Source of the DNA: Escherichia phage Delraymugoa
Sequence record: OR896825.1
Reading direction: 5' to 3' (one strand)
Length of the DNA: 64,000 nucleotides
Part shown: positions 1 through 64,000 of the stretch, piece by piece
Layout: every line of letters begins with the position of its first letter
Position numbering within the stretch: position 1 is the first letter of the stretch
Program-made: the position numbers and the translations under genes
Notes under the pieces: generated by a model
The model's database searches: none
Told to the model about the DNA's origin: nothing
What the model saw: only the letters and a program-made list of their open reading frames with translations

Positions 1-1014
1 AATGCGGATTCTACCAAACCAGCAAGGATTAGATTTAATGGAGTGGAGATCGTTGGCACTGGCTATGAAAATGGCCTAAATTTTAAAGTTCTTACTCCAA
101 CTGGACAGCTACACGAAGAAAAGGTATTCTATGGTCGCGGTGCTGTTTTGGCAATGCGTGATTATCTTTCTTTGCTGAAAGGTGACTATATCATTGCGAT
201 GGCAACGCATGGAGAATTGTTTGCAGATCCGATAAGTGATGTTGTATTTTCTAAGATGGGATCTGTATCATTCCCGAATCACATTTTGTTACAGCAAATG
301 CCTCGTGTATCCTATGCAGCAATTTATTCTACTAAAATGGGTAAAATTGTGTGCGAAGGGATGCAAGCGACCAACGGGGAAGGACAAGATTCATCTATAC
401 AAATTGAGAAAGTCTATGATACTATAGATGATCTTGCTATAACAGGAACACCACAACGATTTTTAGATTATCCGGTTGAGTATGTTAGCGAAGATGCCGA
501 ACATTTCGAGCTAATACAATGGCCTCATGATGAGATCAGCGCACCACTTGAAGATTTTAACATAAAAGCAGGTGACAAACTATCAATATCTTTTGAATTG
601 TTCCGTGATAGTGCCGCAGCCGCAGCCAACGTAACAGCGCGTTTCTATCACAACTACTTCACCGATGGACAATATAAAACTGGTGTTCGATACAATGCCA
701 GCAAAAAAGATCAATGGGAAAAGTTTGAAGCCGTCTATACCGTACCGGAAGGAGTTGATAGTGTTACCACTGGTTGCGTTAGATATCCAACCAACTCAAA
801 TGAAGGTATTGTTAAAGTTAGAAACATACTAATAACGCCGATCAGTGGAGTTGTCAAAACGACTGGTCCTACTTCCTTTGGTGTTAACGGTGTTAGAACA
901 ACTCACATTCAGGATAACGGTGATTTTACTAACCCTGTAATGAGTCTTCTTAAACTACCCAGAGACAATAAACATATCACATCCAACAACTTTAAAGAGT
1001 TCGATGTTGATTAA
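1..1014 (+). CDS. long tail fiber protein, gp35-like (5' end lies outside window)
   Basis: Frame 1 is open from nt 1 to TAA at 1012-1014 (338 codons); sits directly upstream of gp36/gp37 homologues; a terminator follows. Confidence 0.5.
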   Translation, partial: NADSTKPARIRFNGVEIVGTGYENGLNFKVLTPTGQLHEEKVFYGRGAVLAMRDYLSLLKGDYIIAMATHGELFADPISDVVFSKMGSVSFPNHILLQQMPRVSYAAIYSTKMGKIVCEGMQATNGEGQDSSIQIEKVYDTIDDLAITGTPQRFLDYPVEYVSEDAEHFELIQWPHDEISAPLEDFNIKAGDKLSISFELFRDSAAAAANVTARFYHNYFTDGQYKTGVRYNASKKDQWEKFEAVYTVPEGVDSVTTGCVRYPTNSNEGIVKVRNILITPISGVVKTTGPTSFGVNGVRTTHIQDNGDFTNPVMSLLKLPRDNKHITSNNFKEFDVD

Positions 1015-1025
1015 CATTTTTAACA

Positions 1026-1056
1026 AGCCGATCCATGTGGTCGGCTTTATTTTTAT
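1026..1056 (+). terminator. rho-independent terminator after gp35-like gene
   Basis: Hairpin AGCCGA-N9-TCGGCT followed by TTTATTTTTAT; nearly identical element occurs inverted at 11381-11412. Confidence 0.6.
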
Positions 1057-1174
1057 ATAGTTGGTTAAAATGTAACCAAAACGAAGAAAGATCTTTAGAA
1101 TATAGAAAATTTGTTTCGGTTAAAAATTAGTCAGTGCCTCCGGCACGTCGCGAAGCGATATTTTGTTAACATTC

Positions 1175-1182
1175 TATAAATA
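1175..1182 (+). promoter_or_regulatory. T4-type late promoter (TATAAATA) upstream of gp36
   Basis: Exact TATAAATA about 34 nt upstream of the gp36 ATG; GAGG Shine-Dalgarno at 1205-1208. Confidence 0.6.
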
Positions 1183-1215
1183 CTCGGAACTATAACTAAT
1201 TTTTGAGGTTACTTT

Positions 1216-2706
1216 ATGGCAGATTTGAAACATGGATCTACTGTAGGCGGATCTCCCATTTGGACGCAAGGAAACTTGACGATCCAGCCAGCGGGGGATC
1301 AGCTTTTCTACAAAGGTCATAAAATCTATACCGCTTTTGATAGACCTTCGGCTACCGATTTTGATGCTGTTAGCGCATCCGAAGGTGGAACATTTCAAAA
1401 GCAAGTTCATTTCGAGGAAGGTTTAAGCGTAGGTAGCGCATCGGCGGGTGAAACCAAAAAGAATGGTATCTTTAAAGGCCAGAGTGATGCTGCTAATTTT
1501 GACGGTGTAAGCTGGGGTTTGCATTCATGGAAGTCAATCGGCTTTGTTAATGCCCGTGATGGCGTTATCATGGCGTATATTGACACCACAACGGGCGAAT
1601 TTAAGTCTAAAGGGACTATCGAAGGGACAACCATTAAAGACACTGGTCAACGCGTCTATAGCCCTGTTAATAAACCAACGAATAATGATTTAGATTTGGT
1701 GTCTCGTCGCGGTGATACTCTCACAGGAACATATAATTTAAACACTGTCACTGTTAAACTATCGGTTGATTCGAAATTAATTGCAAGGGAACGTGATTTA
1801 ATTAATTTTGATGCGACTAAGATCTATTATGGTAACGTTCTTGACACGTTGGTCTTCCGAAGTAAAGATGAGCCTACCATTTTTGTTAATGGCAGAGAAG
1901 GTCGTTTTTATCACACCAACAATAAACCAACTAAAGCCGATGTTGGGCTAGGCAATGTCACCAATGATGCACAGGTTAAACGTGCTGGTGATATTATGGA
2001 AGGTAACTTGCAAGCGCCTAGAATGTTGGCGACAAACGATCCTGCTGGTCCTAATGAATTGGTTCGTTTGAGCTACTTTGAGAGAAAATCAATGGTAGCA
2101 AATCCAACCATCATTGGAAACGTTGATTGGAACACTCTTATTAATCGCGGTATCTATCGTGTGGAAAATGCTGGATCCGGTACTAATAAACCGTCTGATA
2201 GCTATTATAACGGCGTTTTGATGGTATATCGCCCAGAAGATGCGGTCGGTACTCGTCGAATTGTTCAAGTGTATTATCCTGAATCTATTGACCATCCGAT
2301 GTGCTGGCGTTCGTGTTCTAATGAATCATGGACTGCATGGAACTATGTAGATCACCGTAAATTAGCCGATATTCGCTATGTTAACGTCACTGGCGATACA
2401 ATGACAGGACCGTTAACTGTTCCGGCTGCAAACGGTGTTAGAACAGCTAAAACTAACTATAACGGGGATAACTGTTATGCGGCGTTAAGCGGTGCTGATG
2501 GTACTGCTATGATTCACCGCATTAGTGATATTAAAGGGACCGAAAAGCTGGGGATCACCCACGACTCAAAGGTCGTGTTTTTCCGTTCTAGAAACAATAC
2601 TCAAACCGTGGACCGCTATCAGCTTTATCATGAAGGTAATAAACCTACTCCGGCTGATGTTGGCGCGGTTCCACTTAATGCGGTGATTGATTTTGGTACT
2701 TTCTAA
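1216..2706 (+). CDS. 36: long tail fiber subunit gp36-like (496 aa)
   Basis: N-terminus MADLKHGSTVGGSPIWTQGN matches recalled gp36 N-terminal consensus; internal YHxxNKPT repeats shared with gp37; synteny 35-36-37. Confidence 0.75.
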   Translation: MADLKHGSTVGGSPIWTQGNLTIQPAGDQLFYKGHKIYTAFDRPSATDFDAVSASEGGTFQKQVHFEEGLSVGSASAGETKKNGIFKGQSDAANFDGVSWGLHSWKSIGFVNARDGVIMAYIDTTTGEFKSKGTIEGTTIKDTGQRVYSPVNKPTNNDLDLVSRRGDTLTGTYNLNTVTVKLSVDSKLIARERDLINFDATKIYYGNVLDTLVFRSKDEPTIFVNGREGRFYHTNNKPTKADVGLGNVTNDAQVKRAGDIMEGNLQAPRMLATNDPAGPNELVRLSYFERKSMVANPTIIGNVDWNTLINRGIYRVENAGSGTNKPSDSYYNGVLMVYRPEDAVGTRRIVQVYYPESIDHPMCWRSCSNESWTAWNYVDHRKLADIRYVNVTGDTMTGPLTVPAANGVRTAKTNYNGDNCYAALSGADGTAMIHRISDIKGTEKLGITHDSKVVFFRSRNNTQTVDRYQLYHEGNKPTPADVGAVPLNAVIDFGTF

Positions 2707-2710
2707 TTTT

Positions 2711-2738
2711 AGCGGGGATTATCTCCCCGCTTTTCTAA
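2711..2738 (+). terminator. rho-independent terminator or attenuator after gp36
   Basis: Hairpin AGCGGGGA-TTATC-TCCCCGCT followed by TTTCT. Confidence 0.5.
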
Positions 2739-2776
2739 ATAATATTATTCTAATAACCGTTTAAGGATTTTATAAA

Positions 2777-5683
2777 ATGGCAGATTTAAGCAGAATCCAA
2801 TTTAAACGTACTAGCACTAAAGGCCGTCGACCTGATGCTGGTACGATGAATCCGGGGGAATTGGCAATCAACCTTGCGGATCAATATCTTCTTACTAAAA
2901 ATGATTCCGGTGCTATTATCAATTTAAGTTGTCCTCCGGTTTATGACAGCGATGTTACAATGGCGGGTAAGGTTAAAGGAAATAATTATATTTTAAGTAA
3001 AACCGCTAATTATTTTGAAGACCAAACCGCGCGAGATCTTAATTATTTTGGTGCGTTTCGACCGAATAATGCTGATGGTTGGTCTAACTTGATTCTGAAC
3101 ATTCCTCATCCCAGCGGTAAAGCACACGGTCGCGGGTTTGAATTTGAATATGGTTCTAGTTCCTCTCAGGTTAAAACCTATGGCTTTGATAAGGATGGTA
3201 ACAAGAGATTCAGCTTTCGCATGTATCACGAAGGTGATAAACCTACCCCATCGGAATTGAACGTTTATAGCAAACAAGAAGTTGACCGCATGTTTGTTAA
3301 AAACGTTAAAATGTCAACTCCTGCTGATGTAAGTAGAGGATATTTCAAAATTGCTACCGCTATGATCCCACAGCAAGGAAGAATGGCATTTATTCGTATC
3401 TATGGTGGTAATGGATATAACGTAAACTATATGGATCAAGTTGACTTTGTAGAAATCGTGATTCGTGGTGGGAATGGAAATCCTAAAGGTGTTAGTATTG
3501 CCGCATATCGACGAAATGCTTTAAATCAGCTTGAAGTATTTGCTATTAATACATCTGGTGATAACTATGATATCTATGTAAAATATGGTCGATACACCGA
3601 TAACGTTATTGTAGAATTTGGAAAAACGGTCGATGTTAATTTAACGGTTCATGATGTTCCGGCTTTTTCGGAAGCAAAACCTGCTGGTACTACCTTTGAA
3701 GGTCGTATTATTACCATGTTCAACACCGAAAACAAAGCAGGAACGTTGATGTTTGATAATAACTCACAAGCAACCTATGATATTGTGAGTCTTAGCAATG
3801 CACCTGATAATAGCCGAAATTATCTGCGTAAATTCCGTAGCAAAGCGAATGAAACAATATGGCATGAAACTGTTCAAGGTGATGTGTATCGTTTGGCTAC
3901 TGGTTCCACCGACCAAAAAGAAGTATTAAAAATTGTTGGTAGTGATGGTTTATTTGTCAATAGACTTCATCTGCAAGGCAATAACGCGATTCGTATGTGG
4001 CGTCCTACTGGTTGTAGTAACTATTTTGAATATATGGATCAGCGAGACGGGGCTAATAAACGTCAAGGGTGGTTTGGTTTTGGTTCTATAGAAACCAACG
4101 ATTTTCAATGGTATAGTGACGAAGGTAAAAACTTTGTTAAGCTAGAAGCAAGTGGTCAAGTATCTTTAAGCGCAGGTGCAACCAAAATTGTATACACTAA
4201 TGGTCAATATGTAGCTGCCAATTCTGATGCATACCGTATGATCTTTGGTAATTATGGTGCATTCTGGCGTAATGACGGCATTAAAGTTTATCTTCTGTCT
4301 ACTGCCGAAAATGATAGATTTGGTGGCTGGAACGGCAACCGACCATTCATTTACGATTTAACAACTGGTAAAGTTACTTTAGGTGGCGACGGTAACGAAG
4401 GCGCATTAGTTCTCGAAAGAGATAGCCGTGCTGCCCGTTTTGTGGGTGACATTTATGTCGGTAACGGAATGTTAACCTTTGATGCCGGACGATTAAATTC
4501 TCGCGATTACTTCCGGTTTAATCATTGGGGTGATAGCAATAACGCGCGTGATAACATCTTACAGCTTGACGATAGCATGGGTGCACACTTCACCACTGAA
4601 CGTACTTTAGCAACTGGTGCGATTAAAACTAAATTCTTCGGTGATTTGGAATCTGCTGGTCAAATTAAATGGGGTAAAGGGACCGCCGCATCTACGTTTA
4701 CTCTACGTGTATGGGGTAACGATAGTCGTAAACAAATATTTGAATGCGGCGATGAAAGCGGGTGGCATTGGTATACCCAACGCGCGGGCGGTCCGGATAC
4801 TTCTGCAATTGAGTTTGCCATCAACGGTACTGTTAAGCCTCAAGCAATTCACACTGGCGGTAATATCACGCTTAACGGTGCTGATATTGAATTTAAACGA
4901 AGCGGTAACAAGCATTTATGGTTTAGAGATCCGAACGGCTTAGAGTTGGGTCTGTTGTACTGCGATGATGCTGGTGTTATGCGTATTCGTGGGGAGAAAT
5001 CGACCGAAGTATGGAAATTCTCAGCAAAACAGATTCATCTGGAAACTGGTACTGCCGGAAATGGTGTAGGCTTGCTTCGTGGTGCTGTAGGTGGTGGCGC
5101 ATGGACTCAATGGCGAGATCGTGGCACTGGCTTGCAGGTTGATTGTCAGCAATCTGAAAACTCAGCGCATAACGTATGGAGAGCTACGCATCAAGGAAAA
5201 TACCACATCGCGGCAATGGGTGTACACGTTCCTGGTGGTACTATCGGAAATGCTATGGTGCGTATTCATGTACACGATGCAACTTTTGACTTTAGCGCAA
5301 CTGGTGATTTCCAAGCAGGTCGTAACGGTAATTTTAACGATGTGTACATTCGTTCTGATGCTCGCCTGAAAATCAATAAGGAAGAGTATAAAGAGAATGC
5401 CACCGATAAAGTTAATCGCTTGACGGTATACACCTATGACAAGGTTAAATCTTTAACCGACCGTACTGTCATTGCTCATGAAGTTGGTATTATTGCTCAG
5501 GATCTTGAGAAAGAATTGCCAGAAGCAGTAACAACCTCGAAGATCGGCGACGGTGATACACCAGAAGAGATCTTAACAATTTCTAACTCTGCTGTCAACG
5601 CTCTTTTAATTAAGGCGTTTCAGGAAATGAGCGAAGAATTGAAAGCCGTTAAAGCTGAACTAGCGGAACTTAAAAAGAATTAA
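2777..5683 (+). CDS. 37: long tail fiber distal subunit gp37-like with C-terminal intramolecular chaperone (peptidase S74-type) domain
   Basis: N-terminus RIQFKR..RP..GELAINL..DSG.II matches gp37; C-terminus has SDARLKINKEEYKENATDKVNRL autocleavage-type motif plus coiled-coil tail. Confidence 0.85.
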   Translation: MADLSRIQFKRTSTKGRRPDAGTMNPGELAINLADQYLLTKNDSGAIINLSCPPVYDSDVTMAGKVKGNNYILSKTANYFEDQTARDLNYFGAFRPNNADGWSNLILNIPHPSGKAHGRGFEFEYGSSSSQVKTYGFDKDGNKRFSFRMYHEGDKPTPSELNVYSKQEVDRMFVKNVKMSTPADVSRGYFKIATAMIPQQGRMAFIRIYGGNGYNVNYMDQVDFVEIVIRGGNGNPKGVSIAAYRRNALNQLEVFAINTSGDNYDIYVKYGRYTDNVIVEFGKTVDVNLTVHDVPAFSEAKPAGTTFEGRIITMFNTENKAGTLMFDNNSQATYDIVSLSNAPDNSRNYLRKFRSKANETIWHETVQGDVYRLATGSTDQKEVLKIVGSDGLFVNRLHLQGNNAIRMWRPTGCSNYFEYMDQRDGANKRQGWFGFGSIETNDFQWYSDEGKNFVKLEASGQVSLSAGATKIVYTNGQYVAANSDAYRMIFGNYGAFWRNDGIKVYLLSTAENDRFGGWNGNRPFIYDLTTGKVTLGGDGNEGALVLERDSRAARFVGDIYVGNGMLTFDAGRLNSRDYFRFNHWGDSNNARDNILQLDDSMGAHFTTERTLATGAIKTKFFGDLESAGQIKWGKGTAASTFTLRVWGNDSRKQIFECGDESGWHWYTQRAGGPDTSAIEFAINGTVKPQAIHTGGNITLNGADIEFKRSGNKHLWFRDPNGLELGLLYCDDAGVMRIRGEKSTEVWKFSAKQIHLETGTAGNGVGLLRGAVGGGAWTQWRDRGTGLQVDCQQSENSAHNVWRATHQGKYHIAAMGVHVPGGTIGNAMVRIHVHDATFDFSATGDFQAGRNGNFNDVYIRSDARLKINKEEYKENATDKVNRLTVYTYDKVKSLTDRTVIAHEVGIIAQDLEKELPEAVTTSKIGDGDTPEEILTISNSAVNALLIKAFQEMSEELKAVKAELAELKKN

Positions 5684-5725
5684 GGAAAAATCCCAGGGAA
5701 GGGAAACTACTAAGGAGAAACGGCT

Positions 5726-5965
5726 ATGGTCTATAATATCGTCATTGGTGCTTTGTCTAATTTCGGAATGAAATTATTGTCAAAGTTAATTAGTGAAAAG
5801 ATGCTCACTAAAATTTTCTTCTATTGCGCTCGTCGTCTTGCGGCTTATACCAATACGCCAATTGATGATCGTTTTGTGGAAGAACTTTATAAGGAGTTTA
5901 ATAAAGATCAGTCAGAAGATAGTAACGAGCAAGATAAACCTAGTGATAGTCAACTACCTAAATAA
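5726..5965 (+). CDS. hypothetical protein (79 aa) between gp37 and holin
   Basis: ATG with AAGGAG Shine-Dalgarno; hydrophobic N-terminus, acidic C-terminus. Confidence 0.4.
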   Translation: MVYNIVIGALSNFGMKLLSKLISEKMLTKIFFYCARRLAAYTNTPIDDRFVEELYKEFNKDQSEDSNEQDKPSDSQLPK

Positions 5966-5998
5966 GAGTACACTGTCATAGTTATCTTAGGGCATTAT

Positions 5999-6655
5999 AT
6001 GCAAGTTTCTGAAAAAGGGAAAGACTTTGCTATCTCAAATGTCCTGCGCGCTATTTTCACAACTAAAAGCACGGAGTTGCTCGTACTTCGTGTTTTTGCT
6101 GCCGTCGTGTTGTCCATATTAGCATTTGTCGTTTATAGTAAAAACGAGTTATTTGCGCTTTATAAAGAGACTCGTTATGAGACTTATGCTCACATTCTCC
6201 AGGTAGAGAAAGACCGCAATTTTGATAATGCAGCACAGGAGCAGTTACAGATAGTTCATGTGTCGGCTGATGCCGATTTTTCTGCTGTTTTTAGTTTTCG
6301 TCCGAAAAACCTAAACTATTTTGTTGATTTGGTGGCATATGAAGGAAAGCTACCTCACACAATCGATGAAAAAAATTTAGGCGGATTCCCTATCAATAAA
6401 ACGAGTGAAGAATATCGTAGGCATCTTTTAGGTAAATCATATTTTACCGATAAAGATTTCCAGTATATTCCATCAAGAGAAAAGAAATTAGAGAATATCG
6501 ATATAGGTTTCATGTATTCTTGTCCTATATTCAATCTCGATAATGTCTATTCTGGTAGTATCGCCATTTCATGGAAGAATAAACCGGATATTGACATTGA
6601 GAATTTAGATACTCTTTGCAATCAATCTGCCAGAATCCTCGGAAGGATTAGATAA
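5999..6655 (+). CDS. t: holin t (218 aa)
   Basis: Same length as T4 gpt; shares YETY, LQIVH.S.(D/E)ADFSAV(F/Y)SFRPKNLNYFVD and ARILGR motifs; N-terminal transmembrane segment. Confidence 0.9.
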   Translation: MQVSEKGKDFAISNVLRAIFTTKSTELLVLRVFAAVVLSILAFVVYSKNELFALYKETRYETYAHILQVEKDRNFDNAAQEQLQIVHVSADADFSAVFSFRPKNLNYFVDLVAYEGKLPHTIDEKNLGGFPINKTSEEYRRHLLGKSYFTDKDFQYIPSREKKLENIDIGFMYSCPIFNLDNVYSGSIAISWKNKPDIDIENLDTLCNQSARILGRIR

Positions 6656-6660
6656 CTTAA

Positions 6661-6692
6661 AGGGGAAGCCTTTCGGCCTCCCCTTCTTTTTA
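6661..6692. terminator. bidirectional rho-independent terminator at the late/early convergence point
   Basis: AGGGGAAGCC-TTTC-GGCCTCCCCT hairpin flanked by T-runs; lies between convergent genes t(+) and the 6690-6938 ORF(-). Confidence 0.6.
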
Positions 6693-6938
6693 TTGGCGCA
6701 TAGAAGCCCCTGAATCGCATTTTGACGCTGTATGATGAAAACAGGTAGCGTACCAGTCATCGGCTTGTTTGTCTTCGTCAGAAAACTCATAATTTCGTTG
6801 TATGCCGTTTTCTACTTTGACCAGTTCAATAGCTGTTTCTGGAAGATCAATCAGTCGGACAAAATCACCATCTTCCCACTCTACACGAGCAATATCATAT
6901 CCCATCTCAAAGTATACAATCGCTTGTTCTAATTTCAT
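6690..6938 (-). CDS. hypothetical protein (82 aa)
   Basis: ATG-initiated ORF in compact minus-strand array. Confidence 0.45.
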   Translation of the reverse strand: MKLEQAIVYFEMGYDIARVEWEDGDFVRLIDLPETAIELVKVENGIQRNYEFSDEDKQADDWYATCFHHTASKCDSGASMRQ

Positions 6939-7264
6939 TCTGGAAACTTCCCGTAAACATTCTCTGCCAGCTTACGTGCATCTTTTACAATATCTTTCAT
7001 GTAATGACTATAATTTTTAGCTAGATCAATGATGCAATCAACAAAGAAGTAATAGCGTCGCAGTGCTACCAGCTCAACATCTTCAAGATGACCATTTTCT
7101 CCAATCGCTGAAATATGTTTAAATTCCTTTCGGATCGCGTCCATCGCTACATTAACTTCTTTTATAATATCTTTCGTATTATATGCACCTCGACTAATCA
7201 AAATTTTGGTTAGGTCTTCTGCTTTTTCGTGAAAGTTGTCAATTTCAAACTCGATCATAATCAC
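6935..7264 (-). CDS. hypothetical protein (109 aa), paralog of 7373-7705
   Basis: GAGGTGA Shine-Dalgarno; C-terminus ..AENVYGKFPE resembles ..TENIFGKF of the neighbour. Confidence 0.5.
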   Translation of the reverse strand: MIMIEFEIDNFHEKAEDLTKILISRGAYNTKDIIKEVNVAMDAIRKEFKHISAIGENGHLEDVELVALRRYYFFVDCIIDLAKNYSHYMKDIVKDARKLAENVYGKFPE

Positions 7265-7372
7265 CTCTCATAATTTCACTCTGTTGTGTCAACATTTTTT
7301 CGTGGTTTGCTAATTCTATACCTTGTAATAGCATAACCAGTGCAATTTTCAATGATTCATCATCTTTCATAA

Positions 7373-7705
7373 TCAAAATTTACCGAAAATATTCTCTGTC
7401 ATAATTCTTGCTTCGTCGATTATTTTCGTCATGTTCATGGTGTAGTTATGATCATTTAGTGCCTTAATGACAACGAGCAAGGAATCTAAAAACACTCGAT
7501 ACCGGGTATATTCTACGCTATTTGTGAATACCGATGTTTTCTCTACTTTATCGATCAGATAGCCTAAAACCGATAGCGCCTCGTTTACTTCCCTTGTTAC
7601 TTTATCTGCGCTAAACAACACCGGATAAAGACGCGGTGTGATTAACCGCGCTGCCTCTTTCAATTCGGTCGCTTTCCATGATTCATATTTGTCATAGTTA
7701 AACAT
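7373..7705 (-). CDS. hypothetical protein (110 aa), paralog of 6935-7264
   Basis: ORF with C-terminal similarity to adjacent gene. Confidence 0.5.
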   Translation of the reverse strand: MFNYDKYESWKATELKEAARLITPRLYPVLFSADKVTREVNEALSVLGYLIDKVEKTSVFTNSVEYTRYRVFLDSLLVVIKALNDHNYTMNMTKIIDEARIMTENIFGKF

Positions 7706-7717
7706 TGTATAATCTCC

Positions 7718-8050
7718 TTACAGATGAAAACCTGTTACGATCACCGCATCGATCTTACCGCTAGGAATAAACGGTTCGCCCTCTTTTATTTCAACTTTGA
7801 ATTGATGCCATTTCGCTAATACTTCTTCCGGTACACCCAGCGATTCGGCGTCTGCTTTAGTTTCATCCATAATCCAACTAGGCTGCATGAGAGCATAGTT
7901 TACATAGTCCATTTCTGGGGTCATGTCATCAATGTTAATATATTTGCAGTTGACGCGTTTCAGAATTTCAAATTCTTTATTGTCAACCTGTACCATGTAT
8001 AATTCAGTAGTTTCTGGAATCAGTTCCCACACAATCAGTACATTTTTCAT
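7718..8050 (-). CDS. hypothetical protein (110 aa)
   Basis: ORF in array. Confidence 0.45.
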   Translation of the reverse strand: MKNVLIVWELIPETTELYMVQVDNKEFEILKRVNCKYINIDDMTPEMDYVNYALMQPSWIMDETKADAESLGVPEEVLAKWHQFKVEIKEGEPFIPSGKIDAVIVTGFHL

Positions 8051-8058
8051 AGTTCACC

Positions 8059-8427
8059 TCACTTAACAAAGATTTTCTTTAATGCTTTCAGGATCGTTGC
8101 TTCCGGCGCTTCTTCCGGTGGAGGAAGCAATTCTACCACTTCCTCTTCCAACTCGATATAGTCTACCAGATATTCTACATAGAATGCAAGTGCTTCCATG
8201 AAATTAGATGCTACATCCGATTCACCACAAGCGCCTACATGCATTGTATAAACATCACTGCGATCAAGTTTGTGGATGCTTCCCAGATAGTTTCGGTTAT
8301 ACCAGACTTCCCACACTTTCAGCTTTCCGGTTTTGGTTGCTGTTTTATAATCGGTTTCGTAATGATGCAATTGACGTTGCAGATCATTGATAATAACACA
8401 TTTTTCGTAATTATTTTGAATTTCCAT
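8059..8427 (-). CDS. hypothetical protein (122 aa)
   Basis: ORF in array. Confidence 0.45.
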   Translation of the reverse strand: MEIQNNYEKCVIINDLQRQLHHYETDYKTATKTGKLKVWEVWYNRNYLGSIHKLDRSDVYTMHVGACGESDVASNFMEALAFYVEYLVDYIELEEEVVELLPPPEEAPEATILKALKKIFVK

Positions 8428-8437
8428 GATGTAATCC

Positions 8438-8629
8438 TCACTTATCGTTAAGAAGTTCTAAAACTTTCTGTCGTACTTTGTCAATATTAGTTGATTCAAA
8501 AACTGTACGGTATCCCCAGCTTTGACCGTATGAGCGGTTGCAATCTCCATATCCCCATTGTTCAACCTGATAGTATTCAAGGAATGGGTGCTGCCGAACT
8601 ATGATACCATCGCGATTAAAAATTACCAT
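8438..8629 (-). CDS. hypothetical protein (63 aa)
   Basis: ORF preceded by GAGGATTATATTATG-type initiation context. Confidence 0.4.
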   Translation of the reverse strand: MVIFNRDGIIVRQHPFLEYYQVEQWGYGDCNRSYGQSWGYRTVFESTNIDKVRQKVLELLNDK

Positions 8630-8652
8630 AATATAATCCTCACGTCAACAAC

Positions 8653-8940
8653 TTATTTTCTGTTGTGGTCACGATATGTTTTAAAATATCCCTCGTACCA
8701 CGGTAAAATATCTGGATTTTTACCACTATACAGACCTTTAACCATCATGTCAATAAGGCCATCTGGTGTTTGATAGTTTCCAGCTTTTATAAGCTCTCTG
8801 ATTAAAATCTCTCTGTATATGTCTTTCGGATCTTCGTAATCAACTTGTATTGTGGTTGTGGTCTCATTCAATTTGGTTTCTGGATTATCTCGCATCGCAT
8901 CCCACCAATCTTTTGTGCTCTTCATGTTATTGAATTGCAT
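8653..8940 (-). CDS. hypothetical protein (95 aa)
   Basis: ORF in array. Confidence 0.45.
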   Translation of the reverse strand: MQFNNMKSTKDWWDAMRDNPETKLNETTTTIQVDYEDPKDIYREILIRELIKAGNYQTPDGLIDMMVKGLYSGKNPDILPWYEGYFKTYRDHNRK

Positions 8941-8951
8941 AATTTAACCTC

Positions 8952-9710
8952 TTACTTGCAAACGTATTGATCTACATCAATTGCGCCACCGAATGTAGGA
9001 TGACGTTTTTCAAATCTAATAGTTCCGTCGTTTGGTTCGAAAACGGAGTATTCATATAGATCTTTCTTGCCAACATTCTTATAAAACCCGCCTTTAGTCA
9101 TAACGGTTTCTTGTACGTTTGCTTTGTGTACGTTGTATTCGTCAATGTATACAAAATCAACCATCTTCCCATTTTTAATGGTTACTTTAAGATCTCCTGG
9201 TTGATTTCCATATTTGGCATACAGTGGCGCTTCTTTAATTTTTGTGGAAATTCCATCTTTCATACTCCACTCATAACGAACGGTGCATTGATAGGTAAAA
9301 GTTTCGACCTTCGGTTCTTCGACCACTTTTGCTTCCTGTTTCGGTTGTTCTTCTTCAACCTTCGCAGAAGTCTCTGAATCGCTTTCTGACGCGGTTTCTT
9401 CTTTAGGTAATACATTCATCAAGTTTTGGATTTGAGCGTTATATACAGCCTCCAGTGGCTGAATCTGCCCGATATTGATCATTGTATCACGAACAGTTTT
9501 ATTCCAGTTTCGTTGCTCTTGTTTCAGAGACGGATCAATCTTAACAGCCTTAACATACACCTCATGAAGTTTAGAGTCCAGTGCGGAGATAGACTCATTA
9601 GCACAAATAAACTTCTCTGATTTGGTAGTAGCTTTAGCGCAATCAAAGGACGCAGCGTTAGCACCGAAAGCAGTAGCAGAAAGAACGATAGCAGCGATAA
9701 TGTTTTTCAT
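8952..9710 (-). CDS. secreted protein with DUF1311/LprI-like (lysozyme-inhibitor-type) N-terminal domain (252 aa)
   Basis: Signal peptide MKNIIAAIVLSATAFGANA; then FDCAKA..E.FIC....L..LD..L..VY....QRNWNK..RD pattern; GAGGAA Shine-Dalgarno; own early promoter. Confidence 0.6.
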   Translation of the reverse strand: MKNIIAAIVLSATAFGANAASFDCAKATTKSEKFICANESISALDSKLHEVYVKAVKIDPSLKQEQRNWNKTVRDTMINIGQIQPLEAVYNAQIQNLMNVLPKEETASESDSETSAKVEEEQPKQEAKVVEEPKVETFTYQCTVRYEWSMKDGISTKIKEAPLYAKYGNQPGDLKVTIKNGKMVDFVYIDEYNVHKANVQETVMTKGGFYKNVGKKDLYEYSVFEPNDGTIRFEKRHPTFGGAIDVDQYVCK

Positions 9711-9744
9711 AATATATTCCTCACTGTTTTGTCTTGATGGGAGT

Positions 9745-9773
9745 ATCTTACTACTCCCTTAATCCGGTGTCAA
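9745..9773 (-). promoter_or_regulatory. sigma70-type early promoter with stem-loop (PeSL-like)
   Basis: Minus strand TTGACA-N17-TAAGAT; -10 lies in GGGAGTA..TACTCCC hairpin (9738-9757). Confidence 0.6.
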
Positions 9774-9784
9774 CTACTTTTAAA

Positions 9785-10084
9785 TTATTTTCGCCATTCA
9801 CCGGAAACAATAAAGTTTGTAAAGTGATCGTGGTCCATGATAACGTCATTAAGTACCATATGTGGATACACTTTAGTGATAATTTTACTAAGTACCATAT
9901 GCGGATATGCTTTAGTGTAATCACGTTTACGATCAGTCATCCAGCCAACGAAAGTTGGTGCAAAGTACGGTACACCGTCAGACGATGCCATATTAAACCC
10001 TTTATCAACCATAAATGCAGCCGCCCTAAGATTTTTAATTGAAGTAGTGCGACTAATTTCAAAAACTTTATCGGTAAAATTCAT
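9785..10084 (-). CDS. hypothetical protein (99 aa)
   Basis: Start moved to internal ATG (MNFTDKV) with GGGGG Shine-Dalgarno, which removes overlap with upstream gene. Confidence 0.45.
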   Translation of the reverse strand: MNFTDKVFEISRTTSIKNLRAAAFMVDKGFNMASSDGVPYFAPTFVGWMTDRKRDYTKAYPHMVLSKIITKVYPHMVLNDVIMDHDHFTNFIVSGEWRK

Positions 10085-10085
10085 T

Positions 10086-10295
10086 TTAAGCCCCCGCTCG
10101 TGCATTAATACGCATTTTCTGTATAGCCATGATCTGGTTTACTGCTTCTTCTTTACGTTCTTGCGTGATAATGTGACCAGATTCCGCAAACTCTCCAGCA
10201 ACTTCTTCTACGATCTCGCGAACTTGAGAACGTCCAAAGATGCGGTTTCCTTCGTAGCTCATAAACTCTGTTACTACTTGCTCGATAGATTTCAT
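10086..10295 (-). CDS. hypothetical protein (69 aa)
   Basis: ATG with GGAGAATCA leader directly downstream of promoter. Confidence 0.45.
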   Translation of the reverse strand: MKSIEQVVTEFMSYEGNRIFGRSQVREIVEEVAGEFAESGHIITQERKEEAVNQIMAIQKMRINARAGA

Positions 10296-10324
10296 GTGAT
10301 TCTCCTTTCGTTTGGTATGGGAGT

Positions 10325-10353
10325 ATGTTACTACTCCCTTATCTTTACGTCAA
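10325..10353 (-). promoter_or_regulatory. sigma70-type early promoter with stem-loop (PeSL-like)
   Basis: TTGACG-N17-TAACAT; GGGAGTA-GTAACA-TACTCCC hairpin over the -10. Confidence 0.6.
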
Positions 10354-10360
10354 CTAGTTT

Positions 10361-10603
10361 TTAGAAATTTTTCGCTTCTTCTTCGGTCATCATCACCGCG
10401 CATTCGTGCATAACTTTGAAAACCGGGTCAATCATATCGAATGCTTCGCTGGACAGTTTACGAGAAGCGATTTTGATTGCTTCAACGTCTTCTACTACAG
10501 GAACAAAAACAGTTTTCAGTTCGTCGAGCACGGCAGCTTCTTTTTCATTCAGGAAGATCCCAGCGTCGTACAGTGCAACTTCGATAACATTAACTTTAAC
10601 CAT
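10361..10603 (-). CDS. hypothetical protein (80 aa)
   Basis: Start set at internal ATG (MVKVNVIEV) with GGAGG Shine-Dalgarno downstream of promoter; track ORF began inside the upstream gene. Confidence 0.45.
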   Translation of the reverse strand: MVKVNVIEVALYDAGIFLNEKEAAVLDELKTVFVPVVEDVEAIKIASRKLSSEAFDMIDPVFKVMHECAVMMTEEEAKNF

Positions 10604-10637
10604 TTTTATTTCCTCCAGTTCGTTTCGGTATGGGAGT

Positions 10638-10666
10638 ATAATACTACCGATGACCTTTGGCGTCAA
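10638..10666 (-). promoter_or_regulatory. sigma70-type early promoter
   Basis: TTGACG-N17-TATTAT with A-rich upstream region. Confidence 0.55.
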
Positions 10667-10868
10667 CTGCTTTTTTATTATTTTCGTGAAAATTTTTCGT
10701 CGCCTCATGTGCTTTTCGCTGGGCTTCTTGTTGTGCTTGCTGGCGTGCTGCCTCTTGTGAAGCCATAACGGAAGCATTTGCAGCAGTTACAGCCGCTACC
10801 ATCGCTGCGGTATTAGCATTTACAGTACATGCACTAGCCAGCAAAGCAATTGCAATCATTTTCTTCAT
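10644..10868 (-). CDS. small secreted or lipoprotein-like protein (74 aa)
   Basis: Signal peptide MKKMIAIALLASAC; Ala/Gln-rich mature part; GGGGA Shine-Dalgarno; ATGA overlap with upstream gene. Confidence 0.5.
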   Translation of the reverse strand: MKKMIAIALLASACTVNANTAAMVAAVTAANASVMASQEAARQQAQQEAQRKAHEATKNFHENNKKAVDAKGHR

Positions 10869-11035
10869 AGTTTCCCCTTTAGGTTATCTTCGACCTTCAC
10901 CCATTCCGCGTATTCTTGCGCGGCTACTTTCGGATTTAGTCCGTCTTCGTACATTGCTTCAAGTAATTCTTCGTCGGTGGGCTTATACCCTAGATAAGCC
11001 TCCACCTGATTTTTCCAAATTTTATACCAGTTCAT
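10865..11035 (-). CDS. hypothetical protein (56 aa)
   Basis: Start moved to internal ATG (MNWYKIW) with GGTGA Shine-Dalgarno. Confidence 0.4.
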   Translation of the reverse strand: MNWYKIWKNQVEAYLGYKPTDEELLEAMYEDGLNPKVAAQEYAEWVKVEDNLKGKL

Positions 11036-11039
11036 ATTA

Positions 11040-11312
11040 TCACCAGTCAAGAGCGCGTGTCTCTGCGTCTTCCCATGCTTGATCCATAACAGCCTTGAAA
11101 ACATATTCTAAAGTATCATCTTTAGAGAATCCGAAGACCTTAGACGGAATATCTTCAATTGCTACTCCCGCGACTTCTGCATTACGCGCTTGGCAATAAT
11201 GCAACTCTAAGTTATCGAGATAGCGACCGCCTAATTTCTCCATATCATCCCAGCATTTCCAGTAACCTACTTTATTTGCAATCGCTAACACCTTGCTGTT
11301 TTCGTTGTTCAT
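11040..11312 (-). CDS. hypothetical protein (90 aa)
   Basis: Start at ATG (MNNENSK) with GGAGAATCAAAG leader downstream of promoter. Confidence 0.45.
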   Translation of the reverse strand: MNNENSKVLAIANKVGYWKCWDDMEKLGGRYLDNLELHYCQARNAEVAGVAIEDIPSKVFGFSKDDTLEYVFKAVMDQAWEDAETRALDW

Positions 11313-11343
11313 CTTTGATTCTCCTTTTGTTTGGTATGTGTGT

Positions 11344-11372
11344 ATTATGCAATGATGGATTTGTGAAGTCAA
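11344..11372 (-). promoter_or_regulatory. sigma70-type early promoter
   Basis: TTGACT-N17-CATAAT followed by conserved leader ACACACATACCAAACAAAAGGAGAATCAAAG-ATG. Confidence 0.55.
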
Positions 11373-11380
11373 CAACTTTT

Positions 11381-11412
11381 TAAAATAAAAAAGCCGACCA
11401 CACGGATCGGCT
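11381..11412 (-). terminator. rho-independent terminator
   Basis: AGCCGA-TCCGTGTGG-TCGGCT then TTTTTTATTTT on minus strand; inverted copy of the 1026-1056 element. Confidence 0.65.
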
Positions 11413-11422
11413 TAATAATCAG

Positions 11423-11818
11423 TTACTTACTAAATTTCTTTTTGGCTTCGTCTACCGCATGAGATGCCAGTACCGCAGCCGCATGTGCACTTTTATCTGT
11501 GTTGCAGAGAACGCCCAGATAAACATCACGCCAAAGTTTAATCATCTCGTAGATCATATCAATATCATTTTCTTGTTTGTTGGCGATGCTATTCGTCGTT
11601 ATCTGGTAAGGTAACGGCTTGATCTGTACTGGTTCCGCCATCGGGCTAATCGGTTTCGGATCAGTCATAATAGGTGCTGTTGTGGGTGGTGTTTTCCATA
11701 CGTCATTATTCCACGGTTTAATCGTTGTATCGTAAAGTTTATAAGGATTTTTGTCTGGATTAACCATCCAGGCATGATGAGTACCCAAACCATTTGAAGT
11801 GATGCGTCGTTCAGTCAT
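11423..11818 (-). CDS. hypothetical protein (131 aa)
   Basis: ORF downstream of gp52. Confidence 0.45.
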   Translation of the reverse strand: MTERRITSNGLGTHHAWMVNPDKNPYKLYDTTIKPWNNDVWKTPPTTAPIMTDPKPISPMAEPVQIKPLPYQITTNSIANKQENDIDMIYEMIKLWRDVYLGVLCNTDKSAHAAAVLASHAVDEAKKKFSK

Positions 11819-12020
11819 ACTTTCCCTCCAAAAATTCTTTCATCAAATAGTCTATCGTTGCTCTGTGTTCTGGTGTGTTTGTTATCTCTGCTAACTTAGT
11901 CAGAGATTCAATAGTGATCCGGTTGGCTTCTTCCATAGTCTCAACGACCATTGGCACAATCTTTTTATTGTTGTACACAAATGCAATATAACCGCCTTCT
12001 GGATATTCTTTCATAATCAA
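11811..12020 (-). CDS. hypothetical protein (69 aa)
   Basis: ORF with 4-nt overlap with gp52 stop. Confidence 0.4.
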   Translation of the reverse strand: MIMKEYPEGGYIAFVYNNKKIVPMVVETMEEANRITIESLTKLAEITNTPEHRATIDYLMKEFLEGKYD

Positions 12021-13363
12021 CCCTTCTTAAGTTCTTTAAGATCTTTCTTATATTCCTTCATTGCGGTCGTCTTTGTCCAATACTCATATTCACTATGATG
12101 TTTATCGGCATCTTTGACCAGTCGATCATACTCTTCTTGAGTAACGCTATACAATGGCATAGAAACTAGCTTATCGGCGTATGGACGCAGTTTTTCATGT
12201 CCATTGATGGATTGCATTACCTCGGCCTTTTTCTTGCCCTGTAGCTCGATTTCGCCCTTAATTACGCGGTCGATAAATTCAGCTTTAGCCATTGCATAAT
12301 TGTATGCTTCCAGTGTTTCCGCTTGCATCAATTCAATGCGTTTATCGACATACCCTAATCGGATTTCGACGAATCGACGGATCAGATCGCTCGCTTTCTC
12401 GAATACTTCAACTAAACCACGTTCATTAACCACTACGATATTCTGGGCTACTAACTGCGTTAGTTTAAAATCCTTCATGATTTGCTCATGTCGAGCGGAT
12501 TCATCTTCGCTTTTGAAATAATCGCGTTTCAGTGTTACTTCAAATCTGAATCCGTCCTTAGAGCAACGGTCATTATACGATACAATCAGATCTTTTTCTT
12601 CCAGTGCATCAAGTACCGCTACATATTCTTCACGGTCGAACTTATAAGGAACTTCTGATATTGTCAGCTTAGTCTTGCCGTTTAGTTCATATGTACCCTC
12701 AAGAATCACACCATCGCGATCATCTCGCGGGATAACTTTACCCGTGAATTTCGGGAATTGAACACTAGGTTCTTTATCCAGTTTTCCGGCAAGTGCTAGC
12801 TCTGTGCATTCAATGAGGCTTTCCAGTGAATGCGGTAAAATGTCAGTTTTATACCCTGTAGCAATACCACTAATACCATTAGCCAATACCATTGGCACAA
12901 CTGGCAAGTAGAACGCTGGCGGGATGTGTTCCAGATCTTCGTGCTTGGGTGCGCAATTCATATCTTTATAGATTTTAAAGAAGTTTTCATGCACGCGAGC
13001 AAAGATATAACGTGCCGCACCTGCTTTCTGGACTAAACGCGATCCGAAGTTACCTTGACCGTCAAGCAGTGGAGTATTATTGCTCCATGTATTCGCCATA
13101 AGTGATCCGGCTTCTACGGCATTAGTTTCCCCGTGGTGATAACCCAACTCGGCAACACCAGATCCAATATCTGCCATCTTACGGAATTTCTTACGGTCGC
13201 CTTTACTCTTTTGCAAAGCACATTCCATAACAAAGCGTTGCACTGGTTTAAGCCCATCTACTAATTGAGGAATCCCGCGTTCCTCGGCAGAATAGATCGC
13301 ATATTCCTTAGCTTCATTATGTACAATGCTTTCAAGGCTGCGGTAAGTAACTGATTTATTCAT
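12017..13363 (-). CDS. 52: DNA topoisomerase II medium subunit gp52 (GyrA-like)
   Basis: DGLKPVQR motif, GVAELGYHHGE, QGNFGSR; start moved to ATG (MNKSV) overlapping GAGGTGA Shine-Dalgarno; T4 synteny. Confidence 0.9.
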   Translation of the reverse strand: MNKSVTYRSLESIVHNEAKEYAIYSAEERGIPQLVDGLKPVQRFVMECALQKSKGDRKKFRKMADIGSGVAELGYHHGETNAVEAGSLMANTWSNNTPLLDGQGNFGSRLVQKAGAARYIFARVHENFFKIYKDMNCAPKHEDLEHIPPAFYLPVVPMVLANGISGIATGYKTDILPHSLESLIECTELALAGKLDKEPSVQFPKFTGKVIPRDDRDGVILEGTYELNGKTKLTISEVPYKFDREEYVAVLDALEEKDLIVSYNDRCSKDGFRFEVTLKRDYFKSEDESARHEQIMKDFKLTQLVAQNIVVVNERGLVEVFEKASDLIRRFVEIRLGYVDKRIELMQAETLEAYNYAMAKAEFIDRVIKGEIELQGKKKAEVMQSINGHEKLRPYADKLVSMPLYSVTQEEYDRLVKDADKHHSEYEYWTKTTAMKEYKKDLKELKKG

Positions 13364-13370
13364 CTTCACC

Positions 13371-13733
13371 TCATACACGCTTACAAATCACATTCTTTAC
13401 TTTATCAGATTTATCAGCCCAATCCAATAGCCATTTTAACGGAAGGATTGACACAATAAACGGGGCAGCAATCAAAGCAAACATGATACACCTGATAATC
13501 AGGAAAACGCAAGTGACAAAACTAGCGATAGTGATCCCGACAAAACAAAATACCATAGAAAACAGAGTAATGATATAGAAAGGCCAGAATACCCACTCCC
13601 GCATCTTAACGCCTTTGTATTCTCTGAATTGCTTAAAATCTACAAACAACTCTCGGATAGACGCGTACAGGACAGAAAAATCATCTTTCATTGCTCTGAA
13701 TGAGCAATCTTCTATTTTAGAATGACCTAGCAT
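13371..13733 (-). CDS. membrane protein (120 aa)
   Basis: Two to three hydrophobic helices (FYIITLFSMVFCFVGITIASFV, IMFALIAAPFIVSIL). Confidence 0.45.
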   Translation of the reverse strand: MLGHSKIEDCSFRAMKDDFSVLYASIRELFVDFKQFREYKGVKMREWVFWPFYIITLFSMVFCFVGITIASFVTCVFLIIRCIMFALIAAPFIVSILPLKWLLDWADKSDKVKNVICKRV

Positions 13734-13735
13734 TA

Positions 13736-14029
13736 TTAACCGCCTTTAACCATTGATACAGGAATTGTTTTCTGATTTGTGTATAAGTGGCCTACTTCAA
13801 TTTTTTCTTGAATCACCACGACGTTACAATATCCACTGTCTTTAAGTTTTCTGATAATGACTCGCTTTTGTTCGTCGGTGATAGGATTGACTGTTCTCAC
13901 CAATTCACCGCAAATAATAGCACCATCTTTACAATTACCAGTAACTTTCATGCTACGACCGTGAACAACAACCACGTCACCGTAAATCACATTTTCGTCG
14001 TCGTATTTGGTAATAACCGTGACCGTCAT
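13736..14029 (-). CDS. hypothetical protein (97 aa)
   Basis: ATG preceded by GAGGGAA Shine-Dalgarno. Confidence 0.45.
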   Translation of the reverse strand: MTVTVITKYDDENVIYGDVVVVHGRSMKVTGNCKDGAIICGELVRTVNPITDEQKRVIIRKLKDSGYCNVVVIQEKIEVGHLYTNQKTIPVSMVKGG

Positions 14030-14043
14030 AATGTATTCCCTCT

Positions 14044-14066
14044 AAGAAAGGCCGCGCAAAGCGGCC
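14044..14066 (-). promoter_or_regulatory. intergenic RNA hairpin (possible weak terminator or processing signal)
   Basis: GGCCGC-GCAAA-GCGGCC perfect stem between two minus-strand genes, followed by TTTCTT. Confidence 0.4.
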
Positions 14067-14074
14067 TATGTTGA

Positions 14075-14407
14075 TTATTGTTCTACAGTATAACCGTTGT
14101 TTTCAAGCCATGCAATAACAATCTTTTCGCCAATTTCATCGAGCATTTCATCAGCGCCATATTCTTTAATGAAAGTCGATGGATCATTATTGCTTACTAC
14201 GTGCTGGATCACAACATGTTCAGGAATTGCGTCTAGTAGTTCGCTATGATCATACTCATTAACGATATCTTCAACACTAACATTATTAACCAAATCAACA
14301 TCATCCATAGTCACAGTAACGCGACCGGACGGACGCAATGAATATTGGCTACTTTCAACTTCAACATGTGCACTTTCGCAAGTAACTTTCATATCAACCA
14401 TAATCAA
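14075..14407 (-). CDS. hypothetical acidic protein (110 aa)
   Basis: ORF downstream of rIIB. Confidence 0.45.
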   Translation of the reverse strand: MIMVDMKVTCESAHVEVESSQYSLRPSGRVTVTMDDVDLVNNVSVEDIVNEYDHSELLDAIPEHVVIQHVVSNNDPSTFIKEYGADEMLDEIGEKIVIAWLENNGYTVEQ

Positions 14408-14415
14408 TTCCTCTG

Positions 14416-15417
14416 TTAGTAATGGCTAAAACCTTCGGTCACATCTTCAACCACATAGTAACGATGACAGCGCATTTTGGCATTTGCATAATCTTTCGGG
14501 ATACTTACAACGTGACGCGGATCAACTTTGCATTTAATGATTCGGCCTCGTCCACCGCCATAGTGCGGAATATAGTGTTTCGCTGCAACGTGGAGGCCAT
14601 TAGAGCAAGTGCGATCATCATCTGGGTCCACGTCTTTACGCTTCATTTTAACCGTGCGACCTGGGCTATTATCAAACGTATGCGTAAAGAAATCTTTATA
14701 ATCAACATCAACACGTTTCCATGCATAGAAACAACCATCTTCCACGATCTCAATGTCGTTGTGCTCTAAGAAGTCAAATAGACGATCTACGGCCTTACGG
14801 CTAGGGTTTTTCTTGCACTTCTCAAAGAAGTTCAGATAGTGCGTATATGGCTTATTCTCTTTAATCGACTCCACAACTCGACGAGTCAGATTATTATCAA
14901 GAACAATATTATGATAATACACAATACCATTTTCGATACGGAAAGCACCGTGATAATATACTTCAACCGCTTTCTTAATGTCAATCAGCGTAATAGCTTT
15001 GATGAAATCATTATGTTTAATCGCTTCCAGTGCTTCATTAAAGTTAACATGTGATGGATCAGCAGTATAAACAATGTCACCACATGTAATAGTAATAAAC
15101 TTAGTTGAGGCTATGGCTACGATTTTTGAGGAAGTAGTCACGGGCTTTTTTGCGCGTTCACCGCCTTTTCCTTTACTGGTTTTACGGCGTGCTTTACGTT
15201 TTTCTAGTGCCTTACGACCTTCCGCTACTGCGTCTTTCTGAATCAGTAATACGCGGGAAGCAGTACGACGAGATACACCAAATGCTGCCGCAAGTGCTTC
15301 GCGGGTAGTAAACTTACCTTCACCCCACTGTTTAGCCAGTTTGATTTGTTTCGCAGAATCCAGGCATTGAACGTTACGGTCAGAGACGGTGATTTTTGCT
15401 TTAGTCATAGTATTCAT
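14416..15417 (-). CDS. rIIB: rIIB-like protein (333 aa)
   Basis: Directly downstream of rIIA; size close to T4 rIIB; N-terminal HTH-like segment; conserved SRLFDFL..NDIEI.EDG.FYAWK block recalled from rIIB. Confidence 0.7.
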   Translation of the reverse strand: MNTMTKAKITVSDRNVQCLDSAKQIKLAKQWGEGKFTTREALAAAFGVSRRTASRVLLIQKDAVAEGRKALEKRKARRKTSKGKGGERAKKPVTTSSKIVAIASTKFITITCGDIVYTADPSHVNFNEALEAIKHNDFIKAITLIDIKKAVEVYYHGAFRIENGIVYYHNIVLDNNLTRRVVESIKENKPYTHYLNFFEKCKKNPSRKAVDRLFDFLEHNDIEIVEDGCFYAWKRVDVDYKDFFTHTFDNSPGRTVKMKRKDVDPDDDRTCSNGLHVAAKHYIPHYGGGRGRIIKCKVDPRHVVSIPKDYANAKMRCHRYYVVEDVTEGFSHY

Positions 15418-15470
15418 TCCTCTATTAGTTGGGCGACTATCGCCGCCCGATTCACATCATTATACCAGAA

Positions 15471-15602
15471 TTACTTTGCTTCGACAACCTTGCGGATTGT
15501 GCGGTCTGATACATTATAGATTCGTGCCAGTTCGCCTTTAGTCAAGCCGCGAGCGTATTGTTTACGGATGGTTTCTTTCTGGATAGCGGTCAGTTTAGTC
15601 AT
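15471..15602 (-). CDS. small HTH protein (43 aa) between rIIA and rIIB
   Basis: ATG with GAGGTGA Shine-Dalgarno 11 nt after rIIA stop; product MTKLTAIQKETIRKQYARGLTKGELARIYNVSDRTIRKVVEAK has a helix-turn-helix signature. Confidence 0.45.
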   Translation of the reverse strand: MTKLTAIQKETIRKQYARGLTKGELARIYNVSDRTIRKVVEAK

Positions 15603-15613
15603 AATATCACCTC

Positions 15614-17722
15614 TTAAAATTTAACATTCTTAACCAGTTTCATAAAGTCTTGTGCGCGTTTGTCGTTATGCAGAATACGATACCAGTTATCTACAATATC
15701 ATACAGTAACGGGCTATTCTCTTTAAACTTCTCACAAACTGCTTTAATTCGTTCGTTTGCTGCCGTGAATTTTTCATCACAGATCTTTTTAGTTTCTTCG
15801 TCCATAATCCAACGAGTATGAAGGAGTAACTTGGAAACCTCTTTATTATAATGACGACCGTACAGTCTGTCAATAAATTCTGGAATACAGCGTTCTAGTT
15901 CATCGTCATGAAACAACATAGTGATCACACCCAGATATTCGCCATACCCCAGATGATTGGTCTTAACCTTCTTAGCCAGACCAGCCAGCTTACCGCGAAC
16001 AAATTCTAGCGCACATTCCAATTGTTCGTCAACGAGATATTTTTGTGTCTCGTTTCGAGTAATAATATACTTTGTTACCCCGAAGTAGTCAAGCGCCGTG
16101 TGTAATGTATTTTCACTATGGATCGATTTACGACTACGGCTTTCGAATGCATCACCTACGCGGAACATGTGCAAGCCTGATAACTCGCGAATCTCTGCCG
16201 CTTTCATGTGATGGCTGGTTTTATGCCAACTGTCACCAATCTTTTCCATGATATACACGTTAGGCAGCTTAGGAGTCGCTTCACGTTGTGTACGCTCGGT
16301 CTTTTCCGGCTTAACTGCTTTAGCACGCAGATCATCGGCCTCGGACACTTTAATCACGGTCATTTCAGAATCATCATAATACTGTTTGATGTACTCGAAA
16401 GTCTCCATATGTTTTTCGTTGCGCTGACGGAACACAAGTACCTTTTTATTGATGCCGTATTCCTGGACCATACCGTTAAGAGTCAGTGCACGCAGTTTCG
16501 GTTTATCGGTATCATCAATAAGACACGTAATATCTTCTTTATGCATCCATACAAAATGCGTAATGTTGTATTGACTGCTAACGAAAGCAGGGCGCAATTT
16601 ACTGATTGTGTGACGAGTACGATACAGAGTATACACCTGACCTTCTACGTCATTAGGCGAATCTTTACCCGCATTCACAAACTTATTATAGATTGCTACC
16701 GGATCATCCCACTGCCCGATCTTACCCATCTTGCTAATAATATTGCGTTGAGTCGATGAATACTCGCTCATAAATTGCGCAAGTTTACGCTCTGTTTTAA
16801 TGTTGGCGATCTTCTCTTTAACCTTTTCCAACATCATTTCATTGATTTCTGCAATGCGTTTTTCGATGTTCGCTTTAGTCTCAATTGACAAGTGAACTTC
16901 TTCACGCGATGGCATCAGGTCCAGATCACCCAACTCAAAATTAATGTAAATGGTCTGGTGCTGGCGGTTTACAGCTTCTAACCATGTTCCGCGAACATAT
17001 TCATACGGGATCGGGTACTGGATCTTACCCATGATTGCATATACCACATAGGAATCGTTATCACGCCCATTACAAACATAATAATTATCAAAGCTAGGGA
17101 AATAATTAATTTCGATTGCATTGATATTAGGTTTGTGTTCCCCAAAATGACGCAGTACAAACTGTGCTTCTCGATGCCATGTCTGAATATCTTTCTCTTT
17201 CACCGGAATAGTGATTTTCAGACCATTGTCTTCATATGTCGGTTCGTCGAAAATCTGCACCATTTTCGGCATCGAGTTTTGCACAAATGCCGTAAAGCCA
17301 TAAGCGCGACCATTGTAATAGTTTACGATTGTAAAGGTGTCGGTATAGCTATAAGCAGACTTCGCACCCAAACCAAAAGACCCGATATAGTCATTAGTCT
17401 GGTCTTTTGTTGATTCAAAGTAAACCGTAAACAGTTGTTCTAATTCTTTCTTAGACGGAATACCAGTACCATAATCACGCACAGAAAAATACGGTTCGAT
17501 TGCAGTCGGTAAATGAATATCAAACGGACGATCTAAGGTTCCGGCTTCTTTGTGAGTGTCGGTAGCATTGCACGAATACTCACGGACGCAAGCACGCTCA
17601 CAATATTGATAAGTGTTCTTAGAAAGCACCATAAAAGCCTTGCTACTTGCTTTCAGTGAAAAATCAACCGCACCGCTCAAGTCACTGCCAAATACTTCTT
17701 CATTATCAATATGCATTTTCAT
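15614..17722 (-). CDS. rIIA: rIIA protein (702 aa) with GHKL-type ATPase-like N-terminal region
   Basis: GSFGLGAKSAYSYTDTFTI motif as in T4 rIIA; length and position upstream of rIIB. Confidence 0.85.
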   Translation of the reverse strand: MKMHIDNEEVFGSDLSGAVDFSLKASSKAFMVLSKNTYQYCERACVREYSCNATDTHKEAGTLDRPFDIHLPTAIEPYFSVRDYGTGIPSKKELEQLFTVYFESTKDQTNDYIGSFGLGAKSAYSYTDTFTIVNYYNGRAYGFTAFVQNSMPKMVQIFDEPTYEDNGLKITIPVKEKDIQTWHREAQFVLRHFGEHKPNINAIEINYFPSFDNYYVCNGRDNDSYVVYAIMGKIQYPIPYEYVRGTWLEAVNRQHQTIYINFELGDLDLMPSREEVHLSIETKANIEKRIAEINEMMLEKVKEKIANIKTERKLAQFMSEYSSTQRNIISKMGKIGQWDDPVAIYNKFVNAGKDSPNDVEGQVYTLYRTRHTISKLRPAFVSSQYNITHFVWMHKEDITCLIDDTDKPKLRALTLNGMVQEYGINKKVLVFRQRNEKHMETFEYIKQYYDDSEMTVIKVSEADDLRAKAVKPEKTERTQREATPKLPNVYIMEKIGDSWHKTSHHMKAAEIRELSGLHMFRVGDAFESRSRKSIHSENTLHTALDYFGVTKYIITRNETQKYLVDEQLECALEFVRGKLAGLAKKVKTNHLGYGEYLGVITMLFHDDELERCIPEFIDRLYGRHYNKEVSKLLLHTRWIMDEETKKICDEKFTAANERIKAVCEKFKENSPLLYDIVDNWYRILHNDKRAQDFMKLVKNVKF

Positions 17723-17736
17723 AATATAATCCTCAC

Positions 17737-17994
17737 TTAATTAAAATCTTCTTTGTCCATCTCTGCGTAGATTACATCCCACGCCCATAAATCAATAAAC
17801 GCATTATATGTCACGGTGCAATCGTTGTCAATCACTTCTTTCGCATATTTCTTGATGTTTTCGTAGGAAACTTGCGGGTCAATTTTGTGTTTACGAAGGT
17901 GCGCATATTCATATCTCAGACATTTCATAAACAGGTCCATCGATTTCTTTTCTCGATGACACTTGGCGATCATAAAATCAAAACTTCGACTCAT
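17737..17994 (-). CDS. hypothetical protein (85 aa)
   Basis: ORF immediately upstream of rIIA. Confidence 0.45.
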   Translation of the reverse strand: MSRSFDFMIAKCHREKKSMDLFMKCLRYEYAHLRKHKIDPQVSYENIKKYAKEVIDNDCTVTYNAFIDLWAWDVIYAEMDKEDFN

Positions 17995-18005
17995 TTTTCT
18001 ACTCC

Positions 18006-18200
18006 TTATACATTTTCAATTACCCATTGCAGATGGGCTTCTGCGTCAACCAGTTCAGCGCGGCTTTTCTCTAAGCACTTGCTGTATTCTTTACGTTCCC
18101 ACTCGGTAATTTCGTTTTTCAGGACTTCTTCATAGTAAGCAATTACGCCTTTCAGGTCTGAAACTTTACGGCTTGCCAATTCGATGTAATGGTTACGCAT
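18006..18200 (-). CDS. hypothetical protein (64 aa)
   Basis: ATG with GGAGAATCAAA leader. Confidence 0.4.
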   Translation of the reverse strand: MRNHYIELASRKVSDLKGVIAYYEEVLKNEITEWERKEYSKCLEKSRAELVDAEAHLQWVIENV

Positions 18201-18387
18201 TTTGATTCTCCTTTGTTACTAGATAACGAATTTGGTCTTGCATTGCGATCAGTTCCCAGCGTGCTACTTTCATCATGGAAACTGACTCTTTGAACATAAT
18301 ATTAGCTTTTTCCTTCTCCCCTGTCAAGTAGATTTCTGCAATTTTTTCACAAAATTTTTGAGTTTCTTCATTCTTAAACGGTTTCAT
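18193..18387 (-). CDS. hypothetical protein (64 aa)
   Basis: Start moved to ATG (MKPFKNE) downstream of promoter. Confidence 0.4.
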   Translation of the reverse strand: MKPFKNEETQKFCEKIAEIYLTGEKEKANIMFKESVSMMKVARWELIAMQDQIRYLVTKENQNA

Positions 18388-18417
18388 ATAAGTCAACCTT
18401 TTGTTTTCGATGGGGAC

Positions 18418-18446
18418 ATTATGATATATCCCCGATCCAGTGTCAA
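18418..18446 (-). promoter_or_regulatory. sigma70-type early promoter
   Basis: TTGACA-N17-CATAAT; GGGGA..TCCCC inverted repeat across the -10. Confidence 0.55.
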
Positions 18447-18453
18447 CAGATTT

Positions 18454-18753
18454 TTAATCTTTTTTCAGTGCATCCATTACTCGCTCTGCGATCAGTTCTC
18501 GTAAGCACTGATAACCATGATATTTGATGGCAATGTCACGCAGATCATTAACCAGTTCCCGTACTTCATGGTCTTTCAGATCGTCTCTGTATTTCGATTT
18601 AACCGTGTCTTTAGGTGGATTGCGGATAACCTGAAAACCTTGTTCTGCAATCACTGCGGCTTCGCGCTGGCGTTCATGTTGTACTGTATTTTTGATCAGG
18701 TCTGCTTCCATGAACTTTGCCATACTCATCATCATGTTATTCTTTTTGCTCAT
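18454..18753 (-). CDS. hypothetical protein (99 aa)
   Basis: Start moved to ATG (MSKKNNM) with GAGGA Shine-Dalgarno downstream of promoter. Confidence 0.45.
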   Translation of the reverse strand: MSKKNNMMMSMAKFMEADLIKNTVQHERQREAAVIAEQGFQVIRNPPKDTVKSKYRDDLKDHEVRELVNDLRDIAIKYHGYQCLRELIAERVMDALKKD

Positions 18754-18787
18754 TATTAAATCCTCATAAAAGAAAAGGGAGACTCCC

Positions 18788-18815
18788 ATTATAGAGAATC
18801 TCCCTTGTATGTCAA
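18788..18815 (-). promoter_or_regulatory. sigma70-type early promoter inside terminator-like stem-loop (PeSL-like)
   Basis: TTGACA-N16-TATAAT; -10 in loop of GGGAGA..TCTCCC stem followed by TTTTCTTTT; -35 abuts gp39 stop. Confidence 0.6.
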
Positions 18816-18818
18816 GTG

Positions 18819-20642
18819 TTATGATTGCATCCAAATTTTGCGCTGATCTGCATCTTCACTATAGAGCAAATCGAATAGCTCTTTATAGTTTTCCGGTAAC
18901 GTGATGATCTCCATGACAGGATCGTTGATCACGCGATGATAGTCTGATTCTGTGAGCGATGCTAAACCTTTGATATATCGAATGCTATAACCTTTGATAT
19001 TATCTCGGTCGTTCTCGAAATCTTCTAGGTCATAATACCATCGAACATCATCACCTTTCTTTGGTTCCGCAATGATAATAGGTGTTTTGATAAACCGGAT
19101 TCGTCCATCTTCGAACAATTCAGGCCAACGTGCAAAGAAAGAGATCAGACTAGGTTTAATAGACCCGATCCCGTCAGTATCAGCGTCGGTCATAATCGCA
19201 ATATTTTTGTATTGCATAACTTCCAATGCATCAACACCAAATTGCAAGCCAGTGATCGCCATGATGTTAAAAATTTCGGCGTTCTTAACGATCTTTGCCT
19301 CCGGTTGTTCCCACGTTGTAAGAGTTTTGCCTCGCAACGGGAAACCTCCATGTAAATCTTGATCGCGTACAGAGATCAGATAGTTGATCGCGGAATCACC
19401 TTCCGTCAAAAACAGGGTAGTTTCTGCGTCAGTTCCAATAAGGTTAGCTTTAACGTGTTTTGCCACCTTAGCCCGTTTCGCTGCCTTTGCTGCCTTAGTC
19501 GCTGCCGCTTTATCTGCTGCCTCTTTGCGTGCCAGGACTACAGCAATAATAGGCATGATAATGTTTTCTTTCTTAGCAATGGCTTTAGCCAGCTTTTTAA
19601 AATCAAGATCAATATGACGCTTGATATCACCAGTTGGATTAGTCAATCGTTCTTTTGTCTGTGAATCAAAACGAAGGTTAGGCAATTCACGAACAATAAG
19701 AATACAGGTCAATCCAGACTTAACCGCAGCTTTAGTAACATCAACCTTATATTCTTTCTTGATTCGTTTTACAATCTCTTCACAAAGATCATCTGTCACA
19801 TAATCAACGTGTGTTCCCCCGTTTTTGGTAAACAGACCATTAGCAAAGGATACTGATTTAAAACCTTCTCCCTCGACCGCAGGAACTAGGGCAAGTGAAA
19901 AGTTTTTATCTTCAATGACAAACGGATCATCATTGTATAGTTTAGCATAATCCTTGAACTTACTAACAATACGTTTACCATTAAACTTAAACGTGATCTT
20001 AGGAAAGATTACGCTCAATGATTGCAGACGATCATGAACAATATCTAAAACAGAGTTGTCCATCATATAACCTTCGAAGTGGTCGAAGTCTGGACAAAAT
20101 GTAACCTTCGTTCCCTTCAATTTTGATGGTTTTGATGACCATGTGATATTTTCAGCACCGTTTGTGCACTGTACGGTCATTTCTGTTTCGCCGTCACAGG
20201 TCACACCAGTAAACCAATCGCTAAAGAAATTTGACAACGACGACCCCACACCGTTCATCCCTTGCGTTAATCGATTGGTATCATCAAAGTTAGACCCTGC
20301 TTTTGTTCGTGTCCATGCGGCTACAGGTTGCGGAATCTGCGTGCCCTCTGGGGTAGTAACCATATGTTGAGGAATACCGCGACCATTGTCTGTTACCGTA
20401 ACAATATTGTTTTGGATATCGACGCTAATCACATTGGCAAATTCAAAATTAGTGCGGATCGCCTCGTCTACAGAGTTGTCGATAATCTCATCAATGATTT
20501 TAACCAGCCCAGGAACATATGAAATTTTTGTCCATTTACCGAACAGGAAACGTTGATGTTCTTCGTAAGTTGTTGATCCTATATACATTCCTGCACGCTT
20601 AAGGACATGTTCACGATCAGATAAAATGCGGAACTCACTCAT
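18819..20642 (-). CDS. 39: DNA topoisomerase II large subunit gp39 (GyrB-like ATPase, fused gp39+gp60 form)
   Basis: GHKL/GyrB N-terminal motifs; 607 aa is about T4 gp39+gp60 combined; T4 synteny. Confidence 0.9.
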   Translation of the reverse strand: MSEFRILSDREHVLKRAGMYIGSTTYEEHQRFLFGKWTKISYVPGLVKIIDEIIDNSVDEAIRTNFEFANVISVDIQNNIVTVTDNGRGIPQHMVTTPEGTQIPQPVAAWTRTKAGSNFDDTNRLTQGMNGVGSSLSNFFSDWFTGVTCDGETEMTVQCTNGAENITWSSKPSKLKGTKVTFCPDFDHFEGYMMDNSVLDIVHDRLQSLSVIFPKITFKFNGKRIVSKFKDYAKLYNDDPFVIEDKNFSLALVPAVEGEGFKSVSFANGLFTKNGGTHVDYVTDDLCEEIVKRIKKEYKVDVTKAAVKSGLTCILIVRELPNLRFDSQTKERLTNPTGDIKRHIDLDFKKLAKAIAKKENIIMPIIAVVLARKEAADKAAATKAAKAAKRAKVAKHVKANLIGTDAETTLFLTEGDSAINYLISVRDQDLHGGFPLRGKTLTTWEQPEAKIVKNAEIFNIMAITGLQFGVDALEVMQYKNIAIMTDADTDGIGSIKPSLISFFARWPELFEDGRIRFIKTPIIIAEPKKGDDVRWYYDLEDFENDRDNIKGYSIRYIKGLASLTESDYHRVINDPVMEIITLPENYKELFDLLYSEDADQRKIWMQS

Positions 20643-20704
20643 TATTAAACCTCTTCATAACATAACCATAACTTACTGCAACCGCCACAAAGACGGCTGC
20701 AACA

Positions 20705-20732
20705 ATCATATTAAAAATTGAGTGATTGTCAA
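20705..20732 (-). promoter_or_regulatory. candidate early promoter upstream of gp39
   Basis: TTGACA-N16-TATGAT on minus strand. Confidence 0.35.
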
Positions 20733-20741
20733 GTATATGAC

Positions 20742-20915
20742 TCATGACACGCGCACATTTTTATCATAGTACCCGCCATTAATCCCGCGCGGGGCAGTTA
20801 ATCCCTGTTTGCATTCTTTACCACATTCAGGGCATTCTGCCTTTTCACGTTCGGAAATTTTGCGGATTTTCTGAAATTGACCGTGTTCTTCACAAGAATA
20901 ATCATATAATGGCAT
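20742..20915 (-). CDS. small zinc-ribbon protein (57 aa)
   Basis: Start at ATG (MPLYDYSCEEHG) with GGGGA Shine-Dalgarno; CxxH..CxxC pattern; begins 1 nt after dexA stop. Confidence 0.45.
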   Translation of the reverse strand: MPLYDYSCEEHGQFQKIRKISEREKAECPECGKECKQGLTAPRGINGGYYDKNVRVS

Positions 20916-20916
20916 A

Positions 20917-21585
20917 TTATCCCCTTTGTTTCTTAACTGAATTTGGATCTGGATTTTCTGGTAGGTCTTCCAGACCCATAGCATAACGTTGTGCATAGAT
21001 TAGCATAAGAATATCGCGAGCGCAATCATGAATTGCATCATGTGCGATAAAACCATCTAGCGTACCCATTGGTAACGGACACTCACACATCCCGCGATGC
21101 ATCAATGTACGCTCAATGGCGGTGCGAACATCTCGGATATTCCAGAATCGCACAGGTTCAAGGCTGAACGTCTCTCGTGTATTGTGTGCACGTCGAATCA
21201 TATCAACTAGTAATGGAATATCAAACGCATTACCGCGTGACCACATTACGGATTTAACCGGATCTACCCCTACGGATTCACAGAATGCGTTAAAACGCGC
21301 TAAACCTTCTTTAGTTGATACTTCCGTACCATTTGTGATTAATTGCTTTCTCATGCCTTCTGAGGCGGTATTCTTCCACCATTCAACCACACCATGATCA
21401 AACACCCTTACACCTTTCTGGGAAGGAATATCAAATTTTACCAGAAAGGAATTGTCAACCAGTTCTTTAAATGTAGGTGGATTGTGCGGATCTTCTTTAA
21501 ATCCGATTGCCGCCATATTGATAACCGCCCCATCAGGCGGATAACCTAAACTTTCAAAGTCAATCATTAAATCCACTGGAAGCAT
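20917..21585 (-). CDS. dexA: exonuclease DexA-like (DEDD/DnaQ-type 3'-5' exonuclease)
   Basis: N-terminal MIDFESLG (Exo I D-x-E) motif; about 222 aa as T4 dexA; position between 39 and dda; GGAGGA Shine-Dalgarno. Confidence 0.7.
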   Translation of the reverse strand: MLPVDLMIDFESLGYPPDGAVINMAAIGFKEDPHNPPTFKELVDNSFLVKFDIPSQKGVRVFDHGVVEWWKNTASEGMRKQLITNGTEVSTKEGLARFNAFCESVGVDPVKSVMWSRGNAFDIPLLVDMIRRAHNTRETFSLEPVRFWNIRDVRTAIERTLMHRGMCECPLPMGTLDGFIAHDAIHDCARDILMLIYAQRYAMGLEDLPENPDPNSVKKQRG

Positions 21586-21586
21586 G

Positions 21587-21829
21587 TTAAATATCCTCCG
21601 CGATATGCCGGAACAACTCCAGATCGTTTTTATCCAGAATGAAACCGCTACAATCAATAATCCCGTTACCGTAATTATCGGTTAACAGTCGTTCCGTTGC
21701 CATGTATGCGCGTACTTTGTTGTTAAAATTCATTACATGTTGTGCATAGTCACAATGAATCTTTTGACGGTTCCACGCGACAATTGATTGTAGATGTATT
21801 ACATTAGCCACATTATTAATAACAACCAT
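21587..21829 (-). CDS. hypothetical protein (80 aa)
   Basis: Start at ATG (MVVINNV) with GAGGG Shine-Dalgarno inside a duplicated initiation cassette. Confidence 0.45.
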   Translation of the reverse strand: MVVINNVANVIHLQSIVAWNRQKIHCDYAQHVMNFNNKVRAYMATERLLTDNYGNGIIDCSGFILDKNDLELFRHIAEDI

Positions 21830-21830
21830 A

Positions 21831-22007
21831 TCAAAACCCTCGCTTAGTGGAATGTTCTGGCATTTTATTGATACATTCAGCTTGGTAGTCACGAGATTTT
21901 TTTGACGAATTAAGAGCTACAGCCAAAAAATCCTGTAACTGTTCGTTTGTCATTTTTGGCTTACACCGCGTATCTAAACCCTTCGTTCTTCTAGCTTCAT
22001 TAGCCAT
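21831..22007 (-). CDS. small hypothetical protein (58 aa), paralog of 22009-22176
   Basis: Below the track threshold; ATG with GAGG Shine-Dalgarno; C-terminus ..CINKMPEHSTKRGF matches the neighbour. Confidence 0.4.
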   Translation of the reverse strand: MANEARRTKGLDTRCKPKMTNEQLQDFLAVALNSSKKSRDYQAECINKMPEHSTKRGF

Positions 22008-22008
22008 A

Positions 22009-22176
22009 TCAAAAACCTCGCTTAGTGAAATGCTCGATCATTTTATTGATACATGCAGCTTCACTATCGCCGGACACGTTCCAGCCGTATAGACCCCATC
22101 TAAAGCACATGGTAACAGTTCCATTGTGACGGCTTACCGTCACATCATTAAATTCTGGGATACTTCGCATAATCAT
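22009..22176 (-). CDS. small hypothetical protein (55 aa), paralog of 21831-22007
   Basis: ATG with GAGGAA Shine-Dalgarno just after dda stop; C-terminus ..CINKMIEHFTKRGF. Confidence 0.4.
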   Translation of the reverse strand: MIMRSIPEFNDVTVSRHNGTVTMCFRWGLYGWNVSGDSEAACINKMIEHFTKRGF

Positions 22177-22186
22177 AATAATTTCC

Positions 22187-23578
22187 TCAAATATAGTCTA
22201 CTCGATACCTCGCACGGGTAACACCCACATATAATAACTGCATTGCCAATTCAAAGTCAACATTGTCTGTACACATGCAAGGAGTATACAGGAACACGCG
22301 GTCTACGCTGATCCCTTGTGACTTATGAATGGTGCAAGCTGGTAATGCTTTTACATTCAAGAACATACGCTTCATCGTCCAGAAGGAATCCCAATCTGGT
22401 TTAAATTTTGGATTCTCTTTCTTCATTTCGCGATATTGTCCGGCGACCGTATTCAGATAGATAGAGAAAATGTTCTTCTGACGTTGTTCTGTCAGAATGT
22501 TGATTTCTACTAAATCTGGTTTATCTGTAGTGATTCCGACTGCATCTAAACCGACTTTCTGATTTAGGATTTCTTTGTCTTCGTCATCATCGACGCTTTC
22601 CACTTTCAGAGTATATCCTAAAACTGGTTGCGGATCTACCCCCGTGCAACGTAATGTAAATTCACGCGGGATGACCTCTTTAACTCGGATCATCTCACCA
22701 TTGTTAAAAATAACATTGGGAATCTTCTTCCCGCGTTCATCTCGCAGATATTCGATCAATGGTTCCTGAGTAACCAGAATTTCATCTACAATCACTGGTT
22801 CATCGGTGTTATAAACGCGCTTACGTACAATTTCATTGAGTTTTTCGACGCTCTTGTTAGTGTAGGCCAGAATACGGTTTTCTAGAAGGTCTTCCGGCGT
22901 TTTAACGGTTTCGAAATAATGCTTCATAAACTCCGGCAGAGTTGAGCTATGGAATACACCCTCGTTACCGCACTGCTTTTCGAATACCCATTTACCATTA
23001 CGGACAGCGGTCGCCACATCAATTATTGGAGCATTAGATCGTTTAATCTCTGTAAGTTCTACATTCTGAAACCTTTCATCGGTGAAGAAAGGAGAGATCG
23101 ACGTTGCACCGCTCGGATCAACTGGTCGTAACTGGTTCAGATCACCCACGGCAATAATAACAATTCGACCGTTGATACTCTTCATGAGAATATCAAATAG
23201 TTTCTTATCGACCATACTCGCTTCATCAACAATGATGATCTGAACATCATCTAGCTTAGGAGTATCTTTTTGCTCAAATACTTGAGTATCTTCATAGTTG
23301 GTCGGGTTTAGTCGCAGTAGTGCATGTAAAGTAAATGCTTGACGACCTACCGCTTTACTCAAAACTTTTTTAGCCTGGTGGGTAGGCGTTGCCAAAACCA
23401 CACCAGTTACCCCACGACGGACCATTTCCTGAACAATGAATTTCATCATTGCGGTTTTACCAGTACCCGCCGCACCACGGACAGTTGTATGCTTCTTTTG
23501 TTCAATACGTTTCATTAGAACATCAAAAGCATGTTTTTGCCCGTCTGTTAACATATCGAAAGTTAATACTCTGCTCAT
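22187..23578 (-). CDS. dda: Dda DNA helicase (SF1)
   Basis: GAAGTGKT Walker A, IIVDEASM Walker B, VGVTRAR motif VI; T4 synteny. Confidence 0.9.
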   Translation of the reverse strand: MSRVLTFDMLTDGQKHAFDVLMKRIEQKKHTTVRGAAGTGKTAMMKFIVQEMVRRGVTGVVLATPTHQAKKVLSKAVGRQAFTLHALLRLNPTNYEDTQVFEQKDTPKLDDVQIIIVDEASMVDKKLFDILMKSINGRIVIIAVGDLNQLRPVDPSGATSISPFFTDERFQNVELTEIKRSNAPIIDVATAVRNGKWVFEKQCGNEGVFHSSTLPEFMKHYFETVKTPEDLLENRILAYTNKSVEKLNEIVRKRVYNTDEPVIVDEILVTQEPLIEYLRDERGKKIPNVIFNNGEMIRVKEVIPREFTLRCTGVDPQPVLGYTLKVESVDDDEDKEILNQKVGLDAVGITTDKPDLVEINILTEQRQKNIFSIYLNTVAGQYREMKKENPKFKPDWDSFWTMKRMFLNVKALPACTIHKSQGISVDRVFLYTPCMCTDNVDFELAMQLLYVGVTRARYRVDYI

Positions 23579-23892
23579 TATCCTAAAATCCTCACCTTGC
23601 GAACACAGATAGTATTGAGTTCTCGCCGTACCCGTTCTTTTTCATATTCAGGAATTTTATATTCGATACCATCCCGAACAATTTCAGAAGACCGGATTAT
23701 GCCAAATTTTCGTTTAGGTACAACCTTGTATTTCGGTTCACCCGCCAATAGACTCTCACAATAATCTATCTGATCACACATTGACGCTAACGCAGCATCA
23801 TGTGTTTCGCAAGTTAGGACGCGACCCTTCGCGTCCACTGAGTATTGAAAGAATCCGTCTTTATCACGATAACATACAGCAAATACATGCAT
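23578..23892 (-). CDS. hypothetical protein (104 aa)
   Basis: ORF overlapping dda start by 1 nt. Confidence 0.45.
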   Translation of the reverse strand: MHVFAVCYRDKDGFFQYSVDAKGRVLTCETHDAALASMCDQIDYCESLLAGEPKYKVVPKRKFGIIRSSEIVRDGIEYKIPEYEKERVRRELNTICVRKVRILG

Positions 23893-24647
23893 TATAAACC
23901 TACCTTCGCTTTCATCAATTCAATCCACGACGCATCAATCGGAAGCCCGTATTTCACGCGTTCTTTTTGTGCTGGCGTTAAGTTCTCGTACTTAGAAAGA
24001 GATTCAATCAAAACGCTGGTATATTTTAGCACGATTTCGGTATTGTTTGCAATAGCCTTAAGTTTTTCTTCTTTCTTGTTGATTTCGCTAAGTGCTTGCT
24101 TGAGATCTGCAATTTTCTGATAACGTTCTTCCATACGGAAGAGAGTATTTTTAATCGCTCGCTCGGCTGCCTCTGCTTTCTCCGGTTCGTTGTGCTTTTT
24201 ATGGCGCTCGATTGCTAATTTCTTTTCTTCGATTGCCATTTCCTGATTTTTGATGCGATTCTCGTTAAGTTCGATCCACTCGATGTACTTCGCACGTAGG
24301 GCAATTTCATCATCAGAAAGTTTACCGTTAGTTCCTAGTTCCTGGATCTCTTTAAGAGATTCGATAGTGTGATTGCCACGGAAAGAATTGTATTTCAGTT
24401 TAACCGGAATTACATTGCCATCAACATATCCCAGATTGCAATCAATGCGCTCTAAGGAGAGTCCGTCATCACCTTCACCGAAAGCCTCACCTGAATAGGC
24501 ACAATGAGTCTGACGGTAAATGTTACGAACAGTGACTAAGCTCATAGAGAAGTCTTTGTTGCGACGTGAAGCACCAGCCATGATAGAGTTCAGCCGGAAA
24601 ACAACCAGCGCCAATTCTTCGTTAGATTTAAAAGCAAACAGTTTCAT
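23892..24647 (-). CDS. hypothetical protein with coiled-coil C-terminal half (251 aa)
   Basis: AAGGAG Shine-Dalgarno, own promoter; Cys/His-containing N-domain (HCAYSGE..LSLERID..GYVDGNV) and Lys/Glu-rich helical C-terminus. Confidence 0.5.
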   Translation of the reverse strand: MKLFAFKSNEELALVVFRLNSIMAGASRRNKDFSMSLVTVRNIYRQTHCAYSGEAFGEGDDGLSLERIDCNLGYVDGNVIPVKLKYNSFRGNHTIESLKEIQELGTNGKLSDDEIALRAKYIEWIELNENRIKNQEMAIEEKKLAIERHKKHNEPEKAEAAERAIKNTLFRMEERYQKIADLKQALSEINKKEEKLKAIANNTEIVLKYTSVLIESLSKYENLTPAQKERVKYGLPIDASWIELMKAKVGL

Positions 24648-24676
24648 AATTGATTCTCCTTAGTTGGTATGTGTGT

Positions 24677-24705
24677 ATTATTGTCTATCTGGTTTGTGCT
24701 GTCAA
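24677..24705 (-). promoter_or_regulatory. sigma70-type early promoter
   Basis: TTGACA-N17-AATAAT followed by leader ACACACATACCAACTAAGGAGAATCAATT-ATG. Confidence 0.55.
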
Positions 24706-24708
24706 CAC

Positions 24709-25212
24709 TTAAATTAAAGAAAATTTGTAAATCTCTATCAGATCGCCATTACACGCGTAAACTTCCTCGATCTCATCAAGGATCATGGTCGTCCCTGTCT
24801 TGTATATGCACTCGCGCTCATCTGCCAACATAGCATACAAAGACAGTCGAGTAGTCGGATTGTCATACTCTTTAGACACCACTCGGTCAATAGCATGTTC
24901 GTAATAATTCATGCAAGGCTTGGTAGGTTTTATTGCAATAATCTTTCCTGTTGCATAAACATCGGTCGCAAAGTCCTCTGCTGTTGATTGCAGTGGCGTA
25001 AAGCTCATAGGACGCTCTACAACGAAAGAATCGCCTACAATTAAGGTATCCAGCTTACGACCTTCTCTTTTGCTCACACCGCGATACAAGGCTTCATGAT
25101 GCACTAACCGCTCAGTCTTTTCGATCAATCCATTAAGGATCGACATATCGATATTTTCTTTAGAGTTCATCACTTCATCAATGATGTTAAGTTCTTCTGG
25201 TGTAAATTGCAT
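24709..25212 (-). CDS. putative ADP-ribosyltransferase (Mod-like)
   Basis: R-S-E-like motif set (LYRG, SFT, ERE); size and position after dda as T4 modA/modB. Confidence 0.45.
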   Translation of the reverse strand: MQFTPEELNIIDEVMNSKENIDMSILNGLIEKTERLVHHEALYRGVSKREGRKLDTLIVGDSFVVERPMSFTPLQSTAEDFATDVYATGKIIAIKPTKPCMNYYEHAIDRVVSKEYDNPTTRLSLYAMLADERECIYKTGTTMILDEIEEVYACNGDLIEIYKFSLI

Positions 25213-25245
25213 AATAAAAAAGCCTCCAATCTTTCGACGGGAGGC
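25211..25245 (-). promoter_or_regulatory. hairpin plus U-run that sequesters the Shine-Dalgarno of the Mod-like gene (terminator or translational control)
   Basis: GCCUCC-N12-GGAGGC stem; the 3' arm is the Shine-Dalgarno sequence; followed by UUUUUUAUU-AUG. Confidence 0.5.
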
Positions 25246-25274
25246 ATAATAAAACCATTATAGAGTAGTGTCAA
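25246..25274 (-). promoter_or_regulatory. sigma70-type early promoter
   Basis: TTGACA-N17-TATTAT immediately upstream of the hairpin; predicted start site falls in the hairpin loop. Confidence 0.5.
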
Positions 25275-25282
25275 CTAATTTT

Positions 25283-25801
25283 TTAGTAGCCGCGTTCTTG
25301 ACGGGCGAAGTTTTCAGCATTTTTCAGATAGTACAGAATAAAGAGTTCTTGAGCGTCAATACCCAGCGGGATCATCTTTGACAGAATGAAGTGGATCGCG
25401 TCCACAAATTCAAATTTCACTTCAAGCTGATCTTCCGGTGACAGTTCAGAGAATTTACGCGCTCGCGCTTCTCCGTGGTTCTTTTTCCACATTTTCCAGA
25501 TTGCACTTGCATCTTTACCATTGGACATTCCACCCAGCGATGTGTAAAGCTCTCGTGTTTCGTCTGCGATAGCGTCATCCATCCGTTGCATCCAATCCAG
25601 CATTTCACCGCAAGTCTCTAGCTTAGTTGGATTTGGGACCCAATCAAATTTTTCGGATAATGCAACCTGCAAACCAGTTTGCATTTCGAGCATCACCTGA
25701 AACGGATCTTTACCTTCTGCAATAGCGTGATGATATGCGGCGATAGCCGCGTTAATATCTTTTTCGTTAACCAGACCAGCACAAGAATTAAATTCTGACA
25801 T
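25283..25801 (-). CDS. 56: dCTP pyrophosphatase gp56 (MazG-like)
   Basis: Shared T4 gp56 blocks DPFQVML(E/D)MQ, KLET.G(E/D), SPEDQLE.KFE, YYLKN.ENFARQ.RGY; start moved to ATG (MSEFNSC) with GAGGTGA Shine-Dalgarno. Confidence 0.85.
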   Translation of the reverse strand: MSEFNSCAGLVNEKDINAAIAAYHHAIAEGKDPFQVMLEMQTGLQVALSEKFDWVPNPTKLETCGEMLDWMQRMDDAIADETRELYTSLGGMSNGKDASAIWKMWKKNHGEARARKFSELSPEDQLEVKFEFVDAIHFILSKMIPLGIDAQELFILYYLKNAENFARQERGY

Positions 25802-25815
25802 ATTCACCTCATTAA

Positions 25816-26844
25816 TTAAAATTTACAATATTTCATAAACCGCATTTTAGCCATCAGACCTTGTACGGTGTTCTCTTTGATGTATTCCATGATCTGGTCG
25901 CGTGTAGCGCCCTCGTCCTGAATCATGGCGTTAACGTCTTTAGAATGCCACGGGCAACGATCCCACAATACAATCTTTTCCCCTGCATTGATAAACTTTT
26001 CCAGTCGGTGCATTGTATCGGCAGACCGTGGTTCCGCATCAAGTACAAACACTCGCTGGTCTGGGAAAGGGATTTCATCTAATCCCAAAGTACCGCCAGT
26101 AATTGCACACCCGTTATCAATAAACAATGAATCGATCGGACCTTCTAAGAAATACACTGGTTTACTCGGATCGGCGCGTTCAAGACCATAGACCTTACTC
26201 GCTAACTCGTGAGTTTTAATCGTCATATATTTGGTCTTTCCGTAATCCTTTCTCAATGCTCGCCCCTGAATGGATTCTATCTTGTTCTCGCGGTTAAAGA
26301 TAGGAATCACTAAACGCGGTTCAGGTTGTGGATTCTTGAAAGTATCAGCCTTAATGTGATTTGCTACCTTTTGCCATTCTCTCGTGAAATACAGAAGATC
26401 CCATTTATCGTGAGGAATACAGCGATCACTGACATACTTTATTATAGGATGATTAGCCGGAAGAGTATCTAATCTCTCGCAGAAAGGCAATGTTTGCACT
26501 TTCTTAATCTCCGGCTTTTCTACCTTTTTCAGTGGCTTGAACGTGGTGTTCTTGTGGTCGCCTTGTTCCTTCCGTCGTTCCATAAGCCATTCCCTGAATA
26601 GGTCCGGCTTATACTGTTTGAGAAATTCACCTAACGGCTGATTGTAGTTACAGTTGAAACAGCCGCAACGCAAACTATCCTTATAGGTATAGATACGGAA
26701 TCGCGCTTGAGTATGATTTTTCTTTGAGTCACCGCAGATCGGACAACTACAGACCAGCGTAAATGAGCTAGTATGCAACCGTTTAAAATTTCGTTCGCCG
26801 TATATGGCTTTTTCCGCTATTTCATAATCTGCGTAGTAAATCAT
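25816..26844 (-). CDS. 61: DNA primase gp61
   Basis: Zinc finger CPICGDSK, PRLVIPIFN, LEGPIDSLFIDNGCAITGG, GLMAKMRFMKYCKF blocks shared with T4 gp61; 342 aa. Confidence 0.9.
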   Translation of the reverse strand: MIYYADYEIAEKAIYGERNFKRLHTSSFTLVCSCPICGDSKKNHTQARFRIYTYKDSLRCGCFNCNYNQPLGEFLKQYKPDLFREWLMERRKEQGDHKNTTFKPLKKVEKPEIKKVQTLPFCERLDTLPANHPIIKYVSDRCIPHDKWDLLYFTREWQKVANHIKADTFKNPQPEPRLVIPIFNRENKIESIQGRALRKDYGKTKYMTIKTHELASKVYGLERADPSKPVYFLEGPIDSLFIDNGCAITGGTLGLDEIPFPDQRVFVLDAEPRSADTMHRLEKFINAGEKIVLWDRCPWHSKDVNAMIQDEGATRDQIMEYIKENTVQGLMAKMRFMKYCKF

Positions 26845-26853
26845 ATTAACCTC

Positions 26854-27057
26854 TTATAGCTCAAATTTCATGAAAGTTCCCACACTTTCATTTTCATTCT
26901 CTCCGTTCTCATCTAAGCCAAATTTGTAGACACTACCATCTGGCGATGTGTAAGAGAATACACGAAAACGGCCTACCGAATCAAGTTCTGTAAATTCATA
27001 TTCTTTTCCGGCTTCAAAAAGTGCATATGTGCTTTTAAGACATTTCATCGTAATCAT
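26854..27057 (-). CDS. hypothetical protein (67 aa)
   Basis: ORF in array. Confidence 0.4.
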   Translation of the reverse strand: MITMKCLKSTYALFEAGKEYEFTELDSVGRFRVFSYTSPDGSVYKFGLDENGENENESVGTFMKFEL

Positions 27058-27212
27058 TTAAGCGCCACCGACAACAGAATGAGAACTACACCAACATACA
27101 TTGTGATCTCGGATAACTTTTCTGTTTTTGTTTTGTGTCCAGATAATCCGAAAACAACAACACCGACAATAGCGGACAGCAAGCCAACGATAAACATGAT
27201 GATACTAAGCAC
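27054..27212 (-). CDS. small membrane protein (52 aa)
   Basis: Start moved to GTG preceded by AAGGAG; two hydrophobic helices. Confidence 0.4.
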   Translation of the reverse strand: MLSIIMFIVGLLSAIVGVVVFGLSGHKTKTEKLSEITMYVGVVLILLSVALK

Positions 27213-27381
27213 CGTCTTTCTCCTTTTTGCGTTTTTCTTTACCAACTACACTAGGTCCACGATTGGTAATAGATCCGCTCGTTTCCCCTGCTGCGATCTT
27301 CTCAGGATTGCCGCCAGCATCGCCAGCGGTCATATCTTCTTTGAGTTTATTTTCTTCAACAAACTGTTTAAATCCAATCAT
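27205..27381 (-). CDS. small hypothetical protein (58 aa)
   Basis: Below the track threshold; ATGA overlap with upstream stop; open frame across an otherwise unannotated 130-nt gap. Confidence 0.3.
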   Translation of the reverse strand: MIGFKQFVEENKLKEDMTAGDAGGNPEKIAAGETSGSITNRGPSVVGKEKRKKEKDGA

Positions 27382-27755
27382 AGAATAATCTCTTTCAGTA
27401 AGTCAACAATCTGGTCTTTCGTCAGTTTATCCTGATTCTCTACAATCTTGATAACACAAGCATTAACATCTTTTCGAGTCACGCGGGAGATCGTTTTAAT
27501 ACGATGAAACGGTTCGTAGAAATATACTGCTTCATTATAGAGCGCAGCAATTTTTCGACGCATTTGATCTTTATCTGACAAGAAAACAAGTGCTGTTTTA
27601 TGACCTTCTACACCCGCCACGTTATATAGTTCAGCAACACCCCAGCGACCTTCCGGTTCAATCATTCCGGCGTGTTTACCGTCGATAAAAATAAGAATAT
27701 CTCCGTTGAATGCGGTTTTGAATGCTACATCTTCCGGCGTAATCATATTTTTCAT
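27378..27755 (-). CDS. hypothetical protein (125 aa)
   Basis: ORF in array. Confidence 0.45.
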   Translation of the reverse strand: MKNMITPEDVAFKTAFNGDILIFIDGKHAGMIEPEGRWGVAELYNVAGVEGHKTALVFLSDKDQMRRKIAALYNEAVYFYEPFHRIKTISRVTRKDVNACVIKIVENQDKLTKDQIVDLLKEIIL

Positions 27756-27785
27756 AATATAGTCTCCTTAGAGTTTCATTATAGA

Positions 27786-28421
27786 TCAATCGAATGTAGA
27801 AAGCAAATGTTTTGTTTCTTTCAGTTGTCGTTCAAGATTTTTGCGTTTCTCTTTAAGTTGCATTTTAGCATTATTTCGCTCTCTTGTAACCTCTTTATCA
27901 ATACTCTTATTCCAGTTATCAATATCAGAATAAGTTGGCATACCCAATTCTAGACCTAATGCGGTTGGATACAAGGTAACAGTCCATAAACCGCTAATCT
28001 TCTTAAATAGGTCGGGGTGTAGTGTACTACCTACATCTTCCGGTGTCAACTCTTTTTCTTCTTTCAGTGGTGGGATCTCGTCATATGGTTCCAGTGCATT
28101 TACTTTAATATCAGATACCTCATCAAAGAATCCGCGTACATCCGCAGGAAATACACAAGCAATTTCCCAACCGTGATCACGCAGAGAAGTAATATTTTTC
28201 ACTCCCCCACCATGTGTGATGATTGATGTGACATTGCCATCAAGGTCCACCGAATTTACGAGAAATGGCTTATCGTCTGTCAGATCATTATAAAACTGTG
28301 CTTCGGCTGTAGTCATCTCCAGAAACAGATCTCGGATCGGACGACCATCAGGTGCGTTACCTTCCTTGAGAGTATAAAAGCGACTTACGATCCATTTTGG
28401 CGGTAAAGCATTAGCGATCAT
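27786..28421 (-). CDS. hypothetical protein (211 aa)
   Basis: ORF between gp41 and gp61. Confidence 0.5.
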   Translation of the reverse strand: MIANALPPKWIVSRFYTLKEGNAPDGRPIRDLFLEMTTAEAQFYNDLTDDKPFLVNSVDLDGNVTSIITHGGGVKNITSLRDHGWEIACVFPADVRGFFDEVSDIKVNALEPYDEIPPLKEEKELTPEDVGSTLHPDLFKKISGLWTVTLYPTALGLELGMPTYSDIDNWNKSIDKEVTRERNNAKMQLKEKRKNLERQLKETKHLLSTFD

Positions 28422-28471
28422 GTTATATCTCCTATCAAATCATTCACCAGCGCCCCGTAGGGCGCATTTTA

Positions 28472-29884
28472 TTAGAAAGTCATGTTATTTGCTAGCTCGT
28501 CGAGTTTTTCTCGTTTCTCGGCTTGCTGTGCGCTTTGTGGTTTAACTTGTGCATTCTCCTGATCTGCGATCTGGTTTGGGACTTCATACCAACGCTGATT
28601 GCCTTTTTTCACACCAACGTTAAACCGTGAATAATAGTTCTTATCACCGTAACGAGACTTGATCTGCTTCATGAGTTGGACGCCCATTTTAGCCAGGTCT
28701 TCGGTTTCGATAACACCCAACATAAAGTCGGCAGTAGCCGGAAGACCTGCTGATTCAGCGGTATCACTCATGTTAAGGTCGGAAGCATCCCAACCAGCAC
28801 GGGTAGTTTGTGCCGCAGTCCAACCAACAACATCCCACTTAACAAAAAATCCGCGAAGTTCTTCCGCAATCGCTTTAACGAGAGTGTAGCTATTCTCAGA
28901 GTATACACGCAAGCGAGACGATGCGCAAATCCCCAGATAGTCAACAATCACAACATCAGGTTTAAACTGTTTCTTGAGTCGCAATTCATTCATTAACGCC
29001 TCAAAGTGATTGGAGTTCGCGCCACCAGTCGGATACTGCTTGATCATCAATTTTCCAACCGGACGATCTCCGATCTTCTTATTCTTAACACGCTTCATAC
29101 GTGCGGAATATTCCGCAAAAGAAACATTACCATTATCCAATTCATCTAATGTAATGTCAAGCAAGTTTGCGTCGATACGTTTGGCTACGACATGCTCTGC
29201 CATCTCCATTGAGATATACAATACATCATAACCACATTCCATATAATCCGCAGCAAGAGAACATAATCCAAGCGATTTACCAACATTTACACCAGCAAGC
29301 AACACATTTAGCGTTTTTCTTTCCGCGCCTCCTTTCGTGATTTTATTCAACATCGGCAGCTTAAACGGGATCTTATTCGCCTTAGTCTGATATAGCAAGA
29401 ATCGTTTTTCAAAGTCATTAAACCAGTCATGACCTACATCAGAATCAAACGTAATGGATAGTGCTTCCTGCATAATCTCAGGAATAGCGCCCTCACTCGG
29501 CAATTTCTTATTCTGTTTCTCTTTTGGTAGTTGTGCGTTCGCCTGAATCTCTAGCGCCCGTGACATTGCATTATACATGGCACGGTCACGAATAAATTTT
29601 TCTGTTTCCTTCATTAACCAATCAAGGTCTTCCGGTGTATTCTCCAGCGAATCGAGAAGAGTTTTAGCCCCTTCATATGTTGTCTGATTGCCTCTCTCCT
29701 TGTCTAAAGCAATCTGTAATGCAGTTGGCGTAGGAATGTTGGAATATTCGTCTACGTGCTTTTTAATCAGTTTATAAATCAGTTTTTCTTCGTCTTCGGT
29801 GAAGTAGTCCGCTTTAAGGTGAGGCCATACATTCGTAAAGAATGCGCCATTGTAAATCAACTGTGAAAAGATAGTTTTAATCAT
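28472..29884 (-). CDS. 41: replicative DNA helicase gp41 (DnaB-like)
   Basis: Walker A GVNVGKS, RecA-fold motifs, about 470 aa; T4 synteny 61-41-uvsX. Confidence 0.9.
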   Translation of the reverse strand: MIKTIFSQLIYNGAFFTNVWPHLKADYFTEDEEKLIYKLIKKHVDEYSNIPTPTALQIALDKERGNQTTYEGAKTLLDSLENTPEDLDWLMKETEKFIRDRAMYNAMSRALEIQANAQLPKEKQNKKLPSEGAIPEIMQEALSITFDSDVGHDWFNDFEKRFLLYQTKANKIPFKLPMLNKITKGGAERKTLNVLLAGVNVGKSLGLCSLAADYMECGYDVLYISMEMAEHVVAKRIDANLLDITLDELDNGNVSFAEYSARMKRVKNKKIGDRPVGKLMIKQYPTGGANSNHFEALMNELRLKKQFKPDVVIVDYLGICASSRLRVYSENSYTLVKAIAEELRGFFVKWDVVGWTAAQTTRAGWDASDLNMSDTAESAGLPATADFMLGVIETEDLAKMGVQLMKQIKSRYGDKNYYSRFNVGVKKGNQRWYEVPNQIADQENAQVKPQSAQQAEKREKLDELANNMTF

Positions 29885-30198
29885 ACATAGCCCCCAACTA
29901 CACGCATAACAAAGGTCTTGAGTTTATACCAGAAAGTTTCTTTTTTCAACTTTTCTTCTGCTTCTTTGATCTGCGCGGTTAACGCCTTAATGACGTGTGG
30001 ATATACCACATCACGATCTGACGGCGTGGAGTAGTCGACCACAATACCTTTAGTGTCTGGATCGTATTCAACATTATGAATATAGACAATATGATGTTCT
30101 CCCTCTTCATCAACAATTATCAGTTCCTGAATAACTGTCTTCATTGCTTCTTGAATCAAGCCGTGTGCTTCTTCTAAACTTGTTGGTTTCTTATCCAT
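29881..30198 (-). CDS. hypothetical protein (105 aa), gp40 position
   Basis: Occupies the T4 gene 40 slot between 41 and uvsX; assignment by synteny only. Confidence 0.4.
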   Translation of the reverse strand: MDKKPTSLEEAHGLIQEAMKTVIQELIIVDEEGEHHIVYIHNVEYDPDTKGIVVDYSTPSDRDVVYPHVIKALTAQIKEAEEKLKKETFWYKLKTFVMRVVGGYV

Positions 30199-30215
30199 AA
30201 TATAATCCTCTCTAG

Positions 30216-30240
30216 ATATGAAAAAGGGGCACGTAGCCCC
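30216..30240 (-). terminator. rho-independent terminator after uvsX
   Basis: GGGGC-UACGU-GCCCC followed by UUUUUCAU on minus strand. Confidence 0.55.
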
Positions 30241-30253
30241 TTTACTACCATTG

Positions 30254-31324
30254 TTATGCTAACATATCTTCGATTTCTTTGTCAACTGCTTCGTCGCTGA
30301 TCACTTGCCCCAGCTTATAATGATCGTTGATTGCTTCGTTAAACTTATCGTTTGTCAGAAGTGGTTTCCAGAACTCAATGCTATTGGTTTCTTTAGCACG
30401 GAACTTGCGTTCTTCGGTTTCCATCTCTCCGGTCTCGGTATTTAGGATTGAACGAGAATACCAGCCGTTTGACGGTTTCACTACCCAGCCTAACTCTACA
30501 GCCAATTCCAGCAACCCGGAATAAGGATCGATACCACCGCTAAATGTTACGCTAATCGGGAACTTAGATTTTTCTTTAACGGTTCGTGATTTTTCCGCAT
30601 TCAGGATAAAATCATAACCAGTAATTTCGGTTCCTTCTTTCTGCTGACGACGACCAATAATGAAAACTTCATTGGCTGAATACATCGCGCCCGTACCGCC
30701 GGACATAACGGTCTTACTAAACATTTCTTGCGTTTCGTAAGTGTGGTTAATAGCGATGCACGGGATATCATTCATAGTCAGATACGGCGTAACCATACGG
30801 AACAAGCCTTTAAGTGCTTTAGCTCGCGTCATATCCTGCGCTGATTTCTCATTAATCGCGTCTTCAACTTCTTTTTTGCTTGCTAAGTTACCGATTGAGT
30901 CAATAAAGATGATCACTTTATCTTCACGGGTAATTTGCTCAAGCTGGTTCATGATTTCAAATTTCAGTTCTTCGATGTTCTTGATTGGAACATGCACCAC
31001 GCGATCAGGATCTACACCCATAGATTCAAGATAAGCGGACGTAATACCAAACTCAGAATCAAAGAACAAGCACGCCGCATCAGGATTCTGTTTCATGTAT
31101 GCACTAACGCAAGTTAATCCCATGTTTGATTTAAAGTGCTTAGACGGACCAGCAAAGAAAATCAGACCAGATTGAAAGCCTTTTTTAAGATCACCTGAAA
31201 ACGCAATATTCAGCATCGGGATCTTAGTGCGAGTATTTGTTTTTTCGTTAAAGAAGCTGGATTTAGACAGTACCGCAGTAGTTTTCAGGGTAGAGTTCTT
31301 TTTCAGTTTTTCCAGTACAGACAT
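30254..31324 (-). CDS. uvsX: recombinase UvsX (RecA-like)
   Basis: Long identity blocks with T4 UvsX (KIPMLNIAFSG, CIAINHTYETQEMFSKTVM.GGTG, RTVKEKSKF). Confidence 0.95.
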   Translation of the reverse strand: MSVLEKLKKNSTLKTTAVLSKSSFFNEKTNTRTKIPMLNIAFSGDLKKGFQSGLIFFAGPSKHFKSNMGLTCVSAYMKQNPDAACLFFDSEFGITSAYLESMGVDPDRVVHVPIKNIEELKFEIMNQLEQITREDKVIIFIDSIGNLASKKEVEDAINEKSAQDMTRAKALKGLFRMVTPYLTMNDIPCIAINHTYETQEMFSKTVMSGGTGAMYSANEVFIIGRRQQKEGTEITGYDFILNAEKSRTVKEKSKFPISVTFSGGIDPYSGLLELAVELGWVVKPSNGWYSRSILNTETGEMETEERKFRAKETNSIEFWKPLLTNDKFNEAINDHYKLGQVISDEAVDKEIEDMLA

Positions 31325-31335
31325 TATTAATACCT

Positions 31336-31563
31336 CTATTCAGTTAATCCGTAATACTTTAATTGCTTCATTGTTATTCGATCTTTGTAGTGCTCTTGAA
31401 TTAACTTTTTCATCGCATCAACATCGATCGTCACAAATACTTCGTTGCTGTGATTTCCGTGAACTTTCTTGAAATGCTCTATGCCTTCCTCACGTTCACG
31501 TTTAATCTTTTCAATGTCTCTCATCGTATATTTCTCACGTTGGCGGGTATCGTCACCCAACAC
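31336..31563 (-). CDS. hypothetical protein (75 aa)
   Basis: Only ORF between uvsX and gene 43. Confidence 0.4.
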   Translation of the reverse strand: MLGDDTRQREKYTMRDIEKIKREREEGIEHFKKVHGNHSNEVFVTIDVDAMKKLIQEHYKDRITMKQLKYYGLTE

Positions 31564-31585
31564 CCGCCATTATACACACTTTATC

Positions 31586-34264
31586 TTAAATGTCAAACAG
31601 GTCAGTCAGAGAAGCAACTTTCTCATATTGCAGCTTTGCAGCCGTGGTAATGTTCTCCAGTGGTTTGACGAAAGTCTTATTAAACAACAAAGGCCAGTCT
31701 AACCACTTTAACACCTCTGATTCAATTTCTGGAGGAATACGAGTACCGGACAACCAACCAAAACAGATTTCTCCAAACGGATTTCGATCTTTCAGCGGTA
31801 CAATCATAACCTTCTCGCCCTCACGAATTGGATCTAGTCCGAATTTTCGAGCATTACGATTATAACACAATACACTCTTAACCGCATACGGACAACCCTT
31901 AATCGGATACCCGTTTGAATCGCTGTATTTCTGTAGGTTGTTTGCAGATGATACCGCAGCAACCTCAAGATAATCAAGTTTTCTAAATTCTTGCTCAAAA
32001 ATACCGTAGTATTCCTGCAATGACTCTTCACCTTCCTGCAACATACGGCGAATACATTCTTTCAGTGATTTCTGACATGCTTTAGGGGTGGAGCTACGTT
32101 GCGTTTCCAAGCCCATGATTTTTAGCTTAGGTTCAGCAAAGCGCGTTCCTTCCATATCCCAAACATTAAGAGCATAACGCTTTTTGCCAGTCCAGAATCC
32201 ACCGATACCCGCAGATTTCAACGGAGGACCAGCAATTGCCTCACGGTCCATAAACATCAAGTGCTCATAGTTGTTCATGTACTCGCATAACTCGCGATAT
32301 CCCTTGTCGATAATAGGTTCCATTCGATGTTTACCGAAATTATCAAGGAAGTCAACAAGTTTTTCGGTATCGTCGAAACGGTCTTCCCCGCCAACCTTAT
32401 CAACAACATTGTTAACCAGCACATAAACGGAGTCAGTATCACAATAACGAACATATGCAAAATCGGTTGTTCCGCAAAGCTCGTTTAAGTATTCGTTAAT
32501 CTTACGCTCAATCCACTGAATTGCAAGCTGACCAAACAAGGTGATCGCACTAGCGTTACGGAGATCATAAAAACGGAATTTAGGATTCCCCAACGCACCA
32601 TAAAGGGAGTTGATCAAAACTTTTCGAGAAAGCTGGTTTGTATTGCACAAGATCGACTCGTCTTTACATTCTTCCAGCAATTTCTCTAAGGCATCTTTAC
32701 TTAATTCAGAAAGCATCGATTTAAACGCTTCATCAAAGTCGTGACGTACTTCAACGCTATAGCTAATGGTTCCCCCATAAACATGATTTTCATCGTGTAG
32801 AATCGCTTTACAGAGTTCAGCATTGCGATCACATGCCAACATCATGTTTTTGTACTGCTTACGCTGATCGAATACCTTTTTAATCTCAATCGGTACGATA
32901 CCGTGAATATCTTTTCTATACATCCATCCGTTAGGAGAGCAAGAATACTCATCACTCGGACGTGGTGCAGTTTTATTGATATACTCGTGCATCGGTGCAG
33001 CATCAAAAGATCCGGCGATTGTTTCCGGCGAAATGTTAACCTGTCGAATAATAGATGGGTACAGACTTGTTAAGTCAAAGCTCATCATCCAACGGTAAGC
33101 ATTCGGCACAGGTTCTTTTACGAATGCGCCTGGATACGTCTGCTTAGGCTGTATCTTATTTTCCGGTACTACTTTACCCTCAGCTTTCAGAGATCCGAAG
33201 ATAATAGCATCCCATACTTTCATCGGGTTATAAACATGGTTAAATTTAATCTTTGCATAGAAACATAGACTATACACCAGATCGATAAATCCACGCTTTT
33301 TATCAATCGCCAGCACACGATCAACGTCGCCGATGTTATAATCGATGTAAAGTTGATGGTTGTCATCACGCAATTTCTTTAACGGACCATCATAATCAAC
33401 CTTACCGATTCCTGTCTCATATTCAGCAACATAATCTAACGCATATGTTGGTTGAGTCGTAAAGCTAAATTTCTTGTATAGGTCAATATAATCAAGGCTT
33501 TCGATCCCCATGATCGTAAATGCTTCACGCTCGTTGCCAAAATCATCCTGTGAGATTCGGGATTTAATCTTACCGCACGGGCTTAGACGGTTAGCGGTTC
33601 TACTTCCGAACTTATTACTGATACGTTTAATGATATATGGAATATCGAATGTTTCTGTGTTCCAGCCAGTGAAACCAACGGGTCGGTTTTCCTCAAAGAA
33701 TCGGATGTATTCTAACAGCAATTCATCTTCTGTGTCATAGACGTTATAAACAACGCGATCTACAATATCAGGTCGAAGAATAGACTTGCTTGCTTCCCAG
33801 ATTTCACCGTTTTTTCCTTTCAAATCAAATACAAAGAAACGATCATGTACGGAATCATAATGCGTAATTGCATCGATAGGATATTTCGCTTCTTCTGGTT
33901 TAGGAAATTCCGGTGCAGTGACCTCGATATCAACCCATGCTACACGGATTTTATTTCGGTCATATCGAATCTCGCCTTTATACGTATCAGACAGATAGGA
34001 GATGATAAAATCATCCATCCCTAGCGCCTCTTGCCCCATTTCTCCCATCTTTTTACGCCATTTGTTGGCCTCGTTCATAGAGGGGAATTTTTTAGCAATG
34101 CAAGGCTTGCCATAGATATCTTTATAATTCGTAACCATACCAGGCGCGGCATGATGAAATAAAGTTGGCGTATATTCAACGTAACGCTCTTGTTCTTGTC
34201 CAGCATCATCAATATAACGCTCGTAGATCTTATCACCCACTCGCTCACATGACAGAAAATACAT
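31586..34264 (-). CDS. 43: DNA polymerase gp43 (family B)
   Basis: Exo and Pol motifs shared with T4 gp43 (YPSIIRQVNISPETI, NSLYGALGN, YCDTDS); start moved to ATG (MYFLSCERVG) with AAGGAG Shine-Dalgarno. Confidence 0.95.
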   Translation of the reverse strand: MYFLSCERVGDKIYERYIDDAGQEQERYVEYTPTLFHHAAPGMVTNYKDIYGKPCIAKKFPSMNEANKWRKKMGEMGQEALGMDDFIISYLSDTYKGEIRYDRNKIRVAWVDIEVTAPEFPKPEEAKYPIDAITHYDSVHDRFFVFDLKGKNGEIWEASKSILRPDIVDRVVYNVYDTEDELLLEYIRFFEENRPVGFTGWNTETFDIPYIIKRISNKFGSRTANRLSPCGKIKSRISQDDFGNEREAFTIMGIESLDYIDLYKKFSFTTQPTYALDYVAEYETGIGKVDYDGPLKKLRDDNHQLYIDYNIGDVDRVLAIDKKRGFIDLVYSLCFYAKIKFNHVYNPMKVWDAIIFGSLKAEGKVVPENKIQPKQTYPGAFVKEPVPNAYRWMMSFDLTSLYPSIIRQVNISPETIAGSFDAAPMHEYINKTAPRPSDEYSCSPNGWMYRKDIHGIVPIEIKKVFDQRKQYKNMMLACDRNAELCKAILHDENHVYGGTISYSVEVRHDFDEAFKSMLSELSKDALEKLLEECKDESILCNTNQLSRKVLINSLYGALGNPKFRFYDLRNASAITLFGQLAIQWIERKINEYLNELCGTTDFAYVRYCDTDSVYVLVNNVVDKVGGEDRFDDTEKLVDFLDNFGKHRMEPIIDKGYRELCEYMNNYEHLMFMDREAIAGPPLKSAGIGGFWTGKKRYALNVWDMEGTRFAEPKLKIMGLETQRSSTPKACQKSLKECIRRMLQEGEESLQEYYGIFEQEFRKLDYLEVAAVSSANNLQKYSDSNGYPIKGCPYAVKSVLCYNRNARKFGLDPIREGEKVMIVPLKDRNPFGEICFGWLSGTRIPPEIESEVLKWLDWPLLFNKTFVKPLENITTAAKLQYEKVASLTDLFDI

Positions 34265-34296
34265 AATATAAACTCCTTCACTTACGAAAGACACTC

Positions 34297-34325
34297 ATTA
34301 TAGGGGAATCGACTTAGTTTGTCAA
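34297..34325 (-). promoter_or_regulatory. sigma70-type promoter for gene 43
   Basis: TTGACA-N17-TATAAT between regA stop and gene 43; flanked by ATAGGGG..CCCCTAT inverted repeat. Confidence 0.55.
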
Positions 34326-34346
34326 TACCCCTATCCCATCAGTATC

Positions 34347-34709
34347 TTATCGCCCGATCTGATATTTCTCGATCAGCGTCCACTCTTCTTTCTGTTTGAA
34401 AGACAGTACACGGAAATTATTAACTTCGGTAGTTTCAAAATCACTATCAATCAGGGTACACAGATTCCACTGCGCAAGAAGTTTTGCAATGTTATTACGG
34501 CGTAATTCATCTTCCCACGTCATTTTAACACTACGACCATCTAATTTCAACAACTCCTTGAAATGAACGATGTAATAGCGCCCTTTCTTCTGGAGAATAT
34601 GACAAGACTGATACAGTGTCTTGTCACGATTGTTGGCAATGCCGCAGCGGGTTAAAGTTTCCTTAATTTTAAGGAAGTTTTCAGGACTAATCAAATTAAT
34701 TTCAATCAT
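34347..34709 (-). CDS. regA: translational repressor RegA
   Basis: About 60 percent identity to recalled T4 RegA (KETLTRxGIANN.DK.LYQSCHILQKKG.YYIVHFKE). Confidence 0.9.
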   Translation of the reverse strand: MIEINLISPENFLKIKETLTRCGIANNRDKTLYQSCHILQKKGRYYIVHFKELLKLDGRSVKMTWEDELRRNNIAKLLAQWNLCTLIDSDFETTEVNNFRVLSFKQKEEWTLIEKYQIGR

Positions 34710-34710
34710 T

Positions 34711-35289
34711 TTACCACCTTTCTATAATCTTTTTAAGTCGTTTCCTTTCTGTCTGATTCTTAGTAACACCCGCCAAAAGTTCATCGGTCGCATACGGTTT
34801 AATGTGCTTCAATAACTTGTCCATATATCCCTTTTCATTAGCCAAATCGAGATAAAACCGGGCGTCATCCATATTTACACAATATGCTTTCGCCACTGCC
34901 ATTAAAACCAATTTTTGGTCCAATTCTTCTGTTAGTTTAGCCCATTTACCGTATCGTTTCCCCTTAGAAATACTCTGTAAGAGATAATCAAAATGCATTT
35001 GATCTGGGAGGCCATGACCGATTAAATTCATCACATACGCGCTATATAGACAATCTGCGTGCTGCGAAAGAGCGGTATTAATCCATCTCTGATTGTATGC
35101 AGAATTGTTTCCCACATTAACGCGCTGTTTATCTAAGGTGATATGATCCATCAGAGCAAATAATGCATTGTCGGTTTTCTCGGTGAATGTATCCGCTAAT
35201 TCAGACACTTTTTCCCAATCACGAGAGCGCCATGCAATTTCATGCTCGTTTAATTGTGTATCATCTTCACCGAAAAATTGACCTAACAT
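34711..35289 (-). CDS. 62: clamp loader small subunit gp62
   Basis: QLNEH..AW.S.DW, RYGKWAKL blocks as T4 gp62; synteny. Confidence 0.85.
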   Translation of the reverse strand: MLGQFFGEDDTQLNEHEIAWRSRDWEKVSELADTFTEKTDNALFALMDHITLDKQRVNVGNNSAYNQRWINTALSQHADCLYSAYVMNLIGHGLPDQMHFDYLLQSISKGKRYGKWAKLTEELDQKLVLMAVAKAYCVNMDDARFYLDLANEKGYMDKLLKHIKPYATDELLAGVTKNQTERKRLKKIIERW

Positions 35290-36263
35290 TATACGAACTC
35301 CAATTCAACCATTAATTGCATTAACAAAAAGACAATGTGAATCTCTTTATCAGCCGCGTGCGCAAACATCTGATTATTTTCACCGATAATCTCAGTGAGA
35401 CGAATAATAGAAGCTGGCTTAACTTGAGTATACAACTCATTATAAAGTTTCTTGACAAATTGAGCGTATGTATTGGTATATCGCGGTGCAAGTTTACGCA
35501 CATTAGCAAACTGTTTAGTTTTCAGTGCTTCCACCACATCGGTTACTTCGGTATTGCTACTTTCGATAACCATGCTTAATACGCCAGCATCAATTTTACC
35601 ATGTTTAGCGTAGCGGTCCAAAAGTTTCATTACGCGTCGGAAGTCTGGGAAGTTCTGTTTAACCAGTTCCGCTAATACGCGCATTTCTTCTACTGGAACA
35701 CCTTCTTTATCAAGAATTGCTTTACACCGGACGATCATTTCTTTCATCATGCGAAGCTGATCATCTTTAGTCGGAGATCCAAACGTGATGGGATCAAATC
35801 GAGATCGCAATGCCGGGATAATACCTTCTAGATCGTTTGCTGTGATAATGAATGTCACGTTGTTTGAGTATGCCTCAGAGAAACTACGCAAGTGTCTTTG
35901 AGCGTCAGCCAACCCCACTCGGTCATACTCATCGATAATAACAACTTTGCCTTTTTCTCGTTTTTCTTCATCGAGTGATACACTCTGCGCAAAGCGTGTA
36001 ATCTCATCGCGGATAAAATCAATCTTACAATCTGCGCCGTTAACAAACAGATAATCAACACCCACATCTTCGCAAAGCGCCTTAGCAACGGTTGTTTTAC
36101 CAGTACCCGGCGATGGGCTATGCAGGATCATAGAAGGGATTCGGCCTTGCTTAACAATCTGCGCGAAGATCTTTTTATCTGCTTCCGGCAGAATACATTC
36201 AGAAATTGATTTCGGACGGTATTTCTGTTCCCACTGAAACTCATTTTCATTAACACTCAGCAT
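35289..36263 (-). CDS. 44: clamp loader large subunit gp44 (AAA+)
   Basis: HSPSPGTGKTTVAKAL Walker A, VIIDEYDR, SRxxxI; start moved to ATG (MLSVNENEF) with GAGGTGA Shine-Dalgarno. Confidence 0.9.
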   Translation of the reverse strand: MLSVNENEFQWEQKYRPKSISECILPEADKKIFAQIVKQGRIPSMILHSPSPGTGKTTVAKALCEDVGVDYLFVNGADCKIDFIRDEITRFAQSVSLDEEKREKGKVVIIDEYDRVGLADAQRHLRSFSEAYSNNVTFIITANDLEGIIPALRSRFDPITFGSPTKDDQLRMMKEMIVRCKAILDKEGVPVEEMRVLAELVKQNFPDFRRVMKLLDRYAKHGKIDAGVLSMVIESSNTEVTDVVEALKTKQFANVRKLAPRYTNTYAQFVKKLYNELYTQVKPASIIRLTEIIGENNQMFAHAADKEIHIVFLLMQLMVELEFV

Positions 36264-36296
36264 ATAATCACCTCTCACAAATTACATCATTAAAAC

Positions 36297-36316
36297 GGGG
36301 AGTATTTACACTCCCC
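36297..36316 (-). promoter_or_regulatory. intergenic stem-loop between gp45 and gp44
   Basis: GGGGAGU-N6-ACUCCCC; same stem family as the promoter-associated hairpins but with no -35 element. Confidence 0.4.
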
Positions 36317-36328
36317 ACAAACATTATA

Positions 36329-37015
36329 TTAGTCGGTGTAGCTGGAGTCAAGGTCACACGCGATCATATAAGATACGGTTTCACTTGCCAGCCATACAGC
36401 CTTACGGCGAGTGAAGCTCAGTTTGTAATCGCCGAAGTCAGTAGCAACCAGTTTCATGTTATCTTTACGAATAAAGAAATGGAAGTCTGCGGTTCCGGTA
36501 TATTCGCCCATATCAAGACAAAACATCTCATTAGGATTATTTTTGTCAATCTCTTCCCAACCTTTGATCATCAGACGACCATCAATCGGGAGAAATTCAA
36601 GGCGGTCCACTTTAAGCTGATTGCTCATTTTCATAAGCTGTTTCAGATCGTCGTTGCTCAGTTCGTAATCTACATCGCTTGCGGGTGGAGTAACTCGGCC
36701 TTTCGGTGATACGATGGCGGCAGCACTAGCACCAGGATAATTAATTTTCAGACGATCGTTAGACACACGAATGTTACCAGTGCGGTCATCAACCGTAATA
36801 TCTGCTTCATCGCCTACCAGATTCAGAATACCCAAGAAAGAGTTAAGATCATAGATCCCAATTTCGTGTTCCAGTTCTTGATTCAGAGTCGCTTCACCAT
36901 ATACAACGTTTGTCATGTTTTTGGTGATCAGGACGTTTCCTTTTTTCAGGATGATACCTGGGTTAATAGCGGAAAAGTTTTTCAGGGTAGCAATGGTTTC
37001 TTTAGTCAGTTTCAT
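36329..37015 (-). CDS. 45: sliding clamp gp45
   Basis: MKLTKETIATLKNFSAINPGI matches T4 gp45 N-terminus; 228 aa from the ATG. Confidence 0.9.
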   Translation of the reverse strand: MKLTKETIATLKNFSAINPGIILKKGNVLITKNMTNVVYGEATLNQELEHEIGIYDLNSFLGILNLVGDEADITVDDRTGNIRVSNDRLKINYPGASAAAIVSPKGRVTPPASDVDYELSNDDLKQLMKMSNQLKVDRLEFLPIDGRLMIKGWEEIDKNNPNEMFCLDMGEYTGTADFHFFIRKDNMKLVATDFGDYKLSFTRRKAVWLASETVSYMIACDLDSSYTD

Positions 37016-37045
37016 CAAATCACCTTTATCATGTTAATCAATTAA

Positions 37046-37444
37046 TTACGGGTTTACTTCGTGCTCATTTTGAATCTTTAGCATTCTTTCGATAAATTTT
37101 TTCTCGGCTTCCTTGTCGGATGAGTGAGTATACTTCAATCCAATGTAAGCTGTCAAGTATTGTTGCAGAGCATAGACAGTAACAGGATTCTTTGCGGTCT
37201 TTTTGCCGTCGAGATATACCAGATCACCACGAACATCAAACGCAAGTTTACGACGAATCACATCATCAACAAATTTATCTAGGACAAAATACCACTCAAT
37301 ACATTCTATCCCGTGACGGTAGTTCATTACATCGTTATCTTTGATATAGTCAAACGGAATATGACATAATTTACGATTTTGTAGGATGAATAGCATTTGT
37401 TCTTTTAAGCTCATACGTTTCATTCCATCACTTCCCATCAGCAA
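37046..37444 (-). CDS. hypothetical protein (132 aa), rpbA position
   Basis: Occupies the T4 rpbA slot next to gene 45; assignment by synteny only. Confidence 0.4.
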   Translation of the reverse strand: MLMGSDGMKRMSLKEQMLFILQNRKLCHIPFDYIKDNDVMNYRHGIECIEWYFVLDKFVDDVIRRKLAFDVRGDLVYLDGKKTAKNPVTVYALQQYLTAYIGLKYTHSSDKEAEKKFIERMLKIQNEHEVNP

Positions 37445-37820
37445 TTGCGATCAGACGAGTTACTACTACGCTAGCGGCTTCAATCAGCAGTTCATCAGTG
37501 TCAATCTGATAACCCTTTTCGAGAATATCTTTACCTCGAATAGTTTTAGCACCTTTAGCAATTGAATCATCGTAATACTTGCGCATTGCCGCGATCCATT
37601 CTTTTTGCACCATATCATCAATATGCGCGTACAGTTCAAAGCGTGCTTGCTGCGGGATAACCTTCATTTTAGCTTTCTCGCTTTCTGGCATTTGTAGTAC
37701 CCACGCTTTACGGATCTTGTTCATTGCTCGGTCAAATTCGAGACTGGTTTTCTTGTTCTGAATGTCTGCTACAGTAATTTTAGCCAGGTTTGCGGAAGTA
37801 GTCATAATATTAATCTCCAA
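37428..37820 (-). CDS. hypothetical protein (130 aa)
   Basis: ORF in array. Confidence 0.45.
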   Translation of the reverse strand: MEINIMTTSANLAKITVADIQNKKTSLEFDRAMNKIRKAWVLQMPESEKAKMKVIPQQARFELYAHIDDMVQKEWIAAMRKYYDDSIAKGAKTIRGKDILEKGYQIDTDELLIEAASVVVTRLIAIADGK

Positions 37821-37835
37821 AATAAAATCAGTATA

Positions 37836-38066
37836 TCACGTTCTAAAGTTTGTTGCAACCCCAGCATCAGGGTAATCAAGTTTATCAAAGTTGGGGACCA
37901 GCATAAACTCATGATGACGGCAAGACAACATTTTTGTTATGTCTTCATCGCTGTATATGCTGTTTTTCATATCCCACATACTAACTACATATTCTTCACC
38001 GGAATATAGATTGATTAAGGTATACAATTCTAACTCCGGCTGCGTTACTCTGTCAAATGTTAACAT
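37836..38066 (-). CDS. hypothetical protein (76 aa)
   Basis: ORF in array. Confidence 0.4.
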   Translation of the reverse strand: MLTFDRVTQPELELYTLINLYSGEEYVVSMWDMKNSIYSDEDITKMLSCRHHEFMLVPNFDKLDYPDAGVATNFRT

Positions 38067-39735
38067 TCATTTCAGTGAATCGCCCACGTTTAACCATCTT
38101 GAGATGACGGCTAAAATCATCAGGGTTATGGTCACGATGGCTGATAATATACACGTTATCATCTAACTCGTCAATGATGGAATCAAGTGCTTTTACGCCT
38201 TGAACGTCCGTAGCCCCATCATAAATTTCGTCGAGTACCAACAAAGAAATATTAGTACCAGATACTTTACCAGCAACATCACGCCATGTAAAGAGCATCG
38301 CAAGGTCAATACGTGCTTTTTCGCCTTGACTGAATGATGTATACGAAAACGATTCACGCCCCCGTGATTTGATTGTTTCGTTAAACTCTTCATCTAGCGT
38401 AAAGATATAATCCGCTTCCATGATATCTAGATAATACGCAATCCGATCATTGAAATATGGAATATATTTCTTGACGATAGACGCCTTAACACCGGAATCC
38501 TTCAACATTTCTGTTACAAATCCACGATGATATTTTTCAAGAACTAGCTTTGATTTTTCATTAGTAATCTCTACCAGTTCGTGTTCCAGTTTAGCAAGTT
38601 CTTCGGAATTGTCAACCCTTTCTTTTTGTAATTCCTGAATTGCTTTCTGGATCTGTTTAGCCCGACCTACAGATGCCGTTAAATTCGCTCTCTGTGACTC
38701 TATAGCGCGTTTAATTTCCAAGACCTTAGTTTGTGCTGTCTGGAAAGAATTGGCTTTCTCTGCGTATTCTACGCGTTTCTCGTCAATAAGAGACAGTTTA
38801 TGTTCGGCTTGTGCTTTTTGTTCGCGTACAGCCTGATCATTACCCTGAATGATCGGTTGTGTGCACGTAGGACAGATCCCGCCTTTCTCGTGCATATGGA
38901 TAACACGGTCAAAGTTCTGGATCTGCTCACCAATCTGTGCGATAGCAGTATTAATTTTAGCCAATGCTGCGCTAGGATCTTCCGGCATAACAACAGCCAA
39001 TAGCTCATCGGTCAAGCGCGTTTCTTCGGCTTTAAACGCTTTAGCTGATTCTACTTCTTTCTCGTACATATTCTGCAAACGCTGTAGATTCTCGGCACTC
39101 GCCTTGCTAGCGTCTTCTATGTACTTTTTATGAGTGTTGATTTGTTGCTGAACGTGATTAGCTTTCATTTCCTGCATTTGGATATTCTGGGTAATCTCTC
39201 GCACATACGCTTTATTCAGTTTATCCATTTCGCCTAGCGTAGCAATATCAAGCAAATCCTCGACCAGTTTACGGCGACCCGCTGCCGGAAGACTCATAAA
39301 CGGAACATAACCAGCAGTGCCTAAAACAACGATCTGTTTAAAGCTGGCTAGGTTCATGCCTATGATACCTTCAAAATATTCCTGAAAGTCTTTGGTGCTT
39401 GCGCTCTCGTCGATCTTTTGACCGTCGCGATGCACTTCGAATACTTCCGGTTTTTGACCACGTTTGATATAAAACTCTTTCCCGTCCAGTTCAAACCAGA
39501 CTTCGACTAACAGTTTCTTTTTGTTGACGCTGTTAATCAATTGGCCTTTCTTGATACTACGAAACGGTTTACCGAACAACACAAAGCAAAGCGCCTCGAT
39601 CATTGTTGATTTACCAGCACCGTTAACACCAGTGATTAGTGTCTTTTTGAATCCGTCTAGCTGAATCTCTACAGGTTCAGCACCCACGCTCATTATATTT
39701 TGATAGCGCAAGGTTTTAAAATTTAACTTTGCCAT
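38053..39735 (-). CDS. 46: recombination endonuclease subunit gp46 (Rad50/SbcC-like)
   Basis: N-terminal Walker A GVNGAGKST, coiled-coil middle with CPTC zinc hook, C-terminal signature; start moved to ATG (MAKLNFK) giving 560 aa as in T4. Confidence 0.9.
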   Translation of the reverse strand: MAKLNFKTLRYQNIMSVGAEPVEIQLDGFKKTLITGVNGAGKSTMIEALCFVLFGKPFRSIKKGQLINSVNKKKLLVEVWFELDGKEFYIKRGQKPEVFEVHRDGQKIDESASTKDFQEYFEGIIGMNLASFKQIVVLGTAGYVPFMSLPAAGRRKLVEDLLDIATLGEMDKLNKAYVREITQNIQMQEMKANHVQQQINTHKKYIEDASKASAENLQRLQNMYEKEVESAKAFKAEETRLTDELLAVVMPEDPSAALAKINTAIAQIGEQIQNFDRVIHMHEKGGICPTCTQPIIQGNDQAVREQKAQAEHKLSLIDEKRVEYAEKANSFQTAQTKVLEIKRAIESQRANLTASVGRAKQIQKAIQELQKERVDNSEELAKLEHELVEITNEKSKLVLEKYHRGFVTEMLKDSGVKASIVKKYIPYFNDRIAYYLDIMEADYIFTLDEEFNETIKSRGRESFSYTSFSQGEKARIDLAMLFTWRDVAGKVSGTNISLLVLDEIYDGATDVQGVKALDSIIDELDDNVYIISHRDHNPDDFSRHLKMVKRGRFTEMNVNI

Positions 39736-39979
39736 TAATCCACTCCGCAATCACACATTCCATAATATTAAATGCTAACACATCTTCATCAATGTTGTAA
39801 ACACTTGCCGCCTTCACTTTAACTAATGTGTCTCTGCGATCTGGCAGCATGACCACATAATCCAGTGTCACAGGATCATATGTCATAAAGGGATCAACAT
39901 AAATCCCTTTATTCAATGCCAGATATTCGCGAAGACCTTCTATAACCCTGTGTCGAAGGTAGGTCATCGATAGAATCAT
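39716..39979 (-). CDS. hypothetical protein (87 aa)
   Basis: ORF between 46 and 47. Confidence 0.4.
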   Translation of the reverse strand: MILSMTYLRHRVIEGLREYLALNKGIYVDPFMTYDPVTLDYVVMLPDRRDTLVKVKAASVYNIDEDVLAFNIMECVIAEWINGKVKF

Positions 39980-40548
39980 TTTAGTTTATGTTCCTCTAAA
40001 AATTCTTCAATTTCACCTTGCAGATCTTCCGCTTGTTGTTCCAGAATGTCACGAAATTCACCTACAGTCAAGCGGTAATCACATTTCACCAGTCGATGCG
40101 GGAGAATATACCCTTTATACATTGTCTCTGACGCTTCCAGGAATACCCCACTATGCATGACAGAGATCCAACCTGTTAGCGTCAATGGAGTATTCGGAAA
40201 ATAATACTTGCTGGATTGTTTCCACTGGACGAAAGCACCATATACAATCGGATTATATTCACCAACCACACTCTTAATAATGGATTCTACTTTGTCTTTT
40301 ACAAATACGCCCATATCCATAGTGGTCATCAATTCTTGTGGATGAATCACTTTAAGGTAACGACGATAGTCATCATCATAATACAGCTTAACTACTGGTT
40401 CACCCCACATTTGAGCAATATTCGCTTTCAGATATCCATAGATCGGATTCTTATCATATGATTGTTTTAGCGTGTAGGTATGCAACAGCGTAATAAAATG
40501 TCGCATTACCAGTTTATCTGGATCAACCGCGCCCATAGTCGTATTCAT
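39976..40548 (-). CDS. hypothetical protein (190 aa)
   Basis: Start moved to ATG with GAGGAA Shine-Dalgarno. Confidence 0.45.
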   Translation of the reverse strand: MNTTMGAVDPDKLVMRHFITLLHTYTLKQSYDKNPIYGYLKANIAQMWGEPVVKLYYDDDYRRYLKVIHPQELMTTMDMGVFVKDKVESIIKSVVGEYNPIVYGAFVQWKQSSKYYFPNTPLTLTGWISVMHSGVFLEASETMYKGYILPHRLVKCDYRLTVGEFRDILEQQAEDLQGEIEEFLEEHKLK

Positions 40549-40840
40549 AATATGTTCCTCGTTCAATTTCATATTGTTTCAGGTCTTCTAAGAGTTCATC
40601 CACTGCTTGTTTCAGCACATGACGCAGCGTAAAGTAATAGCTTTCATCAAATTCTATTTCCGCGCGAGGAATAGAGCGAAACTTACACTTAACGGTAGTA
40701 TCAGTTAGTCGCTTTTCGACCATCATCCGAACTTCTTCATGCTCTTTGGAATACCATACATCAACGGAGACCCCCTTACGTCGAGCAAACATAGGCAATG
40801 CCGCATTAAATTCCATTACCTTTTGTGCAAGTGTTTTCAT
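40523..40840 (-). CDS. hypothetical protein (105 aa)
   Basis: ORF in array. Confidence 0.45.
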   Translation of the reverse strand: MKTLAQKVMEFNAALPMFARRKGVSVDVWYSKEHEEVRMMVEKRLTDTTVKCKFRSIPRAEIEFDESYYFTLRHVLKQAVDELLEDLKQYEIERGTYYEYDYGRG

Positions 40841-41088
40841 CGTACAGACTCCATAGATCCACGCGCAATAACATTCTGGGTAATATCAGCAATCTTACGG
40901 GATACGATGTTTGTTAGCCCCTCTTTGGTGATATTTTCACGATCAAATGGGATTTCGTCATGAGTCCACAAACCATAGTTAGATCGAAATGATAGCATAT
41001 ACTGACCATCTCGCACAACCTCAAATACATGGATCTTAGTGAATTTCGATAAACCTTCGTTGATTTCTTTCAGTGCATTAGTAATCAT
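40837..41088 (-). CDS. hypothetical protein (83 aa)
   Basis: Start moved to ATG (MITNALKE) with GGAGG Shine-Dalgarno downstream of promoter. Confidence 0.45.
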   Translation of the reverse strand: MITNALKEINEGLSKFTKIHVFEVVRDGQYMLSFRSNYGLWTHDEIPFDRENITKEGLTNIVSRKIADITQNVIARGSMESVR

Positions 41089-41113
41089 AACAACCTCCAA
41101 TCAATTTTTAGAG

Positions 41114-41142
41114 AGTATAACGGGGATTTCTCCCCGCGTCAA
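41114..41142 (-). promoter_or_regulatory. sigma70-type early promoter with palindromic spacer
   Basis: TTGACG-N17-TATACT; spacer contains CGGGGA-TTTC-TCCCCG. Confidence 0.55.
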
Positions 41143-42168
41143 CTAACTTTTTGCGCTATTTACCTCGGCTAAAAGTTCATCAGAAATACGCTTGACCGCC
41201 GCAAGTTCTTCCGGTTCTAGGTTTTGTTCTTCCAGATATTCATAGACCATCTGAATAGTGCTTTTAACTTCAATAACACCTGTTTCCTGTGATGCGCTAC
41301 TCTCCAGCTTATGGACCACTTTTAGCTTGTGTACAACGGCCTCTAACGCGCTTTCTAACTTAGTTAACCCATTATCAGCGACCGTTGCAATAAGACGCAC
41401 ACTAAGCCCCTTAAAGCGTTCTACATCGATTTTATCATCTGACGGGTAAGTGATACGCACATGATAAGTTTTGTCATTCTGGATAAACTCCTTTTTGTGT
41501 GTATCGGTATCGAATACCCAAAACCCACGCGGATCGTTTTCGTCACCCGCCGTTAGTGTGTATGGTGTACCTATATACGTTACGTTACCGCCATCGCTGA
41601 TAGTATGAAAGTGACCAGAAAACACTTCACGGTATTTCTTGAGGAAGTCCGCGCTATAACCTTCGGATTTTAGTCCTTTATAGAAATAGTAGCCAGACAA
41701 TTCCCAATGGCCTACACAATATTCGCTGAATGAGTTTTGAATAAACTCTAAAATCTCTGATTTATTGTCATCACAAAACCACGGGAACAGATCAAATGAT
41801 ACACCATCAAAGGTAACTGTTTCCGGTTTATCGATAACCTTAATGCAATCATACTGGCTTAACACTTCACGCGGTGCGTTAGGCTGGATCTTGTTTCGTT
41901 TAAACATATCATGATTCCCGACCGTGGTATAACAAGTAATACTAGCCTCTTCCAGTAACGGGATGATCTTAGTACGGTTAAATTTCATGGTTTCATGGGT
42001 AATTGCTTTTCGGCAATCAAACCAATCCCCTGTTTGAATCCATGTCTTAATATTATGCTCTTTGGAGTATTCAACCGCTTTCTTGATGGTGTCAAGAATA
42101 TACTCATGCACCCACGGATCATCGCCACCGATACCAGTATGCAGATCACCTAAAAGCAAAATTTTCAT
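41143..42168 (-). CDS. 47: recombination endonuclease subunit gp47 (Mre11/SbcD-like phosphoesterase)
   Basis: MKILLLGDLHTG, GNHD, GHxH phosphoesterase motifs; 341 aa; synteny. Confidence 0.9.
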   Translation of the reverse strand: MKILLLGDLHTGIGGDDPWVHEYILDTIKKAVEYSKEHNIKTWIQTGDWFDCRKAITHETMKFNRTKIIPLLEEASITCYTTVGNHDMFKRNKIQPNAPREVLSQYDCIKVIDKPETVTFDGVSFDLFPWFCDDNKSEILEFIQNSFSEYCVGHWELSGYYFYKGLKSEGYSADFLKKYREVFSGHFHTISDGGNVTYIGTPYTLTAGDENDPRGFWVFDTDTHKKEFIQNDKTYHVRITYPSDDKIDVERFKGLSVRLIATVADNGLTKLESALEAVVHKLKVVHKLESSASQETGVIEVKSTIQMVYEYLEEQNLEPEELAAVKRISDELLAEVNSAKS

Positions 42169-42206
42169 AGTCTCTTCCTCTCTTCGTTTTCGATGCTCTC
42201 ACTATA

Positions 42207-42236
42207 TCACAGAAAAATAAAAAGGGAAACCCCTTT
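42207..42236 (-). terminator. rho-independent terminator upstream of gene 47
   Basis: AAAGGG-GUUU-CCCUUU hairpin followed by UUAUUUUUCUG. Confidence 0.45.
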
Positions 42237-42259
42237 CAGAGTCTCCCTTATAAAAGCCA

Positions 42260-42547
42260 TTACAGCATACTTAATACCGTTTGCCGTGTACTAATCCACA
42301 TAGCAGAAAGCAGTTCTGGCGTGTGTGGCTGTTTGTAGATATCACGTAACTTTCCGATAGCGTAGATATACGCATCACGGTTATCATCGATGATAGCTTG
42401 TTCAGCCCACAGCTTAAGGCGTGCAATCTCTCGCGAGTTCTTACGCAAGATCTTTTCCGCTTTCTTAGAGGCTTTCGCCTCTAGTTCTGCTTGTACTTTG
42501 TCTACTTCATTCACTACAATCTGGTCATGTTGTTCATCGTAAGTCAT
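42260..42547 (-). CDS. hypothetical protein (95 aa)
   Basis: ORF in the slot where T4 carries alpha-gt. Confidence 0.45.
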   Translation of the reverse strand: MTYDEQHDQIVVNEVDKVQAELEAKASKKAEKILRKNSREIARLKLWAEQAIIDDNRDAYIYAIGKLRDIYKQPHTPELLSAMWISTRQTVLSML

Positions 42548-42548
42548 A

Positions 42549-42782
42549 TTATTTTCCTTCTGGGATATAGTCGATGATTAAAGAAAATTCATCTTCTGAT
42601 ACATTATAGCTATGTGAGATTGTACCCGTAAAGACCTCAAGATCCGGTGATTTGATATTGCACGGATCGATAATCACCGGAACGCCGCAATCTCTCAAAA
42701 ATAATTTGGCGAAATACGGCACGAGGTCAGTTTCAAACTCTGCTTCTTCCAGCAAACGGGAAATGTTAATTTTCAATCTCAT
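42549..42782 (-). CDS. hypothetical protein (77 aa)
   Basis: ORF in array. Confidence 0.4.
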
Positions 42783-43299
42783 AAAATTGGTCCAGGCTAG
42801 GCAATTCCTCGGTCAATACATCTTCAACCTTTGGCGCTTTCGGTTTATTGACCGATTCCTCGTAGTTGTTGATTTTATCGTAAATGTCCTGTATGAATGC
42901 CTCATCAGCAATCTGGCACATATCAGCGTCGCGTTCGTCATATACATGATGCACAAAATATTTGTATTTTGCGGCTGTCGCTGTTCTCTCTTTTTTAATG
43001 CGCTGTACAAAAGCATTAAAGCACGCTTGCGTGATGTAAGCATGAGGATTTTTATACTTTGTCTCGTCAAAATTAATCAAACCCTTGACCGCCGCTTCGA
43101 TTCCGTCGTCGATCATTTCTTCGCGCCATGTTTGACTATAACCAGAAAAGTTAAAACGACGTGATAGATTTTTAGAGATTTGCATAATTGCTAGGCCGAT
43201 TTGATCGCTCATTGGAACTTGCCGACCTTCTGCTGCAATTTGTTGTTTCCAACGGCAAATTTCTTCGTAAAGCTCTTTATTGTTTACATAATCAGACAC
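42766..43299 (-). CDS. 55: late transcription sigma factor gp55
   Basis: [57 protein letters not shown] near-identical to T4 gp55; GTG start with GAGGG Shine-Dalgarno. Confidence 0.95.
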
Positions 43300-43339
43300 T
43301 TCGCACCCTCGCTATTATTTAGGAAATAACCCTTTCGGG

Positions 43340-44809
43340 CTATTCCCCATTGCCATTATACTTTCTTTGCTTAGTTATCCACACTCTAACCATCTCTACA
43401 GATTCGCCGTCAGACGGATCAAGAGTTTTTCCCTTTTTCTTCATGCGGTACTTAAATCCGTTAAATCTTGCATTCTCTTGCTCGTTAAAATCGAACATCT
43501 TTTTAAATGATTTTCGCCCTTTACGCTCACCACATTCTAGCGGAATCATTCGGTCTGTTATTACATTGGCATTAGGTAGAAACGTTTTTAGATAATCTAC
43601 CAACGCCCAATCAGGAACATATAGATTAACATTCTCCTTGCTCTCGTTGTCTCTCAGGTTACAACGCAAACATAATTGAAATGCTGGTTCCAGATAATCA
43701 GACACATGACGCGCTTTCAAAAACTCATTTGTCGGGAGATCACAACTATTAGCAAGACCTTTTAAAATATCAATCTCCCATCGTTGAGGGTTAAAGCTGA
43801 ACATCACAGCAACATTTTTATGATGAATGTAAGAGTTAAGACCATAAGACCCGTAAGGTATCCGCTCACCAATACCATTTGTACACGCTTCACGGTCCCG
43901 ATTCACGGTATAAATGAAGTCATCGCCACATTCATTTTTAACCATATCAACAAGACGTTCAAAGGTATTGTTTGTTTCTGACTGGTGACGCGACCATCGT
44001 TCAGAGTCCGTCATAAGGATGATATTAACTCTATCTGTATTTTTATACTCTTTGAAATATAGTCTGGATTCTAGCGCACTCGGAACAAAATCGCAATTTG
44101 CATAGTATCGTAGATACTTCCCACTATATGTATCAAAGAGATTTGCACATGCTATCGTAACCTTTTTAAAGTCTCCCCACGTACCGTGTTTGTTATCGTT
44201 CAAGAAAACAATTTTCGACCCATTCTTCCGGTGTCCTTCGTTATGTTTTACCATAACGTTGATTTTCTTCTCTAATAACGCCTCATAAAGCCCTCTAAGA
44301 GAAGAATCGATCATATCAGTACCATCCTTCGCACTTTCTATCTTTTCTTTGATAGCGGCCTTCTCAGAGTCTTTTAGAACTAAGTTCTGTAGGCATTCCG
44401 ATTCGTCGGCGATTGGTTCGCAATGCTTCGTGATAAGTTCAAGATTAGACTTAAACGGATACTCATTAAATTCAACCAGTTGAGGAACTTCATCAATGTA
44501 AAGAGCATATTCACCAAACATTTTTGAACGTTCCATATTAGATAACGCTGTATGTGTAATGAATATCACATCAGCACCGTCTTTAACTGATTGCATTATC
44601 GACGCTTGCACTGTCTTAAGGCTTCTTAGTCTTGTGCTATCAATCAAGACAGCACGACCGCCCATTCTTTTAAACTTATTGTAAGATTGTTCACTTAAAA
44701 CACGAGATGGCGAAGCAATAACCGCTTTTTCTTTTGTCTCTAGGACGTGGGAAAGTATAGCATCAGTTTTCCCTGCCGCTGGCAATGCGATTAATGTTTC
44801 AATCTTCAT
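43340..44809 (-). CDS. P-loop NTPase with helicase-like N-terminal domain (489 aa), function unknown
   Basis: Walker A LPAAGKTD, motif Ia-like VIASPSRV, Walker B-like YIDEV in first 110 aa; C-terminal 370 aa without recognisable motifs; no T4 counterpart at this position. Confidence 0.6.
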   Translation of the reverse strand: MKIETLIALPAAGKTDAILSHVLETKEKAVIASPSRVLSEQSYNKFKRMGGRAVLIDSTRLRSLKTVQASIMQSVKDGADVIFITHTALSNMERSKMFGEYALYIDEVPQLVEFNEYPFKSNLELITKHCEPIADESECLQNLVLKDSEKAAIKEKIESAKDGTDMIDSSLRGLYEALLEKKINVMVKHNEGHRKNGSKIVFLNDNKHGTWGDFKKVTIACANLFDTYSGKYLRYYANCDFVPSALESRLYFKEYKNTDRVNIILMTDSERWSRHQSETNNTFERLVDMVKNECGDDFIYTVNRDREACTNGIGERIPYGSYGLNSYIHHKNVAVMFSFNPQRWEIDILKGLANSCDLPTNEFLKARHVSDYLEPAFQLCLRCNLRDNESKENVNLYVPDWALVDYLKTFLPNANVITDRMIPLECGERKGRKSFKKMFDFNEQENARFNGFKYRMKKKGKTLDPSDGESVEMVRVWITKQRKYNGNGE

Positions 44810-45096
44810 TAGAAACCCTTACGTCGTGCTTTCTGGCATTTCTTGATCATTTTATCAGAAATTTCGCGCTTAGGTGCAATCTCTTTCACACCGAAAGCAC
44901 TAATGCCAAATTCAGAGAGAATATATTCAACCAACAATTCACGCACACGCGCTTTACCGATATTCACGCCGTTATTTTTCAGATATGTCTGGCCTTCGAC
45001 TTGCATCAGATCTAAATCTGCGTCGGTAATATTGATTTCTTCCATGCGCCCAAATCGAGAATAAACCATGTGTGCGATTGCATTGTGTACTAACAT
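44809..45096 (-). CDS. hypothetical protein (95 aa)
   Basis: Start moved to ATG (MLVHNAI) with GAGGA Shine-Dalgarno. Confidence 0.45.
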   Translation of the reverse strand: MLVHNAIAHMVYSRFGRMEEINITDADLDLMQVEGQTYLKNNGVNIGKARVRELLVEYILSEFGISAFGVKEIAPKREISDKMIKKCQKARRKGF

Positions 45097-45117
45097 AATA
45101 TATTCCTCACTCAAGAA

Positions 45118-45276
45118 TTACTTAATGATACTTACTTTACCAGATCCGTGACAATGAGCACAACACCCATCACCACGCAATCCTGTTCCGTTACAGTGTT
45201 TACACTTCTTCAACGGTAAAGCCATTATAGCAAATAAAGCAATAATGAATACCGAAACTAAATTCTCAATAATCAT
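45118..45276 (-). CDS. small membrane-anchored zinc-ribbon protein (52 aa)
   Basis: Below the track threshold; hydrophobic N-terminus then CKHC..CCAHC; overlaps upstream stop by 11 nt. Confidence 0.35.
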   Translation of the reverse strand: MIIENLVSVFIIALFAIMALPLKKCKHCNGTGLRGDGCCAHCHGSGKVSIIK

Positions 45277-45535
45277 AAATCGCCCTCAGTTCTTTATAGC
45301 CTCCAATGTGCTCGTTGTCAATGAATATCTGGGGGTATACAAATCGGAGGCTCTTTGAGTTCAGCCTCCCCGCCAGTTCTTCAATCATATCACGGTCGGG
45401 AATAATGTCAACCCCGACCTGCTTGAATACTGGTTTAAGTGTATACGGAATACCCAGATCATCCAGTAGCTTCATTGCACTAATACAACCATAACAATGA
45501 TAAGCCTCTTTCGGTATGCCGTATATCTCGATCAT
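45266..45535 (-). CDS. glutaredoxin/thioredoxin-like protein (NrdC/NrdH family)
   Basis: CYGC active site and C-terminal PQIFIDNEHIGGYKEL as in T4 nrdC-type thioredoxin; sits at the T4 nrdH position. Confidence 0.75.
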   Translation of the reverse strand: MIEIYGIPKEAYHCYGCISAMKLLDDLGIPYTLKPVFKQVGVDIIPDRDMIEELAGRLNSKSLRFVYPQIFIDNEHIGGYKELRAIYDY

Positions 45536-46008
45536 TTTTCAGCCTTTAATCTTTCTAGTTCTTCTTCCAGTTCCTTGATCCGTTGGTCACGTTCAAAGTC
45601 ACGCTGCAACTTAGTGGCGAATACTCGTTTAAACTGATTGTAATCATCGATTTTAAACACTTCTTCTTCGCCATAGCGACGCACAGAAACTTCGTAGTTA
45701 TTGAAGAATTGTTGCATCATTGCTTCGGATGATAGCTCTGCTGATACCACTTTAAAATATTGATCTTCTGTAGGCGAAAACCAATTACAAGCATAAAGAT
45801 AAACCTTTTCATTGTCTGGACACTGGTAAGCCTTACCATCGATTTCAATCACAGAAACATATTCAGGTATACTAGATGAATCAATAGCTAAGACTTTAAA
45901 CGCACGGTCCCCGATAAACTCGGAGATCACACGATTCGCATCACTGGTTGCAAATGCTTTACGCGCTTGTTCGTTTTTCCACTGATAGGTCATGCCAACA
46001 ACAAACAT
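45532..46008 (-). CDS. paralog family A member (158 aa; one WKxE..DRKFF-type domain plus coiled coil)
   Basis: MTYQWKNEQARKAF...VIEIDGKAY pattern shared with next three genes; start moved to ATG with GAGG Shine-Dalgarno. Confidence 0.5.
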   Translation of the reverse strand: MFVVGMTYQWKNEQARKAFATSDANRVISEFIGDRAFKVLAIDSSSIPEYVSVIEIDGKAYQCPDNEKVYLYACNWFSPTEDQYFKVVSAELSSEAMMQQFFNNYEVSVRRYGEEEVFKIDDYNQFKRVFATKLQRDFERDQRIKELEEELERLKAEK

Positions 46009-46009
46009 A

Positions 46010-46834
46010 TTACCAACCTCGCTCTTTACCAATCAAAAATTCAACTTCACGACGTTTAATGTCTTCTTGAAGGTCTTTAATCTTCTGGCGATCTTGCATG
46101 ATTTCATCCATCTTGTCAAGTGCCGCAATGAAATCATCGAAACGTTCAAAGGTTTTACCTTCATTTGCTTCGCCAAATTTAACCATTGTCAGGCCGTAAC
46201 GACTACTAAACAGACGTTTCAACTGTCCAACGATTTTAGAATCAGTGGTTATAACTTCCAATTCTTCTACTTCACGAAAGAATTTTCTATCAGAATCAAT
46301 AAACCAGCTAGTTCCTTTATGGTCTCTATCTTCGGTTGCGCTCATTAGAGTATGGTCTTTACCATCAATTTCAATTACATCAATTTGCCCACATGGACGA
46401 ACATTTTTAACAGTAAAAGGTCTATAATTTATTGCTCGTGCAATAACATAATTAAGGTTAGATACGTTTTCAGCATAATGGCAGAAGTCGGTCATAGCAT
46501 TCACATCTTTCCAAGTATAAGTTTTACCAACTTCCCATTTCTGGGGAACTTCTTCAACTTCACGAAAGAATTTTCGATCGAATGGACTAAAGAAATATGT
46601 TGCAGTCCAAATGTCTTTTCCTGTAGCAGTTTTCGCCGTATGATAAACACCGTCTAGCTCTATTGCATTAATCCAACCGTTACCCTCGATCTCGATGATG
46701 GTAAATGGCTTGTCACCAATAGCTGCACTAATATCGCTGTTAAGCGGAGAAAGAACACCTTCTCCGTTAGTAATAAACTCAGTTTTAGCGTTTTCATCTT
46801 TCCAAGTGTAAGTTTTACCAATTTCCCATTTCAT
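46010..46834 (-). CDS. paralog family A member with internal tandem duplication (274 aa)
   Basis: Two copies of WE.GKTYTWKD...IEIDG...DRKFFREVEE within one ORF. Confidence 0.55.
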   Translation of the reverse strand: MKWEIGKTYTWKDENAKTEFITNGEGVLSPLNSDISAAIGDKPFTIIEIEGNGWINAIELDGVYHTAKTATGKDIWTATYFFSPFDRKFFREVEEVPQKWEVGKTYTWKDVNAMTDFCHYAENVSNLNYVIARAINYRPFTVKNVRPCGQIDVIEIDGKDHTLMSATEDRDHKGTSWFIDSDRKFFREVEELEVITTDSKIVGQLKRLFSSRYGLTMVKFGEANEGKTFERFDDFIAALDKMDEIMQDRQKIKDLQEDIKRREVEFLIGKERGW

Positions 46835-46846
46835 AATATATTCCCC

Positions 46847-47311
46847 TTAACCGATTTTATCAAGTTCGTTTAATGCTTTCTCAGCTTCCTGTATAGCTTG
46901 CACTCTTTCCGGCATTTTGTCAAGAAAATCTTTCAACTCTTCAAAACTGGAGATATGACGCAAGGCGTTAGCACCGATAGCCGCATGTGATTTGCATTCA
47001 AAGCGGATTTTATAATTATCCATCGCCAATTTGAGAAGATCAATTAATTTAGATTCTTCTGGAATAATAATTTCTTCAAATCTGCTACGGTCATGATCCA
47101 GAAACCAACAAGATAGACCTACATCGGTTGAACTCATATAAGTTCCATCATGAAGATAAACAGACCGCACGTATCCTTTTTTCGCATCAACCGACGCAAC
47201 TTTAAACGGTAATCGCAGATATTTCAAATAATCAACATCATACCATTTAAAAAATTGGTTTGCATCTTTTACATCTTTCCACGCATAGGTCTTACCAGCT
47301 TCCCATTTCAT
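46847..47311 (-). CDS. paralog family A member (154 aa)
   Basis: MKWEAGKTYAWKDVKDANQF N-terminus; start moved to that ATG. Confidence 0.5.
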   Translation of the reverse strand: MKWEAGKTYAWKDVKDANQFFKWYDVDYLKYLRLPFKVASVDAKKGYVRSVYLHDGTYMSSTDVGLSCWFLDHDRSRFEEIIIPEESKLIDLLKLAMDNYKIRFECKSHAAIGANALRHISSFEELKDFLDKMPERVQAIQEAEKALNELDKIG

Positions 47312-47315
47312 AATA

Positions 47316-47843
47316 TCATCTCTCATTTTTGATACGTGATTCTAATTGGATCATACGGTCGCGCGTTTGTTTGTATTCTCGGATAGCACCGATCCGGCTA
47401 GGCATACCATCCAGTACGCTCTTAATACCTTCTAGGGTAGTAATTTTGGCAATGCTATTATGTAACCCCATCTTATCGATCAACTGAATGTCGTAGGCTT
47501 CCATAAGCAGACCCAGGCGTTCTAAAGTTAGGTCTTCTTCTTTTTCTTCTGAATCTGGAATCTTAGGTTCAATAGTAACTTCGGTAAAGAAACGACGCTC
47601 ACCCGACCAAAACCACACACCAGAACAACCAATAGGGGATTCTTTTAACGTCATAGAGTCGAAATCACTACCAATAATAGTAATTTCTCTAACATCACCA
47701 TCATCGTCAAGGTCTTCTACCCTAAACGGGCGACCAGCCAACAAGTCAACAATACATCTGTTAATAGACGACGAAAATTTAGTCAGTTCGGCTTTCGACG
47801 CTTCGCATTCAATCTTGTAAGTTTTACCAACTTCCCATTCCAT
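47316..47843 (-). CDS. paralog family A member (175 aa)
   Basis: MEWEVGKTYK N-terminus with GAGGTGA Shine-Dalgarno; ..GERRFFTEV motif. Confidence 0.5.
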   Translation of the reverse strand: MEWEVGKTYKIECEASKAELTKFSSSINRCIVDLLAGRPFRVEDLDDDGDVREITIIGSDFDSMTLKESPIGCSGVWFWSGERRFFTEVTIEPKIPDSEEKEEDLTLERLGLLMEAYDIQLIDKMGLHNSIAKITTLEGIKSVLDGMPSRIGAIREYKQTRDRMIQLESRIKNER

Positions 47844-47853
47844 AATAATCACC

Positions 47854-48357
47854 TCAAATAATTTTCACTGGAATACTATTAACAATCTTGTATTGTACTT
47901 GATTGTCAGATCCCCGCCACGGCTTCTTCGTTGGCATATCTTTAATATAACGCCCATCGATGAACATGTCAACTGATTCTACAATTTTTCTTTGCTCATC
48001 ATTCAATTGGTCAAGGGTATAACCGGACCATAGCCAAATATCTTTATTTGGCATCCATGATTTTACTTCATCGATGATCCGCTGTACACCCTTTAAATTG
48101 CGTTTATACAGTGGATCGCCACCTAAGAATGTTAGCCCCTGAATAAAATCAGGTCTAAGCAGGTCCAGAATCAATCCCATTGTATCATCGGTGAATGGTT
48201 CCCCGTTCTTAGGATTGAGTAGGCTAGCATTAAAGCAACCATCACATGCGTGTGAACATCCGGTAACGTAAAGGGAGACTCTCACTCCCTCACCGTTAAC
48301 CATATCACAATCTTTAATATCGGCATAGCGTAGTTTGCCGTATGTATCAGAACTCAT
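47854..48357 (-). CDS. nrdG: anaerobic ribonucleotide reductase activating protein NrdG (radical SAM)
   Basis: CSHACDGC radical-SAM cluster motif; about 167 aa; adjacent to nrdD. Confidence 0.85.
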   Translation of the reverse strand: MSSDTYGKLRYADIKDCDMVNGEGVRVSLYVTGCSHACDGCFNASLLNPKNGEPFTDDTMGLILDLLRPDFIQGLTFLGGDPLYKRNLKGVQRIIDEVKSWMPNKDIWLWSGYTLDQLNDEQRKIVESVDMFIDGRYIKDMPTKKPWRGSDNQVQYKIVNSIPVKII

Positions 48358-48499
48358 ATTCAATTACCCCGAACTCGTTTACAATCTGCGCTTTATAGTA
48401 ACCACCGCGAGATGCTAATAGATAAGCTGGGCTTAGGTATTCGTATTCACGGATTTCTACTTGTGCGTTTTCAGTTTCCCAAATCAGTAAAGTCCACAT
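48347..48499 (-). CDS. small hypothetical protein (50 aa)
   Basis: Start moved to ATG (MWTLLIW) with GGAGAA leader downstream of promoter. Confidence 0.35.
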   Translation of the reverse strand: MWTLLIWETENAQVEIREYEYLSPAYLLASRGGYYKAQIVNEFGVIEYEF

Positions 48500-48541
48500 A
48501 TTTGATTCTCCTGTAAAGTTGTATCTCGTCTTGATGAATAT

Positions 48542-48570
48542 AGTATAGGGGATCTCGCGATCCCCGTCAA
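48542..48570 (-). promoter_or_regulatory. sigma70-type early promoter with GATC-containing palindromic spacer
   Basis: TTGACG-N17-TATACT; spacer GGGGATC-TCGC-GATCCCC carries two GATC sites. Confidence 0.55.
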
Positions 48571-48574
48571 GCAT

Positions 48575-49102
48575 TTATTTTAAATTTTTTCGAATGTATT
48601 CAGACCATTCCTTCCCTGTCATTTCGGACCCGTTCTGGAAACTGAAATATTCATACGGCATCGAGTCAAGATAAAACAGGATCATACATCGCGCCATATA
48701 ATACCAATCACGATTAAAGTAAACTACGTTATCACCAGTACCATCAACCCCTTTATCATAACCATCGCGGGTACGGGCGACCCATTGAATAGTATCATTT
48801 TTCTCGCGGATCGTAACAGGTTCCCAATATCCAGCACATCCAGCATGACCACACGAACAAGTCAGGAAATATTGACCTTTTGCTTTGTTGTCATCCCATT
48901 CACGATGGATTGGTTCGATCTCGTGAAACAGTGCTAAGCAATCATGATTATGCAACACTGGCTTACCATCAATCAATGCATGGAATGTATACAAACGACC
49001 AGTAGACAAATAGCTATCCTCACGCTCAACCAGTTCAATAGCAATCTTTTTAGCTCGTTCTTTGTGTCGTTGTGCTTTACGCTTACGGTTTAATGATTTC
49101 AT
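48575..49102 (-). CDS. hypothetical Cys/His-rich protein (175 aa)
   Basis: Start moved to ATG (MKSLNRKRK) with GAGGTGA Shine-Dalgarno; CSCGHAGCAGY segment. Confidence 0.45.
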   Translation of the reverse strand: MKSLNRKRKAQRHKERAKKIAIELVEREDSYLSTGRLYTFHALIDGKPVLHNHDCLALFHEIEPIHREWDDNKAKGQYFLTCSCGHAGCAGYWEPVTIREKNDTIQWVARTRDGYDKGVDGTGDNVVYFNRDWYYMARCMILFYLDSMPYEYFSFQNGSEMTGKEWSEYIRKNLK

Positions 49103-49119
49103 ATTCACCTCACACATTA

Positions 49120-49665
49120 TCAAAGGTCGCGATATAGTACATTATGAAAATGAGAACTTGCATTACCAATATTGTAGATAATAAATTCTTCATCCGGCGC
49201 TTGCGCTACAAATTGAGTACGAGCAACCGCCACAACCTTAAAAATACGATCCGTGATCTTGTGTTTAATTTCGGCTCCTACTTCCATAGGAACATATTCA
49301 TGTGTTTCTGTTTCAGTCGCAAAACAGCCATCTTCTTCATAAGCACGAACAAATCGATCGCAATCAGTACGCTTAACAAATTCAAGAGTATACAATTCTC
49401 GTGAATTGTCGGTATAGACTAATACAGAATTATTCTGATAGCGAATCACATACAGGTTATTATCATCGTCAATTACGCAAAAGCTACGGATTTGTGTTCC
49501 TTCGCCTTTACTCCAGCAGATATTAACCACAGTTCCTCTAATAAAAAAACTTTCCTTTAAATTAAAACTAGCCAATGTGCTAGCGTGCATTTTAACAACA
49601 ACACCATCGCCAATTTCCAGTTTACGAAGTTTAACTTCTTTGCTCAGTACACAAAACATCATCAT
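49120..49665 (-). CDS. hypothetical protein (181 aa)
   Basis: ATG triplet start with GAGGA Shine-Dalgarno downstream of promoter. Confidence 0.5.
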   Translation of the reverse strand: MMMFCVLSKEVKLRKLEIGDGVVVKMHASTLASFNLKESFFIRGTVVNICWSKGEGTQIRSFCVIDDDNNLYVIRYQNNSVLVYTDNSRELYTLEFVKRTDCDRFVRAYEEDGCFATETETHEYVPMEVGAEIKHKITDRIFKVVAVARTQFVAQAPDEEFIIYNIGNASSHFHNVLYRDL

Positions 49666-49694
49666 GTTGTCCTCTCGTTGTTTTCGATGTGAGC

Positions 49695-49722
49695 ATTATA
49701 CATTAGCTAATCATGTTGTCAA
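49695..49722 (-). promoter_or_regulatory. sigma70-type early promoter
   Basis: TTGACA-N16-TATAAT immediately downstream of the nrdD terminator. Confidence 0.55.
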
Positions 49723-49726
49723 CACC

Positions 49727-49760
49727 CCAAAACGAAAAAGCCGACCCTTTCGGATCGGCT
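49727..49760 (-). terminator. rho-independent terminator after nrdD
   Basis: AGCCGA-UCCGAAAGGG-UCGGCU followed by UUUUUCGUUUU. Confidence 0.65.
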
Positions 49761-49765
49761 GAAAT

Positions 49766-51628
49766 TTACATGTGCTTAACGCGGTTTACCATCTCGGAGT
49801 GTTTCCCGTGGTTAAATGGACGCAGATCAACAGATCCAAGATATCCACTAACGCGACGGATAACATTCATCTTTTCCAGATTGTCATTGCCGCAATCAGG
49901 ACAAACAAAACCAGACTCGGTTGCTCTCATTTCCTTAGTAGATCCGCATACATGACATACATCAGAAGGAGTATTAACACCGAAGTAGTGCAATTTATCC
50001 ATTGCATAGTCTACTACAGTTTCAAGACCTTTCAGGTTGTTTTTCATGTCTGGGAACTCAACATAAGAGATCATGCCACCGGACGCCAGCCAGTGATAAT
50101 CTTTCTCAAAGTCGATTTTCTCAAATGGAGTGACTTTCCGGTCTACGTCAAGGTGGAATGAGTTGGTGTACCAGTCTTTATCGGTAGCACCCTTAACAAT
50201 ACCAAATTTCTCTCTGTCCAGTCGATTAAATCGATAGCAAAGACTCTCGGCTGGCGTACCGTAAAGACTAAACCCAAGTCCGGTTTCGTCCTTCCATTTT
50301 TCAGTATAATGACGCAAGATCTTAAGAATATGTTTACCGTATCGCTGCGCATCTTCCGAATCAAACGGATGAACACCAAACAGGACGCTCAATACCTCAT
50401 GTAAACCAATATATCCAAGAGAGATACTAGCGCGACCATCTTTCAGCACTTCCAAAATTTCATCGTTTTGATGAATACGGAAAAATGCACCTTCTGTATA
50501 CAGCACCGGAGCAACATTGGCTTTAGCCCCTTTTAAAGCGTCTACGCGACTCATGAGCGCATCAAAGCAAATAGGCATACGATTAGCTAGCTCTTGTTCG
50601 AATAGCTCAATTCTGCGCATTACAGACGCTTTACCAGCACGACGAGCGACAATAAGGGCAATACGCGGAAGATTCAGAGTCACAACACCTAAGTTATTAC
50701 GTCCGTCTAATACTTCTTCGCCTTTCTCATTATGCCACACACCCAGGAAGCTACGACAACCCATCGGGCTAACCGGAACACTAGATCCAGTGATGCTACG
50801 GTTATTCTTCGCAGAGATATAATCAGGGTAAAGACGCTTACTAGAACATTCCAATGCAAGTTGCTTAATGTCGTAGTTCGGATCTTCCGGTTTAAGGTTT
50901 AATCCTTCTTCTAAGAACATCACCAGCTTAGGAAACACCGGAGTGATACCATCTTTACCTAAACCTTTAGTTCGAACGTTCAGGATCGCTTTCTGAATCA
51001 GTTTTTCTTCCCAGCTAGTACCCATACCAAAGGTTAAAGTCACAAAAGGCGTTTGACCGTTGGTGGAGAACAAAGTGTTGATTTCATATTCCAACGCTTG
51101 ATACCCGTCTAAAGTTTCTTTTTCTGTCTTCTCTTGTGCATAGAGAGTATCAGCTTTGATTCCGTAGGTTTCGGCATCAGCAAGGTGTTTATGATATGTT
51201 TTCTCAACATACGGTGCTAACACCTGATCGATGTTTGCGATTGTGGTCCCGCCATATTGATGACTTGCCACCTGTGCGATAATTTGAGCGGTTACAGCAC
51301 AAGCAACGCCGATTGATTTCGGACTTTCGATTTGTGCGCTACCCAATTTAAAACCATTCTCTAACATGTCTTTGAGATTAACAAGACAGCAGTTAGTAAA
51401 CGGCATAGCGGGTGCATAATCCATATCATGATAATGAATGTCACCGTCTACATGCGCTTTATAGATGTGCTCAGGTAACACGGTGTTAGCAATCTGTTTA
51501 GACACAGCACCAGCAATCAGATCTCGACGTGTCGGGAATGTTCGCGCGTCTTTGTTCGCGTTCTCTTTGCTTACTTCGTTTTCTTTACCCGTTGCGATCT
51601 CTGTAATGTCTTTGATTAGTTTTTCCAT
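49766..51628 (-). CDS. nrdD: anaerobic ribonucleoside-triphosphate reductase NrdD
   Basis: C-terminal glycyl-radical motif RVSGYLG and CxxC zinc ribbon; 620 aa; GGTGA Shine-Dalgarno. Confidence 0.9.
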   Translation of the reverse strand: MEKLIKDITEIATGKENEVSKENANKDARTFPTRRDLIAGAVSKQIANTVLPEHIYKAHVDGDIHYHDMDYAPAMPFTNCCLVNLKDMLENGFKLGSAQIESPKSIGVACAVTAQIIAQVASHQYGGTTIANIDQVLAPYVEKTYHKHLADAETYGIKADTLYAQEKTEKETLDGYQALEYEINTLFSTNGQTPFVTLTFGMGTSWEEKLIQKAILNVRTKGLGKDGITPVFPKLVMFLEEGLNLKPEDPNYDIKQLALECSSKRLYPDYISAKNNRSITGSSVPVSPMGCRSFLGVWHNEKGEEVLDGRNNLGVVTLNLPRIALIVARRAGKASVMRRIELFEQELANRMPICFDALMSRVDALKGAKANVAPVLYTEGAFFRIHQNDEILEVLKDGRASISLGYIGLHEVLSVLFGVHPFDSEDAQRYGKHILKILRHYTEKWKDETGLGFSLYGTPAESLCYRFNRLDREKFGIVKGATDKDWYTNSFHLDVDRKVTPFEKIDFEKDYHWLASGGMISYVEFPDMKNNLKGLETVVDYAMDKLHYFGVNTPSDVCHVCGSTKEMRATESGFVCPDCGNDNLEKMNVIRRVSGYLGSVDLRPFNHGKHSEMVNRVKHM

Positions 51629-51640
51629 TGTATCACCTAT

Positions 51641-51662
51641 GAAAAAGCGGGATTTCTCCCGC
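51641..51662 (-). terminator. hairpin plus U-run upstream of nrdD (attenuator or terminator)
   Basis: GCGGGA-GAAA-UCCCGC followed by UUUUUCAU. Confidence 0.45.
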
Positions 51663-51672
51663 TCGTTGATAG

Positions 51673-52167
51673 TTATTTTACCAGTTCTGCTAATTCTTTT
51701 TCTTTAGCTTCTAGTTCAGCTTTAAGCTGTTTAATCTCTTGTCGCTTCTTATTAGCGGCTTCTTGCTTACTATTTCGGATAACCTGATCTAGATACAACT
51801 CCCAATCCTGAATATTTTTGATAATGTAACCGTCAACATTAATTGGTCGGAGATTCAGTACAGCTTCCAGTTTAGTCGCAAAAACTTTAATTGCTGGCGT
51901 GAAGTATTCATATTCGTTATCTTCAAACCAATAACCTAGACTTGCATTATCAATACGAAGACGAAGTTCAAGATCAAGGTCTTTATCTTCGGTGTAAAGA
52001 TCTTTCACCTGACCCAGCGAACTAACAACAACTTTAAAACGAATTTTATCTACACCACCAAACACATCAGTAAGGATACCAGCAATTGAGCTATTAGCGC
52101 AAGATTGGTCGCTGAATGCGTCAAGGTTTTCTTTAGTTACAGTATACCAAACATCTTGTACCCACAT
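51673..52167 (-). CDS. hypothetical protein with C-terminal coiled coil (164 aa), possible family B relative
   Basis: Own promoter; C-terminus QEIKQLKAELEAKEKELAEL. Confidence 0.45.
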   Translation of the reverse strand: MWVQDVWYTVTKENLDAFSDQSCANSSIAGILTDVFGGVDKIRFKVVVSSLGQVKDLYTEDKDLDLELRLRIDNASLGYWFEDNEYEYFTPAIKVFATKLEAVLNLRPINVDGYIIKNIQDWELYLDQVIRNSKQEAANKKRQEIKQLKAELEAKEKELAELVK

Positions 52168-52197
52168 AATATAATCCTCTCGTTGTTAAGTGGGAGT

Positions 52198-52225
52198 ATT
52201 ATAGCATACTCCCTTCGCATGTCAA
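52198..52225 (-). promoter_or_regulatory. sigma70-type early promoter with stem-loop (PeSL-like)
   Basis: TTGACA-N16-TATAAT; -10 inside GGGAGTA..TACTCCC hairpin; -35 overlaps upstream stop codon. Confidence 0.6.
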
Positions 52226-53400
52226 GCACTAACTTTTTTCTTTACTGCTTTCACCTTCTGGCGAATTGCTCGAATCTCTTCGATCTCTTTTTCAGTATCT
52301 TTAACAATTTCTTTGCGATTCTGAATATCTTTATCGAGATTATCATCAAGTTTAGGCAGCATGTCAATCAAGAACTTTTTAAGGTCTTTCAGGTTGCGAA
52401 TAACAGTACCTTCACCCATTACCGCCACGCCTACACCATCCGGCAGATCACCAAACAGTTTAACCAGTTCAGACAGATGATCATGATCTTCTAGTGCTTC
52501 TTCCGGTTCAGATGGCAGTTCAACAAAGTAATAACGTTCATCATTGCTGATCAGGTGATACCAGCAAAGCCCAAAAGATTTAGGAGTATATTCTACACCA
52601 CCAACTTCAACTGCATCAACACTTCCGAAAGAATCTACTTTAGTTACCTTAAATCCATGTTCCAGCGTTTTAATAATTTCAATAACATGACTGGATACGG
52701 TTTCAGTATTAAACCAATGAGGCAAATTATGTGGATTTGGCTTGTATCGTTCGCCTACTTTAAATCTCTGACCACGCTCTTGCATACGGACATATTCAAC
52801 TCGCGTGATTTCCGCGAAGTATTCAAATTCGCTACCGTCAAACAAGCAATTCCATTGATCACAAAAACGGTCCGCCTTGACGGTTTCACCTTTCGCGGTG
52901 ATCATGGTAGCTGATCCGTGCAATTCTTCTTCAACTAAAAAGCCATATTCGACAAAATCAACAAGTTTCATGGCTTCTTTGTGCTCTGGGTCATGCTCTC
53001 CCCAGAATCGCTTAAATTCTTGCAAACCTTCTGGGGTAAACGAATAACATTTACCTTTTTCAAAGTAAGTCGGCATTGCATCCTCTTTCTTGTTCATCGC
53101 TTCGTATGCCTCTTTTGAGATACGTTTAAAGTATTTGCGCTCATTGTGCATAATCATAGTAGACCAATAATAAACGATATCCTCAGCGGAATAAACTACA
53201 TCTCCAGCTTCAATAGTAATAACATGACCGTGGTCATCTTTTTCTAATACTTTAAAGCCCTTTTCTACGATTTCAGCAACCCGAATATGACCACGGCGCG
53301 AAGCATCGGTCAGAATAATTGAATAGCGAGAAAAGTCTAGAAACTCATCTTTACCGCCTTCACGGAATGCATAGTAATGACCTTCAAAGAATTTAGCCAT
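52222..53400 (-). CDS. paralog family B member with three internal repeats (392 aa)
   Basis: Repeats containing GFKV(L/T)..D..G.V and (N/D)ER(K/Y)YF motifs; Lys/Glu-rich coiled-coil tail. Confidence 0.55.
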   Translation of the reverse strand: MAKFFEGHYYAFREGGKDEFLDFSRYSIILTDASRRGHIRVAEIVEKGFKVLEKDDHGHVITIEAGDVVYSAEDIVYYWSTMIMHNERKYFKRISKEAYEAMNKKEDAMPTYFEKGKCYSFTPEGLQEFKRFWGEHDPEHKEAMKLVDFVEYGFLVEEELHGSATMITAKGETVKADRFCDQWNCLFDGSEFEYFAEITRVEYVRMQERGQRFKVGERYKPNPHNLPHWFNTETVSSHVIEIIKTLEHGFKVTKVDSFGSVDAVEVGGVEYTPKSFGLCWYHLISNDERYYFVELPSEPEEALEDHDHLSELVKLFGDLPDGVGVAVMGEGTVIRNLKDLKKFLIDMLPKLDDNLDKDIQNRKEIVKDTEKEIEEIRAIRQKVKAVKKKVSA

Positions 53401-53431
53401 AATATAATCCTCTCGTTGTTTAGACGGGAGT

Positions 53432-53460
53432 ATCTTACTACTCCCGTTTCATCATGTCAA
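53432..53460 (-). promoter_or_regulatory. sigma70-type early promoter with stem-loop (PeSL-like)
   Basis: TTGACA-N17-TAAGAT; CGGGAGTA-N6-TACTCCCG hairpin. Confidence 0.6.
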
Positions 53461-54023
53461 GCGTTAAATGACTTTTGGATCTCTTTCAGTTCAGCTACTT
53501 TATCGGCGCTGAATTTAGCGTAGGCATCATGTCGAATAATTTCACTTTCAAGAAAGGTTTCCAGCCGAGATCTATTTTCAATAAGGAACTCTTTCAGGTC
53601 TTCCGCGTTCTTGATAAAGATTTTATTGTCGGTAATGTCATCTTCAATCGCAAAGGAGATAGAGCGAACTTTACCAAACAAGTTAATCAGATCTTCCAGA
53701 GATTCTTCTTTCTTAACTGGTTTCATTTCTTCAAACTGCTTTTTAGTGATGCGTTTAAAGTATTTGCGCTCGTTTGCAGCAATCAGAACAGATGCACCTT
53801 CATACCCATGAGTTTCTACCAGATACACACGCCCCATCGCATCAACAGTGAGAACTTTAAAGCCGTTACAAAGCACGTCATACAAGAACTTATTATGTTG
53901 CGGACATCGCTTGATAAATTCTGCGGCTGTTTCTGCATTACGGAAAGTGTAATAACGACCTCGTTCAAAAACAGCATCATTTGAAGACTTAGCCGGATAC
54001 AATTTATACGTTTTCTGTACCAT
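53457..54023 (-). CDS. paralog family B member (188 aa)
   Basis: GFKVLTVDAMGRV...NERKYFKRITKKQFEEM; start moved to ATG with GAGGA Shine-Dalgarno. Confidence 0.5.
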   Translation of the reverse strand: MVQKTYKLYPAKSSNDAVFERGRYYTFRNAETAAEFIKRCPQHNKFLYDVLCNGFKVLTVDAMGRVYLVETHGYEGASVLIAANERKYFKRITKKQFEEMKPVKKEESLEDLINLFGKVRSISFAIEDDITDNKIFIKNAEDLKEFLIENRSRLETFLESEIIRHDAYAKFSADKVAELKEIQKSFNA

Positions 54024-54037
54024 AATATAATCCTCTA

Positions 54038-54310
54038 TCATTTCACTAATTGAACAGCACGGAACAGAATGCGCTCACACGGAAGCAGCATAAATTCCCA
54101 ACGCGGATCAAAGTCTTTAGCGGTGTATGTTTTCCCATCAACCGAGATTTCACTTACATAACCAACAGGTGACACTTTAAGAACAGTAAACCCATTCTTG
54201 ATGACTTCGTAGGTATCTTTCACCCCTTCGTATTCATCATCTAAGAAGTCTTTATGTGCTTGCTCAGATTTAAAAACATAGGCCACACCGGATTTAAACA
54301 TCTTACGCAT
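54038..54310 (-). CDS. paralog family B member (90 aa)
   Basis: GFTVLKVSPVGYV motif; start moved to ATG (MRKMFKS) with AAGGAG Shine-Dalgarno downstream of promoter. Confidence 0.45.
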   Translation of the reverse strand: MRKMFKSGVAYVFKSEQAHKDFLDDEYEGVKDTYEVIKNGFTVLKVSPVGYVSEISVDGKTYTAKDFDPRWEFMLLPCERILFRAVQLVK

Positions 54311-54341
54311 TGTTGATTCTCCTTCTTGATTAGATGGGAGT

Positions 54342-54370
54342 ATTTTACTACTCCCATTTCTTATTGTCAA
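54342..54370 (-). promoter_or_regulatory. sigma70-type early promoter with stem-loop (PeSL-like)
   Basis: TTGACA-N17-TAAAAT; GGGAGTA-N6-TACTCCC hairpin. Confidence 0.6.
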
Positions 54371-54373
54371 CTA

Positions 54374-54847
54374 CTATCTTAATCTTTGTATGAATTGTTT
54401 CTTATACTTCTTCGTGATCTCTTCTCTTGTATCCGCGTCACAGTAATCGAAACCTTCTGCGTCCATAATAGCAACCATCTCCGCTCGTGTCAAGCGTGAA
54501 AATCGTTTTACTTTATCAACAGCATATTGAGGATGTAAATGATTGTTGGTGTAGTCTCCTTTGATGTAATTAACATAGTTTGTAGCCCAAACAACGAAAT
54601 CAGCACCTAAAGCACCAACACCAAACCGTTTAAAGTCTCCGGTCAACGATCCTTCTAGGCGGTTGCAACACGAATGAAGCAATCCCCTTACGCGGCCTTG
54701 CCCTTTCCCATCTAGATCATGATCATGGTCAAGATGGTTTTTGCTCATATCCTCAAAAAGTGGCAATTGACAAAGGGGGCAAATGCCCCCCTGTTTTTCG
54801 AATAGTTCTTGTTTGTACTCTTTAGCACTCTTAGCAGTCAGTAACAT
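54374..54847 (-). CDS. 49: endonuclease VII gp49 (Holliday junction resolvase)
   Basis: NHLDHDH...G..RGLL..CN..EG and C-terminal blocks as T4 endo VII; 157 aa from ATG with GGAGGGTGA Shine-Dalgarno. Confidence 0.9.
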   Translation of the reverse strand: MLLTAKSAKEYKQELFEKQGGICPLCQLPLFEDMSKNHLDHDHDLDGKGQGRVRGLLHSCCNRLEGSLTGDFKRFGVGALGADFVVWATNYVNYIKGDYTNNHLHPQYAVDKVKRFSRLTRAEMVAIMDAEGFDYCDADTREEITKKYKKQFIQRLR

Positions 54848-54871
54848 AAATTCACCCTCCAAAGAAGGTAT

Positions 54872-55153
54872 TTAACCATTAATCTTGTTTTTGACTACAA
54901 AGGATCGGAACTCATCAAAGCCACCGATATAATCACCATCATAGAAAATCTGCGGCATGGTGGCAATAACTTCTACCCCTGCGCGATCCTGAATATCGGC
55001 AATGATAGAATCAATCTTTACCGGACGACCGTTTTCGTCCACACCATCATTAACCGGAATGTAGATGTAAGGGATCTTACGCGCTTCACAAAGGCGCTTT
55101 GCATTCTGGCAATACTTACAGTTGTAACCTTCAAAACCAAAAATTTCTACCAT
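54872..55153 (-). CDS. nrdC: thioredoxin/glutaredoxin NrdC-like
   Basis: CKYC active site, MPQIFYDGDYIGGFDEF as T4 NrdC; start moved to ATG (MVEIFGF). Confidence 0.8.
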   Translation of the reverse strand: MVEIFGFEGYNCKYCQNAKRLCEARKIPYIYIPVNDGVDENGRPVKIDSIIADIQDRAGVEVIATMPQIFYDGDYIGGFDEFRSFVVKNKING

Positions 55154-55161
55154 GTTATACC

Positions 55162-55974
55162 TCAATCTACGTTAGTTACATAAACTTCTTGCGTATCAGA
55201 AGACTTACCACCTGAACGATCTAGGCAATAGGTCTTATTCAACAGGACGCAGTTTAAATCATTCCGCTTGATAAAGTCAAGGAGATGATCATTTACCTTT
55301 CCCTTATGATGTGTGACATTACTGATACCAAACTGAAAACCACGCGCCATAATAGATTCTACCCACTGATAGAATTTAATCTCTTCCTCGTCACTCCAGA
55401 ACTTATTGTATTCCGCAGAAGTGATAAGGTACGGCGGGTCCAAATAAACGAAATCACCTGGCAAGATCTCGATCTCGTCATAACGACCAGACGTAAAACT
55501 GATTCGACCGTCTTTGTTTTCTTCCTTAAAATTCAGGACACGCTCTATCGCGTTTTCGTTAAAAGTCCGGCGACCAAAATTAGCATTAAATTCTCCCTTC
55601 CGGTTATGGCGGTTAAGGTTGCTAAAACTGTGCTGAATCAACACAAACAGCGATAGAGGGTCTGGATTCTCGTTATACTTCTTACGGAATGTCATGTAAG
55701 CGTCTTTATCTTCGCGAGACAAACCATTTTCGGCAATAATACGCTTGATCGTAGAAACCGGATCAGGACACTCGTCAATCGCTTTGTACGCGTCTATTAA
55801 GCGGTGATCATAGTCATTAGCCAACACATCCCCTTCGACGTACATAGACACGCTCAAGCCGCCACAAAAGGCATCAACAAAGCGGTTATAGTGCTTAGGG
55901 AAATACTTACTAACACCCGGCAATAACTTTTCCTTATTGCCAGTATAGGGAATTAAACCTAATGCTTTCTTCAT
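55162..55974 (-). CDS. dam: DNA adenine methyltransferase Dam (N6-adenine, GATC-type)
   Basis: FCGG AdoMet motif, DPPY catalytic motif, FVYLDPPYLIT..YNKFWS..EE block shared with T4 Dam. Confidence 0.9.
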   Translation of the reverse strand: MKKALGLIPYTGNKEKLLPGVSKYFPKHYNRFVDAFCGGLSVSMYVEGDVLANDYDHRLIDAYKAIDECPDPVSTIKRIIAENGLSREDKDAYMTFRKKYNENPDPLSLFVLIQHSFSNLNRHNRKGEFNANFGRRTFNENAIERVLNFKEENKDGRISFTSGRYDEIEILPGDFVYLDPPYLITSAEYNKFWSDEEEIKFYQWVESIMARGFQFGISNVTHHKGKVNDHLLDFIKRNDLNCVLLNKTYCLDRSGGKSSDTQEVYVTNVD

Positions 55975-56405
55975 TATCCCTTCCTCACATAAGTTCGCTC
56001 AATCTCTACCAGTTCGAAAAATTCTTGCCAATCACACGGAAAATTGCAGTTTCCGAAATGATCCTCTTTGTAAAGTTCTTTACCGGATAGCAGCTTAATA
56101 TCTGTTACGCTGTAGTATCCGCAACAATCGCAATCACCCTCTGTATATTCTGTTTTAGTAGGAATATCCATCATTGCCAGATACAAAGGTACATCGTCTT
56201 GCTCAAAGTTCATGTAACCTTCATGGTCGAATGAAACAAAGTTATCATCGCCACCGAAAGGGATATAATGGTCATAATCGGTTACAGATTGACCGTGCAA
56301 TTCCCATTCTACAATTTTAACATTACCACTAAAATTGATACCCATAATTTCAACAAGAAAATGAGTATCGTCAATGTAAATCTTACTAGGGGTTGGATAA
56401 ACCAT
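55974..56405 (-). CDS. hypothetical Cys-rich protein (143 aa)
   Basis: GAGGA Shine-Dalgarno; CDCCGY and CNFPC segments. Confidence 0.45.
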   Translation of the reverse strand: MVYPTPSKIYIDDTHFLVEIMGINFSGNVKIVEWELHGQSVTDYDHYIPFGGDDNFVSFDHEGYMNFEQDDVPLYLAMMDIPTKTEYTEGDCDCCGYYSVTDIKLLSGKELYKEDHFGNCNFPCDWQEFFELVEIERTYVRKG

Positions 56406-56415
56406 TATATAATCC

Positions 56416-56712
56416 TCATATCTCAGAGAATAGAATCTCTGTTAGCTTCACTGACTGCTCTCTGAATGTTAGCGTATACTCGAAAGGAAAGTCAACACCC
56501 AACTTCAAAAGAGAATAGCCTACCGCCTCTTTATGCTTATCGGTTAGGGCGATCCTAACCAATTCCCGTTGAATCTCTTTAGGCGGTGAATGGATAGTAA
56601 CACGGGTATCATGTAATGTCCAGTCACCATTTCGAATTAAGATTAACGGTTTATCATCATTGAAGATCACCGACCCCTTTCCGGTCGGTGAATGTTTTAT
56701 ATTAATCATCAA
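56416..56712 (-). CDS. hypothetical protein (98 aa)
   Basis: ORF in array. Confidence 0.45.
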   Translation of the reverse strand: MMINIKHSPTGKGSVIFNDDKPLILIRNGDWTLHDTRVTIHSPPKEIQRELVRIALTDKHKEAVGYSLLKLGVDFPFEYTLTFREQSVKLTEILFSEI

Positions 56713-56923
56713 ATTCTAAGAAATATTCTGGAACGATATAACCGTTAAAGTCATTGCACTTATAAAAATGTGGTGCATTTAATGCTGGATGGGCATTAGT
56801 AAAGAGTTTACCCTCTAGAAACAGAATGTAATTAATCGGTCTAATACCGACAGAATCAGGGTCTAAACCTTTTTCTTTCAGTTCAGCCAGCGTTAAAACT
56901 CGTCCAGATCTTAACTTAGCCAT
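56702..56923 (-). CDS. hypothetical protein (73 aa)
   Basis: ORF in array. Confidence 0.4.
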   Translation of the reverse strand: MAKLRSGRVLTLAELKEKGLDPDSVGIRPINYILFLEGKLFTNAHPALNAPHFYKCNDFNGYIVPEYFLEFDD

Positions 56924-57209
56924 GATTTACCCCCAATTCATCAAGATTATGTCGCAGCATTTCAGAGTATTTTTCTACTTCCTTAATCTTAGTGTGGATC
57001 TCCACGATCTCATCCACACTATCAGAAATTTTAATGGCATTCGCGAGCGTGCTTTTACCCGCTTTCACAGTCTCTTTCATTTCAACCAACATGTCCGCGT
57101 GTTTCAATAGTAATTCTTCACGTCGAACATAAGCGGCGGTCAAAGCCTCATCAGCGATTTCTAAAGCATTTTCAGCGACACCAACAACCATTTTACGAGT
57201 AGACAGCAT
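56916..57209 (-). CDS. hypothetical protein (97 aa)
   Basis: ORF in array. Confidence 0.45.
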   Translation of the reverse strand: MLSTRKMVVGVAENALEIADEALTAAYVRREELLLKHADMLVEMKETVKAGKSTLANAIKISDSVDEIVEIHTKIKEVEKYSEMLRHNLDELGVNHG

Positions 57210-57223
57210 AAATTCACCTCACA

Positions 57224-57532
57224 TTATTTCACGTTAACGCCGTCATCAATCCAGCCGACGCTATTTGGTTTAACAGTTTTACCATAGGATGCATACTTAA
57301 TCAAGCATGGTTTAACATCATTATCAAATCTTCCTAAACGTACTCCCAAATCAGGAATATCCATGTATGCGGCTTTATATCCCCATGTGCCATATTCAGA
57401 ATCAATCTCAACCGGACGGCCTTTAAAAGCATACACTACACCGTGACGGTCAACGATAACATAGCGATAGCCAGCCGGAAGATACACAGTTTCGCCGTAA
57501 ACTTTAACTGGAGTAGCAGAAGAGATAAACAT
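57224..57532 (-). CDS. hypothetical protein (102 aa)
   Basis: Start moved to ATG (MFISSATP) with GAGGA Shine-Dalgarno downstream of promoter. Confidence 0.45.
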   Translation of the reverse strand: MFISSATPVKVYGETVYLPAGYRYVIVDRHGVVYAFKGRPVEIDSEYGTWGYKAAYMDIPDLGVRLGRFDNDVKPCLIKYASYGKTVKPNSVGWIDDGVNVK

Positions 57533-57566
57533 AATATAATCCTCACATCGTTCATTTGATGCGGTC

Positions 57567-57595
57567 ATTATATGATAACCGCATTTTCATGTCAA
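57567..57595 (-). promoter_or_regulatory. sigma70-type early promoter
   Basis: TTGACA-N17-TATAAT; GCGGT..ACCGC inverted repeat across the -10. Confidence 0.55.
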
Positions 57596-57601
57596 CAGTT
57601 T

Positions 57602-57910
57602 TTAAAAATCTTCTTCCGGTTTATATCGACCGTCATCGACTGGTTTTGGACTGAATCCTTTATGCGTGCGCGGCTTCGCTTCCGGTTTACCAGCAATCAT
57701 CAAACCAAAACATTTCAGCCCCTTATAACACATAACAATATCAACCACGGTCCACGTTATAGGCCAGACGATTGCAGCAATACAAAATGCTCCTGTATCG
57801 ACCTCTTTGGTGTCCTTGTCGAATCTGGCATACAAGCAGAATACTAGATACGAGATCATTGCACCAGTAATCCAGATATAAAGCACATTAACAATATCTT
57901 GTGTTGTCAC
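57602..57910 (-). CDS. membrane protein (about 102 aa)
   Basis: GTG start 5 nt after GGAGG; two transmembrane helices. Confidence 0.45.
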   Translation of the reverse strand: MTTQDIVNVLYIWITGAMISYLVFCLYARFDKDTKEVDTGAFCIAAIVWPITWTVVDIVMCYKGLKCFGLMIAGKPEAKPRTHKGFSPKPVDDGRYKPEEDF

Positions 57911-57920
57911 ATTATCCTCC

Positions 57921-58199
57921 TTACATGTCTTGCAGTGCATAAAAGCATTTTTCTTCGTAGTCATAGAAAATGTCAAAGTATGCTTTTTCTACATACTCAC
58001 CATTAATCCAAGCGGCAGTAACAATCAGAGTGGTCCAGTTAGATCCGCTCTCAACGGTAAAGGTTTTAATACCCAGCTTCGCTGCCAAGTCGAACGCAAA
58101 CCGGACGCAACCACGGCAGGAAGTGATATTGGAAGTTTTGATTTTAAAGCCACCGCGAGTTTTAGAAATTTCTACTTTAGCGAAAGACAGGTTGCTCAT
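57921..58199 (-). CDS. hypothetical protein (92 aa)
   Basis: Start at ATG (MSNLSFAK) with AAGGAGAATCAA leader downstream of promoter. Confidence 0.45.
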   Translation of the reverse strand: MSNLSFAKVEISKTRGGFKIKTSNITSCRGCVRFAFDLAAKLGIKTFTVESGSNWTTLIVTAAWINGEYVEKAYFDIFYDYEEKCFYALQDM

Positions 58200-58241
58200 T
58201 TTGATTCTCCTTAAGAAAGTGTGTTTCGTTTTGATGTGTGT

Positions 58242-58270
58242 AGTATAGGGGATCACCGATCCCCTGTCAA
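58242..58270 (-). promoter_or_regulatory. sigma70-type early promoter with GATC-containing palindromic spacer
   Basis: TTGACA-N17-TATACT; spacer GGGGATC-ACC-GATCCCC. Confidence 0.55.
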
Positions 58271-58279
58271 CAACTTTTT

Positions 58280-58543
58280 TTATGATTTTAGTGAATTAAC
58301 TACTACATCAAAATGATGTACAGAGTACACCTTATTAAACACATACTCATCGTGTTTAGGAATAGCCCCTAATCGCTCTATTTCGCTCGCTAACACGATA
58401 AACTGTTTATCCGGTGCATTTACCTTATATGCTTCAACAACGCACGGAAAACGCGTTTTAGCGAGTTCGGGATAGTTTTCTGACTCCATCAGGACAATGA
58501 ATACTCTGTTACATTGATTGTAGAATCCTGTTTTTGATTTCAT
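58280..58543 (-). CDS. hypothetical protein (about 87 aa; start uncertain)
   Basis: ORF overlapping the upstream gene; start placed at internal ATG. Confidence 0.35.
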   Translation of the reverse strand: MKSKTGFYNQCNRVFIVLMESENYPELAKTRFPCVVEAYKVNAPDKQFIVLASEIERLGAIPKHDEYVFNKVYSVHHFDVVVNSLKS

Positions 58544-58850
58544 CAAGTTTTCTTCTATGTTCAAGTCGCGCAATCTTCTTTTCATGATTTCGTTGGTTCT
58601 TGTCTTCACAGTTTACCCACTCAACAAGATCTTTACCTAACTCGAAAGCCCATTCTCGGTCCTGCTTTACGTTTTGTAGGTATGGACTTTCTGACACTCT
58701 ACGAAGTGATGTTGTCGTAACAAGAATGATCTCAGGAATGGTCGGATGTTCTTTTCCATATACAATAGGACGCGAGTCACTATCAATACCTTGTAAGAAG
58801 GTGTATCCTGAATCACTTAGAATCATATACTTTTTCATTTCACACATCAC
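58509..58850 (-). CDS. hypothetical protein (113 aa)
   Basis: ORF in array. Confidence 0.4.
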   Translation of the reverse strand: MMCEMKKYMILSDSGYTFLQGIDSDSRPIVYGKEHPTIPEIILVTTTSLRRVSESPYLQNVKQDREWAFELGKDLVEWVNCEDKNQRNHEKKIARLEHRRKLDEIKNRILQSM

Positions 58851-59104
58851 AGTTTCCTCAACCAGTTATTCAAGCGAGTAAACCATGATGCTTTTCGTGC
58901 TTCTTTTACTTTATGTGCACGTAAACCACTGAAACACCATTCATAATCATCACTGAAACATGATTCAACAGGAACACCCGCATTTCGTAGTTCTCTGGTC
59001 TTTATCATGAATCCTTGACATAAGGGGCGACCTTCAACAATGATAGGAAGTTTAACTTTTTCCATGAAAGTATACCCAGCACGGTCAATAATTTCAATTT
59101 TCAT
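58847..59104 (-). CDS. hypothetical protein (85 aa)
   Basis: ORF in array. Confidence 0.4.
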   Translation of the reverse strand: MKIEIIDRAGYTFMEKVKLPIIVEGRPLCQGFMIKTRELRNAGVPVESCFSDDYEWCFSGLRAHKVKEARKASWFTRLNNWLRKL

Positions 59105-59349
59105 TTTACATTATCTCCATAGATCTTTCCATCAATATCAATTTCACCAGCGCGAACATCTAGGATAAGATGCGGTAGGTGTATGCAGTTTTCCCACCCT
59201 ACTCGCTTCATTTCTGAAACAGTGACGTAAGCCCACCCGTTCGCTGTAATAAAGTCTACTTCAACCTTGAGAGGAAAGCAAGACTTTTCTATGTCTTCGA
59301 ATCCGATAATGTGTTTTGTCGTTGAATATGGAATATATCCGATGATCAT
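59101..59349 (-). CDS. hypothetical protein (82 aa)
   Basis: ORF in array. Confidence 0.4.
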   Translation of the reverse strand: MIIGYIPYSTTKHIIGFEDIEKSCFPLKVEVDFITANGWAYVTVSEMKRVGWENCIHLPHLILDVRAGEIDIDGKIYGDNVK

Positions 59350-59780
59350 TTTGTGATCTCCTTATACTCAACACACCATAAGCGGGTAGCCCATGATAAA
59401 CGCTCATAACGCTGGCAGAAATCGGACCATAGATATTGTGTACCGTCTTGCATGGTTGAAATATGCGTTTTCTCACCTACTTTCACGAAAGAAGTATTCG
59501 ATTTTGTGATCTCGACCGGAGTATATCCGAAAGCGGGTTCCAAGTCAACATCTGAACTAAATGCCAATTTAACAGAATTTGTTTTTCTGACCGCTGTCCG
59601 GTTTCCTTCTGGGTACAGCACAGCAGGTTTAGCGCCTAAGCGGATAAACTCAGTATTTTTAATGAACAGAATATCATGATAACCGTCATATTCCGACACT
59701 TCCATAGTAACAGGAAAATCGACATGTGCTAAACCTGGTAGATCTCGCATATCATGAAAGGTCGCCATCAACTTTTTCAT
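59346..59780 (-). CDS. hypothetical protein (144 aa)
   Basis: Start moved to ATG (MKKLMATF) with GAGGA Shine-Dalgarno. Confidence 0.45.
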   Translation of the reverse strand: MKKLMATFHDMRDLPGLAHVDFPVTMEVSEYDGYHDILFIKNTEFIRLGAKPAVLYPEGNRTAVRKTNSVKLAFSSDVDLEPAFGYTPVEITKSNTSFVKVGEKTHISTMQDGTQYLWSDFCQRYERLSWATRLWCVEYKEITK

Positions 59781-59790
59781 TCTATATTCC

Positions 59791-59988
59791 TCACTCTTCT
59801 GTTTCATTTCTTTTATATGGTACTATAACAGGATTAATACAGCAAGCACCAATTACGTTATGAGCACCACAATTTAAACATTTATAGTCATGGAACTTAT
59901 TAAGGAATCGACCAAACTCATAACCGACTAGCGCCGCATGTACTTGAGTCTCGATCTCATCCATATCAGCCAATGTTTTAACCTTCAT
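59791..59988 (-). CDS. small zinc-ribbon-like protein (65 aa)
   Basis: CLNCGAHNVIGACC segment; GAGGA Shine-Dalgarno. Confidence 0.4.
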   Translation of the reverse strand: MKVKTLADMDEIETQVHAALVGYEFGRFLNKFHDYKCLNCGAHNVIGACCINPVIVPYKRNETEE

Positions 59989-59998
59989 AATATAATCC

Positions 59999-60289
59999 TC
60001 AAATTGTAGTTTTGCGAAGATGGTTATTACATGCTTTTAATGCATCATTCGCGGTGTCATAGCGAGTATTATCATAGCACCAATAACCATCTGTCAACCG
60101 ATAAATTAATCCATCCTTTTTAGCTTCAATGAAAGACAATTCTTTGAAAGTTTCTACTTTCTTTGCTGATACTCCACGGTCACGGCGCTTATAGAGTTTA
60201 GCCAAAATGCGTTCAGCTTGTTCCTCTTTATCACCAGACAGATCCCAGATGATGTTTCGGATATGCTTGATTAATTGTTCAGTGGTCAT
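59999..60289 (-). CDS. hypothetical protein (96 aa)
   Basis: ATG with AAGGAGAATCAAAG leader downstream of promoter. Confidence 0.45.
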   Translation of the reverse strand: MTTEQLIKHIRNIIWDLSGDKEEQAERILAKLYKRRDRGVSAKKVETFKELSFIEAKKDGLIYRLTDGYWCYDNTRYDTANDALKACNNHLRKTTI

Positions 60290-60318
60290 CTTTGATTCTC
60301 CTTAGTTGGTATGCGTGC

Positions 60319-60346
60319 ATTATAGCATTGTGATTATCTTTGTCAA
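60319..60346 (-). promoter_or_regulatory. sigma70-type early promoter
   Basis: TTGACA-N16-TATAAT immediately after terminator. Confidence 0.55.
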
Positions 60347-60350
60347 CACA

Positions 60351-60383
60351 CAAAAACAAAAAAGGCTACCCCGAAGGATAGCC
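60351..60383 (-). terminator. rho-independent terminator after gp38-like gene
   Basis: GGCUAUCC-UUCG-GGGUAGCC with UUCG tetraloop, followed by UUUUUUGUUUUUG. Confidence 0.65.
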
Positions 60384-60390
60384 CATAAAA

Positions 60391-61176
60391 TTACACGCGA
60401 GCACCGTAGATCGTGCCTACTTTATCCCAGCGAGGGGCATTACCAGTAACAGCTTTACCCGCAGCACCACCCGAGTGAACAGTTCCACCAGTACCACCTT
60501 TAATATATGAAGATTTGCCAGCAGCTCCCAAATCTCCACCATCTCCTCCATAATGAACCCCAGAAACAGTGCCTTTACCTGGGGCAGAAATTGTACCAGC
60601 AGATGCTGCCGCTGCGCCGCCTCCTGCCGCACCCGCAGCACCAAATGGACGGCCTCCACCGCCGCCAAATTTCATATCCATTTGAGGGAAAGGATTGTAT
60701 CTAGCACCAGCACCGCCACCACCGCCACCACCAATAATACCATTATTGTTTATTCTTAAACGAGTTCCAATTCCGTTATTTATTGCATTTCCTCCTGCTC
60801 CACCAGCAGAGTTACTTCCGCCATTTCCTCCACGACCTAATACATGAACACCAGAGTTAATAATGAGTGTTACATATTCGTTTGTCAGTGAGCTAGGGAA
60901 ATCAAGACAAGGAACGCCAGTAGATTGGGAAACAATATTACCCGTGATAGTAATTACTACCGGAGTAGATCCTTGTGCTTTCATCCAGTTAATAAGAGTG
61001 TCTTTATTGTAAGAGTTACTAGCACCAATGCTATAATGAATCTCTTTAGAGCGTCCGACCATTGCCGACATATACGCCGGACGACCTAAGCGAACAGCTT
61101 GCATTGCGGCGCTCATCCACCGTTGACCAGTCTCGGACACAGCAGATGATCCTACCCATCCAGAAGATATTGCCAT
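60391..61176 (-). CDS. 38: glycine-rich gp38-like receptor-recognition adhesin (T2/T6 type), 261 aa
   Basis: N-terminus GWVGSSAV.ETGQRWMS and polyglycine motifs (GRGGNGG, GGGGGGG, GGGGRPFG) separating short variable segments, as recalled for T2/T6 gp38; GAGGAAA Shine-Dalgarno. Confidence 0.6.
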   Translation of the reverse strand: MAISSGWVGSSAVSETGQRWMSAAMQAVRLGRPAYMSAMVGRSKEIHYSIGASNSYNKDTLINWMKAQGSTPVVITITGNIVSQSTGVPCLDFPSSLTNEYVTLIINSGVHVLGRGGNGGSNSAGGAGGNAINNGIGTRLRINNNGIIGGGGGGGAGARYNPFPQMDMKFGGGGGRPFGAAGAAGGGAAAASAGTISAPGKGTVSGVHYGGDGGDLGAAGKSSYIKGGTGGTVHSGGAAGKAVTGNAPRWDKVGTIYGARV

Positions 61177-61190
61177 AAAATTTCCTCACA

Positions 61191-61212
61191 AGAAAAGCCC
61201 CAATTAAGGGGC
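61191..61212 (-). promoter_or_regulatory. hairpin (weak terminator or attenuator) upstream of gp38-like gene
   Basis: GCCCC-UUAAUU-GGGGC followed by UUUUCUUG. Confidence 0.35.
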
Positions 61213-61230
61213 ATTGATTGATAATATTAC

Positions 61231-61452
61231 TTAGATGACCTCTGCTTCACCATTCAGGAAGAAAGACCATGTTTTGTTAGGATAGCGAAGCGCCCATGAT
61301 TCAGCGGTTTTAACACCAGCTTCGAACAATTGACGGCTGGTTACTTTAGCCATACCATCTTCGATGGCAACGTTTTCAATAATCATCGGGTACTTAGCGC
61401 CACGCATGAAACCGAAGCCAGCGGAAGATTTGATAATTTTAACCGTTGCCAT
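61231..61452 (-). CDS. hypothetical protein (73 aa) co-transcribed with gp38-like gene
   Basis: ATG with GGAGAATCAAAA leader downstream of promoter. Confidence 0.45.
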   Translation of the reverse strand: MATVKIIKSSAGFGFMRGAKYPMIIENVAIEDGMAKVTSRQLFEAGVKTAESWALRYPNKTWSFFLNGEAEVI

Positions 61453-61493
61453 TTTTGATTCTCCTAGAAAGTGTATCTCGTTTCGATGTGTGT

Positions 61494-61522
61494 ATTATGC
61501 AATAACACCGGATCGCTGTCAA
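61494..61522 (-). promoter_or_regulatory. sigma70-type early promoter
   Basis: TTGACA-N17-CATAAT with conserved leader. Confidence 0.55.
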
Positions 61523-61541
61523 CACTTTCTAAGAAAAATTT

Positions 61542-61826
61542 TTAAACTAATCGAATATAGCCCAGAATTTCAGCACCTTTAGCCAGTCCTAAAACTTCCC
61601 ATTCAAGGTCTCCATAGTCATAATTTGCAACCATCAACTGACCATTTTTCATGCAGCAATCATGAGAGAAAATTTGCCCCGCATAAACTACGATAGTGAT
61701 AAACTTTCCTGATTCTGGCGGTGTGGAAGACAAAGCGACCATATGACCATTCAGCTTAGTCACCAGTGATGGAACAATAAAATTCGGGCTTACCTTAATA
61801 CCGTTAAATTCGTTTGTGTCTTTCAT
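61542..61826 (-). CDS. hypothetical protein (94 aa)
   Basis: ORF in array. Confidence 0.45.
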   Translation of the reverse strand: MKDTNEFNGIKVSPNFIVPSLVTKLNGHMVALSSTPPESGKFITIVVYAGQIFSHDCCMKNGQLMVANYDYGDLEWEVLGLAKGAEILGYIRLV

Positions 61827-62173
61827 GCCAGACCTCGCAAAACACTAATAGCATAATCATGCTGGTTATTCATAATATCAATTGCATTGTGATAACGAGC
61901 TAAACCATCAAGGATAAATTCTTGTTTATCTTGTTTCAGTTTGGTATCACGCGCAGCCATAAGAGCATCAAGAACAGGTCCAAAGTGATTATCTAATTCA
62001 TCTTCGGTTGCAATGTTTCCTATTGCCTCGTCGATCCGTGATTCTAATGCTTGCTTTTCGTTGATCACTTGCTGGGTATATTCCAACACATCAAGAATAT
62101 CGCGGGTAACATCGCCATGATAAGGTATTCCCGCATGAAGATGATCAATTAGTCGTTGAATGTCAATGTTCAT
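61823..62173 (-). CDS. hypothetical protein (116 aa)
   Basis: ORF in array. Confidence 0.45.
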   Translation of the reverse strand: MNIDIQRLIDHLHAGIPYHGDVTRDILDVLEYTQQVINEKQALESRIDEAIGNIATEDELDNHFGPVLDALMAARDTKLKQDKQEFILDGLARYHNAIDIMNNQHDYAISVLRGLA

Positions 62174-62508
62174 TTGTAACCCTCCTCTGAAAGCACATCC
62201 CAGATCGTTGAGTCAAGGTGCATTAAATTCCACATAATAGAGTCATAACTACCGAAGCCAGAAGTAAAAATTACATCACACTGGCGATAGGTCTTATGAA
62301 AATCGGTGGCTGTCTCTGCATCAATAGGCATATCGTCACCGGAAAGCACCAGACATTTAAGAATCATAACTCTGTTAGCCGTTGGCGCTTGCTTAGTCTT
62401 TTCAGCATATTTTTCGATGATCCGTTTTGCCTTTTCTTCTTTGATACGTCCAGACCAAATCCGGTTTCGGTATTGATTCATAATAATTTCAATCACATCA
62501 TTTTGCAT
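62170..62508 (-). CDS. hypothetical protein (112 aa)
   Basis: ORF in array. Confidence 0.45.
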   Translation of the reverse strand: MQNDVIEIIMNQYRNRIWSGRIKEEKAKRIIEKYAEKTKQAPTANRVMILKCLVLSGDDMPIDAETATDFHKTYRQCDVIFTSGFGSYDSIMWNLMHLDSTIWDVLSEEGYK

Positions 62509-62707
62509 TCTTCACGGTCTCCATAATTGTTTTGTAAGCCAGTTTAAGATGATCACCGAAAAACTTTGCGGTGTTACCCTTCGGATCGCGGAGCATGGTT
62601 TCTACGATCTCATCGGCAGTAACAATTTCTCCTTTCTTTGCTGCATGTTCTACCATATACTTCAAAGTTTCTTCGGAAGCAAGTGCTGCCGCTACTGGAT
62701 TAATCAT
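62498..62707 (-). CDS. hypothetical protein (69 aa)
   Basis: ATG with GGAGAATCAAAA leader downstream of promoter. Confidence 0.4.
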   Translation of the reverse strand: MINPVAAALASEETLKYMVEHAAKKGEIVTADEIVETMLRDPKGNTAKFFGDHLKLAYKTIMETVKNAK

Positions 62708-62737
62708 TTTTGATTCTCCTTTGTTGTCGATGTGTGC

Positions 62738-62766
62738 ATTATGCTATACCCTATTCCGGTTGTCAA
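62738..62766 (-). promoter_or_regulatory. sigma70-type early promoter
   Basis: TTGACA-N17-CATAAT. Confidence 0.55.
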
Positions 62767-62771
62767 CACCT

Positions 62772-62810
62772 AAAAACGAAAAAGCCACCCTTTCGGATGG
62801 CTTTTGATTA
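62772..62810. terminator. bidirectional rho-independent terminator
   Basis: GCCACCC-TTTC-GGATGGC hairpin with T-runs on both sides; same family as the 49727-49760 element. Confidence 0.55.
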
Positions 62811-63035
62811 TATTTTATTCACGTCCATTTGTATAGTAGTGTTTGAATCGACCTTTGCTAAACTAGTTAAACATAGTAACCAATTCACCATCCCTTTCCA
62901 ATGATAACCCTTCCTCGTCTTAGACGGGTCTTCCGATTCGGCAGTAATTGAACACGCGAAAGTATGAGGAAGCCAAATAGTTGTGTTAATGCTAGTATTC
63001 TTTTACTTCTGGTATGCATCCCACGGTGACTAACA

Positions 63036-63434
63036 TTAAGACAGTCGAGTGAGTTTATAAATTGTTTTAAAACATAGAGCTTTGATATCGTCTAAAACGC
63101 TCTGTAACGAGCTATCAACATCATTATAAATCTCACTAGCCATTTGCGTTAACTCTTGCAAATAGGCAATTTCGCTAATCTCCTTGCGGACGACCAACGT
63201 TGGCTGATAACGACCAGTGATCCCAATATTGGTTTCAGTGAAATCATCAACCAATTCTTGCATTTCAAGATAGAACTCTTCTAGAGCCTTATGTTTTGCA
63301 TAAGATCCAGGACCAGTTACCCCAAAATGCGCAGAATGCATATAAGTAACACTCATCAGACATTCACCGATAAAGCGGTCAACTTTATTAGCTTTCCCCT
63401 CTTCGGACGTCTTTCGAAAATCACTGAATTTCAT
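63036..63434 (-). CDS. hypothetical protein (132 aa)
   Basis: Start moved to ATG (MKFSDFRK) with GGAGAA Shine-Dalgarno; lies downstream of rI. Confidence 0.45.
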   Translation of the reverse strand: MKFSDFRKTSEEGKANKVDRFIGECLMSVTYMHSAHFGVTGPGSYAKHKALEEFYLEMQELVDDFTETNIGITGRYQPTLVVRKEISEIAYLQELTQMASEIYNDVDSSLQSVLDDIKALCFKTIYKLTRLS

Positions 63435-63723
63435 GTTCTCGATTCTCCATATTATGCAACATAACAAACTGTTGTGCGGCATATTCCCCCATAATAAAAC
63501 ACTGCTTAGAATCCATACATTTACTACGAGCATACATCTTCATAATATGGGCATGAAATTTCTGGCTGGTTTCAATGGAAGGAGATATTTTGTTTACATA
63601 TACTATCATTGCACCGTCGAAATAATCAGTAAAGTCACCAGTTGGATCATATTGATCAGCACTGACACTTCCGACCGCAGTCAAGCATATTGCCGCTGTT
63701 AGAGTTTTACGAATAAATGACAT
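63421..63723 (-). CDS. rI: lysis inhibition regulator rI-like secreted protein (100 aa)
   Basis: Signal peptide or anchor MSFIRKTLTAAICLTAVGSVSA; about 100 aa; adjacent to tk as in T4; late promoter upstream. Confidence 0.6.
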   Translation of the reverse strand: MSFIRKTLTAAICLTAVGSVSADQYDPTGDFTDYFDGAMIVYVNKISPSIETSQKFHAHIMKMYARSKCMDSKQCFIMGEYAAQQFVMLHNMENREHEIQ

Positions 63724-63732
63724 AAGTCATTC

Positions 63733-63772
63733 CCCCAGATTAAAAATATTCAGTTATATTTATAATCTGGGG
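63733..63772 (-). promoter_or_regulatory. 10-bp perfect inverted repeat that sequesters the rI Shine-Dalgarno in read-through transcripts
   Basis: CCCCAGATTA (63733-63742) pairs with TAATCTGGGG (63763-63772); the Shine-Dalgarno GGGGGA lies in the 3' arm. Confidence 0.55.
63757..63764 (-). promoter_or_regulatory. T4-type late promoter TATAAATA for rI
   Basis: Exact TATAAATA on minus strand about 35 nt upstream of rI ATG, inside the inverted repeat. Confidence 0.6.
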
Positions 63773-63791
63773 CTTTATTTATGATTAACTC

Positions 63792-64000
63792 TTATTTGGT
63801 AGTACCGTCAATAAAATGTTTACGGCACACAGAGACATATTTATCCTCTGCACCAACTTCTATTTGAGCACCATCGCGAATAACATTACCCTCTTTATCT
63901 ACACGAAGGACCATTGTTGCTTTCTTGCCACAATGACAAATACCCTTCATTTCGACCAGTTTATCAGCAAATGCCATTAATGCCGCAGATCCTTCAAATA
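63792..64000 (-). CDS. tk: thymidine kinase, C-terminal part (5' end outside window)
   Basis: ORF open to window end; C-terminal zinc motif CHCGKKA...CRKH typical of thymidine kinases; adjacent to rI as in T4. Confidence 0.6.
   Translation of the reverse strand, partial: FEGSAALMAFADKLVEMKGICHCGKKATMVLRVDKEGNVIRDGAQIEVGAEDKYVSVCRKHFIDGTTK

Follow-up and report, generated by a model that had tools for sequence, protein, structure and literature searches.

The window analysed here, the whole stretch of 64,000 nucleotides, belongs to a Krischvirus, an RB49-like coliphage with 98.7% identity to GEC-3S. Between nrdD and gene 49, the minus strand carries an array of four genes that encode, in order, proteins of 90, 188, 392 and 164 aa and, across them, six barrel domains of ~95-100 aa (Table 1). 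The preliminary description had recognized a paralog array of three genes here. The array is real, and so are the three members listed, the calls for which agree with the annotations of GEC-3S and RB49, but the 164-aa gene was left out; this fourth, divergent member was found at an HMM E-value of 2e-3 and then 3e-5 before its inclusion. In RefSeq both the 392-aa and the 188-aa genes are annotated as goF, and the RB49 annotation names the 392-aa gene frd.2 / goF. The array is ended ahead of nrdD (ATG at 51628) by an intrinsic terminator, which is annotated in GEC-3S too. A search of the literature found no description of this Krischvirus/RB49 paralog array.

Table 1 Features of the array and of related genes in the window. 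Promoter matches are sigma-70 scores; dG in kcal/mol.
Feature	Position	Strand	Description
PeSL 1	54342..54370	-	TTGACA-17-TAAAAT; 11/12; dG -13.8, z -3.7
90-aa gene	54038..54310	-	single GoF-like barrel, without C-terminal domain
188-aa gene	53457..54023	-	barrel at aa ~20-100 and C-terminal domain
PeSL 2	53432..53460	-	TTGACA-17-TAAGAT; 10/12; dG -15.2, z -3.5
23-nt leader/RBS of 392-aa gene	53398..53420	-	AACAACGAGAGGATTATATTATG; identical to leader of 164-aa gene
392-aa gene	52222..53400	-	three tandem barrels and C-terminal domain
392-aa r1	53080-53400	-	barrel
392-aa r2	52768-53076	-	barrel
392-aa r3	52477-52767	-	barrel
392-aa C-terminal domain	52225-52476	-	follows r3
PeSL 3	52198..52225	-	TTGACA-16-TATAAT; 12/12; dG -14.5, z -3.3
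23-nt leader/RBS, second exact copy	52165..52187	-	ahead of 164-aa gene
164-aa gene	51673..52167	-	divergent barrel at aa 1-~95 with helical insert, and C-terminal domain
Intrinsic terminator	51642..51664	-	GAGCGGGA-GAAA-UCCCGCUU and U run; dG -16.7, z -5.5
Family A	45532..47852	-	four abutting/overlapping genes between nrdH and nrdG: 166, 274, 159, 178 aa
Solitary ninth member, 211 aa	27786..28421	-	adjoins putative DNA helicase gene

A common plan underlies most of these proteins. Three of the four array proteins continue beyond their one or more barrels into a C-terminal module made up of a short helix, a beta-hairpin and a long helix, seen in the 188-aa protein as helix, beta-hairpin and long helix and present in the 164-aa protein as a domain of the same type as in the other array members. 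The 90-aa protein, which corresponds to phrog_16115 and cross-hits phrog_622, 5347 and 8944, ends with its barrel. Every ortholog of the 392-aa protein is 391-392 aa long.

Three promoter cassettes split the array into three predicted transcription units. In each, a hairpin with a stem of 7-9 bp and a loop of 6 nt overlaps the -10 element (z -3.3 to -3.7); the preliminary description had seen both the promoters, whose -10 ends lie exactly at the positions it gave (52198, 53432 and 54342; sigma-70 scores 10/12 to 12/12), and the hairpins, but not that these are the promoter-early stem-loops (PeSLs) published for RB49 and phi1 (Arbiol et al. 2010, PMC2839356; Comeau et al. 2014, PMC4122927). The cassettes are intergenic: the stop codon of the upstream gene lies at the 5' edge, and the Shine-Dalgarno sequence and start codon of the next gene lie at the 3' edge. 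Nothing essential differs from the PeSLs of RB49 and phi1, members of the same phage group, which have a near-consensus TTGACA-N16/17-TATAAT promoter, a stem-loop over the -10, an upstream stop in or beside the -35, and a Shine-Dalgarno sequence and start codon downstream, as here. For other RB49/phi1 PeSLs, promoter and terminator activity and the formation of mini-circles have been shown experimentally (PMC2839356). In PMC2839356 and PMC4122927, nrdD is the only gene named as PeSL-associated, and neither the present locus nor the deletion in phage KFS-EC described below is discussed.

The assignment of a separate promoter to each gene does not hold, as three PeSLs serve four genes and none lies inside the second array, family A. 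PeSL 1, with the hairpin ATGGGAGTA-GTAAAA-TACTCCCAT (54334-54357) overlapping its -10, is predicted to serve the 90-aa and 188-aa genes as one unit, and a promoter is annotated here in GEC-3S; the 188-aa gene starts 14 nt after the 90-aa gene with a ribosome-binding site only (GAGGATTATATTATG) and without a promoter of its own. The hairpin of PeSL 2 is ACGGGAGTA-GTAAGA-TACTCCCGT (53424-53447), and its -35 contains the TGA with which the 188-aa gene ends (GCT TGA CAT). Similarly, the -35 of PeSL 3, with the hairpin GGGAGTAT-GCTATA-ATACTCCC (52192-52213), contains the stop of the 392-aa gene in the same context (GCT TGA CAT), and this promoter, previously attributed to one of the three listed genes, serves the 164-aa gene instead. 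The leader shared by the 392-aa and 164-aa genes has only these two exact occurrences in the 64 kb, with 0 expected by chance, and an identical 23-nt leader common to two paralogs is a detail added to the published PeSLs.

Sequence comparison bears out the three internal repeats proposed for the 392-aa protein, together with their GFKV..VD..G and NERKYFKRI-type motifs. Among the five barrels of the 90-, 188- and 392-aa proteins (family B), pairwise BLASTP gives E-values of 1.4e-9 for r1 and r3, 4.7e-8 for r1 and the 188-aa barrel, and 3.2e-6 for r1 and r2, while the 90-aa barrel matches r1 at 6e-6 and r3 at 5e-5. This pairwise comparison constitutes the independent evidence, and the significant pairwise similarity on which the proposed family depended is thus found; the i-Evalues of 1e-36 to 3e-41 that r1, r2 and r3 each reach against an HMM of the five family-B domains are circular, since the HMM was built from those same domains. 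An HMM search of the window yields 12 domains in 9 genes, in line with the more than ten related domains previously estimated, and no further copies beyond these 9 genes were found by HMM at GEC-3S positions 1-150,000. The additional genes are those of family A, in which the 274-aa protein carries two barrels and within which no PeSL was found, and a solitary member. Families A and B had been called loosely similar; they are indeed related, and form one superfamily by HMM.

The coiled-coil tails of the preliminary description are present as long predicted helices, but shared tail sequence is significant in two pairs only, 188 versus 392 (2.4e-4) and 159 versus 178 (8e-6). A common profile of all C-terminal tails is not significant in leave-one-out searches (E 0.0015 to 5), so that superfamily-wide tail homology rests solely on similar predicted secondary structure. 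Beyond the window, an exhaustive search of 1.84 billion representatives returned only 96 clusters at E<=1e-3, nearly all of them 120-280 aa long with the domain at the N terminus. Two large matches, P0060 (2073 aa) and P0112 (1446 aa), are internally repetitive and unlike the phage proteins, and were judged spurious. P0067, a metagenomic relative with three barrels, matches nothing in GenBank phages, and sequence searches of Pfam, NCBIfam, Rfam and the PDB gave nothing significant.

The repeat is the SH3-like ('LSm-like') beta-barrel found at the N terminus of T4 GoF and Frd.2 (PMC12152347), an identity missed when the array was first described. An HMM built from the 12 domains in the window reaches 45.1 bits against GoF, 19.7 bits against Frd.2 and, weakly, 9.2 bits against MotB.1; an iterated HMM gives GoF 47.9 bits, with ranges over the HMMs of 17-20 bits for Frd.2 and 8-9 bits for MotB.1, and a phmmer comparison of T4 Frd.2 with the 392-aa protein gives an E-value of 5e-5. 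[quoted passage not shown] The AF2 models of the window proteins reach pLDDT >90 in the barrels and show a five-stranded antiparallel, bent N-terminal beta-barrel of SH3-like topology, for which the closest solved folds are the Mib repeat, Tudor, FeoA and the SH3 domain of IdeR. The order of barrel, linker and C-terminal domain is found in the 164-, 188- and 392-aa proteins, with pLDDT falling in the linker, and the 90-aa protein departs from it as a barrel alone. The BFVD neighbours of the models are concordant, being T4-like phage proteins, one of them annotated GoF. For the 164-aa protein (pLDDT 89.6), the BFVD matches are Krischvirus paralogs and VR7 GoF at prob 1.0, although its fold is no independent test because the AF2 alignments include paralogs.

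The arrangement differs from that in T4, where three single-barrel genes lie scattered, whereas in this phage 12 barrels are spread over nine genes, in two arrays plus a solitary gene, and the position that goF occupies in T4 is without a goF. Unlike the T4 family, the proteins of this phage carry one, two or three barrels in tandem, the product of one gene is a barrel alone, and a long coiled-coil-like helix forms the end of the C-terminal domain. GoF-family genes are early genes, mainly of T4-like phages; earliness here is predicted from the near-consensus sigma-70 promoters. Kim et al. (PMC12152347) mention neither RB49, Krischvirus, tandem barrels nor arrays. Tandem GoF-type barrels in one polypeptide likewise occur in the goF adjoining cef in Karamvirus (CC31, PG7), to whose goF region a 254-aa two-barrel relative, P0064, is 32-34% identical, but there the gene stands alone at the T4-syntenic site, with no array and no three-barrel form seen. 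Hfq/Sm and FeoA also have small beta-barrels with SH3-like folds, from which the window barrels differ by a two-helix insert between strands 1 and 2. The LSM, Hfq and FeoA models of Pfam find no sequence match in the window proteins, and in contrast to Hfq/Sm rings no ring oligomer is predicted and most of the barrels are acidic. The array is accordingly a tidy case of two already described components and not a new type of system.

Comparison between phages indicates how the locus changes. Krischvirus KFS-EC lacks exactly the 910-bp module that carries the 90-aa and 188-aa genes and is delimited by the PeSLs at 54370 and 53460, and its junction is a chimeric PeSL, a hybrid of both flanking cassettes, which fits the published PeSL model of Arbiol and Comeau (their Fig. 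3). That recombination between PeSLs reshuffles this locus, with whole modules lost or gained, is thus directly supported. The copy number is 9 genes here versus 6 in KFS-EC, the family A of which comprises three genes only, with no 178-aa gene annotated. On a smaller scale, homologous exchange replaced single barrel-sized segments between Krischvirus lineages, as shown by jumps of dS within single genes: in the 188-aa gene dS is 0.02 in the C-terminal domain versus 0.5 in the barrel, and in the 392-aa gene 0.015 in r1 versus 0.30 in r3. The 164-aa barrel has a dS of 1.08. All four array genes are under purifying selection, with dN/dS of 0.14-0.45 throughout, on which basis diversifying point selection on the barrels was rejected. 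We consider it probable, as a whole, that this locus is an ancient array of GoF barrels, cut into units by PeSLs, in which modules are gained and lost and domains exchanged under purifying selection.

What the proteins do is a matter for more tentative proposals. By analogy with GoF(D25Y), which stabilises RNA in T4 (Kim et al. 2025, PMC12152347), they may possibly be abundant early proteins whose barrels adjust mRNA stability by binding either RNA itself or a host factor of RNA metabolism, with the helical C-terminal domain dimerising. Against this, wild-type T4 GoF and MotB.1 have only slight effects in the reporter assay, and T4 deleted for goF or motB.1 shows no change in burst size or latent period (PMC12152347). 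With 11 of 12 barrels acidic or near-neutral (pI 4.3-6.6) and only the 188-aa barrel basic (9.3), acidity argues against general direct RNA binding. A further proposal, which we regard as unlikely, is that the barrels would be swappable recognition modules, carried singly or in up to three copies by a conserved helical tail that dimerises. In Krischviruses about a dozen of them would make up a combinatorial set of early regulators, either post-transcriptional or directed at host factors, renewed by domain exchange and by gain and loss of PeSL-bounded cassettes, some paralogs of which would natively be mRNA stabilisers like the GoF mutant. If so, paralogs with an aromatic residue at GoF-25 or K/R at GoF-84 would be natively active, and the goF phenotype would have a natural function.

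The T4 goF suppressor sites are D25Y and G84R (PMC12152347). In the alignment, on which G84 was placed by its context (NEAGFF versus NERKYF), 5 of the 12 window barrels have an aromatic residue at the GoF-25 position and 5 of the 12 have K/R at the GoF-84 position, a pattern that may be taken as a hint only for RNA binding or for an influence on mRNA level or stability.

It is also possible, albeit doubtful, that the barrels bind proteins, each paralog docking a different host protein of defence or housekeeping as part of a takeover or counter-defence repertoire, with the helical C-terminal domain as the common effector or oligomerisation part. The acidity of most barrels points this way, as do the nearest solved folds (Mib repeat, Tudor, FeoA, IdeR SH3), which mostly mediate protein contacts, the barrel-sized swaps between lineages next to nearly identical C-terminal domains, the difference in copy number from KFS-EC, and the finding that single deletions of goF or motB.1 in T4 have no burst-size or latent-period phenotype (PMC12152347). 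On the other hand, dN/dS below 0.5 in every segment speaks against diversifying point selection, the family's only functional datum is RNA stabilisation by GoF(D25Y), and no partner is known.

The preliminary description had also attributed the duplications to the promoter cassettes. Module loss and gain through PeSLs is supported by KFS-EC, a comparison of presence and absence of the kind it had called for, but for PeSLs as the cause of the original duplications no trace is left: the duplicates share 21-36% amino-acid identity and are thus too old for a mechanistic tie to PeSLs. The array would have arisen through ancient local duplication of genes and domains, some multi-barrel proteins may stem from fusion of adjacent genes, and selection or gene conversion may keep the cassettes and the 23-nt leader nearly identical. 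Plain tandem duplication might also account for the paralogs entirely, by unequal crossing-over between coding repeats, with the PeSLs as ordinary, strongly selected early promoter-terminators. In favour of this are the age of the paralogs, the four family A paralogs without an internal PeSL, the single PeSL for the 90-aa and 188-aa pair, and the absence of the 178-aa gene from the annotation of KFS-EC with no PeSL within that array. We nevertheless regard it as rather unlikely, because the KFS-EC junction at this very locus is a PeSL chimera, two paralog stops share the GCT-TGA-CAT -35 context, an identical 23-nt leader precedes two genes with barrels only 21% identical, and PeSL mini-circles have been demonstrated in RB49/phi1 (Arbiol et al., PMC2839356).

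Very improbable, in our assessment, is a role as nrd accessory factors, perhaps concerned with iron or redox handling, which the FeoA-like fold and the nrdD, nrdG, nrdH and nrdC neighbourhood might suggest. All barrels but one (11 of 12) flank nrd genes, FeoA is among the top structural neighbours, and T4 frd.2 likewise lies within a nucleotide-metabolism cluster; yet in T4 neither goF nor motB.1 lies close to nrd genes, the FeoA family of Pfam gives no match, GoF is without metal-binding histidines (Kim et al., PMC12152347), both sides of nrdD are known to be hyperplastic, and KFS-EC retains the nrd genes while lacking three paralogs. Similarity by chance or composition, with no real family behind it, could appeal to the low identities (15-36%) and to the members detected only with profile iteration in a small database, but is already refuted by pairwise E-values down to 1e-9, the independent match to T4 GoF at 45-48 bits, cross-hits between separately built PHROG families, and concordant AF2 folds and BFVD neighbours.

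The locus is a clean natural case of PeSL-mediated cassette loss, beside mosaicism at the scale of domains, and it adds a panel of GoF barrels; current concepts are unchanged by either. Ever since the studies of rho/nusD suppressors GoF has posed a puzzle, and this phage supplies twelve natural variants of its barrel. With suppressor-like residues, one basic member and some barrels in tandem, the twelve form a panel ready for tests of binding to RNA or host factors.

For the 2.8-kb array region, 57 GenBank phage records match (90-99% identity), and those with a taxonomy or a named organism are Krischvirus (RB49-like T4-type coliphages), with GEC-3S as the top match (98.7%). All array genes lie on the minus strand, and the annotations of GEC-3S and RB49 give the order gene 49 (endonuclease VII), 90-, 188-, 392- and 164-aa ORFs, nrdD. 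In RefSeq the 392- and 188-aa genes both carry the label 'goF mRNA metabolism modulator', and the former is named frd.2 in RB49, phi1 and JSE. In the window nrdC and dam adjoin directly (55162-55165), whereas GEC-3S has a 756-nt HNH homing-endonuclease gene between them (locus L001, 6557-7312).

With the proteins split into domains and the database size set to 20,000, pairwise BLASTP links the three tandem barrels of the 392-aa protein (r1, r2 and r3), the 188-aa protein barrel (188N) and the 90-aa protein (g90): r1-r3 1.4e-9, r1-188N 4.7e-8, r1-r2 3.2e-6, r1-g90 6e-6, r3-188N 3e-5 and r3-g90 5e-5. The repeats that the preliminary description had read in these three genes are thereby borne out. 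An HMM of the five domains, run on all 331 window ORFs that are 45 aa or longer, retrieved the 274-aa gene (46010-46834; two domains, 2e-11), the 166-aa gene (3e-6) and the 178-aa gene (7e-4) in the first pass, and one iteration later the 159-aa gene (4e-11), a solitary 211-aa gene (27786-28421; 8e-6) and the 164-aa gene (51673-52167; 2e-3, then 3e-5). Since a model of family-B domains (the array) recovers the family-A genes between nrdH and nrdG, the two families are, judged by sequence, one superfamily of 12 domains in 9 genes, which agrees with the earlier count of more than ten copies and is closer than the loose similarity then proposed. The same HMM found no further copies in GEC-3S positions 1-150,000, the window spanning the rest of that genome. 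Barrels of the 392-, 188- and 90-aa genes, five in all, group together (21-36% identity), family-A barrels mostly form a second group, and the 164-aa barrel is an outlier. The solitary ninth GoF-like gene, of 211 aa, lies directly downstream of a putative replicative DNA helicase gene, the equivalent of gene 41; in T4, GoF(D25Y) affects the mRNA of that gene.

Against T4 GoF (141 aa) the window HMM scores 45-48 bits across residues 1-99, against T4 Frd.2 17-20 bits and against MotB.1 8-9 bits. These T4 early proteins constitute one family: the barrel at the N-terminus is five-stranded and 'LSm-like' (SH3-topology), a flexible linker follows, the C-terminal domains vary, and FeoA and IdeR are the family's nearest solved folds (Kim et al. 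2025, PMC12152347). The AF2 model of the 188-aa protein (mean pLDDT 78; >90 in residues 20-100) has a barrel in the order b1, two helices, b2-b3-b4, short helix, b5, followed by a linker, a helix, a beta-hairpin and a ~45-residue helix. The 164-aa model (pLDDT 89.6) has the same element order and C-terminal module, a consistency check and not an independent test because its alignment included paralogs. Foldseek against BFVD returned Krischvirus paralogs, an annotated GoF from phage VR7 and numerous uncharacterised proteins; almost all of these come from T4-like phages, and one phage often contributes several. Pfam, NCBIfam and PDB sequence searches gave no match for the domain, and an exhaustive HMMER search across 1.84 billion representatives yielded no more than 96 clusters at E<=1e-3; almost all are 120-280 aa long with the domain N-terminal, and about a dozen contain two or three domains. 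In the Karamviruses CC31 and PG7, the goF region adjoining cef matches a two-barrel relative. The array proteins are thus GoF/Frd.2 family members, and not Sm/Hfq or FeoA proper. At the T4-syntenic position in Krischvirus (GEC-3S locus L003, 5129-5972) there is no goF, cef, motB or motB.1; dexA comes immediately after a 39.2-like (FmdB-like) gene.

Promoters, promoter cassettes and terminator in the window
Feature	Position	Strand	Remark
Sigma-70 promoter	52225-52198	-	consensus scan 12/12
Sigma-70 promoter	54370-54342	-	consensus scan 11/12
Sigma-70 promoter	53460-53432	-	consensus scan 10/12
Second cassette type	41142 (-35 start)	-	
Second cassette type	48570 (-35 start)	-	
Second cassette type	58270 (-35 start)	-	
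Intrinsic terminator	51642-51664	-	closes array

Each array promoter has a GGGAGTA...TACTCCC stem of 7-9 bp with the -10 within the loop and 3' arm (dG -13.8 to -15.2 kcal/mol, z -3.3 to -3.7). These hairpin promoters are the promoter-early stem-loops (PeSLs) defined in RB49/phi1, about 51-52 per genome, which in experiments there are strong promoters whose stem-loops terminate transcription (Arbiol et al. 2010, PMC2839356). Two further cassettes of the array type lie at 9773 and 10353, and the second-type cassette at 48570 probably drives nrdG and family A. The proposal that each gene has its own hairpin promoter held for the 90- and 392-aa genes and failed for the 188-aa gene, which lacks a PeSL, starts 14 nt past the 90-aa stop and is preceded by GAGGATTATATTATG; from the PeSLs and the terminator, the predicted transcription units are 90+188, 392 and 164. 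The -35 (GCT-TGA-CAT) of the next PeSL contains the stop codon of the 188-aa gene, and likewise that of the 392-aa gene. A 23-nt leader, AACAACGAGAGGATTATATTATG, has exactly two copies in the 64 kb, ahead of the 392- and 164-aa genes, identical despite barrels only 21% identical. A third copy with 3 mismatches (AACGATGTGAGGATTATATTATG; 57530-57552, minus strand) precedes another small gene.

Comparative genomics for module presence or absence finds the whole array in 55 of the 57 records, with all 392-aa orthologs at 391-392 aa. KFS-EC is an informative exception: gene 49 comes 63 nt after its 392-aa gene, and both the 90- and the 188-aa gene are thus lacking. The left side of the junction aligns with the window PeSL at 54370 (gene 49 end through TAGTAGTTGACA) and the right side with the PeSL and leader at 53460, cassettes that form a 78-nt direct repeat 910 nt apart. 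By this alignment the junction is a chimeric PeSL, as the published excision model predicts, and it demonstrates cassette loss through PeSL recombination. Of the modular duplication by promoter cassettes envisaged in the preliminary description, loss is thus established, while the low identities do not reveal whether PeSLs took part in the original duplications; the array would have arisen by ancient local duplication. At the r1/r2 boundary of the 392-aa gene (53076-53093, minus strand; AAGAAAGAGGATGCAATG), a GAGGA Shine-Dalgarno-like element lies 4 nt ahead of an in-frame ATG opening r2, whose start MPTYFEKG resembles MAKFFEG and MRKMFKSG, both found at gene starts; this element may be a gene-fusion relic or an internal start.

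In 100-nt bins the window is mostly 91-100% identical to JK32 and RB49. Identity is lower in the 164-aa barrel, where it drops to 65-74% with JK32 only, in the first half of the 188-aa barrel (80-87%) and around r3 (78-84%). Fast barrel evolution by point mutation is rejected, given Nei-Gojobori dN/dS of 0.14-0.45 in each segment having more than a handful of substitutions and jumps of dS within genes: 0.02 in the C-terminal domain versus 0.5 in the barrel of the 188-aa gene, 0.015 in r1 versus 0.30 in r3, and up to 1.08 in the 164-aa barrel. The array genes are functional and under purifying selection, and barrel-sized segments are swapped by recombination. Among Krischviruses the 164-aa gene (relatives P0147-P0158) has two allele groups, at 88-99% and 62-72% identity, whose difference is almost confined to the barrel, the C-terminal ~65 residues being nearly invariant. 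Mosaicism is stronger in family A (45200-48400) than in family B: many Krischvirus records align in 2-4 pieces at 75-93% coverage, and metagenomic variants carry identical tails on different barrels, or one barrel versus the window's two. The two-barrel 274-aa gene has one-barrel forms (177-185 aa) with the same tail in other Krischvirus-like contigs, P0003 retaining barrel 1 and P0001 barrel 2; barrel number therefore varies within the genus. Between nrdH and nrdG, KFS-EC has three family-A genes versus four in the window, with no 178-aa gene annotated, and the MKWEVGKTY-like start of its remaining 154-aa gene may indicate unequal crossing-over between paralog 5' ends.

Any function proposed for the array proteins is an inference. 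The T4 mutant GoF(D25Y) stabilises gene-41 mRNA post-transcriptionally; the effect of wild-type GoF is only slight, and goF deletion gives no burst-size or latent-period phenotype (PMC12152347). GoF D25 aligns without a gap three residues past an invariant Phe, in a column where five of the 12 barrels have F, F, Y, F and W; the column of GoF G84 (NEAGFF) holds K or R in five barrels (NERKYF, DRKFF, ERRFF), and a conserved Arg precedes it in nine. These columns thus suggest that both T4 suppressor changes shift GoF towards states common in window barrels. Eleven of the 12 barrels are acidic or near-neutral, only the 188-aa barrel being basic (pI 9.3), which counts against direct RNA binding and therefore makes protein binding a serious rival.

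Both components, GoF-family barrels and PeSLs, were already published, and two of the four array genes carry a family name in RefSeq. In the literature we found no description of how large the Krischvirus expansion is, the three-barrel protein, the common helix-hairpin-helix tail, the barrel-scale mosaicism or the KFS-EC chimeric junction at the array locus. The Krischvirus expansion comprises a predicted 12 barrels in 9 genes, all placed away from the T4 goF site.

Follow-up and report, generated by a model that had tools for sequence, protein, structure and literature searches.

A displaced gp38 adhesin gene in an early-type transcription unit of an RB49-like phage

Introduction

In bacteriophage T4, receptor recognition resides in the C-terminus of gp37 (PMC9569957, PMC3157838). 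In RB49, as in most T-even relatives, gp37 has a self-cleaving chaperone and a gp38 monomer then attaches (Efimov 2022, PMC9569957); in the same study the host-range mutants of RB49 were found to carry substitutions in gp38 only, E230K and Y231S. Intragenic recombination is a mechanism described for T-even adhesins (PMC3157838).

The g38 gene of RB49 has been described as 'displaced to a distant locus' (Trojet 2011, PMC3157838, citing Desplats 2002), and its product (RB49p079, NC_005066 45367-46143) is annotated as 'g38; similar to T2 and RB69 gp38 adhesin'. A 2026 preprint assigns OmpA as the RB49 receptor by genetic screens and reports five Krischvirus phages with gp38 "approximately 55 kb downstream of gp37". 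For RB49-like phages the displacement is thus already known, from the reference annotation and from papers ranging from 2002 to 2026. With respect to gene expression, Nolan et al. 2006 found neither MotA nor middle promoters in RB49, and listed AsiA only for other phages. Promoter-early stem-loop (PeSL) cassettes mediate the shuffling of modules and the formation of mini-circles in RB49 and phi1 (Arbiol 2010, PMC2839356); g38 is not mentioned among the PeSL-shuffled genes of that study. A literature search for Krischvirus transcriptomes and virion mass spectrometry found none, and the GEC-3S paper is silent on g38.

Here we describe the g38 locus of Escherichia phage Delraymugoa (OR896825.1) in a window of 64,000 nucleotides, and compare it with its relatives. 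An earlier note on this DNA, made from the letters alone, had taken gp38 to lie always directly after gp37 in known phages and had presented the gene as an orphan that was either relocated or put to another use. The first of these statements does not hold, RB49 having been a documented exception since 2002 (PMC3157838), joined by the five Krischvirus phages of the 2026 preprint. What the locus does offer is a receptor-recognition gene in an early-type transcription unit, with a receptor-binding module shared across genera.

The displaced locus is common to Krischvirus

The window shares 99.2-99.4% identity with Escherichia phages FL37, FL38 and kaaroe. About 90 further records match it as well, most of them from Krischvirus (RB49-like) phages, and on these matches it is assigned to that genus. 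The g38 gene (261 aa; 60391..61176, minus strand) and gp37 lie on opposite strands and 54.7 kb apart, as the earlier note had it at about 55 kb. Along the g38 strand, the genes for endo VII, nrdC (54872..55165) and dam (55162..55974) are downstream and rI.-1 and rI (63421..63723) upstream. The placement of g38 between nrdC/dam and rI/tk is borne out by Pfam matches for nrdC, dam and rI and by synteny for tk. In GEC-3S an HNH homing endonuclease gene lies between nrdC and dam (L001 19-774, minus strand); it is missing in the window and in kaaroe, where nrdC and dam abut.

Ten Krischvirus loci were compared (RB49, GEC-3S, kaaroe, MIZ6, Brandy, SSG23, 011D4, Makalu_003, ECD7 and JK32). The position of g38 and its flanking genes are the same in all ten. 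Almost no variation is seen in 400 nt before the gene and 130 nt after it, a stretch that reaches from the early promoter to that of the next unit, and in every locus the g38 frame is uninterrupted and preceded by a good Shine-Dalgarno sequence. The displacement of g38 by about 55 kb is an ancestral, genus-wide rearrangement. Of the options that the earlier note had left side by side, the relocated adhesin is the one that stands, given the same displaced gene in all ten loci and its published description in RB49.

The g38 product is a two-domain adhesin of the T2/T6/S16 type

Profile searches recover both gp38 domains in the 261-aa product: Gp38_N (PF21721, E 3.9e-18) over its full profile at aa 1-40, and GP38 (PF05268, E 1.1e-70) at aa 45-261, covering profile positions 1-218 of 218. 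Among solved structures, gp38 of Salmonella phage S16 (6F45_D) matches from residue 1 and from end to end (aa 1-259, E 8.6e-49), followed by 9V85 (GFP-gp38, E 3.6e-30), and the PHROGs family is phrog_2056, 'tail fiber protein; host specificity' (E 7.8e-100). These matches bear out the gp38-like character that had been read from the letters. They do the same for its two hallmarks, the conserved N-terminus, which covers the full Gp38_N profile, and the polyglycine motifs parting variable segments, whose glycine runs are invariant in the alignment described below. A single-sequence AlphaFold2 model of the protein reached a pLDDT of 34 and is unusable; full-length homology to 6F45_D, together with published AlphaFold models of RB49-like gp38, nevertheless predicts the polyglycine-II sandwich fold. 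The gp37-attachment domain corresponds to codons 1-40 (61057..61176, minus strand).

A search of the 64-kb window for a second gp38-like sequence found none, and 60391..61176 is the sole copy. Homology and published genetics together make it very probable that the frame is the displaced Krischvirus g38, whose product, a monomeric adhesin, forms the tip of each long tail fiber and sets the host range.

The gp37 partner and the canonical g38 slot

The distal long-tail-fiber subunit gp37 (968 aa, 2777..5683, plus strand) matches Pfam Gp34_trimer (E 2.8e-28) and Peptidase_S74 (E 1.4e-11). The latter, at aa 860-919 and starting at nt 5354, is the C-terminal intramolecular chaperone that the earlier note had reported. 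Such a chaperone speaks for a gp38 partner and not against one, as a self-cleaving chaperone is usual in gp38-type phages and its removal exposes the docking site (PMC9569957). In function the gene is no orphan: the window has no other adhesin copy, and its gp37 is without a T4-type receptor tip.

In place of gp38, the slot after gp37 holds a 79-aa ORF (5726..5965, plus strand; phrog_402, E 5.2e-20) and then the holin gene t (5999..6655, plus strand; Pfam Phage_holin_T, E 4.5e-61), the usual gene after g38. The slot is without gp38, as had been noted, with the qualification that 5684-5998 are the limits of the gap and not of an ORF. The 79-aa ORF is without a Pfam match, and phrog_402 is a large family; it corresponds to the 'small ORF of unknown function' in the g38 slot of RB49 (PMC3157838). 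Directly after t, an 82-aa ORF on the minus strand (6690-6938) matches the Pfam Tad2-like family (Thoeris anti-defense 2-like; E 3.8e-6, 27.8 bits, cut-off 25), in a slot that holds asiA in T4-type genomes. Elsewhere in the early region, an LprI (lysozyme inhibitor) domain is matched at the N-terminus of a 252-aa ORF (8952-9710, minus strand; E 1.4e-5, 25.8 bits, cut-off 22).

By analogy with the described phages, gp37 would trimerise with the help of its C-terminal chaperone, which would then cleave itself off; one gp38 would dock on the exposed gp37 tip via its conserved N-terminal domain, and the receptor, which for relatives of RB49 is OmpA or certain O antigens, would be met by the hypervariable loops of the glycine-rich C-terminal sandwich. 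The interface between the gp37 tip and the gp38 N-terminal domain is thus a predicted one; a comparison of the window gp37 tip with the gp37 fragment of S16 in the PDB gave no match, even at E 10.

Allelic variation and a cross-genus mosaic

An alignment of nine Krischvirus gp38 sequences and one from a Tequatrovirus (vB_EcoM-UFV13) separates a constant from a variable part. Within Krischvirus the N-terminal ~105-110 aa are essentially invariant, the exceptions being aa 4-5 and two substitutions in Makalu_003, and the UFV13 protein diverges from Krischvirus within aa 1-105. Variation within the genus is found nearly entirely between the glycine-rich motifs. Three allele types can be distinguished; the window belongs to the Brandy49/kaaroe/MIZ6 type, with amino acid identities of 100% to MIZ6 and kaaroe, 97% to Brandy49 and 81% to RB49. 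The positions of the RB49 substitutions E230K and Y231S fall in a loop that differs in the window allele, and because the receptor-loop allele differs, the receptor of this allele may be different from the OmpA or O-antigen of RB49.

At the nucleotide level the gene is a mosaic. Gene nt 32-271 are 98-100% identical to RB49/GEC-3S and 62-83% to UFV13, whereas nt 332-745 (60431..60844, minus strand), which encode the glycine-rich motifs and the hypervariable receptor loops, are 88-98% identical to UFV13 g38 and 40-77% to RB49/GEC-3S. Both flanks of the gene are again of the Krischvirus kind (83-100%, mostly ≥93%, identity to RB49/GEC-3S as compared with 28-44% to UFV13). Because nt 332-745 are UFV13-like and the remainder Krischvirus-like, the receptor-binding module has been exchanged between genera through recombination within g38. 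In UFV13 itself g38 sits in the canonical gp37-gp38-t slot, and the mosaic shows that relocation has not cut the Krischvirus gene off from the shared T-even adhesin pool.

The transcription unit

The unit begins with a sigma70-type early promoter (TTGACA-17-CATAAT, 61522..61494, minus strand; 11/12 matches) that corresponds to the predicted early promoter Pe:46502 of RB49; both hexamers are identical in the ten loci and the spacer differs at two positions. It leads into a 73-aa ORF (61231..61452, minus strand; phrog_7345, E 3.1e-34), in agreement with the earlier note. A paralog of this ORF, of 85 aa and likewise of phrog_7345, lies 2.1 kb downstream (58847..59104, minus strand), and the kaaroe annotation has three members of its VOG in the g38 region.

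Between the 73-aa ORF and g38 is an element missing from the earlier description, a hairpin (GCCCC-TTAATT-GGGGC, followed by TTTTCTT; 61212..61197, minus strand) found by a terminator scan. Its fold has an energy of -11.5 kcal/mol (z -2.3), its stem is invariant in all ten loci, and it is annotated as a terminator in GEC-3S; it would act as a terminator or an attenuator and could terminate most early transcripts. The Shine-Dalgarno sequence of g38, GAGG (61184..61187, minus strand), is located 7 nt before the ATG and is invariant in the ten loci. That it is GAGG and not GGAG recalls the idea of an escape from RegB; several neighbouring early ORFs are likewise without GGAG, which is present for 25 of the 98 minus-strand ORFs. 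Directly 3' of g38 is a strong intrinsic terminator (60384..60363, minus strand) with a 9-bp stem and a T run (-14.7 kcal/mol, z -4.5), annotated as such in GEC-3S and Makalu_003, and then the consensus early promoter of the next unit (TTGACA-16-TATAAT, 60346..60319, minus strand; 12/12 matches; Pe:45336 in RB49).

Exact copies of the late-promoter motif TATAAATA occur only twice in the 64 kb, at 1175 on the plus strand before gp36 and at 63757..63764 on the minus strand before rI, the latter corresponding to the predicted late promoter Pl:48756 of RB49. The g38 ATG lies 2588 nt downstream of this motif, the nearest on its strand, and the earlier statement that no late promoter is near the gene is upheld.

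Homologs of AsiA and MotA were sought in the window, which spans their T4-syntenic locus, and none was found; tblastn with the UFV13 proteins gave nothing below E 0.7. Because RB49-like phages are without AsiA and MotA, a shut-off of sigma70 promoters of the T4 kind is not expected in them. Transcripts from the promoter at 61522 would cross the 73-aa ORF and a weak hairpin (at 61212) on their way to g38, whose expression would then be attenuated and long-lasting. Such expression may suffice, because a virion needs only six gp38 monomers and the promoter should stay active. That g38 is transcribed from this promoter, attenuated and into the late period, is a possibility that we put at slightly under an even chance.

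Alternative readings of the locus

The location of g38 among small early ORFs behind an early-type promoter had led to the suggestion that a protein with the gp38 fold serves early in some other role, such as that of a decoy for receptor masking or superinfection exclusion, and not as a fiber tip; that the literature search found no virion mass spectrometry leaves some room for it. A gp37 with a chaperone-type C-terminus needs a separate adhesin, however, and the window holds a single gp38, whose gp37-docking domain is intact and essentially invariant within Krischvirus. The RB49 host-range mutations map to this gene (PMC9569957), and its receptor loops have been exchanged with a canonical Tequatrovirus adhesin. 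Reading the N-terminus of gp38 by eye reveals no signal peptide, hydrophobic or membrane segment, so that outer-membrane receptors would be out of reach from inside the cell. On the strength of the host-range mutants, the docking domain and the N-terminal reading, the decoy option is dropped as highly improbable. Still harder to credit is a non-functional relic copy left by the rearrangement, for which the unusual location is the one argument; an open frame and a good Shine-Dalgarno sequence are kept in ten out of ten loci, the variation is patterned and found in the loops, and the window has no other copy.

A more serious contender accepts the adhesin and differs in its timing. If the gene were expressed late, by gp55-dependent read-through from the rI late promoter at 63757 or from an unrecognised late promoter of non-consensus sequence, virion assembly would not depend on the early promoter. 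The protein is required only in late assembly, the g38 of T2/T6-type phages lies in the late tail-fiber operon, the upstream TATAAATA on the g38 strand is kept in six of the ten loci, and variants with one mismatch occur, such as TATGAATA at 61867 on the minus strand. Between the rI promoter and g38, however, lie a strong terminator (62805..62780) and the hairpin at 61212. Brandy, SSG23 and JK32 are without TATAAATA within 3.6 kb upstream and their g38 flanks are unchanged. One-mismatch matches to the motif are rarer than chance would have it (76 compared with 126 expected) and none is well placed, and in published HMM scans of RB49 the equivalent sites are predicted as early promoters, the rI promoter being the late one closest to g38. 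Late expression of this kind we consider less likely than not.

In Brandy, SSG23 and JK32 a 715-aa ORF is inserted between a 69-aa ORF and rI.-1 and shifts the late promoter beyond 3.6 kb (insert at L005 5612-7598, L006 5608-7592 and L010 5606-7593; full ORF at L012 346-2493, minus strand). Neither the window nor RB49, kaaroe, GEC-3S or ECD7 has this ORF. It was considered as a second adhesin and rejected, having no similarity to gp38, no Pfam match above the cut-off (Ig_3 is sub-threshold only) and no PADLOC match.

Possible mobility and regulation of the g38 cassette

The surroundings of g38 are rich in repeated promoter cassettes. Three of these (60290-60365, 61453-61538 and 62704-62784) share segments that are 70-91% identical (repeat families D2, D5, D7 and D8), and two pair a terminator with a promoter (60384..60363 with 60346..60319, and 62805..62780 with 62766..62738). 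If g38 is regarded as a cassette in a hyperplastic early region bounded by PeSL-type repeats, PeSL-mediated shuffling would be a plausible route for its original displacement.

Taken further, the Krischvirus adhesin would be uncoupled from the gp55 late regulon, made only from the sigma70 early unit via the invariant attenuator hairpin, and carried in a PeSL-bounded cassette that can be moved or exchanged. We offer this fuller proposal tentatively, with less confidence than the attenuated transcription from 61522 as such. If true, g38 would encode a virion component that is made early or constitutively, and would serve as a mobile module for host range. The regulatory question is when and how a structural protein that acts late is made from an early-type unit without MotA and AsiA, and models of temporal control in T4-like phages would be informed by the answer. 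For phage engineering, swaps of g38 alleles in Krischvirus therapeutics must target the displaced locus and not the tail-fiber operon.

Comparison with known systems

The name gp38 covers unrelated proteins. The gp38 of T4 is a tail-fiber assembly chaperone that has only the gene number and older labels in common with the window adhesin; the label of g38 in the GEC-3S annotation, 'distal long tail fiber assembly catalyst', follows this older T4-style naming. With gp38 of the T2/T6/S16 type the window protein shares the two-domain architecture, the glycine-rich motifs and a partner gp37 with a C-terminal chaperone. The difference lies in the genomic setting: in those phages the gene belongs to the late gp34-gp38 operon, whereas in the window an early-type unit on the opposite strand carries it, at a distance of 54.7 kb from gp37.

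The adhesin of UFV13, encoded in the canonical slot, has 91% amino acid identity to the window gp38 and a nearly identical loop region, and differs in its N-terminal 50 aa. The C-terminal 139 aa of the window gp37 are 37% identical to UFV13 gp37, and the N-terminal divergence of the two adhesins is consistent with, and may reflect, gp37 tips that are only distantly related.

The PeSL cassettes of RB49 and phi1 combine strong sigma70-like promoters with terminator stem-loops; the same holds for the window, where such elements are repeated every ~1.2 kb around g38. For the promoter at 61522 the match is only partial, as this promoter, unlike a PeSL, is without a strong hairpin directly upstream. 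The closest described system is RB49 itself, in which, as in the other Krischvirus orthologs, g38 occupies the same place between dam/nrdC and rI/tk, with the same promoter, 73-aa ORF, hairpin and terminator as in the window.

Follow-up and report, generated by a model that had tools for sequence, protein, structure and literature searches.

The start of rI, the antiholin gene of this RB49-like phage, carries a hairpin that probably acts as a promoter-choice translational switch, hiding the ribosome-binding site in early transcripts and releasing it in late ones. As sensor and antiholin, RI governs the timing and the inhibition of lysis in T-even-type phages. At early times, sigma-70 transcripts from upstream of tk would run on into rI, and in the resulting read-through RNA a long helix (hairpin 1) would form and stack upon a second, smaller one (hairpin 2), leaving no part of the Shine-Dalgarno sequence, the spacer or the final G of the AUG unpaired and excluding 30S subunits. 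Late in infection, replication-coupled transcription (gp55/gp33/gp45) would instead start from TATAAATA inside the 5' arm of hairpin 1. With the late start placed within the loop, at about 63751, the 3' arm alone would be present in the RNA, leaving hairpin 1 impossible and the Shine-Dalgarno exposed. RI would be produced mainly late, as its target, the holin T, accumulates, and hairpin 2, which persists in the late RNA, probably holds its translation at a modest level. Judged from the sequence, the hairpin is a real and probably functional element; from the same evidence we infer the use of TATAAATA, the exact start site, the existence of the read-through RNA and the size of the translational effect.

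The analysis covers a stretch of 64,000 nucleotides, referred to as the window. Within it, the 701 nt around the rI start match Escherichia phage ECD7 and phage FL37 at 100% identity, and 57 RB49-like phages (genus Krischvirus, Straboviridae) at 95-100%. All coordinates at the rI locus refer to the minus strand, which is the mRNA sense. The genes tk and rI are co-oriented and lie 68 nt apart, and the spacer between them reads, in mRNA sense, gagttaatcataaataaag CCCCAGATTATAAATAT aactga ATATTTTTAATCTGGGG gaatgactt ATG(63723). In a Pfam search, rI matches the antiholin family of T4-like viruses, PF24205 (E 1.6e-23). The features of the locus, in the order of transcription, are as follows.

63792 to 64000, minus strand: 3' end of tk (thymidine kinase), the upstream early gene and putative source of read-through (ORF, GenBank annotation, PF00265 match)
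63794-63792, minus strand: tk stop codon, TAA
63773 to 63791, minus strand: spacer between the tk stop and hairpin 1, 19 nt, unpaired (from the sequence)
63756 to 63772, minus strand: 5' arm of hairpin 1, CCCCAGAUUAUAAAUAU, predicted in read-through RNA only
63757 to 63764, minus strand: TATAAATA, T4-type (gp55) late promoter box in the 5' arm, perfect match, 33 nt 5' of the AUG
63750 to 63755, minus strand: loop of hairpin 1, AACUGA, 6 nt, holding the predicted late start at G63751 or A63750
63733 to 63749, minus strand: 3' arm of hairpin 1, AUAUUUUUAAUCUGGGG, predicted to stay in late RNA as its 5' leader, with four of the five Shine-Dalgarno G's
63732 to 63736, minus strand: Shine-Dalgarno GGGGG, 8 nt 5' of the AUG, four of its five G's within the 3' arm of hairpin 1
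63715 to 63732, minus strand: hairpin 2, GAAUGAC-UUAU-GUCAUUU, 7 bp, adjoining and predicted to stack on hairpin 1, in early and late RNA
63421 to 63723, minus strand: rI, antiholin of 100 aa (PF24205 Antiholin, E 1.6e-23; annotation; alignment with T4 RI)
63036 to 63434, minus strand: rI.-1 (DUF5856), overlapping the 3' end of rI by 14 nt and forming a tk-rI-rI.-1 transcription unit
62780 to 62805, minus strand: intrinsic terminator closing the tk-rI-rI.-1 unit, 11-bp stem followed by a T run

Early read-through into rI is to be expected from this arrangement, because sigma-70-like promoters are predicted in intergenic sequence within 4 kb upstream of rI and no convincing sense-strand terminator is found from 4 kb upstream to the end of rI.-1 before the one at 62805-62780. 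The genome also encodes gp33. A ribosome terminating on tk should not melt hairpin 1, given the 19-nt gap between the stop codon and the helix. The last gene of the unit, rI.-1, is named 'starvation-inducible transcriptional regulator' by NCBI, which is a label only, and Pfam gives just DUF5856.

The preliminary description of this DNA had reported a perfect 10-bp inverted repeat at the rI start with a 20-nt loop. The repeat is present, with perfect 10-nt arms, CCCCAGATTA (63772-63763) and TAATCTGGGG (63742-63733), separated by a gap of 20 nt. The gap, on the other hand, is not a loop: pairing goes on past a single U·U mismatch with six further A-U pairs, such that most of the supposed loop is helical. 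Hairpin 1 consists of 17-nt arms (63772-63756 and 63749-63733) that enclose a loop of only 6 nt. The stem is 13/17 A-U, and a CCCC/GGGG clamp lies outside the AT-rich promoter. The part of the 5' arm that precedes TATAAATA comprises eight nucleotides, CCCCAGAU (63772-63765; also given as CCCCAGAT), which pair with the segments AUCUGGGG and ATCTGGGG of the 3' arm. A folding-energy calculation, which had been proposed together with the repeat, yields -20.1 kcal/mol for hairpin 1, compared with -6.6 +/- 2.3 kcal/mol for dinucleotide shuffles (z -5.8), and 0/200 shuffles fold as well. A search of Rfam returns no family at E <= 1.

The late promoter box lies within this helix. It had been thought to overlap both the 5' arm and the loop; the overlap with the outer 10-nt arm holds, although it amounts to 2 nt, whereas from there the box runs into the inner stem and not into a loop. 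In T4, the late consensus TATAAATA occupies positions -13 to -6 (PMC1524935), and late promoters need no -35 element but have an AT-rich segment downstream (PMC2988020). At rI, 16/18 of the nucleotides that follow TATAAATA are A/T. By the -13 to -6 rule, late transcription is predicted to begin at the 3' edge of the loop, on G63751 or A63750, and late RNA would consequently lack the 5' arm. This prediction agrees with the earlier proposal that late transcripts start inside the loop and cannot form the stem. The window contains two copies of TATAAATA where 5.85 are expected, a depletion that we describe as purging, and both precede a correctly oriented start codon by 33-41 nt. The second copy precedes a 496-codon ORF on the plus strand.

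The placement of the Shine-Dalgarno in the 3' arm, likewise noted before, is correct for four of its five G's. Its duplex with the 3' end of the 16S rRNA is computed at -8.4 kcal/mol. Partition-function calculations, with the read-through RNA folded in four contexts, put the cost of opening the Shine-Dalgarno at 13.2-14.4 kcal/mol in read-through RNA versus 2.7-3.5 kcal/mol in the predicted late RNA, in agreement with the claim that read-through transcripts mask the ribosome-binding site. For the entire region from the Shine-Dalgarno to the AUG, the corresponding values are 19-20.5 and 8.2-9.2 kcal/mol. Hairpin 2 (-8.3 kcal/mol, z -2.4) covers the spacer as well as the fifth G of the Shine-Dalgarno and the G of the AUG, and presents the A and U of that codon in its loop. 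Since hairpin 2 persists in the late RNA, it would be an overstatement to regard the late transcript as freely translated. Analogous small hairpins of different sequence are found at the rI genes of T4, VP8, 4S and Rgz1.

To place these values among the other genes of the phage, opening energies were ranked for positions -14 to +3, made single-stranded, at 109 gene starts in the window, the 108 other than rI being crudely called. The rI initiation region requires 21.9 kcal/mol, the highest value of all; the other 108 starts have a median of 5.2 kcal/mol, a standard deviation of 2.8 and a maximum of 17.4. That maximum looks like a mis-called start on a terminator. We also asked, for each late promoter, how the initiation region differs between its read-through context and the predicted late RNA. 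The window and 100 kb of the ECD7 record, used for this comparison, together hold 14 perfect TATAAATA boxes, of which 12 precede a gene. The window and two segments of the ECD7 record were analysed separately, with a 1-nt offset relative to NC_041936 arising between window positions 62001 and 63401. The early-minus-late difference at rI, 13.5 kcal/mol, is the largest of the 12, and 9/11 of the others fall between -2.5 and +3.1 kcal/mol. These values indicate that ECD7 late promoters are not generally buried in masking hairpins.

These comparisons bear on the possibility that the helix is fortuitous, namely that an AT-rich promoter region happens to be self-complementary, with early transcripts too scarce, too unstable or simply irrelevant for rI. 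The window contains six perfect 10-bp inverted repeats against 1.8 expected, and the 10-bp repeat on its own is unremarkable. It is the coincidence of the repeat with a promoter and a Shine-Dalgarno that is exceptional. Three observations argue against chance: the z-score of -5.8 is accompanied by the top occlusion among both the 109 gene starts and the 12 late promoters; the CCCC/GGGG clamp lies outside the AT-rich promoter sequence that self-complementarity of this kind would involve; and promoter, predicted start within the loop and Shine-Dalgarno together reproduce a validated mechanism exactly. On the other side stand the comparative data, in which a closely related sample offers no compensatory substitution and the tenth pair varies. 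On balance, we consider a fortuitous helix improbable.

The comparative data derive from nine aligned Krischvirus phages and three metagenome contigs, in all of which the outer nine pairs, TATAAATA and the Shine-Dalgarno are invariant. Every variant of hairpin 1 folds at -16.6 to -20.1 kcal/mol. The only variable position of the helix is the partner of A10, which is U, C, A or an inserted A, and the tenth pair is broken in RB49-, JSE- and GEC-3S-type phages, which suggests that selection on this pair is not strong. The most divergent of the phages, JK32, retains the helix despite an rI of only 78% identity and a diverged, shortened spacer 5' of the hairpin. The tk and rI.-1 genes of ECD7 and JK32 are 93-94% identical, and with such similarity outside rI the invariance of the 20 stem nucleotides is weak evidence for selection on the helix. 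Moreover, the promoter and the Shine-Dalgarno are constrained for reasons of their own, so that just CCCCAGAU and AAUCU are 'free' stem positions. Compensatory changes in the helix number zero among the nine phages and three contigs. The contigs were obtained by scanning IMG/VR and a metagenome collection with the pattern TATAAATA-N(18-32)-AATGACTTATGTC, which recovered three further Krischvirus contigs, all of known variants, with the other 17 hits being chance matches. A search for homologous loci with the rI protein recovered its own genome alone.

The same alignment speaks to a reading at the level of DNA, in which the palindrome is an operator and a dimeric phage or host protein bound to it blocks the late promoter, in the way that I-TevI represses its own late promoter. 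The palindrome is nearly perfect and centred on the promoter, autorepression of a late promoter by I-TevI provides a precedent (PMC2988022), and the downstream gene rI.-1 bears the NCBI label of a transcriptional regulator. Yet the spacing between the outer arms is 19 nt in JK32, 20 nt in ECD7 and 21 nt in GEC-3S, and each added nucleotide would rotate one half-site by about 36 degrees relative to the other. Such variable spacing is better accommodated by an RNA helix than by a dimeric operator. In addition, no candidate binding protein was found, rI.-1 is also present in T4 and in other genera that lack the palindrome, and the energetics at the RNA level already explain the layout. For its variable half-site spacing in particular, we judge the operator very unlikely, the least probable of the explanations weighed here.

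The masking helix proposed here closely resembles the one that controls the endolysin gene e of T4, where the mechanism has been established experimentally with a translational effect of roughly 100-fold (PMC3014915; McPheeters et al. 1986 summarised there). Both genes lie on the early strand downstream of early genes, both have TATAAATA over the 5' arm and the Shine-Dalgarno in the 3' arm, both would yield a late RNA without the 5' arm, and both belong to the lysis pathway. When T4 gene e is subjected to the same calculation, opening its Shine-Dalgarno costs 12.6-13.7 kcal/mol in read-through RNA versus 0.8-3.4 kcal/mol in late RNA, and the mask at rI (13.2-14.4 kcal/mol) is thus predicted to be as strong as that of the paradigm. 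The two also differ in several respects. The product of rI is an antiholin and not an endolysin, rI has one promoter where e has two, and the rI helix is longer (17 pairs), mostly A-U and closed by the CCCC/GGGG clamp, with an extra AUG hairpin in the late RNA. Whereas e is proven by experiment, the rI case is a prediction from sequence. RB49 and phi-1 are described as lacking gene e (reviews PMC3014915, PMC2988022).

Hairpins combined with late promoters are known for T4 e, soc, 49, I-TevI/II/III and segB as well as for Aeh1 mobE (PMC3014915, PMC2988022). As proposed for rI, the genes soc, 49, I-TevI/II/III, segB and mobE are late genes within an early or middle polycistronic unit whose ribosome-binding site is sequestered on the long RNA, and the release comes from a promoter in or just after the 5' arm. 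Unlike rI, none of these genes is a regulator of lysis timing; several encode mobile endonucleases, whose control is rationalised by toxicity or intron splicing. The gene rI is absent from the lists of cases in both reviews (PMC3014915, PMC2988022), although an earlier mention elsewhere is possible, and a literature search combining RB49 with lysis inhibition returned nothing relevant. We suggest that rI is probably a further member of the e/soc/49/I-TevI class, not listed as such in the two reviews. The preliminary description had recognised the e/soc arrangement on rI, and both layout and energies match those of gene e; the assignment applies, however, to the Krischvirus lineage only and not to T4 itself.

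Indeed, the rI region of T4 is organised differently. For the T4 rI operon, Golec et al. (PMC2962797), citing Paddison et al. 1998, report transcription from two promoters, a late one lying between tk and rI.1 and an early one 3.3 kb upstream. As in Krischvirus, tk, a late promoter and the rI unit follow one another in this order, TATAAATA comes right after the tk stop, and a small hairpin covers the rI Shine-Dalgarno and AUG. In contrast to Krischvirus, which lacks rI.1, T4 carries this gene between the promoter and rI. The T4 tk-rI.1 spacer is without significant structure (z +0.4); by eye, a weak 6-bp GGUUAG/CUAACU pairing is seen around the promoter. The order is similar in Morganella phage Rgz1, where TATAAATA directly follows tk and precedes rI.1, again without a structure. 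Time-resolved omics of T4 assigns rI to middle RNA and late protein, and rI.1, together with e and segB, to early RNA and late protein (PMC9697503 supplement). The 'late protein' class offers soft support for late RI synthesis, since gp41 and RegA fall into the same class as rI and since T4 rI is without hairpin 1.

A late promoter ahead of the rI unit is widespread across the genera compared. In Muldoonvirus VP8, Serratia phage 4S, Karamvirus PG7 and Slopekvirus Miro, a terminator is located directly 5' of TATAAATA, as a G+C-rich hairpin with a T run behind it; in Miro it is annotated as such. These four phages share with Krischvirus the conserved late promoter and an apparent insulation of the rI unit from early read-through. 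The mode of insulation is distinct, in that their hairpin lies wholly 5' of TATAAATA and acts on transcription, whereas the Krischvirus hairpin spans the promoter and is proposed to act on translation. The sequences thus point to three solutions at the rI unit, namely none (T4), a transcriptional insulator (VP8, 4S, PG7, Miro) and a translational mask (Krischvirus). That two of the three would keep early transcripts from expressing rI may reflect selection for keeping the rI unit off early.

The genuine terminator at this position in the sister genera, just 5' of the late promoter, also lends weight to a further reading, in which the Krischvirus hairpin is mainly a terminator or 3'-end stabiliser, serving the early tk RNA on the sense strand or blocking entry into tk on the antisense (plus) strand, and its overlap with rI is incidental. 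Two GenBank records annotate it as a terminator, TB34 on the antisense strand and G37-3 on the sense strand (ARNold, -11.16), and on the plus strand the stem (-19.4 kcal/mol, z -6.2) is followed by the tail CUUUAUUUAU, which would suit an intrinsic terminator. The sense-strand stem, 13/17 A-U, has by contrast a tail, GAAUGACU, that forms no U tract, making canonical intrinsic termination unlikely there; we reject the sense-strand version on these grounds. A terminator consensus scan makes no call on either strand, although the mismatch in the stem may hide the hairpin from such a scan. As to the antisense strand, there is neither a plus-strand gene nor a strong promoter nearby, the closest candidate being a 9/12 promoter match at 63662-63691. 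A role in termination would also leave unaccounted for the exact superposition of the 3' arm on the Shine-Dalgarno and of the late +1 on the loop. Overall, we consider it improbable, if slightly less so than a fortuitous helix, that the hairpin is mainly a terminator or stabiliser, and the terminator and switch roles could coexist. On the sense strand, the automated 'terminator' label that several Krischvirus genomes give this hairpin is probably an error.

The translational switch, which we favour, would leave the understanding of this class of mechanism unchanged, as its T4 examples have been textbook material since the 1980s; what it would add concerns lysis control. The dose and timing of RI matter because RI is unstable and must match the accumulation of the holin T. 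Lysis inhibition in T4 is inducible fairly early in infection, and a strictly late RI would accordingly constitute a difference between lineages. If the switch operates as proposed, RB49-like phages would limit RI to the late period translationally and the sister genera by a terminator, while T4 would do neither, providing a natural three-way comparison on why RI is kept off early. A more far-reaching and rather doubtful extension is that the leader of RB49-like RI carries two locks. The first would be the 17-pair helix, opened by promoter choice and replacing rI.1 and the terminator of the sister genera. The second would be the AUG hairpin, which co-varies in sequence in T4, VP8, 4S, Rgz1 and Krischvirus and might be a conserved brake, perhaps a regulated one, on how much RI is made, and hence on lysis timing and the set-point of lysis inhibition. 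Were this two-lock reading to hold, it would imply control of RI timing and dose at the RNA level across T4-like phages, which is absent from current models of lysis inhibition.

The AUG of rI lies at the junction of the loop and 3' arm of a small hairpin, where codons 2–3 are paired with the Shine-Dalgarno or the spacer. This hairpin, found in ECD7, recurs in T4, VP8, 4S and Rgz1 with differing, co-varying sequences, but is not present in PG7, Acj61, 133, Miro or UP87.

Hairpins over the rI AUG (free energy in kcal/mol)
Window 63715-63732, minus strand: ECD7, GAAUGAC/GUCAUUU, -8.3, z -2.4
L002 1485-1505, minus strand: T4, GAGGCC/GGCCUU, -10.4, z -2.1
L005 893-909: VP8, -10.7, z -2.3
L006 880-897: 4S, -9.8
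L008 867-882: Rgz1, -8.3

The hairpin may throttle translation of RI or, alternatively, where rI.1 exists, it may couple RI translation to that of rI.1. In phage Skers (MW748999), a 13-nt deletion (L019 226-232, corresponding to window 63713-63725) takes out the loop and 3' arm of this hairpin together with the usual rI ATG; the frame is restored from an ATG located 2 nt past the GGGGG, with very poor Shine-Dalgarno spacing. Skers may be an r-type (rapid-lysis) variant that was selected while the phage was propagated.

The rI gene is also a local divergence hotspot, sharing 78% nucleotide identity between ECD7 and JK32 (window 63421-63723 versus L004 901-1200), compared with 93–94% for the adjacent tk and rI.-1, a pattern suggesting that the antiholin sequence is under diversifying selection or has been exchanged. 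The offset between the coordinates of the window and those of the ECD7 record (NC_041936) shifts by 1 nt within window about 62001-63401, and the window is therefore not identical base for base to the deposited RefSeq sequence, although 63300-64000 is still 100% identical.

In VP8, 4S, PG7 and Miro, the TATAAATA late promoter box upstream of the rI operon is adjoined or overlapped by a terminator hairpin that is rich in G+C and carries a T run. These phages have a terminator-then-late-promoter module, whereas Krischvirus has a masking hairpin at the equivalent site.

Terminator hairpins with the TATAAATA box
L005 720-760: VP8
L006 710-750: 4S
L007 700-735: PG7
L012 725-765: Miro

Within the 64-kb window, which is mostly early-strand, TATAAATA is rarer than expected (2 copies versus 5.85). 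The only copy besides the one upstream of rI (window 1175-1182, plus strand) is located 33 nt 5' of a 496-codon ORF (1216-2706, plus strand), so that no early-strand gene in the window except rI has a canonical late promoter. A separate element at window 18789-18880 (minus strand), within which crude gene calling had placed a start codon, comprises a perfect-looking sigma-70 promoter (TTGACA...TATAAT) that leads directly into a hairpin of 13 bp, GGGAGAUUCUCUAUAAUGGGAGUCUCCC, with a T run after it; this is more likely to be a promoter/terminator module than the start of a masked gene.

Elsewhere in ECD7, the gp53 start (L044 16600-16660, plus strand), at the divergent gp4(-)/gp53(+) junction, presents a small-scale version of the rI layout, with a 6-bp stem (CACCCU/AGGGUG, the latter being the Shine-Dalgarno) and a TATAAATA box within the 33-nt loop. 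The computed cost of opening the initiation region would be 11.0 kcal/mol greater in any read-through RNA than in predicted late RNA, a difference exceeded only by rI (13.5 kcal/mol); that for gp51 (L045 8614) is smaller than for gp53, at 7.0. In function, the ECD7 endolysin (cwlK) corresponds to T4 e, although Pfam and NCBI class it as peptidase-type. Its upstream region (L044 6166-6230, minus strand) contains only the variant box TCTAAATA, and a masking hairpin is not obvious there. Thus, the e-type switch in ECD7 appears on the antiholin, not on the endolysin.
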